A DNA stretch of 64,000 nt from a virus, in the IMG/VR virus record IMGVR_UViG_3300025104_000001, positions 26,768 through 90,767 of that record; one strand, given 5' to 3'. The stretch's first letter is position 1. Every line of letters begins with the position of its first letter. Below are positions 1 to 64,000 of this stretch, one piece after another. A model generated the notes under the pieces. That model was not told where the DNA came from, ran no database searches, and was given only the letters and a program-made list of their open reading frames with translations. The translations under genes and the position numbers were made by a program.

Positions 1-714
1 AAAAGGAGAAGCATGAACAGGTTTTGTCTCCACTAGACGACGATAGATGTCTTGTGCTTTTTCAAGACTTTTGTCTAGCTTACGATACGAAACCTGAGCG
101 CAACACGATGAGGAGATAGCCAACGCTTCTTCTAGGCTATGATCTTGTGAATCAGTCCAATGACCTTGCATGTAATACGGGACATGCCAATCATTGTATC
201 CGAGTTCAAATGGGTCTGAATTAGCTACAGCTTCTAGCATGGCTTCTGCAAGAGCCTTGATTTCAGGTTGTGCGTCTTTGTGAGCACGGAGATAGAAGAA
301 GTTACCAATTTCGGTTGTCGTCATCACAACCTTGATGATTTGGAACGGTTCTAGGATACGATTGATGATTTGCTTATGTGCGCCTTCTTCATTCATTAAA
401 GCGGCAATTCTGCAGGCCTCACCCCTTGCTTCATCCCAAAGGGACTTTACTCGAGCAAGATTGGGTTCTTGAAGTTCCTCATTGGCTTGCATGCCTGGTT
501 GGTTCTTGCCCCAATGAACCGGCTTTGCTGGATTTGTTTGCACCAGCTCAATCATAGACTTGACGGGAATGGCTCGGCTTGATGCTGCGTTTCGTGAGAA
601 CATTCGGTGGGTAAGGAGCTCCGCGTGAATGAAACGGGGATACTCCAACTCAAAGGTTGTAAGCCGAACACCTGCGGGTGAAATTGAATCTGCGATGATG
701 TTTGCTTTAATCAT
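1..714 (-). CDS. thyX: FAD-dependent thymidylate synthase ThyX (3' end runs off window)
   Basis: Not in ORF track. Manual translation from ATG 714: MIKANIIADSISPAGVRLTTFELEYPRFIHAELLTHRMFSRNAASSRAIP...; ThyX-type THRxFSRNAASSR motif; frame open to base 1; AAGGAG RBS. Confidence 0.9.
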   Translation of the reverse strand, partial: MIKANIIADSISPAGVRLTTFELEYPRFIHAELLTHRMFSRNAASSRAIPVKSMIELVQTNPAKPVHWGKNQPGMQANEELQEPNLARVKSLWDEARGEACRIAALMNEEGAHKQIINRILEPFQIIKVVMTTTEIGNFFYLRAHKDAQPEIKALAEAMLEAVANSDPFELGYNDWHVPYYMQGHWTDSQDHSLEEALAISSSCCAQVSYRKLDKSLEKAQDIYRRLVETKPVHASPF

Positions 715-734
715 AAAACTCCTTGGTAACAAAA

Positions 735-882
735 TGAACTACCACGAAACTAAAGATTTCGTGGTTTCGGACTTCGTAGACTCTGTTTTACCAACAGACG
801 CCTCCATCCGTTTTTGTTTAGAGTCCGACTTGGTTCCCAAACCAGACTTAATATACGACTAAAGATCGTGTATTTTTCTCGC
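735..882 (-). mobile_element. Non-autonomous IS200/IS605-type remnant (two end hairpins flanking a tnpB 3'/omegaRNA-like segment)
   Basis: Related hairpins ACCACGAAAC-TAAAG-ATTTCGTGGT (741-765) and AATATACGAC-TAAAG-ATCGTGTATT (850-874). Minus strand ends ...GGTAGTTCA. Interior translates like a TnpB tail (SGLGTKSDSKQKRMEASVGKTESTKSETTKSLVSW*). Confidence 0.6.
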
Positions 883-949
883 TAACTCTTATTATAAAAG
901 GCTGTCAGACATCATATCAGACAACCTTCCTAAAATCAAGATTTTATTC

Positions 950-2389
950 TTATACCGTCAGCCCATCAATGTCATAACGAGGAGAGCTGATTGTCTTCAG
1001 CATCACGCTTTCTGGCGTGATTTCCTCTGCCTTAAGAACGCTTTGCATGATTGCAGGGCTGAACCCAGTAATCATAGTTGTTCCGTTCTCATCAGACTTA
1101 ACTTGGATGTTTTGACTACGAGCGTTCACGTTCCAGAAGATGATGTTAGGACGAACATAACCCGCCCTTTCAAACTTCTCATTGATAGCTTGGTAGTTTG
1201 TTACCATCTTCTTCCTACCAGAGCAATCTTCCGAACTCGTAGCGGCGTTGAATTCCATATCTGAGATGATGATGATGTACTCAGGCATGTCGCTTTGAGG
1301 TACATTGTTCTCTACAGCAGAGTTCAACAGCAAATCAAATGCTGCTTGAATATCAGTAGAACCTCCCCAAGGCAATTTACGAACATAATCCACTTTTTCC
1401 TTGATGGTCTTCTGATCGATGTTTGCCCACTTCGGAGCAGTCTCAAACGTCATCGCCAAGTTCTTGAAGTGACCTTCTTGACGTTCAGCCAAGTAGATAC
1501 CCAAGGAGATTGCAACGTCCATGCATGACACTTTACCAAAACCACCTGCAGGACAGTTCATAGAACCAGAAACGTCAATCATAGGAAGCATCTTGGATGC
1601 ACCATCCAGATAGTCTGGCAGTTCCTTCCATTGTGCGTCTGCAACTTCAGCATCGCCGAATTGTGCAGTTCGAATAACATCATAAGGGTACAACGCCGAG
1701 GCTTTGGCTTTCACCTTGCCGTTTGCAAGAGCTTCCTTGTATGCAGAGAACCTCTCTTTAGCGTTACGGGCAAAAGCGTTTGTATAGCGAGCCATTGCAA
1801 CAGAAGGCACTTGGGAGAAATTGATTTCATCCCATTGTTTAGCGCACATCTTAGTCTCAACAGTGTTGGAAGTTTCAACCAACAGCTTACGATATGCTTT
1901 AGGGCTCAACTTCATCAAACCACGGATGATGGCAGCTTCTTTACCTTTGCGAGGCAACCACTTTGCAATCAACCCTGCATTGACAGATTTGGTTTCCATA
2001 GCAACCTTAAGTTGTTCAGCCAAGTGGAAACGGATTTGGGTTGGGATTGCATCATGACACAACAGAGGAACCAAATCGTCAAAACGACCTAGCTCGGGGA
2101 TCTTACCGCTCAACATGATTGAAGCGACTGCGCGCTTATCGTTCTTAGCCAACCAATCCATGATTGTACGGAATACCAAACGTTCGCCTGGGCCGCCACG
2201 AGCGTCACGCGCCCATAGCAAGATACGTAGCGCAGTGACAGGGTCCTCGGCATATGCCAGAATGAACTTCTCTAGTGCGTCGTTAGGATTGTTTCGTGCA
2301 GAACCGATAACAGCGAACAAGTCAACGTTACGGTTTAGGGAAGTTGCCAGAGTCTTTGCTCCATTGGCAGTGAAAGCCACGTTTGACAT
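950..2389 (-). CDS. DUF2828-family protein: TROVE/Ro60-like helical domain plus C-terminal vWA domain
   Basis: WARDARGGPGER motif, AKWLPR, YRKLL, MIDAS motif DVSGS, WGGSTD, IISDMEF, IIFWNV. Confidence 0.8.
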   Translation of the reverse strand: MSNVAFTANGAKTLATSLNRNVDLFAVIGSARNNPNDALEKFILAYAEDPVTALRILLWARDARGGPGERLVFRTIMDWLAKNDKRAVASIMLSGKIPELGRFDDLVPLLCHDAIPTQIRFHLAEQLKVAMETKSVNAGLIAKWLPRKGKEAAIIRGLMKLSPKAYRKLLVETSNTVETKMCAKQWDEINFSQVPSVAMARYTNAFARNAKERFSAYKEALANGKVKAKASALYPYDVIRTAQFGDAEVADAQWKELPDYLDGASKMLPMIDVSGSMNCPAGGFGKVSCMDVAISLGIYLAERQEGHFKNLAMTFETAPKWANIDQKTIKEKVDYVRKLPWGGSTDIQAAFDLLLNSAVENNVPQSDMPEYIIIISDMEFNAATSSEDCSGRKKMVTNYQAINEKFERAGYVRPNIIFWNVNARSQNIQVKSDENGTTMITGFSPAIMQSVLKAEEITPESVMLKTISSPRYDIDGLTV

Positions 2390-2400
2390 AATAATCTCCG

Positions 2401-2444
2401 CAGGTTGTTTATGATTTCAAGAGATGAATTGCTGAAAGCAACCT
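2401..2444 (-). ncRNA. Putative small RNA, terminal-stem/CAGCA family, copy A
   Basis: AGGTTG-C-TTTCAGCAA...CAACCT-G: the two ends pair; motif shared with copies B and C. Confidence 0.5.
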
Positions 2445-2450
2445 TTTATA

Positions 2451-2570
2451 CAGGAACGCTGTGCACTAAGCACTCATGAGGGCTCACGCTCTAACCCAAA
2501 AGCATACAAAGGCATGCTAGATCTAAGTTTTAATATGTCGGGTTCTTGATCTGCTTGCTGAAACGTTCCT
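2451..2570 (-). ncRNA. Putative small RNA, terminal-stem/CAGCA family, copy B
   Basis: AGGAACG-TTTCAGCAA...CGTTCCT-G terminal stem with internal hairpins. Confidence 0.55.
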
Positions 2571-2574
2571 TATT

Positions 2575-2613
2575 GCGTGAAAAATACACGATCTTTAACC
2601 GGGTATTAGTTCA
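2575..2613 (+). repeat. Isolated copy of the IS200/IS605-like end hairpin
   Basis: GCGTGAAAAATACACGATCTTTA matches 860-882 (minus) at 22/23 nt; followed by ...TAGTTCA like the end at 735. Confidence 0.45.
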
Positions 2614-2620
2614 TTATATA

Positions 2621-2881
2621 TCAATCTTGTGCCTTATAAAAAGAATTTTTTTGTTGATTAACACCTGCTTCAAAAGCAGCTTCCAGCCACTTTACCATCA
2701 TTCTAGTGGCAGCTTGAAAGTCCTTTGCTCCGTCAAACATGTAGATCAGAATGTCATCATAGAAACGCTCTGACCTAAATCCGAATCCTTCAATTTCGTG
2801 AAACCACCTGAAGAAATCAGTCCCAGAGGCTTCGGTAATATTTTCCGAACAGGGTCGTTCCACGTCGAATGCGTTCTTCAT
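2621..2881 (-). CDS. Hypothetical protein (start uncertain)
   Basis: 3' part of track ORF 2621..3049; fills the gap in a minus-strand gene run. Confidence 0.4.
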   Translation of the reverse strand: MKNAFDVERPCSENITEASGTDFFRWFHEIEGFGFRSERFYDDILIYMFDGAKDFQAATRMMVKWLEAAFEAGVNQQKNSFYKAQD

Positions 2882-3506
2882 GCTTACGAATTCCTTCATA
2901 GTCGCACTTGTATGTATGGTTAGGGCCGCGTTCCATTTTGAACAGCTTGGGCTTGCCGTTCTCGTTCCATTCACAGGGCTCCCACTTAATGTCAAACTCA
3001 CCAGAGCGATAATGTTCTTCCCAGTCGTTGTCTGGGTGAAGTTGCTCAAACGCCCAAATCATTTCATCAAGAACCCAATCCCAGCGCTTATGGTGATTGG
3101 CGTCAATGTCATATTCATTCTCTTTGGCAGGCGCTGAAGTTGAACGGAGTTCTTCCGGAACATCCTCATCATCAACGTGAGGTGAACCATGTTTGGTAGC
3201 CTTCAGTTGTTTCAGCATAGGTAGAATGATGAGGGCTAGATTGGCATCCATATTCCATGTGTCATACTTGTCAATACGAACCTTGACCTTACGTTTTCTC
3301 TTGGAGTTAATCCACTGGCAGAGTTTCATAAGCCAAGAATCGTTTCCGTCCTTATCTTCTGCAAGCCAAGTGCCAAAATCATGCACCCAGTCTGGATGAC
3401 GCATGATTCCATATTCATCAGGAACCTTCTTAACCCAAAAGCAAAGCTTCTCAGCAATTTGATAAGGTCCAACCCAATTTACATAAGGGCCAATTTCTAC
3501 TTTCAT
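2817..3506 (-). CDS. Hypothetical phage protein
   Basis: 229-aa ORF, start overlaps upstream stop (ATGA). Confidence 0.75.
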   Translation of the reverse strand: MKVEIGPYVNWVGPYQIAEKLCFWVKKVPDEYGIMRHPDWVHDFGTWLAEDKDGNDSWLMKLCQWINSKRKRKVKVRIDKYDTWNMDANLALIILPMLKQLKATKHGSPHVDDEDVPEELRSTSAPAKENEYDIDANHHKRWDWVLDEMIWAFEQLHPDNDWEEHYRSGEFDIKWEPCEWNENGKPKLFKMERGPNHTYKCDYEGIRKHEERIRRGTTLFGKYYRSLWD

Positions 3507-3649
3507 TTTGATGCCACCATATAAAGTCCGATGTTAGCGAAAGCATAACCCGCATATGCGAGCAACATGCCGGTATTGCCTTTCATGCCTTGCTCTAGAG
3601 CAACGTAGGCATAAATGATGCCCGTTAGAATAATAAGCCATCCACTCAT
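3503..3649 (-). CDS. Small membrane protein (48 aa)
   Basis: Manual translation MSGWLIILTGIIYAYVALEQGMKGNTGMLLAYAGYAFANIGLYMVASK; ATGA overlaps at both ends. Confidence 0.7.
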   Translation of the reverse strand: MSGWLIILTGIIYAYVALEQGMKGNTGMLLAYAGYAFANIGLYMVASK

Positions 3650-3786
3650 CGCTGTTTCCTTTCACAATTGCATTCGCTACGACCTTGGTTGCAATCGCCA
3701 CTACAACCGTCAGTTTTTTCAGATATATGGTACATAGTGACAATAAACAAAACGAAACATATAACGCTAGCAACAATTTCAAACAT
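3646..3786 (-). CDS. Small membrane-anchored Cys-rich protein (46 aa)
   Basis: Manual translation MFEIVASVICFVLFIVTMYHISEKTDGCSGDCNQGRSECNCERKQR. Confidence 0.65.
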   Translation of the reverse strand: MFEIVASVICFVLFIVTMYHISEKTDGCSGDCNQGRSECNCERKQR

Positions 3787-3797
3787 GATATTCTTAC

Positions 3798-4013
3798 TTA
3801 GAATAGTGCCTTAGCGGCACCAAGCATATAAATCGCAAGCAAACCCGTATTGACAACAATCAAGGAATTTTCTTTGATCCTGACTGCAAAAATCAACCAC
3901 AGGACGCTACCCGCATTGAAAGCCCAAACATTCAAAGGATAGGTGTTCAAGGATGTCAAAAGAGCACCCGCAATCGTCAAGACTGTAGCGCTCCACTTCA
4001 AAAACGAATTCAA
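3798..4013 (-). CDS. Small membrane protein
   Basis: 71 aa, three hydrophobic segments. Confidence 0.6.
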   Translation of the reverse strand: MNSFLKWSATVLTIAGALLTSLNTYPLNVWAFNAGSVLWLIFAVRIKENSLIVVNTGLLAIYMLGAAKALF

Positions 4014-4210
4014 GTGATTTCCTTACAATCAGAAACTTTGAGAACACCTTCAGTCACAATGACTCCGCCTTCAAGTCGTTGATACAACTCGGCAGTCTCT
4101 TTGATGTAGAAATGCATGATCTTACCCTTTTCGGTAATCAGAGTGAAGGGCATAGGATCTTTCTGAACTTGTTCCATGAATAGATTTTCGTTGTTGTTCA
4201 TCGTCTTCAT
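4010..4210 (-). CDS. Hypothetical protein
   Basis: ATG 4210 just downstream of a CTAGAC-N17-TATAAT promoter. Confidence 0.6.
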   Translation of the reverse strand: MKTMNNNENLFMEQVQKDPMPFTLITEKGKIMHFYIKETAELYQRLEGGVIVTEGVLKVSDCKEIT

Positions 4211-4216
4211 GCCTCC

Positions 4217-4245
4217 ATTATAACATGGTTTCAGACGATGTCTAG
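4217..4245 (-). promoter_or_regulatory. Phage early-type promoter
   Basis: CTAGAC-N17-TATAAT-GGAGGCAT; recurrent motif in this window. Confidence 0.65.
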
Positions 4246-4251
4246 GACTTT

Positions 4252-4894
4252 TTATCCGAGAGCATTGCCATAGATGAGGTGAAGACCGCGGAGCACTTTG
4301 TCCAAGTTGTTCCAGCCTCGGAAAACCGACCACAACTCAATGTGGTCAACCGCTACGTGGGTGGCCCCACGATCGTAAATCAAAGACTCCGGGCTCCCAA
4401 CATCCGCTGGTAACTTCGTTCGTACCCAAGGGCCATAGTCATCTGAGCGACGCTTATACTGGGCAACGAGCCGCCCTTTTCGGGCGGCGTGAGCGGCATC
4501 TTGAATAGCCTGCAGCGCCGTATGGATTTCGGCGGGAGCAGGAGTGATGTGAGGCATGTCATATGATGTCCGGATGCGTTGCACGGTGTCAAAATTGGAC
4601 CAGCCAGACCTAGCCTGCCACCCCAAGTACATAATAGCACAGCGCTTCAATGTTTCGTTTTCGCGTGCAAGTGCATCCCGCTCTTCAAGCAGCTCGCGGA
4701 TCGTGTCGGGGTTGCAAGCGGCGATCAGATGGGCGTCTGCCTTAACGTCTTGGGCGGTTCGGCAATGGCGGACTTCGGCCAGAAACCCGTTCGCTCTTTA
4801 CAAACGTCCCGCTATTGGTAGGGCAAACCCGCCACGGGCCCGGCGTCGGCCCCTTCGCTAGTGCCTTGCGGATTTCCTCGTAACGGTCAGCCAT
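4252..4894 (-). pseudogene. Frameshifted Ead/Ea22-like gene
   Basis: MADRYEEIRKALAKGPTPGPW... changes frame near 4780 into ...ADAHLIAACNPDTIRELLEERDAL..., which continues as track ORF 4252..4650. Confidence 0.55.
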
Positions 4895-5126
4895 TGCGGT
4901 TCTCCTTGAACAGTACAGCTTTGGCCTCCTTCAGCACTTGCATCGGCGTCTCGGGGTCAAACCCCAGGCGGCGATACGTGTCCGCTGATGGAAACCACGA
5001 AACCATCGCAGCCAAGGCCTTTCGCAGCCGCTCATTCTCGGCTTCCAGCGCGTCACGCTCTGCCATCAGAATCTTGGCATCAACGTCCTTCATGCACATC
5101 TCGATAAAATCACCGGTGTTCATCAT
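4887..5126 (-). CDS. Hypothetical protein
   Basis: 79-aa ORF with AAAGGAA RBS and upstream promoter. Confidence 0.6.
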   Translation of the reverse strand: MMNTGDFIEMCMKDVDAKILMAERDALEAENERLRKALAAMVSWFPSADTYRRLGFDPETPMQVLKEAKAVLFKENRNG

Positions 5127-5153
5127 GTTTCCTTTCGTTTACCGTATGACTAC

Positions 5154-5182
5154 ATTGTACAGCAAACAAAAGGGCCGTCTAG
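5154..5182 (-). promoter_or_regulatory. Phage early-type promoter
   Basis: CTAGAC-N17-TACAAT-GTAGTCAT. Confidence 0.55.
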
Positions 5183-5200
5183 CCTCTTTGTCAAAAAATT

Positions 5201-5674
5201 TCACGACCATTGAACCCCGCCGCTAACGACAAAGTTCTCAACTTTCAGCTTCACAAAGGTCATACCCTCGTCATCATGAGCCTGACGCTCGATCTCGGCG
5301 TTCACTTCAGCTTCGGTTTCATATACCTCGGGAAAAATATCTAGTCTGATGTAGCCATCTTGGATAAATCCAATCACCCAACCCTTCTTTTGCCCTCGTG
5401 CTTGAGCCTTAGCAGTCTCAATAAGCTTAGAAGCTTCGATTGCTTTTTTTGCCAAATCTTCATGCTTCACATAATCAGACTTGACCCAATTGGTTTTATA
5501 CTCACGCTTGAGTTGCAGGTTGTAACGGCGAGTACCATTCCGAACGCTACCAGACAGGATAGCGAAGGAACCGTCCTTCTTATTGCTCAGCAGTTGACTT
5601 GTTTCAGTGTTGAAAAAGTAACCATCAGAGATTTGACGGAAACCTTCCAAAGAGTTAACAGGGATAAGAGCCAT
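5201..5674 (-). CDS. Hypothetical protein
   Basis: 157-aa ORF with AAGGA RBS; CTAGAC-N18-TAAAAT upstream. Confidence 0.7.
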   Translation of the reverse strand: MALIPVNSLEGFRQISDGYFFNTETSQLLSNKKDGSFAILSGSVRNGTRRYNLQLKREYKTNWVKSDYVKHEDLAKKAIEASKLIETAKAQARGQKKGWVIGFIQDGYIRLDIFPEVYETEAEVNAEIERQAHDDEGMTFVKLKVENFVVSGGVQWS

Positions 5675-5767
5675 TTCACATTCCTTTCAGAGTTCAGAGC
5701 AATAACAACCAACGAAAATTTATTTTATAGGAAGGTCCTTGGGAAGTCTAGAGGTTGTTGCTGGTTT

Positions 5768-5827
5768 CTTGTATAACTTGTATAACTTGAATAACTTGAA
5801 TAACTTGTATAACTTGAATAACTTGTA
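5768..5827. repeat. 9-bp tandem repeat CTTG(T/A)ATAA, about 6.7 copies
   Basis: Read directly. Confidence 0.9.
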
Positions 5828-5970
5828 CTATTCACACATTGATTACTAGTTCTTTTTCAAGTTTCATCTCATGGGGAAAACTGCTCCAAGTGCAGGAGCA
5901 CTATATAATTTAACATTCACCGATTTACCGTACTCTACCCAATCCACTGATAGATGGGTAATTCCTTCTT

Positions 5971-6329
5971 TTACCATGTTGAACCTAAAGTATAACCTTT
6001 ATATTTTATCCACCTAGATGGGGTAACCCCATCTAGTCCTCGTTCTTTTGCTAATTTACTCTGTCGTATTTTAAATTCTTCTGTGTAGGGATGCCCTTTT
6101 ATTGATTTACCCTTATTTGGGTTAATTGGAATATCAATACCTAATTCTCTTGCTTTAATGTATTGATTACTTTTTTAGCACCGGGTGGGTGCTTGTTTAC
6201 ACTGTTATGGAAAGATTCCTTTTCAAAATTTGAAATTCTTCTATTCGGATTTTGTTTACAATATCTCTCATGATTTATTTTTGAATTATTATTCTTACAT
6301 TCTTTGTTGCAAAAATTACATATTAGCAT
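5971..6329 (-). pseudogene. Decayed free-standing homing endonuclease
   Basis: MLICNFCNKECK...HERYC Zn-finger; frameshift in A-run 6171-6176 to SNQYIKARELG...KGHPYTEEFKIRQSKLAKERG (NUMOD-like)...YKGYTLGSTW*, stopping where a nuclease domain would begin. Confidence 0.55.
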
Positions 6330-6354
6330 TTTATTATTCTTATAATTACATTTT

Positions 6355-6436
6355 GTAAATTCGTTGCCGTAGACCACTTGGCTAATCCAGCACAATATGC
6401 CATAGGCGGCTGCTCTACCAACTGAGTTAAAAGAAT
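6355..6436 (-). pseudogene. Two truncated tRNA 5' halves
   Basis: TAACTCAGTTGGTAGAGCAGCCGCCT and GCTGGATTAGCCAAGTGGTCTACGGCAACGAATTT: D-arms present, no T-arm or CCA. Confidence 0.5.
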
Positions 6437-6442
6437 GAATTT

Positions 6443-6517
6443 TGGTGGAGCTGCGGGGAATCGAACCCCGAACTGCGCCTTGCAAGGGCGCTGTGTTCCC
6501 AATTATACCACAACCCC
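6443..6517 (-). tRNA. tRNA-Ala(TGC)
   Basis: Cloverleaf; GCGCC-CT-TGC-AA-GGCGC; GGTTCGATTCC; CCA. Confidence 0.9.
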
Positions 6518-6553
6518 AAAAATCTACATTGTTTTGTATATATTCAAAACGTT

Positions 6554-6629
6554 TGGGATGACCCACGGGATTTGAACCCATACTGCCAAGGTCACAACAT
6601 AGAGTTCTAATCATTACACTAAAGTCACC
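6554..6629 (-). tRNA. tRNA-His(GTG), degenerate
   Basis: G-1, C73, CCA and T-arm present; anticodon stem CTATG/CTTGG and D-stem mismatched. Confidence 0.65.
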
Positions 6630-6640
6630 ACTAAGCGTTT

Positions 6641-6717
6641 TGGAACGGTTAGTCAGATTCGAACTGACACTTCGGATTTGGAAGACCCGCGTGCTAGCCG
6701 TTAAACACTATAACCGC
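6641..6717 (-). tRNA. tRNA-Gly(TCC)
   Basis: CGGGT-CT-TCC-AA-ATCCG; U73; CCA. Confidence 0.9.
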
Positions 6718-6728
6718 ATTGAATATAA

Positions 6729-6811
6729 CAGGATGGCTCCTACTTTTTGATTAAAGAGAGAAATCGAAACTCTCAACCAGTATATCTTAAAATAACTGCT
6801 GTAACCATCCT
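6729..6811 (-). ncRNA. Putative small RNA, terminal-stem/CAGCA family, copy C (inside tRNA cluster)
   Basis: AGGATGG-TTACAGCAG...CCATCCT-G; internal GAGAG-TTTCGATTT-CTCTC T-arm-like hairpin. Confidence 0.6.
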
Positions 6812-6821
6812 TAAATTTTTG

Positions 6822-6892
6822 TCTCCGAAGAAGGAATCGAACCTTCGCCTCATGGCCCCAAACCACGCACGCTACCATTACACCACTCGGAG
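6822..6892 (-). tRNA. tRNA-Pro(TGG)
   Basis: CGTGG-TT-TGG-GG-CCATG; T-loop TTCGATT; CCA not encoded. Confidence 0.85.
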
Positions 6893-6983
6893 TGATTTCC
6901 ATTTTTCTACGGTGACCGCTACCAACTCGCTACTGAGTTGTATCACAGTTAGTTGGATCACTGCATATGATACTTTTAATCAG

Positions 6984-7076
6984 TGGTGCGGTAGGTTGGA
7001 TTCGAACCAACAGTGTTTACCACGAGGGACCGGATTTACAGTCCGGGGATGCACACGCCATAGCATCAACTACCGC
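6984..7076 (-). tRNA. tRNA-Tyr(GTA)
   Basis: CCGGA-CT-GTA-AA-TCCGG; long variable arm; CCA. Confidence 0.88.
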
Positions 7077-7150
7077 ATCTTTGTCGTCACCATTTCAAAA
7101 CACAATATCGGTCCGGGATTCTAACCCATTTCTAATTTTGTGTTTTGAAA

Positions 7151-7235
7151 TGGTGCCCCTAGCAGGGTTCGAACCTGCACTCCTTTCGGAAGCGGATTTT
7201 GAGTCCGCCGAGTCTACCAGTTCCTCCATAGGGGC
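7151..7235 (-). tRNA. tRNA-Leu(CAA)
   Basis: GCGGA-CT-CAA-AA-TCCGC; long variable arm; CCA. Confidence 0.9.
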
Positions 7236-7313
7236 AACAAAACAACCTCTAGACTTTTAAAGAACGTTTCGTCTCGGACGTTTGTTAACGTCCTCAACAT
7301 GTATCCCATTATA

Positions 7314-7601
7314 TCAGAATTCTTCGCTGACAACAACTTCTTGCTGATTCTTGAAAAATTCTTTTTCCCCAATCACGTGTCGCTTTTCCTGAATCGTAAG
7401 TTTGCCGAAGAACTTACGCGGGTTGCCACACAAGACACAATTGCTATTCCCACAGGTTACAGTATTTAGCTTATGAAGTCTATGCCCGACACGCTTACCT
7501 TTCAACCCCAGCCACTTGGCGATCTTCATCTGTCTTGCGATATGGCGTTCATCGTTTGCAAGACGCTTGCTGTGTTTCAACCTTTGTTCTACATCGCTCA
7601 T
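7314..7601 (-). CDS. Hypothetical basic protein with Cys cluster
   Basis: CGNSNCVLCGNPRK motif; AAGGAG RBS. Confidence 0.7.
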   Translation of the reverse strand: MSDVEQRLKHSKRLANDERHIARQMKIAKWLGLKGKRVGHRLHKLNTVTCGNSNCVLCGNPRKFFGKLTIQEKRHVIGEKEFFKNQQEVVVSEEF

Positions 7602-7736
7602 ATATCTTTCTCCTTGTACGTCGGAGACCCATTGAACCCTATTATAGGGGCAATTTTCGCTTCACAACAAAAACCATACGGGGTTCTTAGACATTCATTT
7701 GAACCACCAAGACCCACACCCCATCCAATCTCTAAC

Positions 7737-8153
7737 CTAAATCTTTTCTACCTCGACACCTAGCTGCTGAAGAAACTTGATACCATCATCAGAACGATAC
7801 TGATTTCTGTACCATACCTTCCTGAACCCTGACGTCTTGATGGCTTTGGCACATTCGACGCAAGGCGCATGGGTCACAAACAAATCCGCACCGAGAGCAC
7901 TCTGACCGTCCCGTGCCATTTTGTAGATTGCGTTTTGTTCTGCATGAATGACCTCAGGCCTTGTTACAGTAGAACCGTCTTCATTCTGTGTCTCACAGAC
8001 GTTATCAAACCCCGGCGGTGTGCCGTTGTAACCCACGCTAAGAATACGATGGTCTTTCACAGCAACAGCACCGACCTTGAGCCTTGTAGCGGTTGAAGTC
8101 TTGGCAACAACCTCTGCAATCTCAATGTAAAGGTCTACGAATTTCCGTTTCAT
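7737..8153 (-). CDS. cd: dCMP deaminase
   Basis: GYNG, HAEQN and PCxxC zinc-deaminase motifs. Confidence 0.92.
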   Translation of the reverse strand: MKRKFVDLYIEIAEVVAKTSTATRLKVGAVAVKDHRILSVGYNGTPPGFDNVCETQNEDGSTVTRPEVIHAEQNAIYKMARDGQSALGADLFVTHAPCVECAKAIKTSGFRKVWYRNQYRSDDGIKFLQQLGVEVEKI

Positions 8154-8197
8154 TAGGAATGTGCAAAATACGCAATTTTGTTCAAGATGACGGACAA

Positions 8198-8470
8198 TTA
8201 GGCGGTCAAGTCTTTTTCACGTTTTGTGGAGTCACTTTTTTGTTTTGGTGGAATCTTACGAAGCCATGATGCCGAAAAGTCTGCAAATTTTCCCGAGCCT
8301 CCAAATTCAGTCACCAAACCTTGACCTTCACATTGCCAGATTCGTCCAAACTCCGGATGCTCACCTTTCAATGCACGAACGGTGACGATCTTTCCTCGAT
8401 TGGGACTATCTGTCCCGAAAGCGCCGCCGATTACTTCACATACATCACCTGTCTTGATTGGTTCTTGCAT
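8198..8470 (-). CDS. Hypothetical protein
   Basis: 90-aa ORF with RBS. Confidence 0.6.
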   Translation of the reverse strand: MQEPIKTGDVCEVIGGAFGTDSPNRGKIVTVRALKGEHPEFGRIWQCEGQGLVTEFGGSGKFADFSASWLRKIPPKQKSDSTKREKDLTA

Positions 8471-8506
8471 TTGTGTTTCTGTCCCTCATGCAAATACCTT
8501 TGTGAA

Positions 8507-8590
8507 TGGCACCCCCTGGAGGAATCGAACCTCGTGCCGTCCATCCTTCACTAAGGAACGGTTTAGAAGACCGTTGAAGGGACAGGGGGT
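8507..8590 (-). ncRNA. Atypical tRNA-like RNA (TCT anticodon, no D-arm, enlarged variable region)
   Basis: ACCCCCTG/CAGGGGGT acceptor plus GCCA; AACGGT-CT-TCT-AA-ACCGTT; GAGG-TTCGATT-CCTC; only 7 nt where the D-arm should be. Confidence 0.7.
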
Positions 8591-8673
8591 TTAATTTACA
8601 AAGGTATTCATACAACTAAGTTTTATGATATTCGTTTCACCATAGACGCATTGTTCTTCTTACTATATCTTCT

Positions 8674-8928
8674 TTAAAACATTTGAGCAATCAAAGGCGT
8701 TTCATCGAGTTCTTCGACGATGTTGGAGTAGTTATTCTTAATGTATCGTTCCAACACCTTCTTCTTGGACTTACCATTAATAGACTTCACGTCGATAATA
8801 AAAGGATACATGCTTCTATCTTTGCGGTAAGCAGGTTCAAACTCATAGACATACCAAGTGTCTTCGGGACCTTCCCAACGAGACTTAGGAACAAACTTGT
8901 ACTCAACCTTAACTGCTTTGTCGATCAT
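8674..8928 (-). CDS. Hypothetical protein
   Basis: ATG 8928 downstream of GTAGAC-N18-CATAAT promoter. Confidence 0.6.
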   Translation of the reverse strand: MIDKAVKVEYKFVPKSRWEGPEDTWYVYEFEPAYRKDRSMYPFIIDVKSINGKSKKKVLERYIKNNYSNIVEELDETPLIAQMF

Positions 8929-8982
8929 TTTGTATTCAATGTGCTCCAATGCCTCTATTATGCGGCACAAAAGTTGCTTTGT

Positions 8983-9519
8983 CTACAACCCCGTTCTTGC
9001 TATTGCGTAACTGTCTACTATATCATGCGCAGGGGAAGCAAGTTTGCTCATTTGCATCCATTTTACAATATCTATGCCTTCTTTGTCAAGTAGGGTTTGC
9101 ACCATGGCTTCCTTGTTGGCGTTGCCCTTTCCTGTCCAGTGCTTCTTGACCGCCGTGGGTGCAATGATTTCAGGATGCAACCCAAACGACTTCTTGAGGT
9201 GATATTTCAACAAGCCAGCATTCTCTGCAATGTTGAACAACATGCTACCTCGTGCCCCGAAAGCGTAACCTTCTAGGATGATCTTAGAGCCAGCTTCCCA
9301 ATGCTGTTGTATTTTCTCAACAGACCATTTTGCTAGGGTTTCATAGCGATCAACGTTATCTGCCCAGTCCTTTTGGATAAGCGTACCCTCATAATTCAGA
9401 GCCTTTACACAGACCTTCTTGTTTGCATTTGCAAAATAGAAAAAGGATGATTTGAAGTCATCCCCTAGAACGCAAATTGATGGACTGGTATAAGAATAGT
9501 CTATACCAAATATCTTCAT
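8983..9519 (-). CDS. RuvC-like Holliday junction resolvase
   Basis: GIDYSY, LEGYAF, PTAVKK..TGKGNANK and DIVDSYAIA RNase H-fold motifs. Confidence 0.8.
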   Translation of the reverse strand: MKIFGIDYSYTSPSICVLGDDFKSSFFYFANANKKVCVKALNYEGTLIQKDWADNVDRYETLAKWSVEKIQQHWEAGSKIILEGYAFGARGSMLFNIAENAGLLKYHLKKSFGLHPEIIAPTAVKKHWTGKGNANKEAMVQTLLDKEGIDIVKWMQMSKLASPAHDIVDSYAIARTGL

Positions 9520-9848
9520 TTTTCTTTCAGTGATTCAGCAAGAAGCTCTCCCTTTTCGTCAAGAGACTCGGATGCTTCTTTCATCAGTCGATAGGCTTGG
9601 AACACAGCGACGTTACGCCAATCGTCACCGTACTTTTCACGAAATTCTTCTTCACGTTGGAGAATAGCTTGTTTGAGTTTTTCGTATTCCTTGCGCACCC
9701 GAGCAGGGAATGAATTCACATCTTTCTCAAAAAAGAATTCCACATATGAAGTATCATTCGGAGGCGTCCATGGTCCTGAAGTATAATCTTCATCTAACCC
9801 AAGTTCTCTTTTTATACGACGCAGATACACGAGTTTGTCTATTAACAT
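9516..9848 (-). CDS. Hypothetical protein
   Basis: ORF between primase and resolvase; ATGA overlap with the resolvase. Confidence 0.55.
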   Translation of the reverse strand: MLIDKLVYLRRIKRELGLDEDYTSGPWTPPNDTSYVEFFFEKDVNSFPARVRKEYEKLKQAILQREEEFREKYGDDWRNVAVFQAYRLMKEASESLDEKGELLAESLKEK

Positions 9849-10845
9849 CGGAATTAATCCTTTTCCATTTGGCATACTCCATCATTGCTCTAACATGATG
9901 GAAAGTTCTTTTCTTGATTAAGGCATTAACATCAATGCCGTCTTCCACCATTCTATTTATATCCTTTTGCTGAATGTCATTCGGAAAAATAACAACCCTT
10001 TCATTTTGCCGAATTGCATTAGCCATGTATCTGCAAATATTCACATTACGAGGTTCGTTGTCCCAAATATGAATTGCATTCTTGATACCAAGATTGTATT
10101 TCTGATATGCCAGAAGGTTTGCGTCCAATGTTGCAATGCAATTGTCTAGGAACAATGAATCAATGGCGCCCTCAACTACATAAACAGGTTTTGTGTAATC
10201 CAGATCACCCAAACCAAATATCTTGGGATAGCTCTCGTCAATCTTCAGTGTAATATAGCGAAGCTCTGAACTTTTGAAAGCACGGGCAATCAGAATCTTA
10301 AGGTTGCCAAATTTATCTGTTTCTGTCAAGATGATTCGAGGGTCGGCCGGGACTGTTTGCTCGAGACCAATCTTCTCAACAAAATCACGAAAGTTAGATG
10401 TGTACCAAAACTTCTTGTATTTCTCTTTAGGAATTTTGCGTGACTTCAGATATTCAACAGCAGGGTGAATCTTGGACAGCTCTGATATTGGAGTAAGATA
10501 TTTCGTCCAATCTTTGAGTTCTTCTGGCTCTTGTTTCTTTTCCTCAACCTTAGATTCTTCTCGTTCGCCTTTGAACGATTCGAGTACATACTCCTTATAG
10601 AGTCTCGGGTTTAGGAATTTCAGGAACGTCTTGAATTTGTGATTCTCTCCGCAATTGTGACACTGAAACGACAACAGACCCGTCTTGTCCTTGTATATGT
10701 AGCCACGCGCCTTTGCTTCGCTCTTTTCAGAGTCGCCGCAATACGGACAACGGAAATTCCACAACAGATTGCCCTTTTGCTTAAAGCGATCTAATTGTGA
10801 AGCTACAAACGATAAGAACTTTTGCTGAATGTAAAGATGTTCCAA
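9790..10845 (-). CDS. 61: DNA primase (T4 gp61-like)
   Basis: NFRCPYCGDS...CHNC Zn ribbon; VVEGAIDSLF TOPRIM; WDNEPRN; KDIN. Confidence 0.93.
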   Translation of the reverse strand: MEHLYIQQKFLSFVASQLDRFKQKGNLLWNFRCPYCGDSEKSEAKARGYIYKDKTGLLSFQCHNCGENHKFKTFLKFLNPRLYKEYVLESFKGEREESKVEEKKQEPEELKDWTKYLTPISELSKIHPAVEYLKSRKIPKEKYKKFWYTSNFRDFVEKIGLEQTVPADPRIILTETDKFGNLKILIARAFKSSELRYITLKIDESYPKIFGLGDLDYTKPVYVVEGAIDSLFLDNCIATLDANLLAYQKYNLGIKNAIHIWDNEPRNVNICRYMANAIRQNERVVIFPNDIQQKDINRMVEDGIDVNALIKKRTFHHVRAMMEYAKWKRINSDVNRQTRVSASYKKRTWVR

Positions 10846-10879
10846 GGTTCGCTACTCCTACATGAACCTTGAGAATACA

Positions 10880-11344
10880 TCATTTTTCCTTGTCTGTCAA
10901 GGTCTCTTCTTCTTCTTTCCTTTTGCGACGAACCATGCCTAAGGGCTTAGGTGAGTCTGTTGAAACAGCAGAGCCTGTCACGTTGGTTGGTGTTTCCTCA
11001 TGCATGTTGAAGATTGCTTCCTCAATCATTGCCCATTCACGTTCAGAAATATCTAGCTCTTTCAAACCTTCTTTCAATAGCAACAATGATGCGGTGGCTG
11101 CCGCAAGCCATGATTTGCCGCCTGGAACCGTTCCAAGCAAACGCTTCAGGTTGAACACTATTCGGTGCAAATATGTGAATGAATCTTTCTCTTCAGATGT
11201 TTTCAAGTCTCTGAAACGACGAAGGCGTTTGCCGTCCTTGTCGATTATACCAAACTTGAAAGCTTCTTGCTGTTCCCAAGGGGTAGTTAGAAGTTTGATG
11301 ATTCTTAAGGCGTATATAAAGTCGCCCATTCTTGTAATGTTCAT
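10880..11344 (-). CDS. Conserved T4-like protein (gp61.1-like)
   Basis: LLTTPW..AFKFGIIDKDG..HRIVFNLKR; position upstream of primase. Confidence 0.65.
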   Translation of the reverse strand: MNITRMGDFIYALRIIKLLTTPWEQQEAFKFGIIDKDGKRLRRFRDLKTSEEKDSFTYLHRIVFNLKRLLGTVPGGKSWLAAATASLLLLKEGLKELDISEREWAMIEEAIFNMHEETPTNVTGSAVSTDSPKPLGMVRRKRKEEEETLTDKEK

Positions 11345-11730
11345 AATTCCAAATCTTTGAGAATTATTTTTTGAAATGACTTGTTGATTCGTGTCGGATC
11401 AAATTTGATTTTTAGATTGGGGTTGACAACCACATGGCTCTCAATACCCCAAACCGTATTTAGAAACGTCATCACTAAATCATGGTTGTTAGGATGTGAC
11501 AGAAGAAATAAACTCTTTGCTACAAACTCCACACCGAAGCAATTACATGCAATAATAAAATTATTGAAAACAAGACGAGTAGAAAACCTTCCAGTCTCGG
11601 AAAATTTTTCAATTTTCCCCGCGACTCTTTTGATAAGCGCAAGGTCTTGTTCAAATTCTTCATCCGAGAAAACGGGATTTCTATATAATTTCGCCGCTGT
11701 CAGCTTGTAACTGCTTAGAGTGATTTGCAT
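11341..11730 (-). CDS. Conserved T4-like hypothetical protein
   Basis: YRNP..EEFEQDL motif; synteny. Confidence 0.65.
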   Translation of the reverse strand: MQITLSSYKLTAAKLYRNPVFSDEEFEQDLALIKRVAGKIEKFSETGRFSTRLVFNNFIIACNCFGVEFVAKSLFLLSHPNNHDLVMTFLNTVWGIESHVVVNPNLKIKFDPTRINKSFQKIILKDLEL

Positions 11731-12125
11731 TATTCTTTGTCTAGTTCCTCGAAGTATTCGTCATCCATTTCCGTTTCCCAAACGTATTGGAGCTCCATAT
11801 CAATCTCATATTCACCATCCTCAGAGTCTCGGTAATAGGTGACAACCAAATTGTATTCGCTTTGGTCACCTTCCTTATAGACTGGGATAATGAAACTAAT
11901 TGCTTCTTGGGCTGAAGAATCTTCCAAATTGATGCGAATATTTTCCACATCGTCATAATTCAAATACAACCCCTTTGACCTCAACAATGAGTCGGCATGC
12001 TCGATAAACTTAATGACCTCACCATAATCAGTGAATGTCTTTTCACAGAAAATGGTTAGTTGGTCATTGATGGCGTCTAGTTCGTCACTGAAATCATCAT
12101 CAAGATCATAGGTTTCATGCAACAT
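11730..12125 (-). CDS. Acidic hypothetical protein
   Basis: ATG 12125 with GAGG RBS; strongly D/E-rich. Confidence 0.6.
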   Translation of the reverse strand: MLHETYDLDDDFSDELDAINDQLTIFCEKTFTDYGEVIKFIEHADSLLRSKGLYLNYDDVENIRINLEDSSAQEAISFIIPVYKEGDQSEYNLVVTYYRDSEDGEYEIDMELQYVWETEMDDEYFEELDKE

Positions 12126-12426
12126 TTTTACCTCTACCTCTACGCTTAGCCTTTGGTGCTTCTTCTGCAATTACTTCTACGGGTTGTTCGTCTGCAATGG
12201 CGGCTTCCCCTTGGACTGTTTCATCAATCACGGCATCTTCCACGACTTCTGAAATCACGGCTTCAGCAGTAGGGACCTCGACCAATTGTTCTTCGACTTT
12301 GGGAAGAGGTTTAACACCGCCACGAACTGAAACAAGCAATTCGCCTGTTACTGGATGACGCCAGCCACGGTCGCTCGGCACAGCATCGGGGCACCAGCTT
12401 GGCGGAAAATTAACAATATTCCTCAT
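12115..12426 (-). CDS. Hypothetical protein
   Basis: PPSWCPDAVP..RGWRHPVTGELLV domain plus acidic tail. Confidence 0.6.
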   Translation of the reverse strand: MRNIVNFPPSWCPDAVPSDRGWRHPVTGELLVSVRGGVKPLPKVEEQLVEVPTAEAVISEVVEDAVIDETVQGEAAIADEQPVEVIAEEAPKAKRRGRGKNVA

Positions 12427-13045
12427 TTAGCATATCTCCTAGAAAGTTTTCCAATAGTTCATCCAATTCTTCGTTTAGGACGTCCTGTAGTAATTTATAC
12501 AATTCTTGGGTGTCCTTTTCCGATGCTTTCTTAGGCATGCCTTTTCTGAATGATGCATAATCACCCACCTTGACAAAACCTCTCATCTTGGAAGCACTCA
12601 TGCCTGTTGCATCATCGGCGTCAGGGTCGCGTTCGCCTGCGCTAATCAATTCAACAACATCAAAGCGTGTCTTGTTACGTTCGGCTATGTCTTTGTAACC
12701 TTCCATTCGGTCAGAGCCAGCAAAGAAGTAAACTTCTTTGAATCCGTTGTTTGCAATCCAAGTGAATGCATTGATAGGTGTCTTGACATTTGGATCATCC
12801 ACAAATGTCACTTCAGGAAAGAACTTCTTTGCCATTTTGATTTTCACATCAAACGGCAAAGGGTTCTTTTTCTTATCAACGGTTCTAGACAGGAACAATA
12901 CAGGCATGCCACCTATCTTCTTAGCATGTGCAACCAATTTGTCTATAAGTAACTGATGACCTGATGTTGGTGGATTCATCCTACCAAAGGCAAATACAAT
13001 CTTATCTTTCATTAGTGTTATCCAGTCATGGTTGATGTTTTTCAT
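12410..13045 (-). CDS. Cytidylyltransferase-like (HxGH nucleotidyltransferase)
   Basis: FGRMNPPTSGH, GSDR, SAGERDPD, MSASKMR. Confidence 0.8.
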   Translation of the reverse strand: MKNINHDWITLMKDKIVFAFGRMNPPTSGHQLLIDKLVAHAKKIGGMPVLFLSRTVDKKKNPLPFDVKIKMAKKFFPEVTFVDDPNVKTPINAFTWIANNGFKEVYFFAGSDRMEGYKDIAERNKTRFDVVELISAGERDPDADDATGMSASKMRGFVKVGDYASFRKGMPKKASEKDTQELYKLLQDVLNEELDELLENFLGDMLNEEYC

Positions 13046-13074
13046 TTATTTATCAATGGTCCCCTTATGTCACC

Positions 13075-13161
13075 TAATATATCATCCCCACCCCATCCCC
13101 CATTGATAATCTGCTATAGTTTGAAAATTCTTCAATAAAATCAACAAGTTAACTTAGATCG
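13075..13161. repeat. Dispersed ~86-bp intergenic repeat, copy 1
   Basis: Near-identical to 45876-45961; contains IHF-consensus AATCAACAAGTTA at 13139-13151. Confidence 0.85.
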
Positions 13162-13229
13162 TGCTGTGACTTGATATTGTTTGAAACATGCCTTATAATA
13201 AGACATCTCGAATAAGAACAGGAGTTAGT

Positions 13230-13826
13230 ATGAGCACAGAGAAAAAAGCTGGACGCAATTATGTGGACAATGAAAAATTGTATGAATCTTTTTTAGAGTG
13301 GCATGCTAAACGTGCTGAGGCTGCTGAACAAGGTTTGGAAGAACCGCAACCACCAAAGTATATTTCGGAATGCATTGTGCTTATACCTACACGTTTAGCG
13401 TCCAAAGGAAATTTCTCGGGCTATTCATTCAAGGAGGACATGATTGGAGACGCTATTGAGAATATCATCCAATATTACAGAAACTTTGACCCAACAAAGT
13501 CTAAGAATCCGTTTGCATATTTCACACAGATCGCCTATTACGCCTTCCTGCGTAGGATCCTTCGAGAGAGGAAACAATCATATATCAAGCATAAGCTGAT
13601 TCAAAACAGCGACATCTTGGATAGCATCGTCACTCAAGAGCATGATGACAGTATCGACTATCATGTATCGATTGTTGAGACTATGAAGATGAACCTTCGC
13701 CCTGAGCTTGAGGAATATTTCGAGAGAAAGAAAGGCGTCAAGGCAAAGAAGATTGGTAAATCGATTGAGGACTTGCTAGAGGAAGAGCTGCAAGAAGTTG
13801 TGGAGGGCCCCGATGACGAAGCGTAA
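13230..13826 (+). CDS. 55: Late-transcription sigma factor gp55
   Basis: NYVDN, NFSGYSFKEDMIGDAIEN, NFDPTKSKNPFAYFTQI; AGGAG RBS. Confidence 0.93.
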   Translation: MSTEKKAGRNYVDNEKLYESFLEWHAKRAEAAEQGLEEPQPPKYISECIVLIPTRLASKGNFSGYSFKEDMIGDAIENIIQYYRNFDPTKSKNPFAYFTQIAYYAFLRRILRERKQSYIKHKLIQNSDILDSIVTQEHDDSIDYHVSIVETMKMNLRPELEEYFERKKGVKAKKIGKSIEDLLEEELQEVVEGPDDEA

Positions 13827-14901
13827 ACTGAACTGGGCTTTCATTACAGATCAACACTTCGGCTGCAGATCTGATAGCAAAATTTTCCACAGGCTGTTCA
13901 GGAAGTTCTACACTGAAGTTTTCATTCCGTTTCTCAAGGAGAATGAAATCAAGACTCTGTTTGTCTTGGGCGACTTCTTTGACCGCAGAAAATTCATCAA
14001 CTTTGAAACTCTCAAATTGTCAAGGGAAATATTCTTTGACCCCTTAAAGGAAATGGGAATCAAAGTTCATGCCATTGTGGGCAATCATGATGTAATGTAT
14101 AAGAACACAAACGCCGTCAATAGCTTGGACTTGCTTGTTAGTGAACATCATTATGACAACGTGACGGTGTATTCCGAACCTACAACGACTGTGGTTGATG
14201 ATGTTAAGGTGTTGATGCTACCTTGGATCAACTCTGAGAACTATGGTCGTTCCATTGATGCAATCAAACATTCAGACGCTCGCTTTGTGTTCGGTCACTT
14301 GGAGATGAAGGGGTTTGAATACCATAGGGGCATGGTGTCTGAACATGGTCACTGTGACGCCGATTTGCTTGCTAGATATGAGTATGTGTTCTCCGGTCAC
14401 TACCATCATCGTTCAAGCCGAGGCAACATTCATTACCTAGGCACCGCCTATGAGATGAATTGGTCTGATTACAACGACCCAAAGGGCTTTCATACCTTTG
14501 ACGGACAAAAATTGACGTTTGTAGAGAATCCTGAAAAGATTTTCATTCGCTTGGTTTACGATGATATAAACCCCAGGCAAATTGAAAAGGACATTGGGGA
14601 ACTAGGTTCTTTTAAAGATAAATTCGTCAAGGTGGTGATTCGGAGGAAGGAGCAACCAATCTTATTTGAACGATTCATAGACAAGATTGCAGAGACGGGT
14701 CCTTCTGACATAAACATTATTGACGAGACAAACTCTGTCAAAGTTCTGGCTGAGGTCGGGGACGAACTTCCTAAAGACACCCTTGAGGTTATCAAGAATT
14801 TCATTTATAATGATCTTGAGACAGATTTGTCTAAGGAGCGTCTGATGCGAAAGCTACAGACAATTTATGTCGCAGCAAAGGCGTTAGCCGATGATGAGTA
14901 A
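13813..14901 (+). CDS. 47: Recombination nuclease gp47 (Mre11/SbcD-like)
   Basis: TDQHFG, LGDFFD, GNHD, GHLE, SGHYH phosphoesterase motifs. Confidence 0.93.
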   Translation: MTKRKLNWAFITDQHFGCRSDSKIFHRLFRKFYTEVFIPFLKENEIKTLFVLGDFFDRRKFINFETLKLSREIFFDPLKEMGIKVHAIVGNHDVMYKNTNAVNSLDLLVSEHHYDNVTVYSEPTTTVVDDVKVLMLPWINSENYGRSIDAIKHSDARFVFGHLEMKGFEYHRGMVSEHGHCDADLLARYEYVFSGHYHHRSSRGNIHYLGTAYEMNWSDYNDPKGFHTFDGQKLTFVENPEKIFIRLVYDDINPRQIEKDIGELGSFKDKFVKVVIRRKEQPILFERFIDKIAETGPSDINIIDETNSVKVLAEVGDELPKDTLEVIKNFIYNDLETDLSKERLMRKLQTIYVAAKALADDE

Positions 14902-14904
14902 AAC

Positions 14905-16605
14905 ATGTTCTTAGTAAAAAAGATTCGATTCAAAAATTTCAGGTCATACGGCAATCAATTTACAGAGATAAACCTAATCAAGAGTGGCAGCACTGTTATC
15001 ACTGCACCTAATGGCAGTGGTAAATCTACCATCTTGATGGCGATTGAATTCGCACTGTTCGGCAAAGTGTCCAACGGCATCAACAAAAACGACTTGGTCA
15101 ATACAATCAACAAGAAAGATCTTGTCGTAGAGATTGAATGTGAAACGAAGGGCAAAGAGATTCTGATTCGCCGAGGCATCAAGCCTAACATCTTTGAAAT
15201 CTTCATTGATGGTAAATTGGTTGACCAAGAGGCGTCTACCAGAGACTATCAAACCCAATTTGAAGAAGAAATCCTGGGGTTCAACATCTCTAGCTTCCGC
15301 CAGGTTGTTTCAATCAGCGGCGGTTCATACACCCCGTTCCTTTTGCTATCTGCGGGGCAACGTAGAAAGATTGTTGAAGAGCTTTTGAACCTAACGGTGT
15401 TCTCTAAGATGTATATCATGCATCTTGCATCTATTGCACAAACGAAAGAAAATCTGCAATCAGTAGAAAACGAAATCGAGAAACTACAAGCATCGCTTGC
15501 TTCATTGAAGAAGGGTCTTGAAACCCTATCAGAGCAAGAAGAAGGCTATCGGAAAACGATTGAAGAAAACATTGAAAAAGCCAACTCAAAGATTCAGGCC
15601 ATCAATGACGAGATAAGAGATCAGAATGTTCAAATCGAAAAGCTCCAATCACAAGCAGACTCTTATGAAGTAAAAATCGCCAAGAAGACCAAGCTCCAAG
15701 AGTATGGACGGGACATGAGGAAGAAGATTCAGAAGATTACAGACTTCATCTCATTCTTCCGAGATAACGATACTTGCCCAACCTGCACCCAACCTATTAC
15801 TGAAGACTTCAAGGCGCAAGTCATCGAAGCTAAAGCAAATAAAAGAACAGAACTTCAGAGTAGCCTTGAAAATCTTAATGCGCTACTTCAAAAGACCGAG
15901 TCAGAAATCGAAAAGCTAGATGAAGTCCTAAAGAAGATTCGTTCTCTTGAAAACAACATCCACACAAACACAAAGCGCATCTCTGACCTTCAGGCATACA
16001 TTTCAGAGCAACAGAAGATCTTGGGTAAAAAACATTTCAGCTCGGCAGACCTTACAGCAGAAATTAAGAAAACTTCTCAGGATATTTCTGAATTAAAAGC
16101 TCGTCGTCTAGAACTTCTTGAAGAAAAACAATATAATGAGGTCATCAGTGCAATCATCAAGGACAACGGCATCAAGTCCAAGATCATTGCGCAATATGTG
16201 CCTCGAATGAACCAAGAGATCAACAAGTTCCTAGAGCTATTGGATTTGGGTATTTCATTCGAGATCAATGAGAATTTTGAAGAACGTATTCTTTCACGTT
16301 TCAAAGACGAACTTTCATACATGAGTTTCTCTGCGGGCGAACGTGCGAGAATTGACATTGCAATTCTTTTCACTTGGAGGGAGTTAGCTAAATTAAAGAA
16401 CTCGCTTAATTGCAATCTGCTCTTCCTAGACGAGATTTTTGATGCAGTATTGGACGACCAGGGACTAGAATCATTCATAAATCTGTTAAAATATCATCTA
16501 AGTGATACGAACGTTTTTCTAATTAGTCATCGACCCGAGGTTGTGGACAAATTTGAGAGCAATCTCCGCATTGTCAAATCTGCAAACTTTTCAAGGATAG
16601 AATAA
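14905..16605 (+). CDS. 46: Recombination ATPase gp46 (Rad50/SbcC-like)
   Basis: PNGSGKST, CPTC hook, FSAGE signature, FLDE Walker B. Confidence 0.95.
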   Translation: MFLVKKIRFKNFRSYGNQFTEINLIKSGSTVITAPNGSGKSTILMAIEFALFGKVSNGINKNDLVNTINKKDLVVEIECETKGKEILIRRGIKPNIFEIFIDGKLVDQEASTRDYQTQFEEEILGFNISSFRQVVSISGGSYTPFLLLSAGQRRKIVEELLNLTVFSKMYIMHLASIAQTKENLQSVENEIEKLQASLASLKKGLETLSEQEEGYRKTIEENIEKANSKIQAINDEIRDQNVQIEKLQSQADSYEVKIAKKTKLQEYGRDMRKKIQKITDFISFFRDNDTCPTCTQPITEDFKAQVIEAKANKRTELQSSLENLNALLQKTESEIEKLDEVLKKIRSLENNIHTNTKRISDLQAYISEQQKILGKKHFSSADLTAEIKKTSQDISELKARRLELLEEKQYNEVISAIIKDNGIKSKIIAQYVPRMNQEINKFLELLDLGISFEINENFEERILSRFKDELSYMSFSAGERARIDIAILFTWRELAKLKNSLNCNLLFLDEIFDAVLDDQGLESFINLLKYHLSDTNVFLISHRPEVVDKFESNLRIVKSANFSRIE

Positions 16606-17342
16606 TGATTTCCAAACAACCAGAATATATTCTCCGAACCATGTGGGATAGAATCAAAACAACAAATGAAAATCTAGATCAAGATGAAGAAACTCTTGAT
16701 GAAGTTGTTTCTGAAGATGAGCAGACATCGGTTTCGGTGTTTGACAAGTTTGCAATCATCCAACTGAATGGCCCTGTATGCGCTGAGACGGTCAATCCGA
16801 TTGTGGATTTCATTGTCGGGGCAAATTTGTCAAGTGACAAGAAACTGGATTTGAACGTCATTAACCTTTTCATTGACACCGAGGGCGGCGACCTCCATTC
16901 GGCTATGAAATTGATTGATGCCATTCGTATGAGTGAAATTCCTATTCGCACCATCGGATGGGGTAAGGTGGCATCCGCTGGTCTAATCATTTTCATGACT
17001 GGCGCAGAACGTTTCATATCCGAGAACTGTTCAATCCTTTCGCACAATGCAACCTTCAATGCGGCTCGTTACTCTGTTCGGGTGAATGACCTTTCACACC
17101 AACAAGAGTTCAAGCTCATCATTGACCGAATCATGCGTGTCTACAAAGAATGCACCGGCAAGGATGAGAAGTATATCAAGAAGCACCTGTTGCGTGATAA
17201 TGACGTCTACATGTCCGCTGCCGATGCAATCGAACATGGCCTCGGCGACGGGTTCCTTCCAAGAGGCATGTCTTGGCTAAAAAGTTTGGTTAGACAGAGA
17301 ATGACAGTCGAAGAAGTCCTTGACCCCGAGCTAAATACCTGA
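16605..17342 (+). CDS. clpP: ClpP-like serine protease
   Basis: FIDTEGG, VASAG (catalytic Ser), ILSH, D-x-YMSA..A..GL.D. Confidence 0.8.
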   Translation: MISKQPEYILRTMWDRIKTTNENLDQDEETLDEVVSEDEQTSVSVFDKFAIIQLNGPVCAETVNPIVDFIVGANLSSDKKLDLNVINLFIDTEGGDLHSAMKLIDAIRMSEIPIRTIGWGKVASAGLIIFMTGAERFISENCSILSHNATFNAARYSVRVNDLSHQQEFKLIIDRIMRVYKECTGKDEKYIKKHLLRDNDVYMSAADAIEHGLGDGFLPRGMSWLKSLVRQRMTVEEVLDPELNT

Positions 17343-17394
17343 TACAATACAGGTTCAAAAGTGTTGTACAAAAAATCTTTCATGAGGTAACATA

Positions 17395-18060
17395 ATGCAA
17401 CTTTCCAAGCGTACAATCGAAGTTCTCAAGAATTTCGCAACTATCAATCAGTCAATTGTTGTCAAACCTGGTAAGAAGCTTGCGACGATGGCAGTAGCCC
17501 GAAACATTCTAGCCGAGGCCGATGTTGAGGAAACTTTTCCATCAGAGTTTGCGATTTACAACCTCAACGAATTCCTTTCAGCGTTGTCACTGTTCGAGAA
17601 TCCCGAATTGGAGTTTGGCGAGAAGTGGGTCGTGATTCGTGAGAAGGGTGCCAAGCGCGGGGGCGTCAAGTATTTCTATTCAAACAAGGCTCTGATTGTG
17701 CATCCCACAAAGTCCATCAAGATGCCTGATGACATTTCTGTGGAGTTCACCGTTACAGAGGCAATCCTGACAAAAATCTCTCGCGCTGCAGGAGTGTTGG
17801 GTGTGAGTGACGTTGTGGTTGTGGGTGATGATGAAGGCATCAGCCTAATCGTTCAGGATCGTAAAAACGATTCTTCAAACGATTTTGAGATTCAGGTCTC
17901 TGACAAGGCTCAAGAAAAGCCATTCAAGTTCTTCTTCAAGCAAGAGAACCTGAAATTCATCCCGGGTGATTATGTTGTTCAAATTTCAGACAAAGGCATT
18001 TCGTCTTTCAAGAAAGCAGACGGTACAATGCAATACGCCGTGGCTCTAGAAGCCACTTAA
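17395..18060 (+). CDS. 45: Sliding clamp gp45
   Basis: MQLSKRTIEVLKNFATINQSI, FAIYNLNEFL, NLKFIPGDY. Confidence 0.93.
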   Translation: MQLSKRTIEVLKNFATINQSIVVKPGKKLATMAVARNILAEADVEETFPSEFAIYNLNEFLSALSLFENPELEFGEKWVVIREKGAKRGGVKYFYSNKALIVHPTKSIKMPDDISVEFTVTEAILTKISRAAGVLGVSDVVVVGDDEGISLIVQDRKNDSSNDFEIQVSDKAQEKPFKFFFKQENLKFIPGDYVVQISDKGISSFKKADGTMQYAVALEAT

Positions 18061-18073
18061 CCAAGGAGACCCA

Positions 18074-19399
18074 ATGCTACACAATAATAGAATGAACTAT
18101 GTGGCGTCGGGTCTTCAATTTGCCAAGTTCCTCTACAAGGATGCTCTTAAGAGCAAGGAAATTGTTGACCTGACAGGCCAGTGGCTAAAGCGTTTGGATA
18201 ACGTCAACGGCCATCGCTTCAGTGTGCTGTTCAATGCATTCACTGAGAAGAAGATGGGCCCACAGATTCAAGAGACCATCAAGCCTTATGTCTATGATGT
18301 TCATTCGGACTCCGGTGGCCTTCAGATGATTTCTCGTGGCCTTGCTGTGACGCCTGAGATCAAAAAAGAAATCTATGAAACCCAAGGTAGGTATTCAGAT
18401 GTGGCTATGTCTTTTGACGAAATCCCAGTCTATACCTTGGTGCAGAAGTCTGAGCTGAAAGATGCGAGCAATAAAGTATTTGATAGGTCTCGTCTTGAGC
18501 CTTGCGCTAAGGCAACCGCTCGAAACATTACCGAGCAGATCCAATCATTCCTTGATAACAAGTCATCGACCCGCCCATTGGCGATCATTCAAGGGAACTG
18601 TCTAGAGACTGCTATGATTTGGTCGGATATCCTGTTTAAGGAGATTCCACAAAACATGCATGAAGTGATTGGAGGTATCGCTATTGGTTCACCTGCTCTA
18701 GGCGTCGGTGAATTGGAAGAAGTGAAGAAGGCGTTCTGGTTCACCCAGATTCCCTTTGACATTAAAGAGAAACATCTTCATATGTTGGGTGTGGGTGCAA
18801 TGAAGCGATTTGTGCCTACGTTGGTGTTTGTGAAATCGGGTTTGTTCAAGGATACCTTAGTGTCCTACGATTCAACAACCCATACCAGCATGAACATCTA
18901 CGGTCGCTATTACTACGGCAAGAAGCCAGGCCGTCAATATCAGATCGTCTACAATCGTGAATACACTCCAGCGTATGATGAGGTGTATGAAGACATTGTG
19001 TCTTTGCTACCAGAGCTAACCCAATGGTGTAAGAACGGATATGAATTCTTCACATTAATGAACGCCAAGCCAAAAGAATATACCAAGACGAACCCTTCAC
19101 GGATTCCGCTAATCATGTCAACCGTGGCGCATGCAATTTCATGTATTTACAACTTCACCAAGCACGTTGAAGATGCACTTCATGATGACGAAATCCTATA
19201 TGAGATGGTTGATGAAGAAGTAACCGAGCCGAAGTCTAAGATCAAGTATATTGACAAGACCAAGCGGAACGTCTATAATGAGCTAGGTAAAGTAAAAACC
19301 CTTGAGGATTACAAATATTGGGAATCCCATCTTGGCCGTTTCCTCAATAGCAAGCCTTCTCGTAACGGTCATACAACCTTGGATGATTTTTTCGAATGA
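18074..19399 (+). CDS. dpdA: TGT-fold transglycosylase, DpdA-like (putative DNA 7-deazaguanine insertase)
   Basis: DSGGLQ, MSFDEIP, IIQG, GGIAIG, HLHMLGVG and SYDSTT TGT motifs; adjacent queC. Confidence 0.7.
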   Translation: MLHNNRMNYVASGLQFAKFLYKDALKSKEIVDLTGQWLKRLDNVNGHRFSVLFNAFTEKKMGPQIQETIKPYVYDVHSDSGGLQMISRGLAVTPEIKKEIYETQGRYSDVAMSFDEIPVYTLVQKSELKDASNKVFDRSRLEPCAKATARNITEQIQSFLDNKSSTRPLAIIQGNCLETAMIWSDILFKEIPQNMHEVIGGIAIGSPALGVGELEEVKKAFWFTQIPFDIKEKHLHMLGVGAMKRFVPTLVFVKSGLFKDTLVSYDSTTHTSMNIYGRYYYGKKPGRQYQIVYNREYTPAYDEVYEDIVSLLPELTQWCKNGYEFFTLMNAKPKEYTKTNPSRIPLIMSTVAHAISCIYNFTKHVEDALHDDEILYEMVDEEVTEPKSKIKYIDKTKRNVYNELGKVKTLEDYKYWESHLGRFLNSKPSRNGHTTLDDFFE

Positions 19400-19800
19400 G
19401 CATCGGATATGATCTTGACGGAGTTCTAATCTCCGATTTGTACTGGCCTGATGGCATGTCTCTTGAAGATTTTCTTAAGATGCGTGCTTCAGAGCCGTAT
19501 GCCAATTTTGTTCCAAAAGGAAGCTATGTCATTGTGACTGGTCGAAATTCATCAGATAGACCCTACACTGAAGCATGGATTAGCAAAAACCTTGCAAGCA
19601 ATCCCCCGTATCGTTTGTTTCATGATTGTCCAGATCATAGGCAAGGCGCAGAGTACAAGGCAAGTGTAATTAACCAGAACGGCATCAGGATTTTCATTGA
19701 ATCAGATGCAAAGCAGGTTGAGTATTTGAAAAAGCATTGCCCATATTGTCGTGTTTATCATTTCGGGAGCTTTCTAAGTGAAACGTTTTATAACCTATGA
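19396..19800 (+). CDS. HAD-superfamily phosphatase
   Basis: YDLDGVL (motif I), VTGR (II), K (III), FIESD (IV). Confidence 0.75.
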   Translation: MSIGYDLDGVLISDLYWPDGMSLEDFLKMRASEPYANFVPKGSYVIVTGRNSSDRPYTEAWISKNLASNPPYRLFHDCPDHRQGAEYKASVINQNGIRIFIESDAKQVEYLKKHCPYCRVYHFGSFLSETFYNL

Positions 19801-20260
19801 GGAAATGACTGCTCTGTTAGATGAGCAGATTCCCAAGATTGAAGCATACGGGTTTGATGAAATCGTTGCTGTGGTTCGTGGTGGTTTGACCGCTGCGCAC
19901 TACATTGCAAAACAACTTCGCTTACCTGTGGGTGTTTACTACCCATCAAATGATGCATATTCTACACCTCGTTTGATCCTAGCCAAGAAGAAGGCGGGCA
20001 AACTGTTGTTTGTGGAGGACCTTGTTGCGCAGGGTCGTACTCATGCCGAGCTATATAAGTTCATGAAGGGCTTTCCAGAAGTCGATTGGCATTTCATGCC
20101 AGTGCTAGTGGATGGGAAGTATGAGAAGAACTTCCTTATGCAGTGTTTGAAAACAGACGACTGGATTGTGTTCCCCTACGAAAAGTATGATAAAATGCAG
20201 GAAGGTGACAGGGGTCTTTTCCGGATGAATTCAGATGTTTATGGGGTAGCAAATGGGTAA
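19778..20260 (+). CDS. Type I phosphoribosyltransferase (purine PRT-like)
   Basis: VVRGGL, PRPP loop LFVEDLVAQGRT, WIVFPYE. Confidence 0.8.
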   Translation: MKRFITYEEMTALLDEQIPKIEAYGFDEIVAVVRGGLTAAHYIAKQLRLPVGVYYPSNDAYSTPRLILAKKKAGKLLFVEDLVAQGRTHAELYKFMKGFPEVDWHFMPVLVDGKYEKNFLMQCLKTDDWIVFPYEKYDKMQEGDRGLFRMNSDVYGVANG

Positions 20261-21173
20261 GAAGATTGTTGTTTTGCACAGTGGTGGTCTTGACTCTACA
20301 GTGATGTGGCGTCTAGCGAAAGAGGACATTCGCAATGAGGTGATCGCCGTATATTTTGACATTGGACACGACTACGCTTGGAAAGAAAAGGCGCAATTGC
20401 CGCCGGGCGCACACATCCATGATATGACTTGGTTCAAAGCCGAAGGCAAAGGCAAGGCGGGCAACGCCATGAATAACATCTTCATTCCTGGTAGGAACAT
20501 GATGTTTGCTACAATCGCTGCATGTAAGTATCTGCCTGACGAGATTTGGATGGGCGCGCTCATGGGTGAAATCCATGACCAAGCAACCGACAAGAACCTA
20601 GAATATCTCCATCGACAGAACGATATTCTTAGTTATGTTCTATCGCCCTTCGGAAAAGTGAAGGTGGTGTTTCCTTTCGTAGAACGCCAGTGGGGTAAGC
20701 TGCAAGTAACAAGGTGGGCATGCCAAAACGGTATGCAACAAGAGATTCTCGCATCGAGTTCATGCATGAGCGGTGAAGCAGGAAATTGTGGTCGTTGCGG
20801 CGTTTGTTTGCGCCGTGCAGGCATTTTCCCTCAATTAAACATGGAAGAAAGCTACAACGTTGATCCTTGGACAGCCCCCGAGAACCGCAAGCTGATCCAC
20901 GATTTGATTGTTGCTGAAATCAATCAAGACGATTCCCATTATGACCGCTTCCGTAGGGAAGAGATCATCCCCACTCTAATCCGAAACCACAGCGGAAAAT
21001 CTTTGCAGGAAATTTTGGAGCTTTATACGGATGGGGCTACTCAAGCTAAGGAAGAAGTTCTACAAGAAACTCCTCAAGAATCCGGGCCTAATCAAACGGA
21101 AATGAACCAAGACCAGACCTCGACAAGCACCCACAATCCAGACGCACCTCCTCAAGTCACCCATGTTGTTTAA
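20253..21173 (+). CDS. queC: 7-cyano-7-deazaguanine synthase QueC-like
   Basis: SGGLDS PP-loop, FIPGRN, C-x7-CxxCxxC zinc site; low-complexity C-tail. Confidence 0.85.
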   Translation: MGKKIVVLHSGGLDSTVMWRLAKEDIRNEVIAVYFDIGHDYAWKEKAQLPPGAHIHDMTWFKAEGKGKAGNAMNNIFIPGRNMMFATIAACKYLPDEIWMGALMGEIHDQATDKNLEYLHRQNDILSYVLSPFGKVKVVFPFVERQWGKLQVTRWACQNGMQQEILASSSCMSGEAGNCGRCGVCLRRAGIFPQLNMEESYNVDPWTAPENRKLIHDLIVAEINQDDSHYDRFRREEIIPTLIRNHSGKSLQEILELYTDGATQAKEEVLQETPQESGPNQTEMNQDQTSTSTHNPDAPPQVTHVV

Positions 21174-22023
21174 TACCGCTTACATCATCTCATACCTGCC
21201 TAATGATTCTCTCAAGGCCAGGCGCCTTGAGATTCATAACAAACAGGTTGACTATTGGCTGGCTAAGGGTTTGAACGTCTTGGTGTATGCCCAAGGATAT
21301 CAACAAGACGACTTCCGAAAGGACGTCCAGTATATCGTCAATACCCGAGGCGAAACCGATAGGCCCGGGCCCGCTCGTAACGTCTTGCTCCGTGCTTTTT
21401 ATGATTCGGATGAAGACTTTTGTTTGTTGATGGACAACGACATTGTTCTCTATGAGGGTGAGAAGTATTGTGATAGTGACAACCTTGTTCAAATCTTAAA
21501 AGACATTCCTCTTGAAAGCCTAGAAGGTGTAGATGTATTTGAGCCTTTGAATCCTACACAAACACCTTTCAGTGCTTTCTATGCCGAAAAGAAGGATGTG
21601 CTAGCTAACAACCTAATCTTCAAGCGTCGTCCGAACATCTCAGGATGTTGTTTGTTCATTAGAAATTTCAAGAAGTTTGGTGAAGAGCCATTCTTCTATA
21701 ATGATTGGTTTGATGAAAAGACAGGTAAGGTTATCATGGGAGAAGATGTTGCCTTCGGTCTTAACCTCACGAAAAAGGGCAAGGGTGTCTATTCTTTGAT
21801 GAATGCCGTCCGAAAGGACATGGGGTGGACGTCGAGCTCTTGGTGCAAGAGCCCTGAAATCAGAAAGCAATCATTTGAAACTCTGAAGGCGATCCTACCG
21901 ACTTTGGGAGTGGGAACCAAGAACGGGAACCTAGATTGGGCAGGTTTCGCCGATCGCTACAAGATCCCACGACAAGTTCTAGCCCCCAAGAAAAAATCCG
22001 CAAGCATCCTAGACATGATGTGA
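21163..22023 (+). CDS. GT-A fold (family 2-like) glycosyltransferase
   Basis: PARNVLL, LLMDNDI (DxD), GEDVAF. Confidence 0.65.
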   Translation: MLFNTAYIISYLPNDSLKARRLEIHNKQVDYWLAKGLNVLVYAQGYQQDDFRKDVQYIVNTRGETDRPGPARNVLLRAFYDSDEDFCLLMDNDIVLYEGEKYCDSDNLVQILKDIPLESLEGVDVFEPLNPTQTPFSAFYAEKKDVLANNLIFKRRPNISGCCLFIRNFKKFGEEPFFYNDWFDEKTGKVIMGEDVAFGLNLTKKGKGVYSLMNAVRKDMGWTSSSWCKSPEIRKQSFETLKAILPTLGVGTKNGNLDWAGFADRYKIPRQVLAPKKKSASILDMM

Positions 22024-22038
22024 TTCTTGCCTTATAAT
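22009..22038 (+). promoter_or_regulatory. Phage early-type promoter
   Basis: CTAGAC-N18-TATAAT-GCAGTCAT. Confidence 0.6.
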
Positions 22039-22068
22039 GCAGTCATTGTTGAACGGAGGACCTAGATC

Positions 22069-22293
22069 GTGTTTCAAGACGAAGCTCTCAAAGAACTTCA
22101 AGCTCGTAACGAGGCGCGTGTCAAACAAATGATTGAGCAGATGGGCACAAAGTATCTGTGCCATCCTGCAAATTTCATCACCAAGGCAAAGTTCAAGAAA
22201 GACCTGCGTAAATCCAAAAAGAAGGCGATGTCGATGTCTAAGGACAAGAACCTAAGTTTCGTAGTGCAAAACACTCCAGAAGGTCAAATCTGA
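22069..22293 (+). CDS. Hypothetical protein
   Basis: GGAGG RBS; MGTKYLCHPAN motif. Confidence 0.65.
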   Translation: MFQDEALKELQARNEARVKQMIEQMGTKYLCHPANFITKAKFKKDLRKSKKKAMSMSKDKNLSFVVQNTPEGQI

Positions 22294-22375
22294 ACGAGAA
22301 AAGAAGGTTGGCAAGGAAACATAAGCCAAGGTGCAAGAACAGTCACAAGAATTTTTACAAACTATCTAATTTTTT

Positions 22376-22404
22376 GTAGACAAGTCGCAAAAACTTCATA
22401 TAAT
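22376..22404 (+). promoter_or_regulatory. Phage early-type promoter
   Basis: GTAGAC-N17-TATAAT. Confidence 0.6.
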
Positions 22405-22436
22405 AAAGACGTCAACAAGCAAACGAGGACAGTAAA

Positions 22437-22586
22437 ATGCTGAAAGACTTCATTATGTGGATGCAAGAACCCGGCAAATGGAATGACGTCATGGTTATTT
22501 GCGGTGTGGTTATTATTGTTTCTTTGATCGGCATAATTGTCTGCGAAAAGATTGAAAAGCGTAAAGCTTGGAAAATGGGCCGATAG
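22437..22586 (+). CDS. Small membrane protein (49 aa); stop codon lies inside the downstream tRNA
   Basis: GAGGA RBS; MLKDFIMWMQEPGKWNDVMVICGVVIIVSLIGIIVCEKIEKRKAWKMGR. Confidence 0.6.
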   Translation: MLKDFIMWMQEPGKWNDVMVICGVVIIVSLIGIIVCEKIEKRKAWKMGR

Positions 22587-22653
22587 CTTAGTGGCCTAAA
22601 GCAGCGGCCTCATAAGCCGTTGATCCTGGGTTCAAATCCCAGTCGGCCCACCA
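22577..22653 (+). tRNA. tRNA(CAT), Ile2-like or elongator Met
   Basis: GCGGC-CT-CAT-AA-GCCGT; paired G1-C72; C4-G69/C5-G68; CCA. Confidence 0.88.
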
Positions 22654-22679
22654 AAAATTGATTGAAGGAGGAAAGCAGG

Positions 22680-22868
22680 ATGGTGCATGAAGCAGGAAAG
22701 GGCGATGCGCCTCGTAAAGTACGAGACGACAAAGCCTATTCAGAAGGTTGGGATCGAATCTTTGGAGCTAAACGTGGCAAAGCAAAAGGAAACAATGAAG
22801 GTGAAGGTTCCCAAGCCAAGGAACCATCTAGTCGTGCCAGCGAAAACCAAAAAAGCGGGCAAACATAA
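22680..22868 (+). CDS. Hypothetical protein
   Basis: GKGDAPR..YSEGWDRIFG small-phage-protein motif. Confidence 0.55.
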   Translation: MVHEAGKGDAPRKVRDDKAYSEGWDRIFGAKRGKAKGNNEGEGSQAKEPSSRASENQKSGQT

Positions 22869-22917
22869 AGACAAAAAACGTGAGATAAAATATAAGCACA
22901 TTGAAGAACATGTTTAG
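22795..22917 (+). CDS. Small basic hypothetical protein
   Basis: AAGGA RBS; KPRN..KAGKHKDKK. Confidence 0.5.
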   Translation: MKVKVPKPRNHLVVPAKTKKAGKHKDKKREIKYKHIEEHV

Positions 22918-23122
22918 ACCGAATCCTTATCCTTGGGTTGAAATCGTTGATCCTAAGCCAGAGCCCACATTTACCTTAGATCAAATCATAGAGAAAATGG
23001 TCGAGATGTTTGGTGACAATGTAGCCGATCCAGACCATCATCCTCTTATTACGAAATATCAATTCAAGCTTGCTAAGCTTGAATTAACCCGCCAATTTGT
23101 TGTGGTGGAACCCCAAGTTTGA
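22910..23122 (+). CDS. Hypothetical protein
   Basis: ORF coupled to the previous one. Confidence 0.55.
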   Translation: MFRPNPYPWVEIVDPKPEPTFTLDQIIEKMVEMFGDNVADPDHHPLITKYQFKLAKLELTRQFVVVEPQV

Positions 23123-23452
23123 TTCGTGACGATATGCTTGTGCCAAGGCACGCTCCAATTCGTCGATGCGCTTGTTTGCTTCGCGTAGTTGCTCCATAAG
23201 CTCAAGATTCTGTATATGCAGATCTGAAAGCTGTTTTCTAGTTCTGTCAAGTTCGTCGCTAAGAAGCTTAATTTGTTGCATCAAGCTTTCAACTTGAGCA
23301 ATCTGGATGTCGCTTTGATTTTTCTTTTCTTCAACATCGGTTTTTTTAATCTTAAGCCAGACACCCAGAATTAAGATTCCGAGGCTGACTATGAAGCTCA
23401 AAGATGCTGGCAGATGTTGTAAGGTATTGCCTAAGTCGAGTGCAAGTTCCAT
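23084..23452 (-). CDS. Membrane-anchored coiled-coil protein
   Basis: One TM segment plus heptad repeats; late-type CATAAATA upstream. Confidence 0.65.
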   Translation of the reverse strand: MELALDLGNTLQHLPASLSFIVSLGILILGVWLKIKKTDVEEKKNQSDIQIAQVESLMQQIKLLSDELDRTRKQLSDLHIQNLELMEQLREANKRIDELERALAQAYRHESNLGFHHNKLAG

Positions 23453-23494
23453 TGAGAAGACCTAAGATAAATTCACCAGAATATTTATGAGGTA

Positions 23495-23523
23495 CTAGAC
23501 AAGCACAGAACCTATGTTATAAT
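23495..23523 (+). promoter_or_regulatory. Phage early-type promoter
   Basis: CTAGAC-N17-TATAAT-GTAGGCAT. Confidence 0.65.
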
Positions 23524-23547
23524 GTAGGCATGAATGAGGGAAACATT

Positions 23548-23826
23548 ATGGACAAGACCGAATCGGAAGTTCGTCAAATTCTTATCGAAGCTATGAAGGC
23601 TCAGCTTGAGAACCCTACCAGGTCTTATTCCAACAGTGAATCATCCTTTGTTGCCTGCCGTCTGCGTAAATCGGGTTACCCCGGAGTCGCTGCACGTTAT
23701 TGGGCTTGGACTTGCGGCCCCGAGAACCGTGAAGAATTCGGTGATGAGATTTATGAGCTTCAGATGAAGCTCAAGGAAATTGACAGGGAATTTGTTATGC
23801 CTGATTGGGGTACCTATGGAACTTGA
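23548..23826 (+). CDS. Hypothetical protein
   Basis: GAGGG RBS, downstream of promoter. Confidence 0.65.
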   Translation: MDKTESEVRQILIEAMKAQLENPTRSYSNSESSFVACRLRKSGYPGVAARYWAWTCGPENREEFGDEIYELQMKLKEIDREFVMPDWGTYGT

Positions 23827-24271
23827 GGAACAACATGGGTAGCCTGAGTCTGGCTACTGGGCGAACCGTGGTTATATGAATCGTTCAAGACTGGCAAAGA
23901 CTGTATGAACATGAACAAGATAATCCAAACAGCGTATGACCAAGGATTCGACGCTGGTCGCCGTGAGACCAAGCTGCGGGTGGAACAATCCTTGAAGAAT
24001 ATTTACTGATCTTTGCTGATTTCTCTAGACGTGTTCTTTGGCTGATGCATATAATGAAGGCATACAGTGAACGAAACATCAAAAGGGGTTTGAAGTGAAC
24101 AACGTTAAGAATTTTGCCATGGAACTGGAACAAGAAGTTCGTCAGTATATCGAAGCCGAGGGCACGGAGCTTGTTCGCCAAGCCTACAATGCACCTGAAG
24201 GTTTGACTCTGGACGAGCTGGTTGAATGTTGTGTGGGCGTAGAATATCAGAACGCTTTCAAGTAAGGAAAC

Positions 24272-25174
24272 ATGATGCGAGCAATTGTGACCGTGGGGGT
24301 TTCGGCCTCGGGTAAGTCGACTTGGGCGTCGGACTTTATCAAAGCTGAGGCCTCCAAGGGCGTTATTTGGCAGCGCATTGAACGAGATTGTATCCGCAGG
24401 GGTATCTTGATTGAAAAGGGTATCGCTGCGGAACTGGAATGGGACAAATGGAATTGGAAATGGGAAAAGGAAGTGAGTGAGCGCGCAGACAAAATACTGG
24501 AAGCCGCTGCTCAATCACGCGCCAACGTTATTATCTCTGACACCAACCTGAACAAAGAACGACGGAAGAGTCTGATTCAGAAGCTCAAGGAATTTGGCTA
24601 CACCGTAGACGTTCGACCCTTTCCTATCTCGTTTGAGGAAGCTGTTAAACGTGACGCCAAGCGCAAGAACGGTGTGGGCGTTTCTGTTCTGGCATCTCAG
24701 TTTGAGCAATGGAACAAGCAATTCGTCACTCAGTATGAAGGCACTAAGGGTGCTCCCAAGGCCATCATCGTTGATATTGACGGCACGTTGGCACAAATGA
24801 ATCGTGACCGTGGCCCGTTTGAATGGGACAAGGTTGAACAAGACAAGCTGGATGAAGAAGTGGCAGCAATCGTCAAAGCTCTGGAAAGCTCTGGAGAATG
24901 GAAGATTGTTGTTCTGTCGGGTCGCGATGGCGTCTGCCGTCCTCAAATCGAACGGTGGCTGGCACGGCACGAAATTCGGTACAGCGACTTCTTCATGCGT
25001 GCTGAAGGCGATATGCGTAAGGATTCGGTCATCAAATCAGAAATCTTCTGGTGTGATGTTGCTCCGAAATATGACGTTAAAATGGTCATTGATGGCCGTC
25101 CTCAGGTCACCCGTATGTGGCGCAGCATTGGTCTGAAAGTGCTTCAGGTGGGTAACCCTTACATTGAATTTTGA
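24272..25174 (+). CDS. pseT: Polynucleotide 5'-kinase/3'-phosphatase
   Basis: GVSASGKST P-loop, SDTNL, DIDGTLA, SGRD, MRAEGDMRKDSVIK. Confidence 0.93.
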   Translation: MMRAIVTVGVSASGKSTWASDFIKAEASKGVIWQRIERDCIRRGILIEKGIAAELEWDKWNWKWEKEVSERADKILEAAAQSRANVIISDTNLNKERRKSLIQKLKEFGYTVDVRPFPISFEEAVKRDAKRKNGVGVSVLASQFEQWNKQFVTQYEGTKGAPKAIIVDIDGTLAQMNRDRGPFEWDKVEQDKLDEEVAAIVKALESSGEWKIVVLSGRDGVCRPQIERWLARHEIRYSDFFMRAEGDMRKDSVIKSEIFWCDVAPKYDVKMVIDGRPQVTRMWRSIGLKVLQVGNPYIEF

Positions 25175-25221
25175 GTTGTTTTATAATTGGATTTTCAACG
25201 TAGACAAAAAGGAACACCTAT

Positions 25222-25698
25222 ATGAAAAACGAAGCCCTTCAAGCAATCAACCAAAGCCTAGAATCGCTGGCTAGTATGGTCAAATATCTTGATGCTCGCA
25301 TGAATGCCCTTGAGGATCGTGTGGCCAAGCCAGTAGCTAAAGTTCGTAATGACGAAAAGAGTCCTCTGATTGTTCGGCATTCACGTTACTTTGATGGGTT
25401 CGGTGGGGTGGAAGCCAGGGGCGGCGTGACATACGTCTTTGAACTAAACTACAAGAACCGAACCGCCAAGGTGGGTATTGCGGTGTGTTCTCTGAAGGAA
25501 AATTTCAACAAGGCCACGGGTCGCAAACTTGCTGAGGATCGTCTGAAGACCGATCCTATCGTTTTTGGGTACAGCGCGCCTAGCTATGTTGGTCTTGTGG
25601 ATGCCTTTTGGGACGCTGTGACTCTTGATTCTGCTAGTATGTCTAAGGACAACCGGCGCATCATCAAAAACATCAAAACAAACTACCTGATTTACTGA
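25222..25698 (+). CDS. Hypothetical protein
   Basis: RGGVT..CS.KENFNKATGR motif; AAGGA RBS. Confidence 0.65.
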   Translation: MKNEALQAINQSLESLASMVKYLDARMNALEDRVAKPVAKVRNDEKSPLIVRHSRYFDGFGGVEARGGVTYVFELNYKNRTAKVGIAVCSLKENFNKATGRKLAEDRLKTDPIVFGYSAPSYVGLVDAFWDAVTLDSASMSKDNRRIIKNIKTNYLIY

Positions 25699-25702
25699 TT
25701 TA

Positions 25703-26347
25703 ATGCATACATATAACAAGGATGGAATAGGCCGTTTCTATTCTACTCCTAAAGGAGACTATCCCTCGGTTACTACTGTTCTTGGAGCTTATGGTGACGA
25801 CACCGGGCTCCAAGAATGGCGCGATAAGATTGGTGCTGAAAATGCAGATCGAATCGTGAAAGAGTCAACGGACATTGGTTCTCATCTTCACTATCTTTTT
25901 GAATGTCTACTGCGAAAAGTTGACGCCAAAAAGTCGGAAACGCCCGAAGAGAAGAAAGCAGAACAAATGTTCAAGGTAGCCAAACCCAAGCTGCTAAAAA
26001 TTGTTGACCAAGTTCTTTACATGGAAGAACCTGTATGGTCTGATACGTTCAGAATCGCTGGCAGGTTTGACATGCTATGCAGAACGAAAGAAGGCAAGAT
26101 TGCGCTGGTAGATTACAAGAATACAAGGCGTAGCAAGTCTAAGGAAGAAATTTCCTCCTATAGACTACAACTTGCCTTCTATGTTAGAATGATTAAGGAA
26201 ACGTTGGGGATAGACGTTGAAGAACAGAAGATCTTTATGGTAAATCGTGAAGGCTTCGTACAGGTATTTAACTTCTATGAACACGAAACACCTAGATCAG
26301 AGCTTGTTGCTATCAGGAAAAACTTTTGGGAAAAGTACGGTTACTAA
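25703..26347 (+). CDS. PD-(D/E)xK (RecB/Cas4-like) exonuclease
   Basis: YPSVTTVL, GSHLH, AGRFD, VDYK, QLAFY. Confidence 0.85.
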   Translation: MHTYNKDGIGRFYSTPKGDYPSVTTVLGAYGDDTGLQEWRDKIGAENADRIVKESTDIGSHLHYLFECLLRKVDAKKSETPEEKKAEQMFKVAKPKLLKIVDQVLYMEEPVWSDTFRIAGRFDMLCRTKEGKIALVDYKNTRRSKSKEEISSYRLQLAFYVRMIKETLGIDVEEQKIFMVNREGFVQVFNFYEHETPRSELVAIRKNFWEKYGY

Positions 26348-26360
26348 ACTGTTTCTCATT

Positions 26361-26846
26361 ATGATTCTTCTATTGGGCTCTCTAATTCCTTCACATGCTT
26401 CAAACTACAAAGCGATTGACGCCATTGAAGCCCTGTCAAATGCAAACAAAGAAATGGTTTGTCTGGCTAAGGTCATTTATGATGAAGCACGAGGTGAAAC
26501 GCCTCGTGGCATGCAAGCCGTTGCCCACGTTGTTTTGAATCGAGCAAAACATCAAGACTACCCTGGTACAATCTGCGGCGTTGCATATCAAAAGCATCGT
26601 GGCGTTTGTCAATTCAGCGGAATGTGCAAAAAGAAGACTAAGCAGTTTGATGCCGAGTCTTTGAATGTAGCATATAGAGTTTTGGTTTTGAAGGACGTAA
26701 AAGACCCAACCCGAGGCGCAACACACTTTCACAATGATACCACATCACCGCCATGGAGCAAAACATATGTCAGAACAGCAAGAATTGGAAAACACACTTT
26801 CTATAAACCAGGCTATCGACAAAATCCAAGTAGTCGAGGAGATTGA
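26361..26846 (+). CDS. SleB-like cell wall hydrolase (Hydrolase_2)
   Basis: CLAKVIYDEARGE, VVLNR, CQFS, GATHFH, IGKHTFY; N-terminal hydrophobic signal. Confidence 0.85.
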   Translation: MILLLGSLIPSHASNYKAIDAIEALSNANKEMVCLAKVIYDEARGETPRGMQAVAHVVLNRAKHQDYPGTICGVAYQKHRGVCQFSGMCKKKTKQFDAESLNVAYRVLVLKDVKDPTRGATHFHNDTTSPPWSKTYVRTARIGKHTFYKPGYRQNPSSRGD

Positions 26847-27033
26847 GAAGATGGCTCTTGAGAAGAAAATTGACTACATTTCCGCAGCCTTAGAACTCGC
26901 TCGAAAATTGGATTGGGACCCTGCTTGGATTGCTCCTTATATCACCGGATCTCTCAAAGAGAAAATCCGTGTAGAAGGTGAAGCACAGGGGCTGTTGAAA
27001 AGGACCAGTAGACCCCAGGTGTTGTTTGAATGA
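26767..27033 (+). CDS. 33: Late transcription coactivator gp33
   Basis: IE..IDYI.A..LKEKIRVE..LLK; 33-59-32 synteny. Confidence 0.75.
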   Translation: MSEQQELENTLSINQAIDKIQVVEEIEKMALEKKIDYISAALELARKLDWDPAWIAPYITGSLKEKIRVEGEAQGLLKRTSRPQVLFE

Positions 27034-27599
27034 CGGGACAAGAGCTTTATCAAATCTTTTTGGGAATGAAGCTCCATTTCACCCAGAAGTCCTATGACTA
27101 TTTGACATATGGGCCTAAGCGGGTTGATGCGGCTTCAATGGGCAAATATTATGTCTTGTCTAGTGCCTTAGGACGAAAGTTTGCTACGAGAGAAGCTCTA
27201 GAGACTCGTCTGATTGCATTGTTCAAGAACAAGGTTTGCTGGCTGAACGAAATCTCGACGCCAGAAGCTGAAAAAGCTGAAGCCAAGCATCGCTCGGACC
27301 TTAACTGTTTTTCGTACAATTTTGAGAACCACTTGTCCTTGATTAAAGAGCAATATCCTGATATGATTAGTGTTGTTCGAGTGAACAACGCCTTCGAGGT
27401 TCCACCTATTGGGAGGATGCTACTGAACAAGGAAATCAATATCGAGACATACTGTGCACTTGATTATCTGTTGGACTTTTCAAGACACATCAACGATCTT
27501 GTCTGGAAGGCAGAGAAACTTAGGATTGAAAAATACAAGGCTTTCTTCACACCAGATAAGGCCAAGATAGCGAAAATTGCCAAGCCTTTCTTCGCATAG
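27030..27599 (+). CDS. 59: Helicase loader gp59
   Basis: Y..LGMKLHFT..YDY..Y; IET; synteny. Confidence 0.8.
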   Translation: MTGQELYQIFLGMKLHFTQKSYDYLTYGPKRVDAASMGKYYVLSSALGRKFATREALETRLIALFKNKVCWLNEISTPEAEKAEAKHRSDLNCFSYNFENHLSLIKEQYPDMISVVRVNNAFEVPPIGRMLLNKEINIETYCALDYLLDFSRHINDLVWKAEKLRIEKYKAFFTPDKAKIAKIAKPFFA

Positions 27600-27707
27600 A
27601 TATCTAGGTACATCATTGCAAACGTGGATAAAATATGTTACACTAAACATTCAGTTGCTTACATCATGCATTTCGTGGATCATTCAATTTTTAAGGAGTA
27701 AACATTT

Positions 27708-28655
27708 ATGACAATCAATCGCTCAGCTCTTCGCCGCAGTACCGCTCAAACCCTTCTAAAGAAAATTCAAGAAGCATCAGTTAAGAAAGGCGAATCTCAA
27801 GGTTCAGACGACCGCTTTTGGCAACCCACTGTTGATAGCAACGGCAATGGTTTCGCCGTGATTCGTTTCCTTCCATCAAAGACAGAAGACACTCTTCCAT
27901 TTGTCAAGACTTATAGCCATGGCTTCAAGGTCGGCTCTAAGTGGTTCATTGAAGAATGCCCTACTACAATCGGCGAGAAGTGCCCCGTTTGTGATGCAAA
28001 CTCTGAACTCTGGAACAGCGGTTATGAGAACGACAAGAAAACGGTTCGTGAGCGCAAGCGTCGCCTACGTTTCGTGAGCAATATCATGGTTATCAAGGAT
28101 CCCAAAAATCCTGAAAACGAGGGCAAGATCTTCCTGTTCGGTTATGGTCAGAAGATCTATGACAAGCTAGTGACCGCCATGAATCCCCCAGAAGAATACG
28201 GCGAGGATCCTCGTGACCCATTCGGCTTTTTCGATGGCTGTGTGGTCAAGCTGAAAATCAAGAACAAGGACGGCTATCGTAATTATGATGACACTACAGT
28301 TGAACCCGCATCAGACTTGTATGACGGTGACGAAGAAAAGCTGATGGAAGTCCTAGAGAAGATGTATGACCTCAGTGAATTCACCGATCCTAAGAAGTTC
28401 AAGTCCTATGAGCAGTTGAAGACTCGTTTTTCACAAGTGTTAGGTGAAGATGCTCCTGCAAAACAGGACAACGATGAAGACGACGCTCCTCGTAGCACAG
28501 GTCGTGAATACGGCGCTGCTGCAAGACATAAGGACGAGACTCCTCCGTGGGATGATGAAGAAAAGCCTAAGGCTAAGGTTGACTCCAAGCCAAAGGCAGC
28601 TGTTGAAGATGACGATGATTTGGCATTCTTCAAGTCGCTCGCTGAAGACGAATAA
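27708..28655 (+). CDS. 32: Single-stranded DNA-binding protein gp32
   Basis: DDRFW, GFAVIRFLP, HGF, CPTTIGEKCPVC, acidic tail DDDLAFFKSLAED. Confidence 0.96.
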   Translation: MTINRSALRRSTAQTLLKKIQEASVKKGESQGSDDRFWQPTVDSNGNGFAVIRFLPSKTEDTLPFVKTYSHGFKVGSKWFIEECPTTIGEKCPVCDANSELWNSGYENDKKTVRERKRRLRFVSNIMVIKDPKNPENEGKIFLFGYGQKIYDKLVTAMNPPEEYGEDPRDPFGFFDGCVVKLKIKNKDGYRNYDDTTVEPASDLYDGDEEKLMEVLEKMYDLSEFTDPKKFKSYEQLKTRFSQVLGEDAPAKQDNDEDDAPRSTGREYGAAARHKDETPPWDDEEKPKAKVDSKPKAAVEDDDDLAFFKSLAEDE

Positions 28656-28666
28656 TTAGCTGCCAT

Positions 28667-30096
28667 ATGGATAAAGATACCCTTGTTAACTTAAGTGTGC
28701 CTTCAATTGCAAAAAGGCCAGATGCTCAAAAGGCTCTGGCCTTTTTTACAGATTACCTACCAGAAGGTTCTTCGCTATCAGAGCGACATTACTGTTTGAA
28801 GAATTCACTTAAAGCTAGGCCAAAATGTGAGGTTTGTGGATCCGAGGTAAATTTCCAGCTAGGTAAATACAATCGTTTCTGCTCTAGGAAATGCAGCATT
28901 GCTTTTTACAAGAATGATGCTTCGATAAAGAAAAAGATTTCAGAATCAAATAAGAGATCAGCCGAGCAGGCTAAAGAAAAAAGAAAAGAAACCAATCTTA
29001 AAAGATACGGCGTCGAGTGTACTTTTACTACGATTAACAATGACCGAAAAGCTAAGGGTCTAGTTTCTCCGTCTGTCTCCAAGAATGCGGATGTTTCTTC
29101 ATTGCTGAGCGAATCCGTTCTGAGGGAAATGCATCATGAGAAGAAGCTAAATTTGGTTGAGATTGCAAACGAACTGGGTGTTACCGAAAGGGCGATCTGG
29201 AATAGATTGAAGATGTTCTCAATAGAACAAATGTACTGGGGTGGTTCTTCTCTTGAGACTAGAATTTGCGACTTTCTAGAAGGCCTTGACGTGCAGTTCA
29301 AGAGGAATTACAAACCCGATTTTCTACAAGATAAAGAGATCGACATCTGGATTCCCGAATCTAAACTAGGAATAGAGATAAACGGCCTCTATTGGCATAG
29401 CGAACATAAAAGACCCAAAACATATTATCATGATAAAGCCAAGACATGTCTTAACAACGGTGTCAGATTGATTCAATTTTGGGAGCATGAAATCATAGAA
29501 AAGGAAAAATTGGTCTTTTCTATGATTAGGAATGCTGTTGGTAGGTCAGAAATAAAATTGAGTGCCAGAGACTGCATTGTTGTGGAGTCAACCAAAGCCG
29601 ACAGAGAAACCATTAGAACATTCCTAGACGAAAACCATCTAAAGGGCTATCATCATTATTCAAGGGCGTTTCTTTTAAAGAACAAAGATGGCGAGATTCT
29701 TTCAACCATGACCTTTTCAAAGCCGAGATTTTCGAAGAGTTCTGGGCTAGAATTGATTAGGTTTTGTTCAAAAATGAACACCACAATTCGAGGCGGGCCA
29801 GTAAATTGTGGAAACATTGTACATCTGTTCTTGAGTCTGATATAATGACCTATGCGGATTTGAGGTACTCTACAGGAAGCATTTACCGAGATGTGTTTGG
29901 TATGAAATTTGAAGGCGTAACATCACCTGGATTCTTTTGGGCAAATAGTAAACTAGAAACCAGGAATCGACTAACACTGATCAATCAGATCGTAAGAAAT
30001 GAAGGTGAAACCCAGGAGGCCGCTGCCAGGAGACTCGGGTGGTTTAAGGTTTTTGATTGCGGTAATCTGAAATTTTCCTCTAAGCGAGAAAGCTAG
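28667..30096 (+). pseudogene. Hef-like homing endonuclease, frameshifted
   Basis: CEVC/FCSRKC, ETNLKRYG, EIDIWIPE.KLGIEINGLYWHSE; adding one G at 29795-29797 restores IRGGASKL and joins 29764..30096 (TYADLRYS..VFDCG). Confidence 0.75.
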
Positions 30097-30150
30097 GCAA
30101 CTAGCCCTTTTTGCTTTATAATGTAGGCTATTACTTCGGAGGGTAGACTC

Positions 30151-31032
30151 TTGATCTTAATTGACCTATCTCAGACCCTTTTCTCGGTTATTTTTCAGAA
30201 CCAGAAGAATGGCGTCAACAAAGACTTGGCACGTTCCATGATCTTTATGACGTTGCTCTCATATCGCAAACAGTTCGGTTCGAAGTATGGTGCCCCTGTT
30301 CTAGCGATTGACTCCAAGACTGGATATTGGCGTCGAGAAATTTTCGAGCATTACAAGGCCCATCGTAAGAAGGCACGAGAGGCCTCAGACATTGATTGGG
30401 ATGCATTCTTTGACATTGCAAACACGGTGACAGCCGAGATTCGTGAGTGTATTCCTTGGAAAACGATCTATGTGGACAAAGCAGAGGCAGACGACATCAT
30501 TGCAGTTCTGGCAATGAAGTATGGCGACATGCCCACCTTGATTGTGTCATCGGACAAGGATTACAAACAACTGCACTACAAGAAAGGCGTAGCACAATAT
30601 TCGCCCATTATGAAGAAATGGATTACGACCGATGATCCTAAGAAGGATTTGGTTGAACTGATTCTGACGGGTGACGCAGGCGACGGCATCCCTAACATTC
30701 GTTCTGACGCAGATTCGATTGTTAAGGGCAAACGTCAAAAGCCGATCTCTCAGAAGTTCAAGGATGAGTTCCATGCAAACCCGGCACGCATTTATCGTGA
30801 CCACAAGGAACGATATGACCTGAATGAAAAGTTGATTGATTTCACCAAAATCCCTGAGCACATCCAACAAGCCATCCTTGCAGAGTTTGACAAGAAGCCA
30901 GTCGGCTCTATAAATAAACTATATCAGCTTTTCGTGGCACACAAAATGCCTCGTATGCTATCAGACATCGAACTCTTTAAGGTGAAGGAATCAGACTATG
31001 CCGTTTGTGCAGAAGGCAGTTTTTTCCAGTAA
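30151..31032 (+). CDS. rnh: RNase H / 5'-3' exonuclease (T4 Rnh)
   Basis: LIDLSQ, YWRR..YKAHR, EADDIIA, SSDKDYKQL, GDAGDGIPNI. Confidence 0.93.
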   Translation: MILIDLSQTLFSVIFQNQKNGVNKDLARSMIFMTLLSYRKQFGSKYGAPVLAIDSKTGYWRREIFEHYKAHRKKAREASDIDWDAFFDIANTVTAEIRECIPWKTIYVDKAEADDIIAVLAMKYGDMPTLIVSSDKDYKQLHYKKGVAQYSPIMKKWITTDDPKKDLVELILTGDAGDGIPNIRSDADSIVKGKRQKPISQKFKDEFHANPARIYRDHKERYDLNEKLIDFTKIPEHIQQAILAEFDKKPVGSINKLYQLFVAHKMPRMLSDIELFKVKESDYAVCAEGSFFQ

Positions 31033-31486
31033 TGGAATTTCCCAGGACCTAGTGGCATTGCTAGGTTCATACGGCGAAACACAAGTCAAAAAGGCTTTTG
31101 AGACGGCCAAGAATCCAGAGTATTTGATTGGCTTGATGAAGGAGGTCCTTTCATACAAGTTCATTGAACTGCCAGAAGGTAGTTATAAAAACAGCACTAC
31201 CAAGGTGCCTTATCAGTCTATGGAAAGGGCATTGAAGCAGTTGAAATATTTTACTGTGGATTCGCCTTATTACGCCGATGAGCAAACAAAGTGGCGAAAG
31301 CTCTCGATCCTTTTGGAAAGCGTCACCTTTGTAGAAGCAGAGGCTATAATGAAATTGATCACCGGTGCATATGATGTTGCATCTGTCAAAGCCTTTCTCT
31401 ACCCTCCCAAGAAGAAGAAAGAAGTTATCAGGACGACAGAGGAAACAGAACCACTAAGTCAGACGTTTGTTGTCGATTCCGAGTAA
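30998..31486 (+). CDS. Hypothetical protein (5' end possibly frameshifted)
   Basis: The coupled ATG at 31032 is out of frame by one base at TTT 31038-31040. Confidence 0.55.
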   Translation: MPFVQKAVFSSNGISQDLVALLGSYGETQVKKAFETAKNPEYLIGLMKEVLSYKFIELPEGSYKNSTTKVPYQSMERALKQLKYFTVDSPYYADEQTKWRKLSILLESVTFVEAEAIMKLITGAYDVASVKAFLYPPKKKKEVIRTTEETEPLSQTFVVDSE

Positions 31487-31490
31487 GAAC

Positions 31491-31514
31491 AAAAAGCCCC
31501 TTTCGGGGCTTTTT
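31491..31514. terminator. Bidirectional intrinsic terminator
   Basis: AAAAAGCCCC-TTTC-GGGGCTTTTT between convergent genes. Confidence 0.85.
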
Positions 31515-31527
31515 CTACGTCCCTTTC

Positions 31528-34500
31528 TTAATCATGCAACGCTATTACGGTTCCGGTGATTGTCTTGCCTACGTCAGCTGGATGGAATCTTAATGTTCCG
31601 TGCTGATGCAAATAAACCTCACCTTGTAGTGGCAATGCTTCCGCTTGATAGTTAGAGCGGTTCTTCGTTGTCGGGACTCCGTTCAATTGAATCTTGAAGT
31701 CTGATCCCCAATATGAATCCACCGCCAAGAACTTAGGATGGAATGAACCATTTGCAAAAGCCACTGACCCTACCCTGGAGATATAATCAGATCCGTTTTG
31801 GACAATTTCAACTGAAGGTGAAATCAATGGTCTATTGATTTTATCGGATGAAGGTCTTTCTTGCCACATTGCAATATAGTGAATACCTGCATGGTCGGTG
31901 TAACTAAACTGATTATTAGACCAAAAAATACCGTTAGTCGTACTAGTATCAATGAAAATATTAGTTCCAACCTTACGGAACCGAACAGCATTTATGTTCG
32001 ATCCTAGGTTTCCGTTCGACCAAACATCCATCCATCTCTGGAATAATAGAGTGTCATTTGCACCAGCCAAGAATCTATAGCCGATGTCTGTCAGGTTGTT
32101 GATGACAGGTGCGCTAGTGATACCGAATACCAATGATGGGCGCCCATAGTCTCTCATTCTAAACCATGATGGAATGTCGCGGAATACCACAACCCAATCA
32201 CCAACCAATTCTTTCCTGGCGACGATTCCGCCTTGCAAGTAGTTACCCGGGAACTTCAAACGAGCACCCGAATAGTCGTTACCACTATTCTGGAATGGCT
32301 TATTGGGTAAAGGACTGATGTTGCCGTTGTAACGGTCGATACCTTTTGTGATTCTTAGGTTGCTCATATAGCCACGGAAACCGCGCCAGTTGCCACCGAA
32401 GTTCTCACTATCCTGTAACCACATGTTCTCAAGGGAACCGGAAGGTGTATATGTGCCAGGTGTTGTGCCTGAATTCAACATAGCACCCCAAACGTAGCAT
32501 GCTTCTTCAGTTCCGTTACCAGCCCAGCTTGTTGTTGGGTTTGTCGAACCTGTTGGACCCCAAGCAAAATATCTTGACACGTTGTTGGAGTTCTCTGTTG
32601 CGGTCACCCACAAGCGAACCCAACCGTTGGTCAAAACTTCTCGTCCCACAGTATGACCTGACCCAACAGTCACAAAGGTGTCGGTGTCAAAATCATACAC
32701 TGAACGAGTGTCAGTATTGTTGATGCCGGTTCTCAACATGAAGTAACGACGAGTGCCCTTCTTAGCAAAGATGCTTGAAGTGTATGTGCCTTGTTGCAAT
32801 GTCTTATACTGATAGAAGTTGTGAACATCAATATTTGTGGTGTTAGGGATGAAAGCCTCCGCACTCATAACACCTGATGGGTTCGGATACTTAGTAACAG
32901 GTATAGAACCGTTTTGGAGTGTCCAGGTTGTGGTTCGTGCAAAGCGCTTACCAATATGCAATGGTCTGGTTGAAGGAAAGCCTGTTGAATCTGTCCATGT
33001 AGCAACAGATGTGCCGTTCAATGTCATTTCCCAATTGTTGTTCGCCTTGCGAACAAGAGTAACAAAGTTCCAAGAATCAGGAATAACCGATGGGCCCGTC
33101 TGACCGAAAGTGGTGCTTCCATTCCACCATGCCAATTGGCCCTGAGTGTTTAGTGACAATGCGCCTATTTCATTTGCCGCACCTCGGAAGTCAACTAGAA
33201 TCTGTTCCGTTACATTGTAGTTTGTAGGATAAATCCACAATTCCAAGGTGAAGTTTCCAGATCCCATTGAATAACGGGTTTGTGAGGCATAGAAAATACC
33301 GCTTTCACCATCAAAGTAAGTAGTTGGTTTAGATTCACCTGTGCCAGACCAGACAATAGGAACGTCTGAAGATGGCGCTAGTTCACCTTCAATAGCGGTC
33401 GGTGGTTGATTCCACTTCTCATCCTTCATACCATAATCGCCCGCTTTCTCGAAGTAGTTTAGATACACCACATAGGGGTAGTAGACGTCACCATCTAACA
33501 CTATAGGCTGTCCGTCATAAGTTGTATCTGGTAGAGCATCGATGTTCCAGTCCACATTAATGTCTGGGCTGTTCAAAATACCAATTTGATGTGAGCGGTC
33601 ATACAGCTGAACCGTAGGCGGCGTGAATGTTGTAACCACCTCTTTTGGTTTGTAGTAAACAGTATCCCTAATCCACATCTTTGAGGAGTTATCTTTGTAA
33701 TATCCGTCAAAGCAAGTGAATGTATATTGGTCAGTAGCCACAAAAGATGTGGTAGATGCCGGACCGTTCTCAAACCGTAGACTTATTCCTTTGATGAAGG
33801 GTTCGGTTGTAGTATGACCTGTCTTAGAACCAGGATGATTCTTAACCCAATTTCCACCATCCCAACCCCATAAGGTGGAGTTGAAGGTTTTCCACTGCTT
33901 TGAGCTGCCTATGAATTCATGAACACACCAGTACAAATAGTAGTGGTTGTAAAAAAGATCTGTTGCTAAAAATCCCAATACTCTGTTCTTACCGATGAAG
34001 CAGCAGTTAGTTGCATAAATGTCGCTGTTTGTTGATCTGTCGGCGTTTTCTACCCAATCTAACATTGCTGTTCTTGATTCATTATGGGCAATGTCAATTA
34101 CAGCTGGCCCGGTTGATTTAATACCGGGAATATAAGCGAACTCTCTATATTCACCAAAATCTGAATCCCATTCATATGCATATTCAATATGACGATACCA
34201 GATGCGGTTATAGCCTGAATTTGAGCCAGGTTTCAAGCGCATGTTCACTCGAGTAGCACCTGCATTGTGTTGGAAAGGAATATACAATACGGTATCAACG
34301 TTTATTGCATATTGGGTTGTTCCTGAAATGCCCGGAGACCGGCTGGTGTATGTGTAGTATGAACCAGAACCCGAACTCCAATCATTCAAGAACATCCACT
34401 TATTTTCCAACCGAGAAACAATCATGCTCTGGTGACGGTTAGAATTGCGAACAAACGCCAACTGATTTCTGAGTGTGGAGTTTGTAATACCTGTCACGTT

Positions 34501-36333
34501 TGCTGAAATTTGGTCATACCAACAACCTGCAGTTGTGGAACCATCATTCACATCTGTGCGCTGTAATAGAAGAATCTGGGCATCGCCGTTACGAACATCT
34601 CGGTGTGGATTTACTATCAACCTTGAACAAAATCTCCATTTGGAGTTAGTCCCTCCTTCATCAAAATTAGAGAACGAAGGATAGTTGATGATGACGTTAA
34701 CCCATGTCTGGCCGCCATCAGTTGTGTAGTGAAGACCTAGGCCCCAGAAGATAGCATAAACGTTTCCGAAATTATCAACGTCTAAAGCATATACCTTAGA
34801 TTGGCAACCGGGTGGCGCGCCTATATGAACCAGAGTTGTTTCTGTTTCTGTGATTGTCAGTTTCCACAAACCTGTAGATGCACATGCAACCCAGATGTTG
34901 CCGTAAGTGTCAACCTTAACGTCTTGGATGTTTGTCACAGCCAGGGACGGTGTGGTTGTGGCATCCCAAGACTCAATCTTGCCATAGTAAATGTCATATA
35001 TCGTAATGCCTGTTTTATCGTAAGTGATAAAGGCCCTGTCCTCAATCCATTTTCTAACACCCGCATAATATTGGACATGCACATGGTCTGGTCTAGAATA
35101 CATTATATTCTTAAGGATGTTGTCATATGTGTACTGGGCGCCATTTGTCCAGTATTGTGAGGAGTCACGATAGGCATAAGGCAGCAGGTTCAAAATCGCG
35201 TCAGGTGATCTATGATACTCTCGGACGTTGTATTTCATATCCGAGGCTAATTCTCCTGTCTGCGTGATATAAGCAACAAATTTTGAAGGGAAAGGTTGTT
35301 TGATTTCCGCGCCGTTCCATTGGCCTGATGCATACATGCGACCAGAACCCAAGGGAAAGAAGGCGGGGTCAAAGTAGTTAGAGTTCGAACTCGAAGCAGT
35401 GCCGAATACGTTACCTATGCCCGTGAAACCTTCAGGACCGCCAATCTCGGGTGTGAATTTGTCAGGGTGTAGGAGAGACACCATGTAACTAATTCGAGTA
35501 CGACCCGCGCGAATAACGGTGTTCAAGAAAGTATCTTGAATTTGATTATATTGGTTAGGGATATTATCCGGATAGTTGTAAATCTTACGAGCAGAGTACA
35601 AAGAAAGATTCAATCCATTTGGATGAACTGTTTCCTTAGAACCCAGTGAAACATATCCGCCGCTTAGAAAATTGACGTATCCGTTTGCACCCAAATCCTG
35701 TTCAATTCGGAATGGATACAATTGAATGTTGTCGTTTTGATAGAAGCGCTTTGGATTTCTATCTACGTCCAAAAGAAACTGTTCTTTAACCCAATCGTTG
35801 TTTGTTGTATCTGTCTCATCTTCAACAAGAATCAAACGATAGTAAACGTTCAAATATTCAGTGGGTGATTGATAGCAAGGTGGCGACAAATTAATTGCTG
35901 TTTTTGCATGGCTAGAATATATCCAACTTGTATAACCAACATAAGGTAGTTGATTGTCACCTATGTTGTAACTAATTAGACAAATACAACTAATTGCTGC
36001 CGTTGAAGCAGGTGGTGGGAATAGGGAATAATATTCCCAATATGCGGGAGATTCGGTTGTTTTTGGAAAGTATTTTTTTAGAGCTGTGCCAGTGGGCGCG
36101 TAACCTGTATAAAAGGCACTATTCTCTAGATTTCCGTAATACGGACTATACCTATTTACCATAGGATAGGTTTCGCTTCCTCTATAGAGGATGGCAAGTC
36201 GTTGAATAACAGTCTCGCCTTGAAATAGGTCAATATATTTGTCGAGAAAGATGAAATTGTCTCTTTCTTCAACTCGCTTTTCGCCGGTATTAACATCAAC
36301 GAATTCAAAAATTGCTTTACCTTTGACTTGCAT
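31528..36333 (-). CDS. Large virion/tail-appendage protein (beta-propeller-like repeats plus LamG-like domain)
   Basis: 1601 aa; DTYGNIWVA and YTTDGGQTW repeats; NFTLELWIYP...GYMSNLRITKG LamG signature. Confidence 0.7.
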   Translation of the reverse strand: MQVKGKAIFEFVDVNTGEKRVEERDNFIFLDKYIDLFQGETVIQRLAILYRGSETYPMVNRYSPYYGNLENSAFYTGYAPTGTALKKYFPKTTESPAYWEYYSLFPPPASTAAISCICLISYNIGDNQLPYVGYTSWIYSSHAKTAINLSPPCYQSPTEYLNVYYRLILVEDETDTTNNDWVKEQFLLDVDRNPKRFYQNDNIQLYPFRIEQDLGANGYVNFLSGGYVSLGSKETVHPNGLNLSLYSARKIYNYPDNIPNQYNQIQDTFLNTVIRAGRTRISYMVSLLHPDKFTPEIGGPEGFTGIGNVFGTASSSNSNYFDPAFFPLGSGRMYASGQWNGAEIKQPFPSKFVAYITQTGELASDMKYNVREYHRSPDAILNLLPYAYRDSSQYWTNGAQYTYDNILKNIMYSRPDHVHVQYYAGVRKWIEDRAFITYDKTGITIYDIYYGKIESWDATTTPSLAVTNIQDVKVDTYGNIWVACASTGLWKLTITETETTLVHIGAPPGCQSKVYALDVDNFGNVYAIFWGLGLHYTTDGGQTWVNVIINYPSFSNFDEGGTNSKWRFCSRLIVNPHRDVRNGDAQILLLQRTDVNDGSTTAGCWYDQISANVTGITNSTLRNQLAFVRNSNRHQSMIVSRLENKWMFLNDWSSGSGSYYTYTSRSPGISGTTQYAINVDTVLYIPFQHNAGATRVNMRLKPGSNSGYNRIWYRHIEYAYEWDSDFGEYREFAYIPGIKSTGPAVIDIAHNESRTAMLDWVENADRSTNSDIYATNCCFIGKNRVLGFLATDLFYNHYYLYWCVHEFIGSSKQWKTFNSTLWGWDGGNWVKNHPGSKTGHTTTEPFIKGISLRFENGPASTTSFVATDQYTFTCFDGYYKDNSSKMWIRDTVYYKPKEVVTTFTPPTVQLYDRSHQIGILNSPDINVDWNIDALPDTTYDGQPIVLDGDVYYPYVVYLNYFEKAGDYGMKDEKWNQPPTAIEGELAPSSDVPIVWSGTGESKPTTYFDGESGIFYASQTRYSMGSGNFTLELWIYPTNYNVTEQILVDFRGAANEIGALSLNTQGQLAWWNGSTTFGQTGPSVIPDSWNFVTLVRKANNNWEMTLNGTSVATWTDSTGFPSTRPLHIGKRFARTTTWTLQNGSIPVTKYPNPSGVMSAEAFIPNTTNIDVHNFYQYKTLQQGTYTSSIFAKKGTRRYFMLRTGINNTDTRSVYDFDTDTFVTVGSGHTVGREVLTNGWVRLWVTATENSNNVSRYFAWGPTGSTNPTTSWAGNGTEEACYVWGAMLNSGTTPGTYTPSGSLENMWLQDSENFGGNWRGFRGYMSNLRITKGIDRYNGNISPLPNKPFQNSGNDYSGARLKFPGNYLQGGIVARKELVGDWVVVFRDIPSWFRMRDYGRPSLVFGITSAPVINNLTDIGYRFLAGANDTLLFQRWMDVWSNGNLGSNINAVRFRKVGTNIFIDTSTTNGIFWSNNQFSYTDHAGIHYIAMWQERPSSDKINRPLISPSVEIVQNGSDYISRVGSVAFANGSFHPKFLAVDSYWGSDFKIQLNGVPTTKNRSNYQAEALPLQGEVYLHQHGTLRFHPADVGKTITGTVIALHD

Positions 36334-37764
36334 TTAGCCCCCAATTTGTCCTGTTGATAGGTCCACGTATTCCTGTATGAAGTATATATTAGGGTTGCCG
36401 CCACCGTGGGTTATAGAAGCAACATCTTCTGGAGTTAAGAATATTCTTGTAATTTCTTCATATTTTTGAGAGTACCATATGTTTTTGTTTGCATTCTGAC
36501 TTATGCCGTAAACATCACTATCCGGAATACAATACACCGGAAATGATTCTGTTGTTTCTAATAATGAATAAACGTTAGATGACGCTTTAGGCCCATCCAA
36601 CATTGCATGATCTGCAATGTTCAAATAAGGCATCCTGTTATCAAAATGCGCTTGGAAAGGAATTATGTAATTTTCCTTTTCCAACATGGCTCTTGGACGA
36701 TTGCCGATTCCACTAGAATCTGCGTTCTTATACTCAACTTCAATGAAGAATTCATTTTCCTTTTTGCTAATGCAATGGATAGGAATTCTATATACTTCTG
36801 AATACTTGAATGGGTTTAGTAATAAATGAGGTTCTTGATTTCCACCAGGATAATCAACAATCCGCATTTTATCCAATGAGATATGGCCGCTTGGTGATTT
36901 AATCCAGACGCTAATTTTCACAATGTCTTTCAGGTCGTGGTCGAACGTGAAAGTCATATCAACCGTACCACGTCTCAATTCCTCATCTGTTAAGTTGAAA
37001 TCTGTAGTTGTCAAGAATACAGCATAACAAGGATCCTCAGGCACACTAGGTATGACCCATGACCTGTTATTAGACATTTCATATACTTGTCTAATGATGC
37101 TAGCTTTAGGATATCCGAAAATTACCCTGCCTCGCAAATGACTGATTGAATCAGTGAATTGCATGTTCTGGCCCAATTCAAACACTGTAGTGATAATAAC
37201 ACCACTTTGGCTTGAAATGGTCATGTTGCCGATATTGTTCACTGCAGCCATGACAATAGGTATCATTTCTGCATAACCCTGTGATGTTATCGGACTTCTA
37301 ATACGAGCATTTGACCTTCCCCAGTTACCACGGTCGATAACTGAAGAGCTTTCCATTGTAAAAACGTTGTCACCTGCTACACTAATGATAGTAGCGATTT
37401 TACCTACAAGAGTCAGCCCACCCGATAGCGTTGCAGAACCAGAAACTAACCAAGGTGAAGGCCAGTGAATTATCTCAGATAGAGACTCAAACCCACCTAA
37501 TTTCCAACCACTACTGACTAATACTGTTTCATTGGCCCGATCATCACAAACCAAATGGAAATACACTTGCCCGCCTGGAGGCGAAACATATCCTGTCGCG
37601 GGATTATCTAGGCGGAAATCGATGTTTGGGCTTGTCGGTATTAGATAACGACAAACGTAATTATACCAAGAGAAATCTGCAGACGTAGAATCAGGGTAGG
37701 TGTATTCATCGAAACCTACCCAGCTAAAATCTACTTGATTGTTTGGCGGATATTGATAACTCAT
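36334..37764 (-). CDS. Putative virion structural protein
   Basis: 476 aa; repeated Y..P....DF N-terminal motif; AATAAATA late-type promoter upstream. Confidence 0.6.
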   Translation of the reverse strand: MSYQYPPNNQVDFSWVGFDEYTYPDSTSADFSWYNYVCRYLIPTSPNIDFRLDNPATGYVSPPGGQVYFHLVCDDRANETVLVSSGWKLGGFESLSEIIHWPSPWLVSGSATLSGGLTLVGKIATIISVAGDNVFTMESSSVIDRGNWGRSNARIRSPITSQGYAEMIPIVMAAVNNIGNMTISSQSGVIITTVFELGQNMQFTDSISHLRGRVIFGYPKASIIRQVYEMSNNRSWVIPSVPEDPCYAVFLTTTDFNLTDEELRRGTVDMTFTFDHDLKDIVKISVWIKSPSGHISLDKMRIVDYPGGNQEPHLLLNPFKYSEVYRIPIHCISKKENEFFIEVEYKNADSSGIGNRPRAMLEKENYIIPFQAHFDNRMPYLNIADHAMLDGPKASSNVYSLLETTESFPVYCIPDSDVYGISQNANKNIWYSQKYEEITRIFLTPEDVASITHGGGNPNIYFIQEYVDLSTGQIGG

Positions 37765-37805
37765 TTAACCCAGATACCTGATTATAGGTATTTATTCTGG
37801 GTCAT

Positions 37806-38219
37806 TCATCCTCCTGGCATAGTCCACTGCAATGTAGTGAAGCGAATAGGACCGTTGATAACAATGTTCACTGTGTTCATTTGCAAATCACCGCCGCCAC
37901 CAACTTGGGTAATAGATGCGTCAGCAACTGCATTCCCTGTTGAATCATAGATTCGTGCCCAAACAGCAGTGCCTGTTGCATTTGCAAACGAATCTTCGGC
38001 AATTGGTCCAAATGTCAAAACACCGTTTGATGCTGTACCGCAAGGATAAGACAATGTGTGTTCTGAAAGAACGTTTTGTGAAGTGATAGGACTATCGGGG
38101 CCTGTAGGTTGAATTCCGTCATAAATCTTCAAAACCCCCGCAGCGCCGCCTGCATCAATTTTGTTGATTAGTGTTTGTGCTAGTTCTGTTCTAGCTGCCA
38201 ATGAAAGTTTGACTGCCAT
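37806..38219 (-). CDS. Putative virion structural protein
   Basis: LKIYDG..P..ATGTAVWARI, motif typical of tail-associated proteins. Confidence 0.6.
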   Translation of the reverse strand: MAVKLSLAARTELAQTLINKIDAGGAAGVLKIYDGIQPTGPDSPITSQNVLSEHTLSYPCGTASNGVLTFGPIAEDSFANATGTAVWARIYDSTGNAVADASITQVGGGGDLQMNTVNIVINGPIRFTTLQWTMPGG

Positions 38220-38221
38220 TT

Positions 38222-39445
38222 TTAGTAATTCCTTACAATGTTGACTCTTAGTTGTTTGTTCCAGATGTTTTGGTAGCTCAAAAGAATCGGACTACACTCG
38301 TGCACTTTGATGTTCAAATGGTTCTGATGAACACCTACGACCATACCAGCATTGGGTGCGTTTGTGATTCTATCAAACGGAGTACCATAGATGTGAATAT
38401 CATAATATTTCTCGTATCTGGTTCCTTTTGAAATCCAAAATCTAAATACACGGTCAATCTTCATATTACCCAGATCAATTACAACGTCTTTTTGATTCTT
38501 GGGAGTAAGCCAAGTTACCGTTGATTGATCTCCAGAAATTTGTTCCCACAAGTATGTATGTCCTGTGGCGATACCTCTTAGAACAGGTGTGAGTTCAACC
38601 GTTGTTAGACACAATGAAATTATTTCGTCTGGAACAACTGCTTTCAAGTCCCAAAGTAGAATCTCAAAGTCCCATTCAAAGGTTCTATCTAATTTGTCTG
38701 GGCCTTTATATACGGTTAGGGATCCACCCACTTCGCCAGGTTTTCTATAACCAGTAAAAACGTCACCACCAGATTCAGTAACGTTGGAATTTCGGGGTAT
38801 AGCAATAAATTTTCCATTTTGTGTCCTGTAGAAGAATTTTCTCTCGTCAGGCGTTTTCACACGTTCAGAAGGCAAGTAATAATCCATTACGTTGCCGTTC
38901 TTCAATGCAGCCAGAGATTTATTTAATTTGACAGAGCCCAAATCACCAAATAGGTTTGAAGGTGTATATTCACCTAATCTGGTTGTTTTATTGTGAACCC
39001 TTGTTGTAGGCACGGGAAGTGCAGGTGTTTCAACTTGAAACTTCTGAAAATCTTCCTCATAATTTGAATACTGATCATCATAAACCCATTTGCCATCAGG
39101 CGTTTTATCAGCCTTGCGTATTGTGCCGTCTTCAGTATAGATCGTACCGTCTTCAAACAAGACATAACCCTGAAATGGGGCTTTGGTTTGTTTGATTCTC
39201 AATTTCAAAGGGCCAAAATAATCATCAGGTGTGGTGTATTGAATATAGCCTTGATTAAAAGTCCAAGTTCCCTTTGAAAACGTTATTTCATAGGTGTCTC
39301 TAGGATTGTAATTAGCAATCTGAAAGATGTAGGAGGATTGAATCCTCAATACTTCGGGATGAATAAGAATGAGGTCATCGGGTTGAACGATTTTAGTCCG
39401 ATCAACCCAAAGATCCCTATCGAGCTTAATTGGCTTGTAGATCAT
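38222..39445 (-). CDS. Putative virion structural protein
   Basis: 407 aa in late operon; TYLWEQISG PKD-like motif. Confidence 0.55.
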   Translation of the reverse strand: MIYKPIKLDRDLWVDRTKIVQPDDLILIHPEVLRIQSSYIFQIANYNPRDTYEITFSKGTWTFNQGYIQYTTPDDYFGPLKLRIKQTKAPFQGYVLFEDGTIYTEDGTIRKADKTPDGKWVYDDQYSNYEEDFQKFQVETPALPVPTTRVHNKTTRLGEYTPSNLFGDLGSVKLNKSLAALKNGNVMDYYLPSERVKTPDERKFFYRTQNGKFIAIPRNSNVTESGGDVFTGYRKPGEVGGSLTVYKGPDKLDRTFEWDFEILLWDLKAVVPDEIISLCLTTVELTPVLRGIATGHTYLWEQISGDQSTVTWLTPKNQKDVVIDLGNMKIDRVFRFWISKGTRYEKYYDIHIYGTPFDRITNAPNAGMVVGVHQNHLNIKVHECSPILLSYQNIWNKQLRVNIVRNY

Positions 39446-39726
39446 CCGTTTGCAAATACGTTAGGAGAGCCTGTTGCAACAAAACTGCCGCAAGCAACGG
39501 GGTCTCCGATTCTTCCGACCTGAAGGTTGTTTGCAAAAACATTAGGAGAACCTGATGCAAGAACAGAGCCGTGACAGGAAACGCAACAATGGACAGCCCA
39601 AGCATCGCTTTGCCTATGGACGGGAATCATGTTTGCAAACACATTAGGAGAGGCCGTAACAGATGGTCTAGGGGCGAAACAGCCATGTCCGGTACAAAGA
39701 TCACCTAACCGAGTTACTGCCGGCAT
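39442..39726 (-). CDS. 5.4: PAAR spike-tip protein (gp5.4)
   Basis: AVTRLGD..TGH, GSPNVFAN repeats, RIGD..CG. Confidence 0.92.
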   Translation of the reverse strand: MPAVTRLGDLCTGHGCFAPRPSVTASPNVFANMIPVHRQSDAWAVHCCVSCHGSVLASGSPNVFANNLQVGRIGDPVACGSFVATGSPNVFANG

Positions 39727-39800
39727 GGCGAAACCTCCTTTGAAGACGACATATTTACGCTCCTCGAAAAATCTCGTTTAAGACCTAATTCCATTCCACC

Positions 39801-42491
39801 TTAGGTGTAAACCAAACCCATTGATTGATCTCTGAAACCCGAAAAGTAGGTCCTCAGATCGGGTGTTGATTTCTTCTGACCTCTATTGCCGTTAGGGTTG
39901 TATGAAATATGTATCACCGGATTTCTTCCATGATATTCGAGAATCATTTGGTCGAATGCTGGAAGGATCTTAGAGATTTCTTGAATACGGTGAACATATT
40001 GTTCTTTAGGCAATCCTGGGAATTGAATATCAACTGCCTGACCCTTAGGATGTTGAGAATTGCCGTTCGACCCCATATTTCGTAATCCTGATGTAATAAT
40101 GAATTCGTTTCCGTAGCGTGATCTAATTGGCTCTAGAACGTTTTTAGCCAAAGCGCTTAGGTTATCGAAAATCTCACATTTCGTTAGACCACCTTGCTCC
40201 TTCAATGAAACCTTAGAAAACACTGGGCTTGTGGTCAAATCTGCCAATTTGTAATTGGTGCTGATTTGATCGCTTCCTTTTGGATCATCGCCCGGGCACT
40301 TTGTTTCTTTCTTATCAGGCTCTGCCTTCTCTAGCTTCTCTATTTCAGGATCGGGTTCTGTCTGTGTTGATTTCATTGTGCCATCGGGTTGTCTGGCTGG
40401 GGGCGACGCCTGTGATGCCGGTGGAATAGCACCGCTAGCTTGGGCTGCTTGAATTGCCTCTGCCTCGGATTCAACACTTTGAACAGGAACTTCCTCATCA
40501 TCGTCATAAACTTCAACTGTAATTTTACCAACAGCATAATCTCCTGCGGAAATATTTTGAGGGAACCAAGAACAGTTCATCAGAATGTTACTTGCGCCTT
40601 CGTGCAAGTTACCACTTGAACCAACGTGCATATCGCCATTGGAAATGATGAACGCTTGACCTTCTGCACCGATGTGAAGGTTTGAACCTGTTTTGATTGT
40701 CATATCGCCATCTGATTCCATGTTTAGGACGCCTTTGGAATAGATGTTTGTGTCGCCCATCACCGTGATATTGCAGGTGCCACCCACGTAGATGTTTCTG
40801 TCAGCAACAGTGACTTCAAATTGATCCTTGACACTCTTATAAACAACCGTGCCGTCAGGATGGAATTCAACAAACGAACCCGCTCTATGATAAATGTGGA
40901 TACGTTCAGCATCGGGCGTGTCGTCGTATTCAACAGTGTGGCCCGACTCTGATTGATAAACGTGGTTCAAAGGATATTTTGCAGCGTAAGGTGATTTTGG
41001 TTCGTCCCATGAACCACCACCCGCTGTACCTACGCCTTTGATTAGAGTTTGTTCTTTTGCCTTAACAATCGTCTGATCGATTTTCTCGTTTCGTGCAAGT
41101 CTAGAAACGTCTTGTTCATTTATCCATTTCTTACGAGGATAGACTTCAAATGGGTCTTGGAATCCTGGCTTGTCGTTTTTCTCTATTGTCCGAGGTTCGG
41201 TTACACCGGATGCGGGAATCGGTTTTGGTTGGCCTGAAGTTGTGGATTCCCCCACTGGTTTTCCTAGGTTTGATTGTTGGGCTTGTTGTTTCTTCTTGAT
41301 TGCCTCAACGTCTTCCTTAGCTATCGGCCCGTCATCGCCGGCAAATTCAACTAGACGAGCCTTTTCACGTTCAGCTCTTTTCTTCACACCTTCCCTGATA
41401 TTTGGAGAGCTGCTCCTGAAGTCCTTATCTATGTTCTTGATCTTGTCATCTTGGACTGCCGCAACAATCTCAGCATCTGTCATTGATGATATGTCTTTGC
41501 CAGCTAATGCTCGTTTGATAACACGGCCACTACCATATTGGGTGGATGTAGAGAAAACCATTTCCTGAACAGCAGGGCCTCGGTTTGTCAAGTCGATGCC
41601 GTCTTTTCTCAAGATGTTCAGTGTTGGTGTATAGTTATTGTCTACAATAAACTGGCGTTGGGCGTCCTCGAACCCTTTGGGATCTCTAGCTGCAACCTCT
41701 TTCCATTTAGCATCGAAAGCGGGTGTGCCGGGAACTAATCCAGCAAAGTCTTGTTTGTACTTGGACCCGTCTATGAAACGCTTTACTGGAGAATTGTTTG
41801 CTCTACTGCTCTTTGGGCCATCTGCTCCCATGTATGATGCAAGCTGATACTTGCCGTATGATGCTCCACCTAGGTCGCCTGACGCTTTGCCTTTGTAATC
41901 GTTGATTGCATCAATTCGACCGTTAGATTCGAATTGGCTTGTTAGCTGACCAACCTTGTAATCAGCTTTCTTTTCCTTGGATGGTAAAGCAACTCCATCT
42001 ACCTGATTAAGGACGTTGCCTGTTCTAGTTTTTACGGGATTGCCTGAACCGTCCAAGACAACGTTGCCCGAACCGTCTTTCAGAATTCCGCCCGAAGAAT
42101 CGGTTTCGTCAGATTCTATCGATGTGAGGTCTTTGAGACCTTCATATCTTGTTCCGGCAGTTCCTGGGTATTGATCTGAGAATTTCTGTCCTTTTTCTTC
42201 TGGTATGCCAGCCAGAGTTCCCAACATGATTGGTTCTTGAAATGAACCTTCATCACGAAAAATACAAACAACCCAAGTTCCTTCAACCGGACCTGTAGGT
42301 GAGAACCCAATACCTGAAACCCCTGCAGACGTAATAGGCTGCAAAGGGAACGCCCATGGTAAATCTTTAGTAGGAAGCAAAACGGTATCCTCTGTATGAA
42401 TACCCATTATCCGAACCTTGCAGCGACCCAATTTCAAAGGGTCGGCTCGTGATTCTACAACACCATAATAGAATTTGTTTCCACTAATCAT
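39801..42491 (-). CDS. 5: Baseplate central spike gp5 with internal lysozyme-like domain and C-terminal M15 peptidase
   Basis: GVVESRADPLKLGRCKVR OB-fold; YPLNHV..SGH..EYDDTP beta-helix; FES..GGASYGKYQL; TSGLR..SQH..GQAVD..HISY. Confidence 0.9.
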   Translation of the reverse strand: MISGNKFYYGVVESRADPLKLGRCKVRIMGIHTEDTVLLPTKDLPWAFPLQPITSAGVSGIGFSPTGPVEGTWVVCIFRDEGSFQEPIMLGTLAGIPEEKGQKFSDQYPGTAGTRYEGLKDLTSIESDETDSSGGILKDGSGNVVLDGSGNPVKTRTGNVLNQVDGVALPSKEKKADYKVGQLTSQFESNGRIDAINDYKGKASGDLGGASYGKYQLASYMGADGPKSSRANNSPVKRFIDGSKYKQDFAGLVPGTPAFDAKWKEVAARDPKGFEDAQRQFIVDNNYTPTLNILRKDGIDLTNRGPAVQEMVFSTSTQYGSGRVIKRALAGKDISSMTDAEIVAAVQDDKIKNIDKDFRSSSPNIREGVKKRAEREKARLVEFAGDDGPIAKEDVEAIKKKQQAQQSNLGKPVGESTTSGQPKPIPASGVTEPRTIEKNDKPGFQDPFEVYPRKKWINEQDVSRLARNEKIDQTIVKAKEQTLIKGVGTAGGGSWDEPKSPYAAKYPLNHVYQSESGHTVEYDDTPDAERIHIYHRAGSFVEFHPDGTVVYKSVKDQFEVTVADRNIYVGGTCNITVMGDTNIYSKGVLNMESDGDMTIKTGSNLHIGAEGQAFIISNGDMHVGSSGNLHEGASNILMNCSWFPQNISAGDYAVGKITVEVYDDDEEVPVQSVESEAEAIQAAQASGAIPPASQASPPARQPDGTMKSTQTEPDPEIEKLEKAEPDKKETKCPGDDPKGSDQISTNYKLADLTTSPVFSKVSLKEQGGLTKCEIFDNLSALAKNVLEPIRSRYGNEFIITSGLRNMGSNGNSQHPKGQAVDIQFPGLPKEQYVHRIQEISKILPAFDQMILEYHGRNPVIHISYNPNGNRGQKKSTPDLRTYFSGFRDQSMGLVYT

Positions 42492-43726
42492 TAGCTTTTC
42501 CTCGAGTCTTTAACCGCTTCAACAGACATGTGAAAGTCTTGTGCTTTAAAAATGTAACGAATAGCCGTAACTAAATATTTTCCTGATAACAATTTATCTT
42601 CGGAGTTATCTTTGTTCTCCGTAGTAATCATTTTTGTCTGTAGGAACTTCATATCTATGACATCACCGACCTTCATCTTTCTATGACCGAAGGCCAAGAA
42701 ACGAATCTTCAGATTTGAAAATTGTCTCATTGCAGACAGCTTGGTTTGGATTGAATCGTAGTAATATGTTTGTGTGGCTGAATGAACGTTTCTAGTTTCT
42801 GGTTTGATGATAACTTCAGAGCCAAAAACATCTCGTCTTGATTTCAATGAGACACCAAAGCCGTTCTGATCTGCAACACCAATCAATGCATCATTCAATT
42901 TACCTTTATTGTCACTTTCAATCTCAAATCGCTTCTTGACATATTTCTTTCTGATCAAATCGTTTGTCCAAAGGGTTGTGTAGTTTTCCGTTACGCCCTT
43001 AATGGTGTCGCCCATGTTGACAATTTCATATTCTCGAATATTGGATGGGTCTTTCGCAGCAAAGCTTTTGCCTGCGGGTTCATATCGGTATTCAAAAACT
43101 GGACTTGCTGTAATCAATTTCTCTACACTTTTGAAATTGTAACCTTTCATCGTCTCGTAGAAAAGAAAATAACTTCCACCAGACTCTGCCGATATACTTC
43201 TACCAGCATACCAGTTAATACCCTCGAACGGAGTCCAACTAGGCATTACGAATTTAAATGAACCGCTTGTAGATTCAACTTCAAAAGGTTTTTCGCTTCC
43301 AATGTATTGGCTAAACAATTGCTTAACTGCTTCTGAATTGGTGCCTTCAATTGCGCTATACACCCTGGTGTGTTCATTCAGAACACTTTCAAACGAAATG
43401 AAATGTAGTTTGTAAACTTCAGATGTTGGGTTATTTTTCAAACGACTTGAAACAGAGTAAACATAAAACTCTTTGATTTCAACCTCATCGCTTCCAGGTT
43501 CGGCAAAAATTTCAATTGTCAATTTCTCGTTGCCTGTTAGGTTCATCAAATCGGATGCACCAACATTATCTACCATTAACAATTCGCCAGATAGGCTATT
43601 TGAAAACAAATCCTCGAAAATGCTAATTTCAGAAACAAAAGACGTGATGTTGAATTCTTTCCCGTCTTTGTTTTTCAGCTTAACTGATCTATATGTGCCT
43701 AGAAACGGAATTGTTAATTCAGACAT
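42491..43726 (-). CDS. Baseplate hub protein (gp27-like)
   Basis: IFEDLF..LSG, FLFYET..GYNFKS, LSGKYLVTAIRY; between gp53 and gp5. Confidence 0.7.
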   Translation of the reverse strand: MSELTIPFLGTYRSVKLKNKDGKEFNITSFVSEISIFEDLFSNSLSGELLMVDNVGASDLMNLTGNEKLTIEIFAEPGSDEVEIKEFYVYSVSSRLKNNPTSEVYKLHFISFESVLNEHTRVYSAIEGTNSEAVKQLFSQYIGSEKPFEVESTSGSFKFVMPSWTPFEGINWYAGRSISAESGGSYFLFYETMKGYNFKSVEKLITASPVFEYRYEPAGKSFAAKDPSNIREYEIVNMGDTIKGVTENYTTLWTNDLIRKKYVKKRFEIESDNKGKLNDALIGVADQNGFGVSLKSRRDVFGSEVIIKPETRNVHSATQTYYYDSIQTKLSAMRQFSNLKIRFLAFGHRKMKVGDVIDMKFLQTKMITTENKDNSEDKLLSGKYLVTAIRYIFKAQDFHMSVEAVKDSRKS

Positions 43727-44285
43727 TAGTGCCTCTCAATTTTTTCTCAACGTCAATTAAAAATGAAGGCATATATTCTTTTCTAATTGCTCTGATGATT
43801 CTCTTTGAATCGTTCACCGATTCCTCATGTTCGGCATTAGAAACAGGATAATATGTTGTGGGATCAATTATATCAAATTCAGGATCCGAATCTACTGTTC
43901 CGAAAGGGCGTTTATTGATCATTATCTGGTTCGCCCTCAAATCTGCCACTTGACCGTTTCTAACATAATGATGGGTGGCGCCTGGATTATCATATTTCTT
44001 CTTGATGAATACATCAATGCTTCTTGTGTCCATTAACCATTCATTAGGATCAACAATATCATTAACCAAATATAAAGTCCAGAATAAATCAGAACGACCA
44101 TACAATTTATGGGCAATAACGTCTGCTCTTTCTGCAGAGTTTAATGTCAAGGTCGTTAGAAACGTAGGGCTATCTCGTAGAGATTCTAATATTCTTAGCT
44201 TTATGAAAATATCTCTAAAGAAGAAATAATCATCGTCACCTTCAAACAAATAACTTTGTAATGGGAGCTTTCTAAACAATTTCAT
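43719..44285 (-). CDS. 53: Baseplate wedge gp53
   Basis: ERADVIAHKLYG..W..NDI.DP; E..ND.KR.I. Confidence 0.85.
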   Translation of the reverse strand: MKLFRKLPLQSYLFEGDDDYFFFRDIFIKLRILESLRDSPTFLTTLTLNSAERADVIAHKLYGRSDLFWTLYLVNDIVDPNEWLMDTRSIDVFIKKKYDNPGATHHYVRNGQVADLRANQIMINKRPFGTVDSDPEFDIIDPTTYYPVSNAEHEESVNDSKRIIRAIRKEYMPSFLIDVEKKLRGTNV

Positions 44286-45370
44286 CTAGCAACTCCTTCA
44301 AGGTTATTGTTATTTTTGAAACGATCTCTGTGTAGGAATTCCATTTCAGTAAATTGCATTGTGACTTCCCAAGCAACGGGCGCTCCGTTATAATTGGTCG
44401 CAACCCACTGGCCAGCGCCTGTGTAGTTGATAATCATATTGGTCAAGGCGCAAGTGGATGTTCGGTATAGCCATTTATTTTCTTGAGCACCATGCATGAA
44501 TGTTATATCGAACATCGCGGGGAACAAATAGAAGTTACCGCTTGTACTTTGGTCAAGCTCTGGATACATATATAGCTTCATTTTTTCCAAAAGGAAATGT
44601 AGCTTGATTGCCTCGGCTGCTGATTTAGGAATGAATTTCCATTGGAAGTTGAATGAACGATTATTGACACCATCAAACAAGAATTCGTTTCTAGGGTTAG
44701 GTGCTCTTTTTGTCAATAGCTTAAGGTTTGTTTTTGCGCCTTCCAAATCTATCTGCTCTAACAATCCAGCAATACCTGAAGCCGCACCCAATGACATTGC
44801 CTTTGCTGCCTTTGTAGCAGATTCAGAAACTGTTCCGGGGTTATTCAAAAATTCATCACCCATAGCAACCATAGCTGAAACCAAACCGCCTTCTGCTTTT
44901 GACCACATTGTTGAGTGATCGGTTACAATTGAATCGGGCATAGGCAATGCGATGATTTCGCTTAGCTTTTTCAAAACAGGAGAACCTGCAACGCTTGTGT
45001 TTCTCAATTGACCTTCAGGACCCATATTTTGAGCCATTCGAGGACCTTCACCTTCAACGAATGTGACTTCTTTGTCAGAGTCTCCTCTGACGCCCGAAAG
45101 CCCTTTACCGGTGTCAAGCATATAGACTTCAAATTTCACATAATAAGAATTAGCAGCAGAACCCAAATCATCAGGGAACCAAGCAGCCCCCTCCCAAGTG
45201 AAATTACTTTCGGTGCTTCCAGAATTGGGGTCTTCTGGAATTTGCGAAAAAATTTGCTCTGCGGGCTCTTGTGCAAGTTGACTTAATTCGCCAGTATTGA
45301 CGTTCAACGCCTCCCTAATATTGAAATCTCTGCCACCATCTATGATGCTTTGTGGATTGATAGTCGCCAT
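44282..45370 (-). CDS. 48: Baseplate tail-tube cap gp48
   Basis: IALPMP, NP..E.LFDG..RSFNFQWKFIPKS, CALT..INY, FTEME. Confidence 0.82.
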   Translation of the reverse strand: MATINPQSIIDGGRDFNIREALNVNTGELSQLAQEPAEQIFSQIPEDPNSGSTESNFTWEGAAWFPDDLGSAANSYYVKFEVYMLDTGKGLSGVRGDSDKEVTFVEGEGPRMAQNMGPEGQLRNTSVAGSPVLKKLSEIIALPMPDSIVTDHSTMWSKAEGGLVSAMVAMGDEFLNNPGTVSESATKAAKAMSLGAASGIAGLLEQIDLEGAKTNLKLLTKRAPNPRNEFLFDGVNNRSFNFQWKFIPKSAAEAIKLHFLLEKMKLYMYPELDQSTSGNFYLFPAMFDITFMHGAQENKWLYRTSTCALTNMIINYTGAGQWVATNYNGAPVAWEVTMQFTEMEFLHRDRFKNNNNLEGVAR

Positions 45371-45387
45371 TCTGGTGTTCTCTTTAG

Positions 45388-45395
45388 TATAAATA
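45388..45395 (+). promoter_or_regulatory. T4-type late promoter
   Basis: TATAAATA upstream of gp4. Confidence 0.75.
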
Positions 45396-45422
45396 TATTG
45401 ATGAAGTATTTATTGAGAATCC

Positions 45423-45878
45423 ATGGCGAGAGAACCCCAACAAGGTAGATACGTATTAAGGAACCCCCAGAAATATGAAGGTGACCCCACAAACGTCATT
45501 TTTCGTTCATCCTGGGAAAAGAGATTCATGATTTTCCTAGACAATCATGACTCCATTATATCATGGAGTTCTGAAGAAGTGGTGGTGCCTTACTTTTGGG
45601 AACTAGATGGGAAGATGCATCGTTACTATCCTGATTTCATAGTGACGATGAAAACCAAACAAGGTGTTGTGAAAATGATGATTGAGATCAAACCTTATTC
45701 CCAGACAATAGCACCTACAAAAAAAGGTCGAAAGAAAGAGAAAACCTTCTTGACGGAAGTCGAGACGTACACTAAGAACGTTGCAAAGTGGAAAGCTGCT
45801 GAACTGTATTGCAAGGAGAGGAATTGGTTGTTCCGAATCATTACGGAGAAGGAATTGTTCAAGGACAAGGTATGGTAA
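45423..45878 (+). CDS. 4: Head completion nuclease gp4
   Basis: NPQKYEGDP..FRSSWE, WSSEE, HRYYPDF, EIKP, AKWKAA. Confidence 0.92.
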   Translation: MAREPQQGRYVLRNPQKYEGDPTNVIFRSSWEKRFMIFLDNHDSIISWSSEEVVVPYFWELDGKMHRYYPDFIVTMKTKQGVVKMMIEIKPYSQTIAPTKKGRKKEKTFLTEVETYTKNVAKWKAAELYCKERNWLFRIITEKELFKDKVW

Positions 45879-45961
45879 TATATCATCCCACCCCATCCCC
45901 CATTGATAATCTGCTATAGTTCAAAGAAATCCGTTAAGAATCAACAAGTTAAACGAGATCG
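45876..45961. repeat. Dispersed ~86-bp intergenic repeat, copy 2
   Basis: Near-identical to 13075-13161; IHF-consensus site at 45939-45951. Confidence 0.85.
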
Positions 45962-45964
45962 GAA

Positions 45965-46723
45965 ATGATTGACGATTTTAAGGCTACGCTAGGCAAGCGA
46001 GGATTTGCAAAGCCAACAATGTTCAGGGTAGAGTTCACTAACATCCCTGATGTAATGAACAACACTCGAGGCACCAACGAGATTGTGAGAGACCTACACT
46101 TTTTTGCAGAGACCGCTGAATTCCCTGGCACCCAAATCCTGACACACGAGCTGCGCTACTATGACATGCCAGCTAAATTTGCATACGGCAAAGCGCATGA
46201 TGAATTGAACATCACCTTCAGACTAGATCGTGACTTCCAGGTGAAGAAATTGTTTGACGTCTGGGTAAATTCAATATATGATAGAGAAACAGGTAACATG
46301 AACTACAAGGTTGACTATTCTGGTAGCTTACAGATTTATCAGATTATGGAGAACGGTGTTTCAAGCTATGCTATTGAGTTAGAAGACGTATTTCCTACAC
46401 AAATCGGTCAGATTTCATTGGGTTGGGATCAAAGTGGATCCTATTCTCGTTTGCCCGTAACATTCACTTTCAAAAGAATGAGAACTGTTGCAAACAAGAC
46501 AATCTTCAGAAGACCAACCTTCGGTTCAGTTGCAGGAGGTTCAGGCGTGGGTTCAATTTCAAGCGGTTTGCTGAATGCTGAAAGAACAATTAATGAACCA
46601 TTGAGCAACATGAAATCTGAATTGGCCTCTATGCTTGATGATGGCTTGGGAGCATTTAGACAAATCTCAGTTATGGATAAAACACAACTGGGAGGATTGT
46701 TCGGCGGTTTCGATTTTGTTTAA
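45965..46723 (+). CDS. 54: Tail-tube-like baseplate protein (gp54-like)
   Basis: gp19-family fold motifs (FPG, F..W.N.I, VFPTQIG, VTF). Confidence 0.65.
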   Translation: MIDDFKATLGKRGFAKPTMFRVEFTNIPDVMNNTRGTNEIVRDLHFFAETAEFPGTQILTHELRYYDMPAKFAYGKAHDELNITFRLDRDFQVKKLFDVWVNSIYDRETGNMNYKVDYSGSLQIYQIMENGVSSYAIELEDVFPTQIGQISLGWDQSGSYSRLPVTFTFKRMRTVANKTIFRRPTFGSVAGGSGVGSISSGLLNAERTINEPLSNMKSELASMLDDGLGAFRQISVMDKTQLGGLFGGFDFV

Positions 46724-46762
46724 GATATAGATATATGAAGAACATTAGCTAAGAGGATTGCT

Positions 46763-47458
46763 ATGGCGCTACCAAAAATTGAAAGTCCTACATTCACTAC
46801 AAAACTTCCGACAGGCGAAGATTTGAAGTTTCGACCATTCACTGTTAAGGAACAGAAGAATCTCCTGATTATTGCAGAGGGTGGTTCAGAGAAAGATATT
46901 GTTGAAGGTATTGTTGAATTGGTGACAAATTGCACATTCGGTAAAATTGATTGGCTAAAACAACCTACGGTCAATTTGGAATATGCATTCTTGCATATTC
47001 GTTCCAAGTCTGTGGGTGAGGTTGTTGAAATGACATATCAGTGTAAAGCCGCACATGATGGGAAAACGTGTAATCAGAAGAACTTCATCGAGGTTGATGT
47101 TAGAACCGCGACCCATGAACCTTTCCCTGAAAGCACAATCAAGATTACAGATTCAATCTCTATCACGTTTGACCATGTTACAGTCAAAGATGTACTGGAT
47201 ATGATGAACGGTCTAACAAGCGAACAGTTGTTGTATGCGAAGACCAAAATGGTTATCCACGGTGATGAGGTAATTACAGAATTCAACAAAGACGAATTCA
47301 AAGAGTTTGTCGATTCATTTCCACCTGATGCTTCAGAACGAGTTGATGCATTTTTCCGAAATCAACCCACATTGGTTCTGAAGCCTAAGACTAAATGCAC
47401 CAAATGCGGCGAAGAATCATTTATTGAATTGAAAGGCGTTCTAAATTTTTTCGGATAA
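46763..47458 (+). CDS. 26: Baseplate hub assembly protein gp26-like
   Basis: MALPKI..P, FRPFTVKEQK.LL, LEY.FL.IRSKSVGE, CTKC..GVLNFF. Confidence 0.85.
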   Translation: MALPKIESPTFTTKLPTGEDLKFRPFTVKEQKNLLIIAEGGSEKDIVEGIVELVTNCTFGKIDWLKQPTVNLEYAFLHIRSKSVGEVVEMTYQCKAAHDGKTCNQKNFIEVDVRTATHEPFPESTIKITDSISITFDHVTVKDVLDMMNGLTSEQLLYAKTKMVIHGDEVITEFNKDEFKEFVDSFPPDASERVDAFFRNQPTLVLKPKTKCTKCGEESFIELKGVLNFFG

Positions 47459-47484
47459 TTCTCGGTCATGAGCCATTGAGTGTA

Positions 47485-47643
47485 ATGTATAAGCTCAATT
47501 TCCAATTGATGCAGTTACACAAATACTCATTGACCGAGATTGAAAGTATGATTCCTTTTGAACGAGAAATTTACTTGGCTATGTTGGCGAAACACATTAG
47601 AGAAGAGAACGAACGGATTAAAAATGCCAAACGAAGAAAGTAA
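47485..47643 (+). CDS. 51: Small gp51-like hub assembly protein (possibly also made as a -1 frameshift fusion with gp26)
   Basis: Manual translation MYKLNFQLMQLHKYSLTEIESMIPFEREIYLAML...; frame open back through the slippery site at 47443. Confidence 0.8.
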   Translation: MYKLNFQLMQLHKYSLTEIESMIPFEREIYLAMLAKHIREENERIKNAKRRK

Positions 47644-49516
47644 GCTAAGAAAAGCAATTGAAGAACTAACAAAGCTACCTCAAAAGCTAAAGGAAGGCGT
47701 TAAAAATTTCGCCGAGGATTCGGTTGAAAATGTTAAGAGTGTGTTCACTCGTAAAAATGTAGTTAACGCAATCATGCCCAAATTCTTCGGTCGCGGAGTC
47801 AATAAGATTTTGGATATAATAAGTGATAGAACAAAAAAAGTCGAACCCAACCGATCAACCATCAGCACTGATAAACCCGCATTTGAAACTGATGATGAAA
47901 CGGACATCGATCTAGTTGAAGAACTGCTAGATACAATAGACGAAGGCTTCACTGAAACGAATGAAAACCTAACAAAGATCTTAAAAAAGCTAGGTGGTGA
48001 AGGTTCATCATCTAACAATTCAACAACACCTCTGCTTCTAGGGTATTCAAATAAAACAGAAGGGTCTATCGCTGAAATCATAGACGTCCCCGAAAAGAGC
48101 CAAGAGACTCTTGTAGAGCTTTTGGACATCAATGGTCAAATTGTTAAGGTAATGCAGGCTGTTGAAAAGAACACCCGCGTCGATTCTCTGAAGCAACGTG
48201 AGGATGAAATCGAAGCTCGTAAAGCTAGAGCAGCTCAGCGTATGTTGCAAATGGGAGCAACTGGTTCTGTTGGAGCAGCGAGTGTAGGTGGTAAGGGCGA
48301 CATCATGGACGCCATTATGAATGGCTTAGTAAATGCTGTCTTGGGGTATGCAGGCATCAAGGCCGCATCTAGTCGCCTAGGTGGTAAAGTATTGGGTGGC
48401 GTCAAAGGAGCAGCTAGTTCTGTTTGGCAAGGTGTGAAAGGTGCTGTTGGGGGTGTGTGGCAGGGCGCTAAAAACGGTGCATTAGCAGCATCTAATGCTT
48501 GGAAAAATACAGGCGGTGCAAAGGGCATATGGGGAGCAATGAAAGGTGCCGCTTCAAGAGCACCTGCCCCTTTGAAAGCCCTTGGTCTTGTGGGTGCAGG
48601 AAGCGCCGCAGCTAGTGCGGCCCCAGCAGTTTCATCAACATTGCCTGCAAAGGTGGGCGGAGCAGTTGCGCCCGCGGCTGTAAAAGGTGGTTTCCTACAA
48701 GGTGCCAAGAACATTGGAGCTAAGGCATTGGGTGCCCCTTTGAAAGCCCTTGGTCTTGTGGGTGCAGGAAGCGCCGCAGCTAGTGCGGCCCCAGCAGTTT
48801 CATCAACATTGCCTGCACTAGCTGCAACAAACGCCACCAAGGTGGGCGGAGCAGTTGCGCCCGCGGCTGTAAAAGGTGGTTTCCTACAAGGTGCCAAGAA
48901 CATTGGAGCTAAGGCATTGGGTGCCCCTTTGACATTAGGCATTGGCGCATATGAAGCCTACAACGTAAGCAAAGACGAGAAACTTTCATCTGAACAGAAG
49001 ACAATAGAGTATTCCAAGATAGGTGGCAAAACGGCAGGTGCCCTAGCTGGAGCCAAGGCTGGTGCAATGGTAGGCGCAATAGGCGGTCCTATTGGAGCTG
49101 CAATCGGCGGTGTGATTGGTGGTATTGGTGGATACTTCCTAGGTGAAAAGGGCGGCGAGGTTGTGGGTGACGTTATCAATGCAGTTGCTCCTTCAAATTC
49201 GCCGTTAGAAACAAAGATACCTCGGGTTAATGTTTCTAATACGGTAAAACCTAACATCGGCACAATTCAACCAGGCCAGACAAAGACAAATAACCTTCAG
49301 TTTTTGACTCAGCAGATTGAACAAACTAATGCCGAGAAACAAGACATGAAAGCAAATCCTACAATTGTGCCAATTGCAATAAATAATCAAAGTAATATTT
49401 CAACGTCTCAAGGTTCGGATTCTGGAAGAACTAGAACCCCCGTGCCACTAGTTAGAAACCAAGACGGAACAATTCAGAGATTATTGGATTTGAATTATCA
49501 TCCGCTATTGACATGA
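47624..49516 (+). CDS. Probable tape measure protein (gp29-like)
   Basis: About 630 aa, Gly/Ala-rich helical repeats, GA.IG..IGG motif; follows gp26/51. Confidence 0.7.
   Translation: MPNEESKLRKAIEELTKLPQKLKEGVKNFAEDSVENVKSVFTRKNVVNAIMPKFFGRGVNKILDIISDRTKKVEPNRSTISTDKPAFETDDETDIDLVEELLDTIDEGFTETNENLTKILKKLGGEGSSSNNSTTPLLLGYSNKTEGSIAEIIDVPEKSQETLVELLDINGQIVKVMQAVEKNTRVDSLKQREDEIEARKARAAQRMLQMGATGSVGAASVGGKGDIMDAIMNGLVNAVLGYAGIKAASSRLGGKVLGGVKGAASSVWQGVKGAVGGVWQGAKNGALAASNAWKNTGGAKGIWGAMKGAASRAPAPLKALGLVGAGSAAASAAPAVSSTLPAKVGGAVAPAAVKGGFLQGAKNIGAKALGAPLKALGLVGAGSAAASAAPAVSSTLPALAATNATKVGGAVAPAAVKGGFLQGAKNIGAKALGAPLTLGIGAYEAYNVSKDEKLSSEQKTIEYSKIGGKTAGALAGAKAGAMVGAIGGPIGAAIGGVIGGIGGYFLGEKGGEVVGDVINAVAPSNSPLETKIPRVNVSNTVKPNIGTIQPGQTKTNNLQFLTQQIEQTNAEKQDMKANPTIVPIAINNQSNISTSQGSDSGRTRTPVPLVRNQDGTIQRLLDLNYHPLLT
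48565..48932 (+). repeat. In-frame tandem duplication (168/189 bp) inside the tape measure
   Basis: Two copies identical except a 21-bp indel. Confidence 0.9.
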
Positions 49517-49527
49517 GGAATTAGACA

Positions 49528-49779
49528 ATGCCAATTTACGAATTTCAGTGTAGTGAATGTGAAGGTGTGGTAGATAGGTTTTTCAAAATGTCTGAAAAGC
49601 CTAAAGAGTTTATTGACAAGTGCCCCCATTGCAAATCAACCTCAACATTCAAGTCGATTATGAGTGCAGTTGCAATGTCATATAACGGCTTTAATCACGC
49701 CGCCAAAGTTCCAACGGATTTGAAAAATAGACTTGATCAGATTAGAAAACACTATCCCAATATGCAATCAACTGTTTAA
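49528..49779 (+). CDS. FmdB-family zinc-ribbon protein
   Basis: MPIYEFQCSEC...CPHC. Confidence 0.8.
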   Translation: MPIYEFQCSECEGVVDRFFKMSEKPKEFIDKCPHCKSTSTFKSIMSAVAMSYNGFNHAAKVPTDLKNRLDQIRKHYPNMQSTV

Positions 49780-49791
49780 AAGGAGTTAGTT

Positions 49792-50130
49792 ATGGTTGAG
49801 ACTTTTCAAGATTTTATGAAGAGAATTTGGGTTGATCTTCAACGCCTATTCTTTTTGTTCCTTGTGGTATTCGTTCTATCATCAATTGATAGCGTTTTCC
49901 CATTCGCGGGACAATATGCATTTCTAACATCTGTATTGACAAGCACATCTATTGTTTTGTCTGTTGCAGGAATTAGCCATATCATTCGTCGCATTTTTTT
50001 CCCTAGTATTGATTTGAAAGAGTTTTCTCGAGAAGCGCTAAATCATCCACTGGCTTCTGCAATCGTTTTTCTAGGCGTTTGTATTGTCCTTTCAACCTTT
50101 ATTGTTGTAAATGTAATGTTGCTAACATGA
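49792..50130 (+). CDS. Putative holin (3 TM)
   Basis: Three hydrophobic helices, directly upstream of the endolysin. Confidence 0.65.
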   Translation: MVETFQDFMKRIWVDLQRLFFLFLVVFVLSSIDSVFPFAGQYAFLTSVLTSTSIVLSVAGISHIIRRIFFPSIDLKEFSREALNHPLASAIVFLGVCIVLSTFIVVNVMLLT

Positions 50131-50819
50131 CTAAACTATCACTTTTCCTAATTGGACTTGTGATGAGTATCAACGTGTTAGCAGATGAGGTTCCAAAGAA
50201 CTTCTTATATCATAAGGACGCATTAGTTAAAGTGATGCAAACAAGTTGGAATGACATTTCTATTCCGAGTGTTATTCCGGGCTTAATTGAGCAAGAGACG
50301 TGCATTTCATTGACCCATCCCAAATGCTGGTCTAGATTCGCAAAACTAGAGACTAGCAGGGAATATGGATTTGGTCTGGGTCAATTAACAGTCACAAAAC
50401 GTTTCAATGCATTTGAAGAAGTCAAAACATTGGATAGTCGTTTGAAAGATTGGAAATGGGATGATCGTTTCAATGCCGAATATCAAATGATTGCTATTGT
50501 AGCAATGTTGAAACGAAACTTCAAGGTTTTCAGAAGTGCTGAAAAGGAAATCGACCGATATGCCTTTGCTCTTGCAGCATACAATGGCGGCATAGGTGGG
50601 ATTCAATCAGATCAACGTATCTGCAGAAACACAAAAGGATGCAATCCCAATTTGTGGTTTGGGCACGTTGAACATACTTCATTGAAAAAGAAAACTGCTG
50701 TAACTGGTTATGGTAAAAGTTTCTTCGAGATAAATCGAAAGTATCCAGTGAATATTTTGAACGTCAGACGATTCAAGTACAAACCATATGTTGATCCCTA
50801 TTTCAAGGCGGTGCTATGA
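50127..50819 (+). CDS. Endolysin, lytic transglycosylase (SLT-like) with N-terminal signal
   Basis: IEQET catalytic Glu, GFGLGQ, AAYNGG; MTKLSLFLIGLVMSINVLA leader. Confidence 0.82.
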   Translation: MTKLSLFLIGLVMSINVLADEVPKNFLYHKDALVKVMQTSWNDISIPSVIPGLIEQETCISLTHPKCWSRFAKLETSREYGFGLGQLTVTKRFNAFEEVKTLDSRLKDWKWDDRFNAEYQMIAIVAMLKRNFKVFRSAEKEIDRYAFALAAYNGGIGGIQSDQRICRNTKGCNPNLWFGHVEHTSLKKKTAVTGYGKSFFEINRKYPVNILNVRRFKYKPYVDPYFKAVL

Positions 50820-51370
50820 TCTCAAATCGTAAACTTTATTTGATTATCGCCGCATTTGTTTCATCCGTGGGCGCTTCTGTTTATTTCACCGCCCAATATA
50901 AAGACGGGCAATATGCAATCAAAGAGCAAAAGGTTCGGGATGAGTATATTGCTGAGTTGAAGAAACGCCAGGATGAATACAATGCAAGGGTGGAAGAGCT
51001 GAACAAAAAGGCTCTTGAACGCCAAACACAATTGTCCAATCTCAATTCAGAATTGGAGAGAAAATATGCTAATGCGAACAAACGTGCAGATCAAGCGCTT
51101 ACTAAGTATAATGATCTTGTCTCTAATGGTTGGAGGTTGCGGGACCCCGGAACCCAAACCCAACCCTCCATGCAATTGCCCAACGCCTCCAGTGGTGGTG
51201 ATTCCTCAACCACCACTGGCAGTAACGGAGCCTCCAGTGGCGGAGAACTTTCTAGAGAGGCTAGTGAATTTCTTCTCCAACTCGCCTCAGACGCCGACAA
51301 AGTAGTGGAACAATTAAGAGTTGCACAAGAGTACGCTTTGCGTCTAAAACAGATTTGCGAAAAACAATAA
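50816..51370 (+). CDS. Inner-membrane spanin (Rz-like)
   Basis: N-terminal TM, coiled coil, LS....FL..LA..AD...QL...Q.Y. Confidence 0.82.
   Translation: MISNRKLYLIIAAFVSSVGASVYFTAQYKDGQYAIKEQKVRDEYIAELKKRQDEYNARVEELNKKALERQTQLSNLNSELERKYANANKRADQALTKYNDLVSNGWRLRDPGTQTQPSMQLPNASSGGDSSTTTGSNGASSGGELSREASEFLLQLASDADKVVEQLRVAQEYALRLKQICEKQ
51066..51305 (+). CDS. Outer-membrane lipoprotein spanin (Rz1-like), embedded in Rz
   Basis: Hydrophobic signal plus VGG|C lipobox, Pro-rich mature region, +1 frame fully within Rz. Confidence 0.75.
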   Translation: MLMRTNVQIKRLLSIMILSLMVGGCGTPEPKPNPPCNCPTPPVVVIPQPPLAVTEPPVAENFLERLVNFFSNSPQTPTK

Positions 51371-51400
51371 ATGAAGCATATTTACATGATATGCGAATCA

Positions 51401-51434
51401 AAGGGATCGGATTTCTCCGATCCCTTTTCTTTTC
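51401..51434 (+). terminator. Intrinsic terminator after lysis cassette
   Basis: AAGGGATCGGA-TTTC-TCCGATCCCTT followed by T-tract. Confidence 0.75.
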
Positions 51435-51454
51435 TTAACAAACAAGGAGTTTAG

Positions 51455-52159
51455 ATGCGCAGAACAACCAAGCAGCCAACTAAAGGGAAAAGAACGGGAA
51501 TGGTAAAGCGCGAAGAATTTTCTCTTGCAGAAATTAAGCCAAAAACAGAAGCCCAGCGAATGATGATGGCAGGATATTTGCAAGGGCAAAACGTTGTAGC
51601 ATATGGTTCGGCTGGTTCGGGTAAATCATTCATTGCATGTTACTTGGCACTAAAAGATTTGCATGATAAGGAGAAACAAAAAATAATCATTGTTAGAAGC
51701 GCAGTCCCAACTCGAGACCAAGGTTTTCTACCAGGTACCCTTGAAGAAAAATCAGCCATATATCAGATTCCCTATGTCAATATCATCAATGAACTTTGTC
51801 AGAACGGAGCAGCTTGGGAAATCTTGACAAAGAAGGGAGCAATTCAATTCATGACCACAAGCTATGTCCGAGGCGTCACTCTTGATGATGCAGTTATAAT
51901 AGTGGACGAATTTCAGAACCTAACTCCCCATGAAATCTATTCTTTACTAACCCGTGTAGGTGAAAATACCCAAGTAATTTTGTGCGGTGACACAAAACAA
52001 TCTGATCTGAACAAGAAGAAAGAAGAATCTTGTTTTGAATGGATGATGAAGGTTGCAGAACGTATGCCTGATTGGTTCGATCTTGTTCGATTCATGCCTT
52101 GCGATATTGTCAGATCAGAGTTCGTCAAGAAACTTATTATGGTTACGGAAGATCTATAA
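51455..52159 (+). CDS. phoH: PhoH-family ATPase
   Basis: GSAGSGKS, GFLPG, RGVTL, DEFQN, TRVG, GD..QSDL. Confidence 0.93.
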   Translation: MRRTTKQPTKGKRTGMVKREEFSLAEIKPKTEAQRMMMAGYLQGQNVVAYGSAGSGKSFIACYLALKDLHDKEKQKIIIVRSAVPTRDQGFLPGTLEEKSAIYQIPYVNIINELCQNGAAWEILTKKGAIQFMTTSYVRGVTLDDAVIIVDEFQNLTPHEIYSLLTRVGENTQVILCGDTKQSDLNKKKEESCFEWMMKVAERMPDWFDLVRFMPCDIVRSEFVKKLIMVTEDL

Positions 52160-52162
52160 ATA
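52155..52162 (+). promoter_or_regulatory. T4-type late promoter
   Basis: TATAAATA upstream of gp25. Confidence 0.75.
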
Positions 52163-52192
52163 GCTGGAGAGGTTTCGTAGAGATTCAATAAA

Positions 52193-52582
52193 ATGGCAAA
52201 GAAATATGTTTACCGAGATATCAATCTGGCGTTTGAAAAACATCCGCTTACTGGAGATGTTGTCTCGGCTACAGATGTTGAAGCAATTAAGAAATCTCTG
52301 CGAAACCTTGTTATGACCAATCTTTATGACGTCCCTTTCAATCCAGAAAAGGGAACATTGTTGAACGGTTCTTTGTTTGAGAACTTTACACCAATTACAA
52401 CAGAGTTTCTCAAGACAAAAATAAAAGAGATGGTTGATCTCTATGAACCTCGAATTCAGGTTCAGAAAATTGTTATATTCCAAAAAGAGGACCAGAATGC
52501 ACTGGAAGTGACAATTCACTTCAAAATTCTTGACTTAAATAGGTTCGAGGATATTACAATCTTCGTTGAAAGAACGAGATAA
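52193..52582 (+). CDS. 25: Baseplate wedge gp25
   Basis: YRDINL.F..HP.TGD, AIKKSLRNL, YEPRI. Confidence 0.92.
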   Translation: MAKKYVYRDINLAFEKHPLTGDVVSATDVEAIKKSLRNLVMTNLYDVPFNPEKGTLLNGSLFENFTPITTEFLKTKIKEMVDLYEPRIQVQKIVIFQKEDQNALEVTIHFKILDLNRFEDITIFVERTR

Positions 52583-52587
52583 AGAAA

Positions 52588-54303
52588 ATGGCAGAAAGGG
52601 CTCTAATTAATCTGACGGCAATGGAATTCTCCGACATTAAGGAGAATTTAAAGGCGTTTCTACGAAATCAGGACGAATTTACAGATTACAATTTTGAAGG
52701 CTCTGGGCTTTCAATTATCCTTGACCTATTGGCGTACAATTCTCAACATACGGCTTATCTAGCCAACATGCTTGCAAACGAGGCTGAAATTGATTCGGCC
52801 ATTTTGCGTTCTAACGTTGTATCAAGAGCCAAGCTATTGGGTTACACCCCAAGATCAACTACGGCATCAAGAGCAGTGCTATCAATTACAGTTAATGACC
52901 CAGGTAACCAATCTACCTCATTGTTAATGCCTCGTGGTACAAAATTCATTGCCAAATCTTCATCTCAGCAATTCATCTTTACAACACTTGACGACTACAA
53001 CCTACACCTAGATGAATCGGGTGTGTTTCGTAATGACGAGGTTGGAGTGTTTGAAGGCATCATTAAAGCGTATTCATTTGACGTTACCTCAGACGAGCGT
53101 AGATACATCATCCCTTCAAAGAAGATTGACACCAATACTTTGAGGGTGGGTGTTTTTGATAACATTAGTTCAAATGAATATACTGTCTACGAAAAAGCCC
53201 ACGGCATCAATAAAGTGGGTTCAGATTCAACCGTGTTTTGGGTTTATGAAACTGATGGCGGATTCTATGAATTGAAATTCGGTGATGGTGTATTCGGCAA
53301 AAAGCCTACATTGAACGGTGTGGTGTATTGCGAATATTTAGAATCAAATGGAAGTTCTGCAAACGGTTTCTCTCAATTCTCTCTAGTTGGAACCTTCGAG
53401 GGTTATGAGAACGCAGACATTTCAGTAGAGACAATCAATGCATCAGCAGGCGGATCAGAACCCGAAGCAACATCTTCAATCAAGCTTAATGCACCTCGTT
53501 TCTATCAGTCACAGAACAGAGCGATTACCAAAGAAGATTTTGCCGCTGTTACGAATGACATTTACCCTTATGCCAAATCTGTTGCAGTATGGGGCGGTGA
53601 AGAACTGAACCCTCCACAATTTGGTAAGGTATTCATCTCAATCATTCCAAAAAGCCTAACAAAACTAACATCTACAAACAAGCGCGATCTTGAAAGAAAG
53701 ATTCGTTCTAGGTCTGTTGCAGGCATTGCACCTGTAATCGTTGATCCTAAGTTCATCAATTTGAACATGACTATTCATGCTTCAGTCAGAAAGAACGCAA
53801 CAAATGGCTTGAGTAATTTCTCAAAACAAATAACTGATCTTGTTGAAACCTATTTTGACAATACCTTCGGAATTTTTGATAGTGACTTCTATTATTCAAA
53901 CCTCTTGGCTGAGATCAAGAACTATTCAAGAGCCATTGTAGGTGTAAGAGCAGAGTATTCATTGTCTCTTGTCAATTCATTGAATCAGACAGACTTTGCT
54001 TTCGAAAACGCCATTGTTCCTGGCAGCGTAAGAACAAACAAGGTTCGTTTGACTGGTACGACTGAATTCTATCCAATCGAAGATAACAATGGTGATGGCA
54101 CCCTTTATGCAGGAACAGTCTCAATTGGTACAGTCAATTATCACACAGGCAAGATTATTATAGATACAACTAAAATTCAAGAAACAACTACAAACGTATT
54201 GGAAGTTTTTGTGACGCCCGCAAATGATGATATTCTAGCAGGTTTCGCAACAGCAATCGTCTTGAACAAGGATAGATTGTCAGTCGAATTGAGGTCAGTA
54301 TAA
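52588..54303 (+). CDS. 6: Baseplate wedge gp6
   Basis: FTDYNFEGSGLS..LDLLAYN, FGDGVFGK, QNRAIT..D, WGGEE. Confidence 0.93.
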   Translation: MAERALINLTAMEFSDIKENLKAFLRNQDEFTDYNFEGSGLSIILDLLAYNSQHTAYLANMLANEAEIDSAILRSNVVSRAKLLGYTPRSTTASRAVLSITVNDPGNQSTSLLMPRGTKFIAKSSSQQFIFTTLDDYNLHLDESGVFRNDEVGVFEGIIKAYSFDVTSDERRYIIPSKKIDTNTLRVGVFDNISSNEYTVYEKAHGINKVGSDSTVFWVYETDGGFYELKFGDGVFGKKPTLNGVVYCEYLESNGSSANGFSQFSLVGTFEGYENADISVETINASAGGSEPEATSSIKLNAPRFYQSQNRAITKEDFAAVTNDIYPYAKSVAVWGGEELNPPQFGKVFISIIPKSLTKLTSTNKRDLERKIRSRSVAGIAPVIVDPKFINLNMTIHASVRKNATNGLSNFSKQITDLVETYFDNTFGIFDSDFYYSNLLAEIKNYSRAIVGVRAEYSLSLVNSLNQTDFAFENAIVPGSVRTNKVRLTGTTEFYPIEDNNGDGTLYAGTVSIGTVNYHTGKIIIDTTKIQETTTNVLEVFVTPANDDILAGFATAIVLNKDRLSVELRSV

Positions 54304-55619
54304 TGGCTAATATCAACGTTGTAGCGAGGGCTGGAAGCCAAATGGTTTCCGCTCTCCCAAAATTTGTAATCGAGAACTACCCTAAATTTGTGAATTTCCT
54401 TCGTGCTTATTACACCTGGTCAGCAACCGAAGGGCCAGATCTTGCAATGGAGGCGATGAAATTAGCAAATGACGTTGATTTGGTAATCGAGGAGATGTTG
54501 CCTTCATACAGAGCATCATACGCCAAGAACTTCCCAATTGAATTGAAAACCAATTTTAGACACTTCGCTAAGTTCCTCAAGGAGTTTTATCAATTGAGAG
54601 GAACCGAAGAATCCTATAGAATTTTCTTCAAAGCCGTATTTAACGAAGAAGCCTCAGTATATTTCCCTCGAATTCAACTCTTCAAACCATCTGAAGCGGT
54701 TTGGAACAAAGAAACATTTTTCAAAGCCTCTGCGACAAGCGGTAATCCGTTCGATCTCATCAATGCGGAAATCACTGGATTGAACAATGGCTACAAGGCT
54801 ATTGTGTCTAACGTTGTTAAGGTTGGTGATCTCTACGATATTTACTTCGAGGAAGCTAACGGCGAATTTGAAGTGGGTGAGGTCATTGTCCATGAAAACA
54901 TCTCAGTAACAGTTGTACCTATATTCAAGGTGTCATCATTCACCTCAACTCAAGATTGGTATGATTCATCAATCATTCATACCAACGGCGTGATATTGAA
55001 AGTGGACAAAATCAACTACGGCCGAATCGTGGGTTTGACTATTACAGACGGCGGAACAGGATATGAGGTTGATGATGTAATCACTTCAACGTCTCAATAT
55101 TCCGGAACAGGATTTAAAGCCAAGGTTACGGGTGTGGATGGTTCTGGTGCAATTACAAGCATCGCCGTTCAACGTTCAGGATTCGGATTCAGCCACGATG
55201 ACGTAGATATCATCGTTGAAAGCTCTTCGGGCACGGGCGCAATTCTTGAACCTATATTTGATTCTGAGTTCAGAAAAATCAAGAGCTTGTCAATCATTCA
55301 GAACGACAAATTCACCAATGGTTCAGATTTGACCGTTACATTGCCCAACGGAACACAGATTGTATTTACTCAAGGCGTTACCAACACTGTCAAGTATTGG
55401 GTGAAACCCCAATCAACCCCATCTACGGGGTATGCAAAGCTACATGATTCGGATTATTATCAAGAATATTCTTACGAGATTCAATCGAAAGCTGATGCGA
55501 AGGCGCAAGAAGAATCTTTGAAAGCCCTTTTGCATATCGCTGGTTTGAAGATGTTTGTGAAAACAATACTTCAAGAAGAAGCGACAATCAACGCTGAAAC
55601 CGACATCTTATTCGCTTGA
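54303..55619 (+). CDS. Baseplate wedge subunit (compact gp7-like)
   Basis: LP.F..YP.FV.FL.AYY, FY..RGT..SY..FF, DSDYYQEYSYEI..H.AG. Confidence 0.7.
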   Translation: MANINVVARAGSQMVSALPKFVIENYPKFVNFLRAYYTWSATEGPDLAMEAMKLANDVDLVIEEMLPSYRASYAKNFPIELKTNFRHFAKFLKEFYQLRGTEESYRIFFKAVFNEEASVYFPRIQLFKPSEAVWNKETFFKASATSGNPFDLINAEITGLNNGYKAIVSNVVKVGDLYDIYFEEANGEFEVGEVIVHENISVTVVPIFKVSSFTSTQDWYDSSIIHTNGVILKVDKINYGRIVGLTITDGGTGYEVDDVITSTSQYSGTGFKAKVTGVDGSGAITSIAVQRSGFGFSHDDVDIIVESSSGTGAILEPIFDSEFRKIKSLSIIQNDKFTNGSDLTVTLPNGTQIVFTQGVTNTVKYWVKPQSTPSTGYAKLHDSDYYQEYSYEIQSKADAKAQEESLKALLHIAGLKMFVKTILQEEATINAETDILFA

Positions 55620-56021
55620 TTGTCCTTTGTTCCTAATCAATTTCATTAGTTCCTCCGAGGAACCCACGTACAAGTGATTGTGGTTGATATTTGTAGAAAG
55701 GCTTTCGGAGCCCTTCTCTTTTGCCTTTGTGCGTCTTGAAGAAACTTCGTCTAGCTTGCTTGCAACATCTGTGATTGTCTTCACCAAGTTAGCAGCCACC
55801 TCAAATGCCCTTGGATGTTCCGTGCTTTCTGCAATCTGCACCAAAGCATCAAGCATGTTCTCGGACTTTTGGATCATTTTTTTGAACGTCTGACGAGCGA
55901 GTTCTTGATCTTCCTTGTCCTTGAGATCTTCTGGTGTTTCGTTTTCAATGACCAAAGGTGGCTTAGCCTCAGGTTTAGTGGCTGGAATCAGGTCGAACGT
56001 TTCTTCTAGTTTTTCAAACAT
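55608..56021 (-). CDS. 16: Terminase small subunit gp16
   Basis: AESTEHPRAFEV, LYVGSSEEL; follows gp15. Confidence 0.85.
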   Translation of the reverse strand: MFEKLEETFDLIPATKPEAKPPLVIENETPEDLKDKEDQELARQTFKKMIQKSENMLDALVQIAESTEHPRAFEVAANLVKTITDVASKLDEVSSRRTKAKEKGSESLSTNINHNHLYVGSSEELMKLIRNKGQSSE

Positions 56022-56023
56022 GA

Positions 56024-56764
56024 TTATGCGCTATTCTCTATTACAGTTTCGGCGATAGGGCCATTTGGTGGGACGCCCTCAAATCTTTGAATAACATGAG
56101 GAGTATCGAAATCTGGTTCAAAGAATGTGTTTGCGTCAATCTTGGTGATGATTGCTTTATCTGTTACTGGTCCATAAAAGAACCCCTTTACCGTGAAGTC
56201 AAGAGTCCATTCAATCAATCTGGCATCTTCAAAAGGACCCTCCACGTTATCGTTTAGGGTTACAGAATTCAAAACAATATGAATGTCTCGCTCTAATCCC
56301 AATTCAGGTATTTCCTTTGCTGCTACGGTATATTCGGGTTGGAAGAAGGGTAGAATCTGTTCAACCACTTGCAATCCGTCCTCAAAATATCCTGCGAAGA
56401 TAGTCAGGGTCATGTTTATATCATAAGGCGCAGGAGCATATTGCATCTTAGCAAGATTGCCATTGGGGGTCCTTGTAATGTGGTTTACAGTGTTCTCTTT
56501 TCTGTAACCCGCATATGAAGGTGATCCTGCCTCAAACGCCATTCTAGGGAATGAGTTATTCCACGCTGCTCTCAATGCAGGGTTTTGAATGAAACGCTCC
56601 AATGCCTTATCCTTCTGAACGAATGACAAAGGCACTTTGATTATTTTGTCTGCCCCACCTGGTTCGGCGTTCTTACGGACAATAGAAATGTCGTTGAACA
56701 ACGTGCCGAAGATAGACACATACTTTTTATAGTGTTGGTGATAAAATGGTGCGTGCCCTAGCAT
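56024..56764 (-). CDS. 15: Tail terminator gp15
   Basis: FGTLFNDI, VPL, PRMAFE, QVVEQILPFFQP, WTLDF. Confidence 0.92.
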   Translation of the reverse strand: MLGHAPFYHQHYKKYVSIFGTLFNDISIVRKNAEPGGADKIIKVPLSFVQKDKALERFIQNPALRAAWNNSFPRMAFEAGSPSYAGYRKENTVNHITRTPNGNLAKMQYAPAPYDINMTLTIFAGYFEDGLQVVEQILPFFQPEYTVAAKEIPELGLERDIHIVLNSVTLNDNVEGPFEDARLIEWTLDFTVKGFFYGPVTDKAIITKIDANTFFEPDFDTPHVIQRFEGVPPNGPIAETVIENSA

Positions 56765-57411
56765 TATGGATTCCCGAATGGATTGCGCTCGTCAAACTGA
56801 ATAAAATCGTTTGAAAGTTGTTGTAATGGGTCGTTGTCTGCGTTTGTATCATTAGCCACACTGTCATTGTTCAATAGCCCAGCTGTACCTGCATCCAATA
56901 CAGGTTCGCCCGTATTGACCTGTTGATGATTGTACTTGGCTCTTTCGCACTTGATGAAATAATAAACAGGACTTCCCAATGCCTTGAATTGAAAGTCTGA
57001 AATATCAACCTTGGCGATTCTAAAAATGTCATCAGGGCCTAGGTAATCCCAAGCGGGAATATAGATGTAATCGCCTTCCCTTGGTCTATGTCCAAACACC
57101 CCATCAAAACGTCTAACGCCAACCAAGAACGTACAAGTGTTAGGTTGTACCAAACCAAACTTGGCATATAGGTCATAGTTGCCGTAGGGTTGCTCGAAGT
57201 CCTTTAGATACATTTCAATAACAACAGATTGGCCTAGCTTCTCAAATCTGTTTTCGCCAAACAATGAGTCGTAGTTCGCATCATTGACCTGTTCTACCTT
57301 GATGTAATGAACATCTACGCCAGCAAGCTGCACTAACTCTGTTGCAAGTTCGTGATAAAGGTCTTGCTCGTTGTTTGCATTGATGTGCTGAAAATATGGT
57401 GAAACTGCCAT
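56764..57411 (-). CDS. 14: Neck protein gp14
   Basis: NEQDL, LFGE, KFG, RPREGDYIY, FDERNPFG. Confidence 0.9.
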   Translation of the reverse strand: MAVSPYFQHINANNEQDLYHELATELVQLAGVDVHYIKVEQVNDANYDSLFGENRFEKLGQSVVIEMYLKDFEQPYGNYDLYAKFGLVQPNTCTFLVGVRRFDGVFGHRPREGDYIYIPAWDYLGPDDIFRIAKVDISDFQFKALGSPVYYFIKCERAKYNHQQVNTGEPVLDAGTAGLLNNDSVANDTNADNDPLQQLSNDFIQFDERNPFGNP

Positions 57412-57415
57412 TGCT

Positions 57416-58162
57416 CTAGCCCATTATGAAGTCTACTGGTTCTTGGTGTTCTAAGATCATGGATTCTTCTAGTTCTTTGATCTCTGCTTCTGCTTCTTGA
57501 AGTATACCTTCTGCATCAATTGTCACGCCGCCAACCAACTGAACGTTTCGTAGCTTACGAAGGTTGTTACCCCACTGTCTCTTGATTAGAGCAGTGGCAT
57601 ATTTTTTGAGAAAAGGGTCATTCCACACTCGTGGGAATTCGTCGGGGTCGAGAACTCTTGTTGCTTCAACAACAAAAATCTGACCTTCACGAACCGTATT
57701 CCAGTCAATATCAATGAACAGTCTGTCCATATGACGATTAAAGCGAATGTGCTTCGTTTTTCCAGAAACAACGTTCTTCAATGTCTCACGATAAGACATC
57801 GCCATGCTGTATGTTAAAAGACCATCGCCTTTTAGTGCAAAAGGATATGTGCTAGCCATCAATTGCCATTCAATAGAAAATTGGCTTGATCCTTGATATG
57901 ACGTTTCCAAGACTCGCTGAACACCTACGAATGAGTCATCAATCGGGAAGTATTTGTCTTGAATGACTTGAGCTGTTGCTTCGACTGGCACATACATTTG
58001 GATGCTGCCGTCATGGTGATTTCGACCAAAATATTCCAAGGCAGCATCGACCAAATCCTCGACCTGTTGATTGTCTACGTTGATTTGAATAACGGGCGCA
58101 CCCAAACGGCGCAGGCAATACGCTTTGAACTCTTTTCTTGTTTCTGGTTTAGATGCAGACAT
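57416..58162 (-). CDS. 13: Neck protein gp13
   Basis: YCLRRLGAPVIQINV, LKKYATALIKRQWG.NL. Confidence 0.93.
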   Translation of the reverse strand: MSASKPETRKEFKAYCLRRLGAPVIQINVDNQQVEDLVDAALEYFGRNHHDGSIQMYVPVEATAQVIQDKYFPIDDSFVGVQRVLETSYQGSSQFSIEWQLMASTYPFALKGDGLLTYSMAMSYRETLKNVVSGKTKHIRFNRHMDRLFIDIDWNTVREGQIFVVEATRVLDPDEFPRVWNDPFLKKYATALIKRQWGNNLRKLRNVQLVGGVTIDAEGILQEAEAEIKELEESMILEHQEPVDFIMG

Positions 58163-58186
58163 GTTTATCCACCTAGTTGTTTTTAT

Positions 58187-58194
58187 TATTTATA
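58187..58194 (-). promoter_or_regulatory. T4-type late promoter
   Basis: TATAAATA upstream of gp13. Confidence 0.75.
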
Positions 58195-58195
58195 G

Positions 58196-58225
58196 GAAAG
58201 AAAGCCCCTCGAGGGGCTTTCTTTC
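58196..58225. terminator. Palindromic intrinsic terminator
   Basis: GAAAGAAAGCCCC-TCGA-GGGGCTTTCTTTC. Confidence 0.8.
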
Positions 58226-58541
58226 AAATTTCTGGAGGTTCTTCCGAATAATGAGGCTTTGAAGGCCTGGGCTCAAATGCACTAAGCAACTCTTTATATT
58301 TCTCAAGGTATTGTTCTTGTTCATACCCAAACCTACGGTTCAGGAACAACACCAGATCAGCTTGATTCTTCAAAAACTCTACGGGCGTTTTGCTTTTCAT
58401 AATGCGGCGGATGTAATAGTTCACACCCAACTTAGAGTTCTTCTGTTTGAACAGATTGAAAGCATCCATAACCTTAGGGATACAACCAAATTGTTTGCAA
58501 TGCGCTACTGTCTCGCACTCGTCACAAATTTTCTCGCTCAT
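58224..58541 (-). CDS. Hypothetical protein
   Basis: CDECET..HC..GCIP; ATGA overlap with ligase. Confidence 0.6.
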   Translation of the reverse strand: MSEKICDECETVAHCKQFGCIPKVMDAFNLFKQKNSKLGVNYYIRRIMKSKTPVEFLKNQADLVLFLNRRFGYEQEQYLEKYKELLSAFEPRPSKPHYSEEPPEI

Positions 58542-59896
58542 TTCTCACCCCTCATCGCTTCATCAAAGATTTGAATAATCTTCTCAAGACTATCCGCTTC
58601 GCTCTTATCAAGACGTTCCTCAACAAACCGTGGGAGGAACAGACGCCGAGGACCATTGTCATTGGGCATCAAAGAGTTTGCCCGAACGGTGATGATTTTC
58701 TTGTCAATCCATTCGTCCATCTCTTTGGTGATACGCTCACGGTCCGCATCGCTGAAGCCCGATACATTAGTCTGCACCAAACCATCGGAGCTCTCACAAA
58801 TCAACGAACCAAACCATTTTTCATTTTTGCCGTTGCCTGGATTGAAGCCTCGGACAATCAGATCAACCTCGGCTTCCACCTTCATCTTGATTTGATCCTT
58901 GGACGTACCATCTGCCCAAATTGCTTCGGGGTTCTTGATGACCGTGCCTTCATATCCCATGGCGGTCATTTGAACATAATGTTCAAATGCTTCTTTCAAG
59001 GAGAAGACGATCTTGGTGGGGATGGGAAGGAAGTATTGGCCTTTCAGCTTCTCAACCTTTTTATAACGCTCACGATACGGAACTTCATATTTGCCGCCTG
59101 CTACTGCATTCTCAACAGGCACCTTGTCCCAGATGAAGTAGAACGGTTTCTGGTTCTTCTCAAACGAACCACCCTTGAGAACACTGTTCAAAACACCGTT
59201 GCCGATCTCACGAGGCAAAATCTTCCAACCATCCGGATGTTTTTCTGCCACAAGAAGTTCGCCATGGTAACAATATCCTACATCGGCTACCTTCAAGAAT
59301 TCATCAATGAACGCTTGGAACTCAACATTGGCGAACGTTGTGCCGTTACGACTTGTGATCTTGACTGAGCGATCAGCATAAACGAACACGTTGGCGAACA
59401 TGCCGTCTGCTTTCTCTTGGGAGAAGATTCCGTCTTTCCAATTGAACTTATCAATGTTGCTACCTTTCTGCAAGGAGCAGCGCATGTAAGGATATTCGGG
59501 AATCGTACCAGGGAAAACTCGATTGATTAAACCCACATTGATACCACAACGTAGGTCACCTTTCAGGAGATTTGCTAGAACTTTTGCCTCTTGTTCTAGC
59601 AGTGAAGACATGAGCGATGCGACCTCATCTCGGGCAGCATTACCTGTAATTGCACGGCTTGTTAGACGATCCAGTGTTGCTTCGACTGAGGGCCAAGCAT
59701 CGTTCAAATTCTTAACACCGAAATTCACCACCTCGGGAACCTTCTTGATGCCGTAGACATACTCTGGGCTGTAGGTTCGATTCAGCAGGCGAACAAAGTT
59801 CGGATACTTCTCGCCAAACTCTTTCAGCTTAGCTTCCTTGAACAAACGAGAACCGTCGCTGTTCAAAATTTCAATAAGGGTTGCAAATGTGGTCAT
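58538..59896 (-). CDS. 30: ATP-dependent DNA ligase gp30
   Basis: QEKADG, HGEL, EGTVIK, K.K, LFLPRF..R.DK. Confidence 0.93.
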   Translation of the reverse strand: MTTFATLIEILNSDGSRLFKEAKLKEFGEKYPNFVRLLNRTYSPEYVYGIKKVPEVVNFGVKNLNDAWPSVEATLDRLTSRAITGNAARDEVASLMSSLLEQEAKVLANLLKGDLRCGINVGLINRVFPGTIPEYPYMRCSLQKGSNIDKFNWKDGIFSQEKADGMFANVFVYADRSVKITSRNGTTFANVEFQAFIDEFLKVADVGYCYHGELLVAEKHPDGWKILPREIGNGVLNSVLKGGSFEKNQKPFYFIWDKVPVENAVAGGKYEVPYRERYKKVEKLKGQYFLPIPTKIVFSLKEAFEHYVQMTAMGYEGTVIKNPEAIWADGTSKDQIKMKVEAEVDLIVRGFNPGNGKNEKWFGSLICESSDGLVQTNVSGFSDADRERITKEMDEWIDKKIITVRANSLMPNDNGPRRLFLPRFVEERLDKSEADSLEKIIQIFDEAMRGEK

Positions 59897-60180
59897 TAAA
59901 ACTCCAGTGCTTCAAACTCTTCTTGGGTAATTCCGGAATATGTGTACTCGGTACTATTTGGTCCGTAGGACTCGGTAATTCGCCATTTCACTTTACCATC
60001 AGATCCTTTTTGACCGATTCAGCGCCGATAACCAGCGTCTGACATACCAGCAAACAAATCTTCGCTTTCGTAATTATCAGCCGCCCAATTATCCATACGG
60101 ACAATCTTCGGCTTAATTTAGTTGTCTTTAACTGCTACTTTTGAGTAGAATTTTTCAAAAGCGATGTTTTGTTTGTTCAT
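59896..60180 (-). pseudogene. 94-codon gene with two in-frame stops
   Basis: AAGGAAGGA RBS, ATG 60180, internal TAA (codon 21) and TGA (codon 54), final TAATG coupled to the ligase start. Confidence 0.6.
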
Positions 60181-60237
60181 GATGTTCCTTCCTTGTTGAT
60201 TCAATTTTAAGACAAGACGCACGAGGCGTCTTGTCCT

Positions 60238-60482
60238 TTATTCAACAATCTTGCAGTAGTGACACTGAAAAGAGAAGTAGTCTTTTTCGTAGGTCGTGTC
60301 TGAGCCATGATATCCATATTGAACCCACCAGAGTTCTTCTGTTTTCACAATGTTTCGAATGACAACAACGTCGCCTTTGGAACCATAGGCAGCAGTCCAA
60401 CGAGAACCAACCTCAAGATCTTCCTTTTTTGAAAATGTGTCGGACAACCGCTTTATGCCCATTAATGATTTCAGTTTCCATG
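60238..60482 (-). pseudogene. Hypothetical gene, frameshifted at an A6 run
   Basis: AAGGAG RBS at ATG 60482 (METEIINGHKAVVRHIFKK); removing one A at 60425-60430 joins EDLEVGSRW... Confidence 0.5.
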
Positions 60483-60507
60483 ATATGCTCCTTGTCCCTA
60501 TGCCTCA

Positions 60508-60536
60508 ATTATAGCATAGAACAAGGAGTTGTCTAG
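60508..60536 (-). promoter_or_regulatory. Phage early-type promoter
   Basis: CTAGAC-N17-TATAAT-TGAGGCAT. Confidence 0.65.
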
Positions 60537-60540
60537 AACT

Positions 60541-61968
60541 TTATTCTACCTTGATGCCTGAGAACCTTGGCTTGTTGCCTACACCCAAAGCTGGCTTCTT
60601 GAACTTGATTTCCCCTGTATCTTGGTCAATCTCCTCATCTTTACGCTTAGGACTTCCGTTTGAAACGGGTCGTGTCTTTGTCATCTGAACCTCAGACTCT
60701 GCATCAAACAACCTCATCTTCGAGCGATCAATACCTACAACGAAACGGAGCTTGCTTGCCATGTCTGAAAAGCGATTCTTCAACTGTTTGAACATGACAA
60801 CATTCTGCTCGTCTAGTTCTTCAGTACGAATCATAGCCAAAAGGATATCGGCGGTCATGGCTAGGCCATGGCTGTCTGAAATTTCCTTCAGACCAACATC
60901 TGTCGTATCCGTGCCCTCACGATTCAACTGAGTAGCTGAAACAATAGGCAGATTGTACTCAATAGCCAGACCACGTAGTTCTTCACAAATGGCCTTGACA
61001 TATTGATAAGAGTTCACCATGCCTGCCTTGAATCGGCTTGAAGAACAGATGTTGATGTAGTCAACGTAGATGATGTCTGGCACGAAGTCTTTCTTCAACT
61101 TCAGCTCATTGATGAGCGCCCTGAATTGCGTAACACCCGCACTAGCGGTGGGGTACTCTTTGACAATCAAGCGACCCTTACAGCCATCCAATGCCTTGTT
61201 CAACCGACGTCTGTATTCTTGCAATGACAGATTAGGTAGATCTTGAATCCTCATGTTCAAGATGTTAGCGTCAATGCGCTCCGAGATACGTTCTTCTGCC
61301 ATTTCCATGGTGATATAAAGGACGTTCTTGTCTGCTAAGAGGTTCCGTGCCGCACAATGACAAAGGAACAGAGATTTACCAGCACCAGTTGATGCTGATA
61401 CAACTGCAAGAGTTTTCCGAGGCAAACCTCCGTTTGTGATTTCGTTCAGTGCTTCAATGTCAAAAGGAATCTTGTATTCATTGATTTGATGCAACATTTT
61501 GTAGCGTTGCTCAATCATGGTCATGAAGTCGTGACCGATGTTGGTATCAAATGACACCGATAGAGCATTCTTCAAAATGTCCGGGATCTGGCCTACGTCC
61601 GCCTTATCGTCCTCTATCATTGCAGCGGCGTCTACAATGGCATTGAACAGTGCCTTGTCCTTGCAGAACTTTTCCGTATGCTCAACAAGCCAATCAATCG
61701 AGGGCGCTTTGCTACGCTTTGTCAGTCTATTGACAAGATCAACCGCAGTCTCATAGTCTGATTGTTTTAGTCCTTTCGTGTCCTTGATTTCAATACGTAG
61801 CTCATCTTGAGTAGGTGCCTTGTTGTACTTGGAAACGAACTCTGAGATTTTTGTGAAGACGATAGAATGGGCGTTCTCGCCAAAATACTCATCCTTCAAA
61901 AAAGGGAGAACCCTTCGCATATACTCATCATTGTGCAACAGGTTCTCCAAGATTACTTCTTCTATCAT
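60541..61968 (-). CDS. 41: Replicative helicase gp41
   Basis: ASTGAGKS, YITMEMAEE, VKEYPT, VDYINI, EELRGLA, ATQ, KQLKNR. Confidence 0.95.
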   Translation of the reverse strand: MIEEVILENLLHNDEYMRRVLPFLKDEYFGENAHSIVFTKISEFVSKYNKAPTQDELRIEIKDTKGLKQSDYETAVDLVNRLTKRSKAPSIDWLVEHTEKFCKDKALFNAIVDAAAMIEDDKADVGQIPDILKNALSVSFDTNIGHDFMTMIEQRYKMLHQINEYKIPFDIEALNEITNGGLPRKTLAVVSASTGAGKSLFLCHCAARNLLADKNVLYITMEMAEERISERIDANILNMRIQDLPNLSLQEYRRRLNKALDGCKGRLIVKEYPTASAGVTQFRALINELKLKKDFVPDIIYVDYINICSSSRFKAGMVNSYQYVKAICEELRGLAIEYNLPIVSATQLNREGTDTTDVGLKEISDSHGLAMTADILLAMIRTEELDEQNVVMFKQLKNRFSDMASKLRFVVGIDRSKMRLFDAESEVQMTKTRPVSNGSPKRKDEEIDQDTGEIKFKKPALGVGNKPRFSGIKVE

Positions 61969-61997
61969 TTATTCTCCTAGACCAAAGGACAATTATA

Positions 61998-62339
61998 TCA
62001 GGAATCATCTTGTTTGTCAAATTCTTTCAGACGTTCCATAGCTAGTAAATAATTGATGAGATTACCCACGATAACGTTCAGTTCATCCGACTCCACGTTC
62101 TGTTTGTCCTTGTTCACTGCGGTGTAGTCAATCTCAAGCTGCGAACCTTTCACCTCGACACTACGGAGAATGATGATATGGTCCTTGAAGTCACCATCCT
62201 GAAGCACAACGGCTCCGATGATTTTCTTCTCGTCCATCATGCGAGCTTCTTCATCGCTCTCCACAGGGATCGAATAAAAAGAAGGCACAACCTTCCTCAA
62301 ATCTTGGATAATTGCATAGACATCATTTTTCGTCTGCAT
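61998..62339 (-). CDS. Hypothetical protein, gp40-like by synteny
   Basis: Lies between uvsX and gene 41 as in T4. Confidence 0.5.
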   Translation of the reverse strand: MQTKNDVYAIIQDLRKVVPSFYSIPVESDEEARMMDEKKIIGAVVLQDGDFKDHIIILRSVEVKGSQLEIDYTAVNKDKQNVESDELNVIVGNLINYLLAMERLKEFDKQDDS

Positions 62340-62859
62340 CGGCTTCTCCATGTTCATCAGACATGATGGATTCGTTCATCACCAATTGGTATTTCTTACA
62401 GATGAAGTCCTTGAACTTCTGGTTCTTCAGGATGTCTTCCCAAAATTCTGCCGTGTTTGTTTCCTTGGCACGATACTTGCCTTCAACCAATTCGCCCGTA
62501 TCAGGATCAACCTTCTGATACCAACCCATACTTGGCTTAGTAACGAAGCCTCCCTCAAGGGCAAGGTCTAGCAAACCCGACCAACGGGTAATGCCCCCGT
62601 CAAACATAACAGTCAAAGGAATCTTGGACTTCTCTTTGACGCGACGAGACTTCTCGATGTTGATGGTGAAAGTATAACCTGCAACGTCCGTGCCATCTTT
62701 CTCTTGAGAACGACCAATGATCCAGATGTCGTTTGCAGAATAGTATCCACCGGTATTATGAGTTATGAGACCATTTTCAAGGATGTAGTGTTCGACCTCA
62801 TCAACTGAAATATCAAAGACGGGAACGTTACCGATTGATTTCTTGCTTACCAATTTCAT
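62323..62859 (-). CDS. uvsX: Split-intein C-fragment (35 aa) fused to the C-terminal part of UvsX recombinase
   Basis: MKLVSKKSIGNVPVFDISVDEVEHYILENGLITHN|T (intein blocks F/G), then GGYYSANDIWIIGRSQEKDG..EKSR.VKEKSKIP..GGI..WSGLL. Confidence 0.9.
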   Translation of the reverse strand: MKLVSKKSIGNVPVFDISVDEVEHYILENGLITHNTGGYYSANDIWIIGRSQEKDGTDVAGYTFTINIEKSRRVKEKSKIPLTVMFDGGITRWSGLLDLALEGGFVTKPSMGWYQKVDPDTGELVEGKYRAKETNTAEFWEDILKNQKFKDFICKKYQLVMNESIMSDEHGEADADEK

Positions 62860-62927
62860 TCATTATTTCCTTTGCAATTTGCTTAACATAATTTGTGGGG
62901 TCTTTAGCATGCTTTTCAAATTGCACT

Positions 62928-63851
62928 CTAAAAAACCTTATACCCTAATCCTTCCATGAATTCTTGTTTCACTGCGTCTCTACGCTTTGCTTCTTCCGAT
63001 CTATGCCAAAATTCGCTATCATATTCTATAACAATTTTCAGAGCCGTGTCTACAAAGTCATATTTTACATACCCCAATCCTTTGATGAATTTACCAAATT
63101 CTCTTTCACCGTAATGAGGTTTAACGAATTGAATTTCCTCACACAAGCTATCAAAAAATCTAACCGATGATTTTGAGCAATATGCATAACGAGAGGACAT
63201 AAATTCGGCATACTCGTCTTCAGTTTTACCTTGACTAATCCAATACTCTACACACCATGGTTGATGTTTTCTTCGCTCTTCGGCTGAATACTTTTGAGCA
63301 TATTTGTTGCCATTGCTTGTTTGAAGTGCTGTTACCTTTTCAGCGGCTTCTTCTTCTGAAAGACCACGAGCAATCCAGTAATTCTTATTCCAGCGTGATA
63401 CGGATGAACCATTTGATTTGACTTTTTGATGAAATTTGATTGCGTTCTGAGATTGGGTCTCTTTTACCTTTACAATGGCCTCATCTTTAGTGTAGCCTCG
63501 CTTAACCCAATATTCCACACACCTCGGAGAATTTTCTTTTTGAATTTCACTTGTGAAGCGTCTTGCTTCATCTTCAGAATAACCCCGGACCAACCAATAT
63601 GTTTTGCTTCGTCTAGACCCGCCCAGTTTTCCACTTGGATTAACTATTGACTTTATTATTTTGTAAATTTCCACCATTCCCCTTAGTTCGTTTCCGTGCG
63701 CAAGCAATTTTGAAACGATAATGGGGTTTTTGAGGTTTAGGTCTTTATCAAAAGCAGAATATATCATCAGCATTTCTTCATCTGATGGCTGTTTGTTAAG
63801 GTCAAGTGAAGGGAAATTTTTCTTGTACCATTCTATCGTTTGTTTTTTCAT
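62928..63851 (-). CDS. Free-standing homing endonuclease (YW..RG.SEEEA repeats plus Vsr/DUF559-like domain), C-terminus clipped by a frameshift
   Basis: Repeats; YDF..KIVIEYD..FWH..RD..K..GYKV; removing one T at 62930-62935 extends it to 62828. Confidence 0.78.
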   Translation of the reverse strand: MKKQTIEWYKKNFPSLDLNKQPSDEEMLMIYSAFDKDLNLKNPIIVSKLLAHGNELRGMVEIYKIIKSIVNPSGKLGGSRRSKTYWLVRGYSEDEARRFTSEIQKENSPRCVEYWVKRGYTKDEAIVKVKETQSQNAIKFHQKVKSNGSSVSRWNKNYWIARGLSEEEAAEKVTALQTSNGNKYAQKYSAEERRKHQPWCVEYWISQGKTEDEYAEFMSSRYAYCSKSSVRFFDSLCEEIQFVKPHYGEREFGKFIKGLGYVKYDFVDTALKIVIEYDSEFWHRSEEAKRRDAVKQEFMEGLGYKVF

Positions 63852-63853
63852 AT

Positions 63854-63902
63854 GTGCCTCCTGAATGTACTTTTATATAAAAACTGTTTTTTCAGGAGGC
63901 AC
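63854..63902 (-). promoter_or_regulatory. RBS-sequestering hairpin upstream of the endonuclease
   Basis: GTGCCTCCTGAA...TTCAGGAGGCAC 12-bp inverted repeat covering AGGAGG. Confidence 0.7.
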
Positions 63903-63909
63903 TGGCCTG

Positions 63910-64000
63910 TTAGTGACGGATAAACTCCATATCGTAAGTGAGGTCCTTTGCCATCACCCACTTCTCCGAGCCGTCACCCATTCTAACAAGAAACGGATGT
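63910..64000 (-). CDS. 3' end of the N-terminal gene half ending in a split-intein N-fragment (partial)
   Basis: Manual translation HPFLVRMGDGSEKWVMAKDLTYDMEFIRH*: intein block B His and W..A.DL motif, then stop. Confidence 0.8.
   Translation of the reverse strand, partial: HPFLVRMGDGSEKWVMAKDLTYDMEFIRH

Follow-up and report, generated by a model that had tools for sequence, protein, structure and literature searches.

How does a T4-like phage make UvsX when the gene that encodes it is broken in two, with pieces of an intein at the break and a third gene lodged between them? The window analysed here, a stretch of 64,000 nucleotides at positions 26,768 to 90,767 of the IMG/VR virus record IMGVR_UViG_3300025104_000001, raises this question at its very end, where uvsX is laid out on the minus strand as two genes, with split-intein halves and a nuclease gene at the break between them. 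We confirm that uvsX is fractured here by a split intein and a Vsr-like endonuclease. The fuller account, in which the split intein assembles UvsX, a Vsr-like gene invaded the intein, a hairpin controls that gene and the cassette spread by homing, is taken as a whole highly probable on sequence evidence.

Layout of the locus and identity of the broken gene

The features of the locus are as follows, in window coordinates unless a contig is named.

L103:2005-2846 (metagenome contig): UvsX N-extein (213 aa) and residues 1-68 of the N-terminal intein half (IntN); the N part is absent from the window contig
63910-64000, minus strand: IntN tail, HPFLV...EFIRH*, read from 63999 to 63910 as 29 codons plus stop, beginning at the block-B His
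63912-63910, minus strand: IntN stop codon
63909-63852, minus strand: spacer of 58 nt between the IntN stop and the nuclease ATG
63854-63902, minus strand: RNA hairpin inside the spacer (predicted fold)
62928-63851, minus strand: free-standing homing-endonuclease ORF, 307 aa, with Vsr-like/EDxHD (DUF559) profile matches
62828-62927, minus strand: frame-shifted nuclease continuation, RVQFEKHAKDP...EINR*, from the reading of the frame and the gain in DUF559 score
62755-62859, minus strand: C-terminal intein half (IntC), 35 aa, MKLVS...LITHN, with its own ATG at 62859 and a match to Npu DnaE IntC
62323-62754, minus strand: UvsX C-extein, 143 aa plus stop, starting at Thr+1 (TGGYYSANDIWIIG..., TGGYYSAN)
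60541-61968: gp41-type helicase, downstream of the uvsX C half

The two intein halves share one reading frame and the nuclease lies in another. Both internal genes have ribosome-binding sites, AGGAGG placed 5 nt before the nuclease ATG and AAGGA for IntC, and a 119-aa ORF in the position of gene 40 completes the order uvsX-40-41. The IntN tail, the separate endonuclease, the 35-aa IntC with its own ATG, the Thr and the UvsX C-terminal region all lie where an earlier note, made from the letters alone, had placed them. That note had put the N-extein beyond the window; in fact it lies beyond the whole contig, which ends at window position 64000 and cuts IntN at its 5' end.

The missing half could be read from L103, which overlaps the contig end with 126 of 126 bases identical. 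Here, at L103:2005-2937, a UvsX N-terminal region of 213 aa ending in SGG runs into a 97-aa IntN that opens with Cys1, which bears out the upstream ORF that the note had expected. L103 is a second assembly, and its last 3 bases differ from those of the window at the contig end. It came from a scan of metagenomes; the exact pattern of the window end was absent from the viral contigs scanned, and megablast found nothing in the phage collection that matched the locus.

The host protein is UvsX by several measures. The N half on L103 matches PF00154 at 2.1e-10, and the C half matches the Pfam family T4_UVSX_C (PF21134) at 2.8e-19 and the T4 UvsX structure 3io5 at 1.8e-39. When the 213 and 143 aa are joined, the resulting 356 aa can be aligned to the intein-less UvsX proteins of two related loci (L002 and L006) with no gap where the two parts meet, and are 81.7% identical to the former.

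The profile of IntC matches Npu DnaE IntC (4lx3_B) over its full length at 1.7e-7, and this match together with the two matches of the UvsX C half argues that the locus is not a product of chance. The best true match of the IntN profile (A3) is the gp41-1 intein 6qaz, at 8.9e-9. Single-sequence searches of PDB and Pfam with IntN and the nuclease were weak, hence the use of profiles; IntN gives Hint-type Pfam matches, and the single-sequence Pfam matches of the intein halves fall under the curated cut-offs. Top-ranking 'Tako8' matches of the IntN profile were discarded as a repeat-protein artefact, each matching stretch having an i-E of about 7.

The residues that an intein needs are in place. 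Cys1 directly follows ...AIVSGG on L103 and is present in all 114 parsed N halves. Block B reads SDKH, with Ser in place of the usual Thr, and Ser66, Asp67 and His69 are invariant across A3, the His being the first residue of the IntN fragment in the window. IntC starts with a basic stretch (MKLVSKKSIGN) and carries the block-F Asp (VFDISV) and, in block G, a penultimate His and terminal Asn (THN, then T), and His-Asn recurs in 114 of 114 C halves. The note had thought the Thr at +1 unusual, but it is the conserved native residue and the rule among relatives (106 Thr, 8 Ser). Comparison with contiguous mini-inteins places the break in the canonical loop. Judged by these motifs, the element is a canonically split class-1 intein with a HINT fold, and trans-splicing is predicted. 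A group I intron was considered as an alternative and dropped: none was detected at the locus by Rfam at E <= 1, where one chance lncRNA match was the only return. The note's core reading of the locus stands: uvsX is fractured, the intein is canonically split, the Vsr-like endonuclease is free-standing, and Thr+1 sits at the native GG/TG site.

The intervening endonuclease gene

The nuclease has a helical N-terminal part with four YWxxRGxxxxEA-type repeats and a C-terminal Vsr-like/EDxHD (DUF559) core, YDFVD...IEYDSEFWH...D..K. The identical endonuclease is carried by a contig of 128,635 bases. Its profile (A1) matches the catalytic domain of I-Bth0305I (3r3p) at 1.8e-4, and D265, D268, E276, H283 and D292 are invariant in A1; by these sequence matches it is a member of the Vsr-like 'EDxHD' family typified by I-Bth0305I. 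A Vsr-type fold is only suggested by the structural model, for which Foldseek returned 3r3p_B as the best local match (probability 0.89, TMt 0.50), with 1vsr and 3hrl also listed, at E-values that are not significant; no match to the model of the whole nuclease reached E <= 0.001.

The 58-nt spacer ahead of this gene is predicted to fold into a hairpin with a perfect 12-bp stem, GUGCCUCCUGAA paired to UUCAGGAGGCAC, whose 3' arm contains the nuclease Shine-Dalgarno sequence AGGAGG. The loop is A/U-rich and includes UAUAUAAAAG; the exact late-promoter sequence TATAAATA does not occur in it. At -22.1 kcal/mol (z = -4.48), none of 200 shuffles folds as well, and comparable hairpins lie upstream of the endonuclease genes in four other loci (L013, L068, L007 and L066). 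A hairpin over the translation start of the endonuclease has been described for fractured genes (Dassa 2009, PMC2677866). Because the ribosome-binding site is buried in the stem, translation of the nuclease is probably held down.

We propose that the intein was split when a free-standing EDxHD gene invaded the loop in which endonucleases are usually inserted. During mixed infection, uvsX alleles that lack the intein would be cut by the nuclease, and the whole cassette would be copied in. Whether this could still happen in the window genome is doubtful because the ORF is truncated. It stops early, at the run of six T in 62929-62934, so that its 307 aa fall 20-50 aa short of homologues (327-359 aa), and the catalytic domain is incomplete, halting at DUF559 profile position 85 of 109. 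The frame-shifted continuation opens if one base is skipped at GTTTTTTAG. With it the DUF559 match scores 28.9 instead of 17.3 bits, against a cut-off of 20.6, and covers profile positions 46-108 instead of 46-85 of 109; MTES_1575 likewise reaches 34.0 bits, up from 20.5, and covers positions 38-96 of 96 where it had covered 38-73. We rely on this Pfam gain as the evidence for a frameshift, not on pairwise alignment of the tails; the shifted-frame tail aligned to those of homologues no better than shuffles did. Since the frameshift removes the end of the catalytic domain, the cassette may no longer be mobile.

The early stop need not mark decay. A base may have been miscalled in the T6 run, or ribosomes may shift by +1 there, with tRNA-Phe on UUU UAG A re-pairing on the next UUU, which would limit the amount of full-length nuclease; we regard this as possible but rather unlikely. 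The shifted frame does encode a genuine domain end (+11.6 and +13.5 bits), and the extension, which would overlap the IntC start by 32 nt, brings back what fractured genes typically show, an overlap with the next gene; moreover, the identical 307-aa product is recorded from two contigs. Yet the insertion of one T in GTTTTTAGA yields exactly the observed sequence, so that insertion by itself trivially accounts for the likeness to a slippery site with a stop behind it, and homologues P0122-P0126 have uninterrupted ORFs. Homing-endonuclease genes commonly decay.

Proposed assembly of UvsX from two polypeptides

UvsX would be made as two polypeptides, UvsX(1-213) fused to IntN (97 aa) and IntC (35 aa) fused to the C-terminal 143 aa of UvsX. 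Following the class-1 intein pathway, IntN and IntC would associate into one HINT fold and an N-S acyl shift would take place at Cys1; the thioester would then be attacked by Thr+1 to give a branched ester, and the terminal Asn35 would cyclise with help from His34. A final O-N shift would leave a peptide bond in ...SGG-TGG..., just after the L2 DNA-binding loop region of a 356-aa UvsX, with a predicted junction peptide of ...IVSGG-TGGYYSANDIWIIGR.

The placement of the intein right after the L2 ssDNA-binding loop, together with its dependence on the Cys1 thiol, means that trans-splicing could serve as a post-translational gate on UvsX activity, timed or conditioned by, for example, redox state, ssDNA or the relative expression of the halves. 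We think such a gate quite improbable, and likewise a second, minor possibility, that full-length endonuclease is produced only through rare +1 frameshifting at UUU-UAG-A.

It is very improbable that the UvsX pieces stay unspliced, either held together non-covalently by the intein halves or as a dead gene whose recombination function is supplied otherwise. Working fractured genes that lack an intein are known, such as the Aeh1 nrdA gene, whose parts still function (cited in Dassa 2009, PMC2677866). At this locus, however, Cys1, the block-B His, the block-F Asp, His-Asn and Thr+1 are all intact and are conserved over more than 100 diverged clusters, a degree of conservation to be expected only under selection for splicing. 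An insertion of about 130 aa that stayed in place is also unlikely to be tolerated at the break, which lies beside the L2 DNA-binding region.

Fractured uvsX genes of this kind are common, not rare, in public data. IntC was found in 114 of the best 120 short UvsX-C clusters, and 109 separate N halves carry an IntN with Cys1. The same insertion site is occupied by five contiguous mini-inteins (129-134 aa, 45-52% identical to IntN plus IntC) and is empty, reading SGG-TG, in 62 of 65 related loci. The three-ORF layout recurs in four further loci (L007, L013, L069 and L076) and in the finished genomes of the cultured phages HY03 and TG1. The endonuclease in between is EDxHD in the window genome, L069 and L076, HNH in L013, and GIY-YIG-type in HY03 and L007.

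It is hardly credible that a single cis-intein with an embedded endonuclease domain was broken into three ORFs by faulty assembly or sequencing. Contiguous mini-inteins do exist at the uvsX site and the nuclease ORF has one apparent homopolymer frameshift, but the known cis forms are mini-inteins without an endonuclease. The nuclease is off-frame behind a 58-nt spacer and a stop codon, and it and IntC each start at an ATG of their own with a ribosome-binding site of their own, AGGAGG for the nuclease. The layout also recurs in the loci and finished genomes named above, and it shows up as N halves and C halves that are separate, 109 and 114 of them respectively. Since the nuclease frame differs from that of IntN and IntC, one correction cannot fuse all three ORFs. 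The fused cis-intein that the earlier note had named as a refutation is thus answered by the different frames, by the separate starts and ribosome-binding sites and by a layout present in more than 100 independent clusters.

Relation to known inteins and fractured genes

The split intein resembles the Npu/Ssp DnaE intein in its size (about 100 aa plus 35-36 aa), in Cys1 and in an IntC that can be aligned end to end. In Npu/Ssp DnaE the genes for the two halves lie far apart, no endonuclease gene accompanies them and the +1 residue is Cys, whereas the window's halves are 1 kb apart and are followed by Thr+1. The RecA inteins of Mycobacterium leprae and M. tuberculosis and those of archaeal RadA also have RecA-family hosts, but are contiguous and reside in cellular genes. 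Thiel and colleagues reportedly described in 2014 in Angew Chem atypically split 'VidaL UvsX' inteins from a metagenome, with UvsX as host, a very short IntN and a split near the N-terminus, unlike the canonical split site here. In the literature that we searched, uvsX is not named among fractured hosts and a UvsX split intein is not reported.

I-Bth0305I (PMC3239194; PDB 3r3p), the prototype EDxHD endonuclease, belongs to the same family as the window's nuclease. Both have an N-terminal DNA-binding region and a C-terminal nuclease, and both sit within a gene of the RecA family, inside or next to the segment coding for L2, which the I-Bth0305I target spans (PMC3239194). The gene for I-Bth0305I is carried by a group I intron in the recA of a Bacillus phage; the window's gene, which has a truncated ORF, lies between split-intein halves. 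The L2 region of RecA has been documented as a hot spot for inteins and introns (PMC3239194), which corrects the earlier note's view of a RecA-family host as unusual.

A close parallel in organization is with the fractured genes of Dassa 2009 (PMC2677866), which include gp41-1, gp41-8, NrdJ-1, IMPDH-1 and NrdA-2 among others. The window shares with them the host N part fused to IntN, a short spacer, a same-strand endonuclease (GIY-YIG or Vsr-like in that set), IntC fused to the host C part, a hairpin over the endonuclease start and a phage origin. It differs in its spacer, 58 nt against 27-51, and at the 3' end: the endonuclease of those genes overlaps the downstream gene, an overlap that the frameshift has removed in the window, where the hairpin is present and the overlap exists solely with the frameshift read through. 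The hosts in that set are gp41, IMPDH, DnaE, NrdA, NrdJ, ligase, terminase and one protein gene of unknown function, and UvsX appears there only as a neighbouring ORF (PMC2677866).

Unannotated fractured uvsX genes are present in the Straboviridae HY03 (NC_031047, Escherichia), vB_YenM_TG1 (NC_028820, Yersinia) and about 16 more. These share the GG/TG site, Cys1, His-Asn, Thr+1, an IntN of about 96 aa, an IntC of 35 aa and the uvsX-40-41 order, with a C half about 50-54% identical to the window's; their intervening gene is annotated as 'GIY-YIG homing endonuclease' in TG1 and 'homing endonuclease' in HY03, in contrast to the EDxHD gene of the window. Records of this type label the UvsX pieces 'DNA repair protein' and 'recombinase', and UvsX halves are routinely mislabelled with these names or as 'hypothetical protein'. 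The more than 100 natural variants of this compact (about 92-97 plus 35 aa), canonically split Cys1/Thr+1 intein are also a resource for tools.

The window locus is thus a further member of a large known kind, and uvsX adds to the hosts of fractured genes, that is, to the replication and repair genes that survive breakage by a split intein and a homing endonuclease. At this one site the same intein is accompanied by endonuclease genes of at least three kinds and also exists as an uninvaded contiguous mini-intein, and together these forms make up the intermediates proposed for the origin of split inteins.

The split uvsX gene

Judged by its sequence, the uvsX locus is a textbook 'fractured gene' with a split intein, and its parts are laid out as follows.

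Parts of the split uvsX gene in the window and on L103, an overlapping metagenome contig
63999-63910, minus strand: IntN tail ORF, open at its 5' end, reading HPFLVRMGDGSEKWVMAKDLTYDMEFIRH, then stop
between the IntN-tail stop and the nuclease ORF, minus strand: 58-nt spacer (ORF map)
63851-62928, minus strand: middle ORF (nuclease), 307 aa, AGGAGG five bases before its start
start 62859, minus strand: IntC and UvsX-C ORF, residues 1-35 being MKLVSKKSIGNVPVFDISVDEVEHYILENGLITHN, resembling a C-terminal intein half
L103:2005-2937: UvsX-N and IntN, 310 aa (translation)

IntN and IntC share one reading frame, and the middle nuclease ORF uses another. Thr and then TGGYYSANDIWIIG... come directly after the 35-aa IntC, and this UvsX-C part matches T4 UvsX (PDB 3io5, 1.8e-39; Pfam T4_UVSX_C, 2.8e-19). 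The earlier note's description of an IntN tail, a separate endonuclease ORF, an IntC with His-Asn, a Thr and UvsX-C is correct throughout. Downstream of uvsX-C lie a 119-aa ORF and a gp41-type helicase, in the gene order of T4 uvsX-40-41. The 119-aa ORF (window 61998-62357, minus strand), which overlaps the uvsX-C stop region, is without a Pfam match and sits where gene 40 (head vertex assembly chaperone) lies in the phages HY03 and TG1.

The N-extein is not readable in this assembly because the window ends where its contig ends; the N half was read from a separate assembly, the 2975-base L103, found by an exact 40-base pattern taken from the window end. The overlap is identical at 126/126 bases, with difference confined to the last 3 bases of L103. 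The UvsX-N and Cys/Ser-starting IntN that the earlier note proposed to look for upstream are both present there: residues 1-213 form a UvsX core (Pfam RecA, 2.1e-10) ending ...AIVSGG, followed by a 97-aa IntN that starts CLTENTKIRM, has SDKH as block B and is continuous with the window's 29 residues. The joined exteins, 356 aa, are 81.7% identical to the intein-less UvsX of locus L002, ungapped across the junction (SGG/TGG versus GGG/TGS, the slash marking the junction). Immediately upstream of uvsX-N, overlapping its start by 4 nt, a 138-aa ORF (L103:1592-2008) carries a cytidine/dCMP-deaminase-type zinc motif (HAE...PCxxC).

Single-sequence searches of the intein halves gave weak matches only; profile searches were clear. 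The profile of seven IntN sequences matches the gp41-1 intein (6qaz, 8.9e-9) and also the PI-SceI, DnaE and DnaB inteins, and that of seven IntC sequences matches Npu DnaE IntC end to end (1.7e-7) and also the Mxe GyrA C-terminus. The splicing residues are all present (Cys1, block-B Ser-Asp-x-His, block-F Asp, His-Asn and Thr+1), and no group I intron is detectable at the locus.

The nuclease between the halves

The spacer folds as a perfect 12-bp hairpin (-22.1 kcal/mol, z = -4.48) whose 3' arm is the nuclease Shine-Dalgarno sequence. The endonuclease genes of L013, L068, L007 and L066, though unrelated, are also preceded by comparable hairpins, and hairpins of this kind, present in 15/16 fractured-gene loci, have been tied to translational repression (Dassa et al., PMC2677866).

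The nuclease ORF stops early at GTTTTTTAG (window 62927-62936, minus strand), a T6 run with TAG directly after it. With a single base skipped at the T6 run, the nuclease domain extends by 32 codons, raising the DUF559 score from 17.3 to 28.9 bits (+11.6; cut-off 20.6) and that of MTES_1575 from 20.5 to 34.0 bits (+13.5); both matches then reach the profile end, and the ORF again overlaps the IntC start by 32 nt. The frameshift is probably real, since an identical 307-aa product is recorded from two contigs; it could reflect a decaying homing gene or an error. Less likely, the T6 run is a +1 frameshift site, where tRNA-Phe could slip by one base and pair perfectly again (UUU UAG A); AAGG lies two bases upstream.

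Sequence comparison places the nuclease in the EDxHD/Vsr-like family, predicted in fractured genes by Dassa et al. (PMC2677866) and characterised by Taylor et al. (PMC3239194). The homologues P0122-P0126 share 39-45% identity with it and range from 327 to 359 aa; one is labelled 'very-short-patch-repair endonuclease' by its source record, and the family profile matches the I-Bth0305I catalytic domain (3r3p) at 1.8e-4. The best local fold matches of the nuclease model (pLDDT 79.5) are 3r3p_B (prob 0.89, TMt 0.50), 1vsr and 3hrl, none significant by E-value.

Relatives of the nuclease are present in other fractured uvsX genes (L069, L076). In L070, L071 and L072 (~3970-6600 each), an EDxHD endonuclease lies between the split-intein halves of another RecA-like gene, with IntC ends HHN/SGPEYAAS or NHN/TGPEYAAS; apparently this is the corresponding site of a separate recombinase lineage. 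Further relatives (L075, L078, L080, L084, L098) lie between the halves of inteins split atypically and N-proximally, the IntN being very short and the IntC long, and the upstream ORFs end ~25-30 aa past G-x-G-K-C. These are putative terminase inteins and resemble the known atypical terminase split inteins.

Recurrence and novelty

The site is empty (SGG-TG) in 62/65 related viral loci; L007 and L013 share the window's split site, and that of L066 lies ~12 residues upstream. The intein of L066 (4223-6492) occupies a second, different uvsX site (NHTYQ/C ... SHN/TQEMF), also split, and has a free-standing endonuclease with an I-TevI-type DNA-binding domain (1.9e-8).

In a large protein collection, the C half matches 659 proteins of 97-312 aa, and 114 of the best 120 matches carry IntC, all with His-Asn (114/114). 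Thr+1 is native to the site and conserved there (106 Thr, 8 Ser among these 114). IntN is matched by 128 clusters in the collection, and in all 114 that were parsed Cys1 follows (S/G/P)GG. Separate N halves make up 109/114, their IntN mostly 91-97 aa; the other 5/114 occupy the same uvsX site as contiguous mini-inteins, 129-134 aa long and 45-52% identical to the window phage's IntN plus IntC, whose break falls at the canonical loop.

Among cultured phages, translation confirms the same split uvsX arrangement in HY03 (a Tequatrovirus) and Yersinia phage TG1, and ~16 more have tblastn matches beginning at IntC residue 1; the records label the parts 'DNA repair protein', 'homing endonuclease' and 'recombinase'. 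In TG1, ~400 bases with no annotated gene (L067:1996-2399) separate the IntN stop from the annotated 201-aa endonuclease, which carries the note 'class I homing endonuclease C-terminus (GIY-YIG-Cterm)/group I intron endonuclease' and may be a decayed homing gene.

A RecA-family host is not unusual, contrary to the earlier note: in Bacillus phage recA, I-Bth0305I targets a sequence spanning the L2 region, and in M. leprae recA that region is an intein site too (PMC3239194). In the fractured genes of Dassa et al. 2009 (PMC2677866), uvsX is not among the named hosts, UvsX appearing solely as a neighbouring ORF. Full-text literature searches returned no account of a split intein in UvsX. Thiel et al. 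2014 reportedly described inteins named 'VidaL UvsX' that are split atypically. Whereas the same intein elsewhere holds GIY-YIG-type or HNH genes, that of the window holds an EDxHD cassette. The window adds an EDxHD cassette in the uvsX split intein and a frameshifted nuclease, a modest addition to the known fractured genes.
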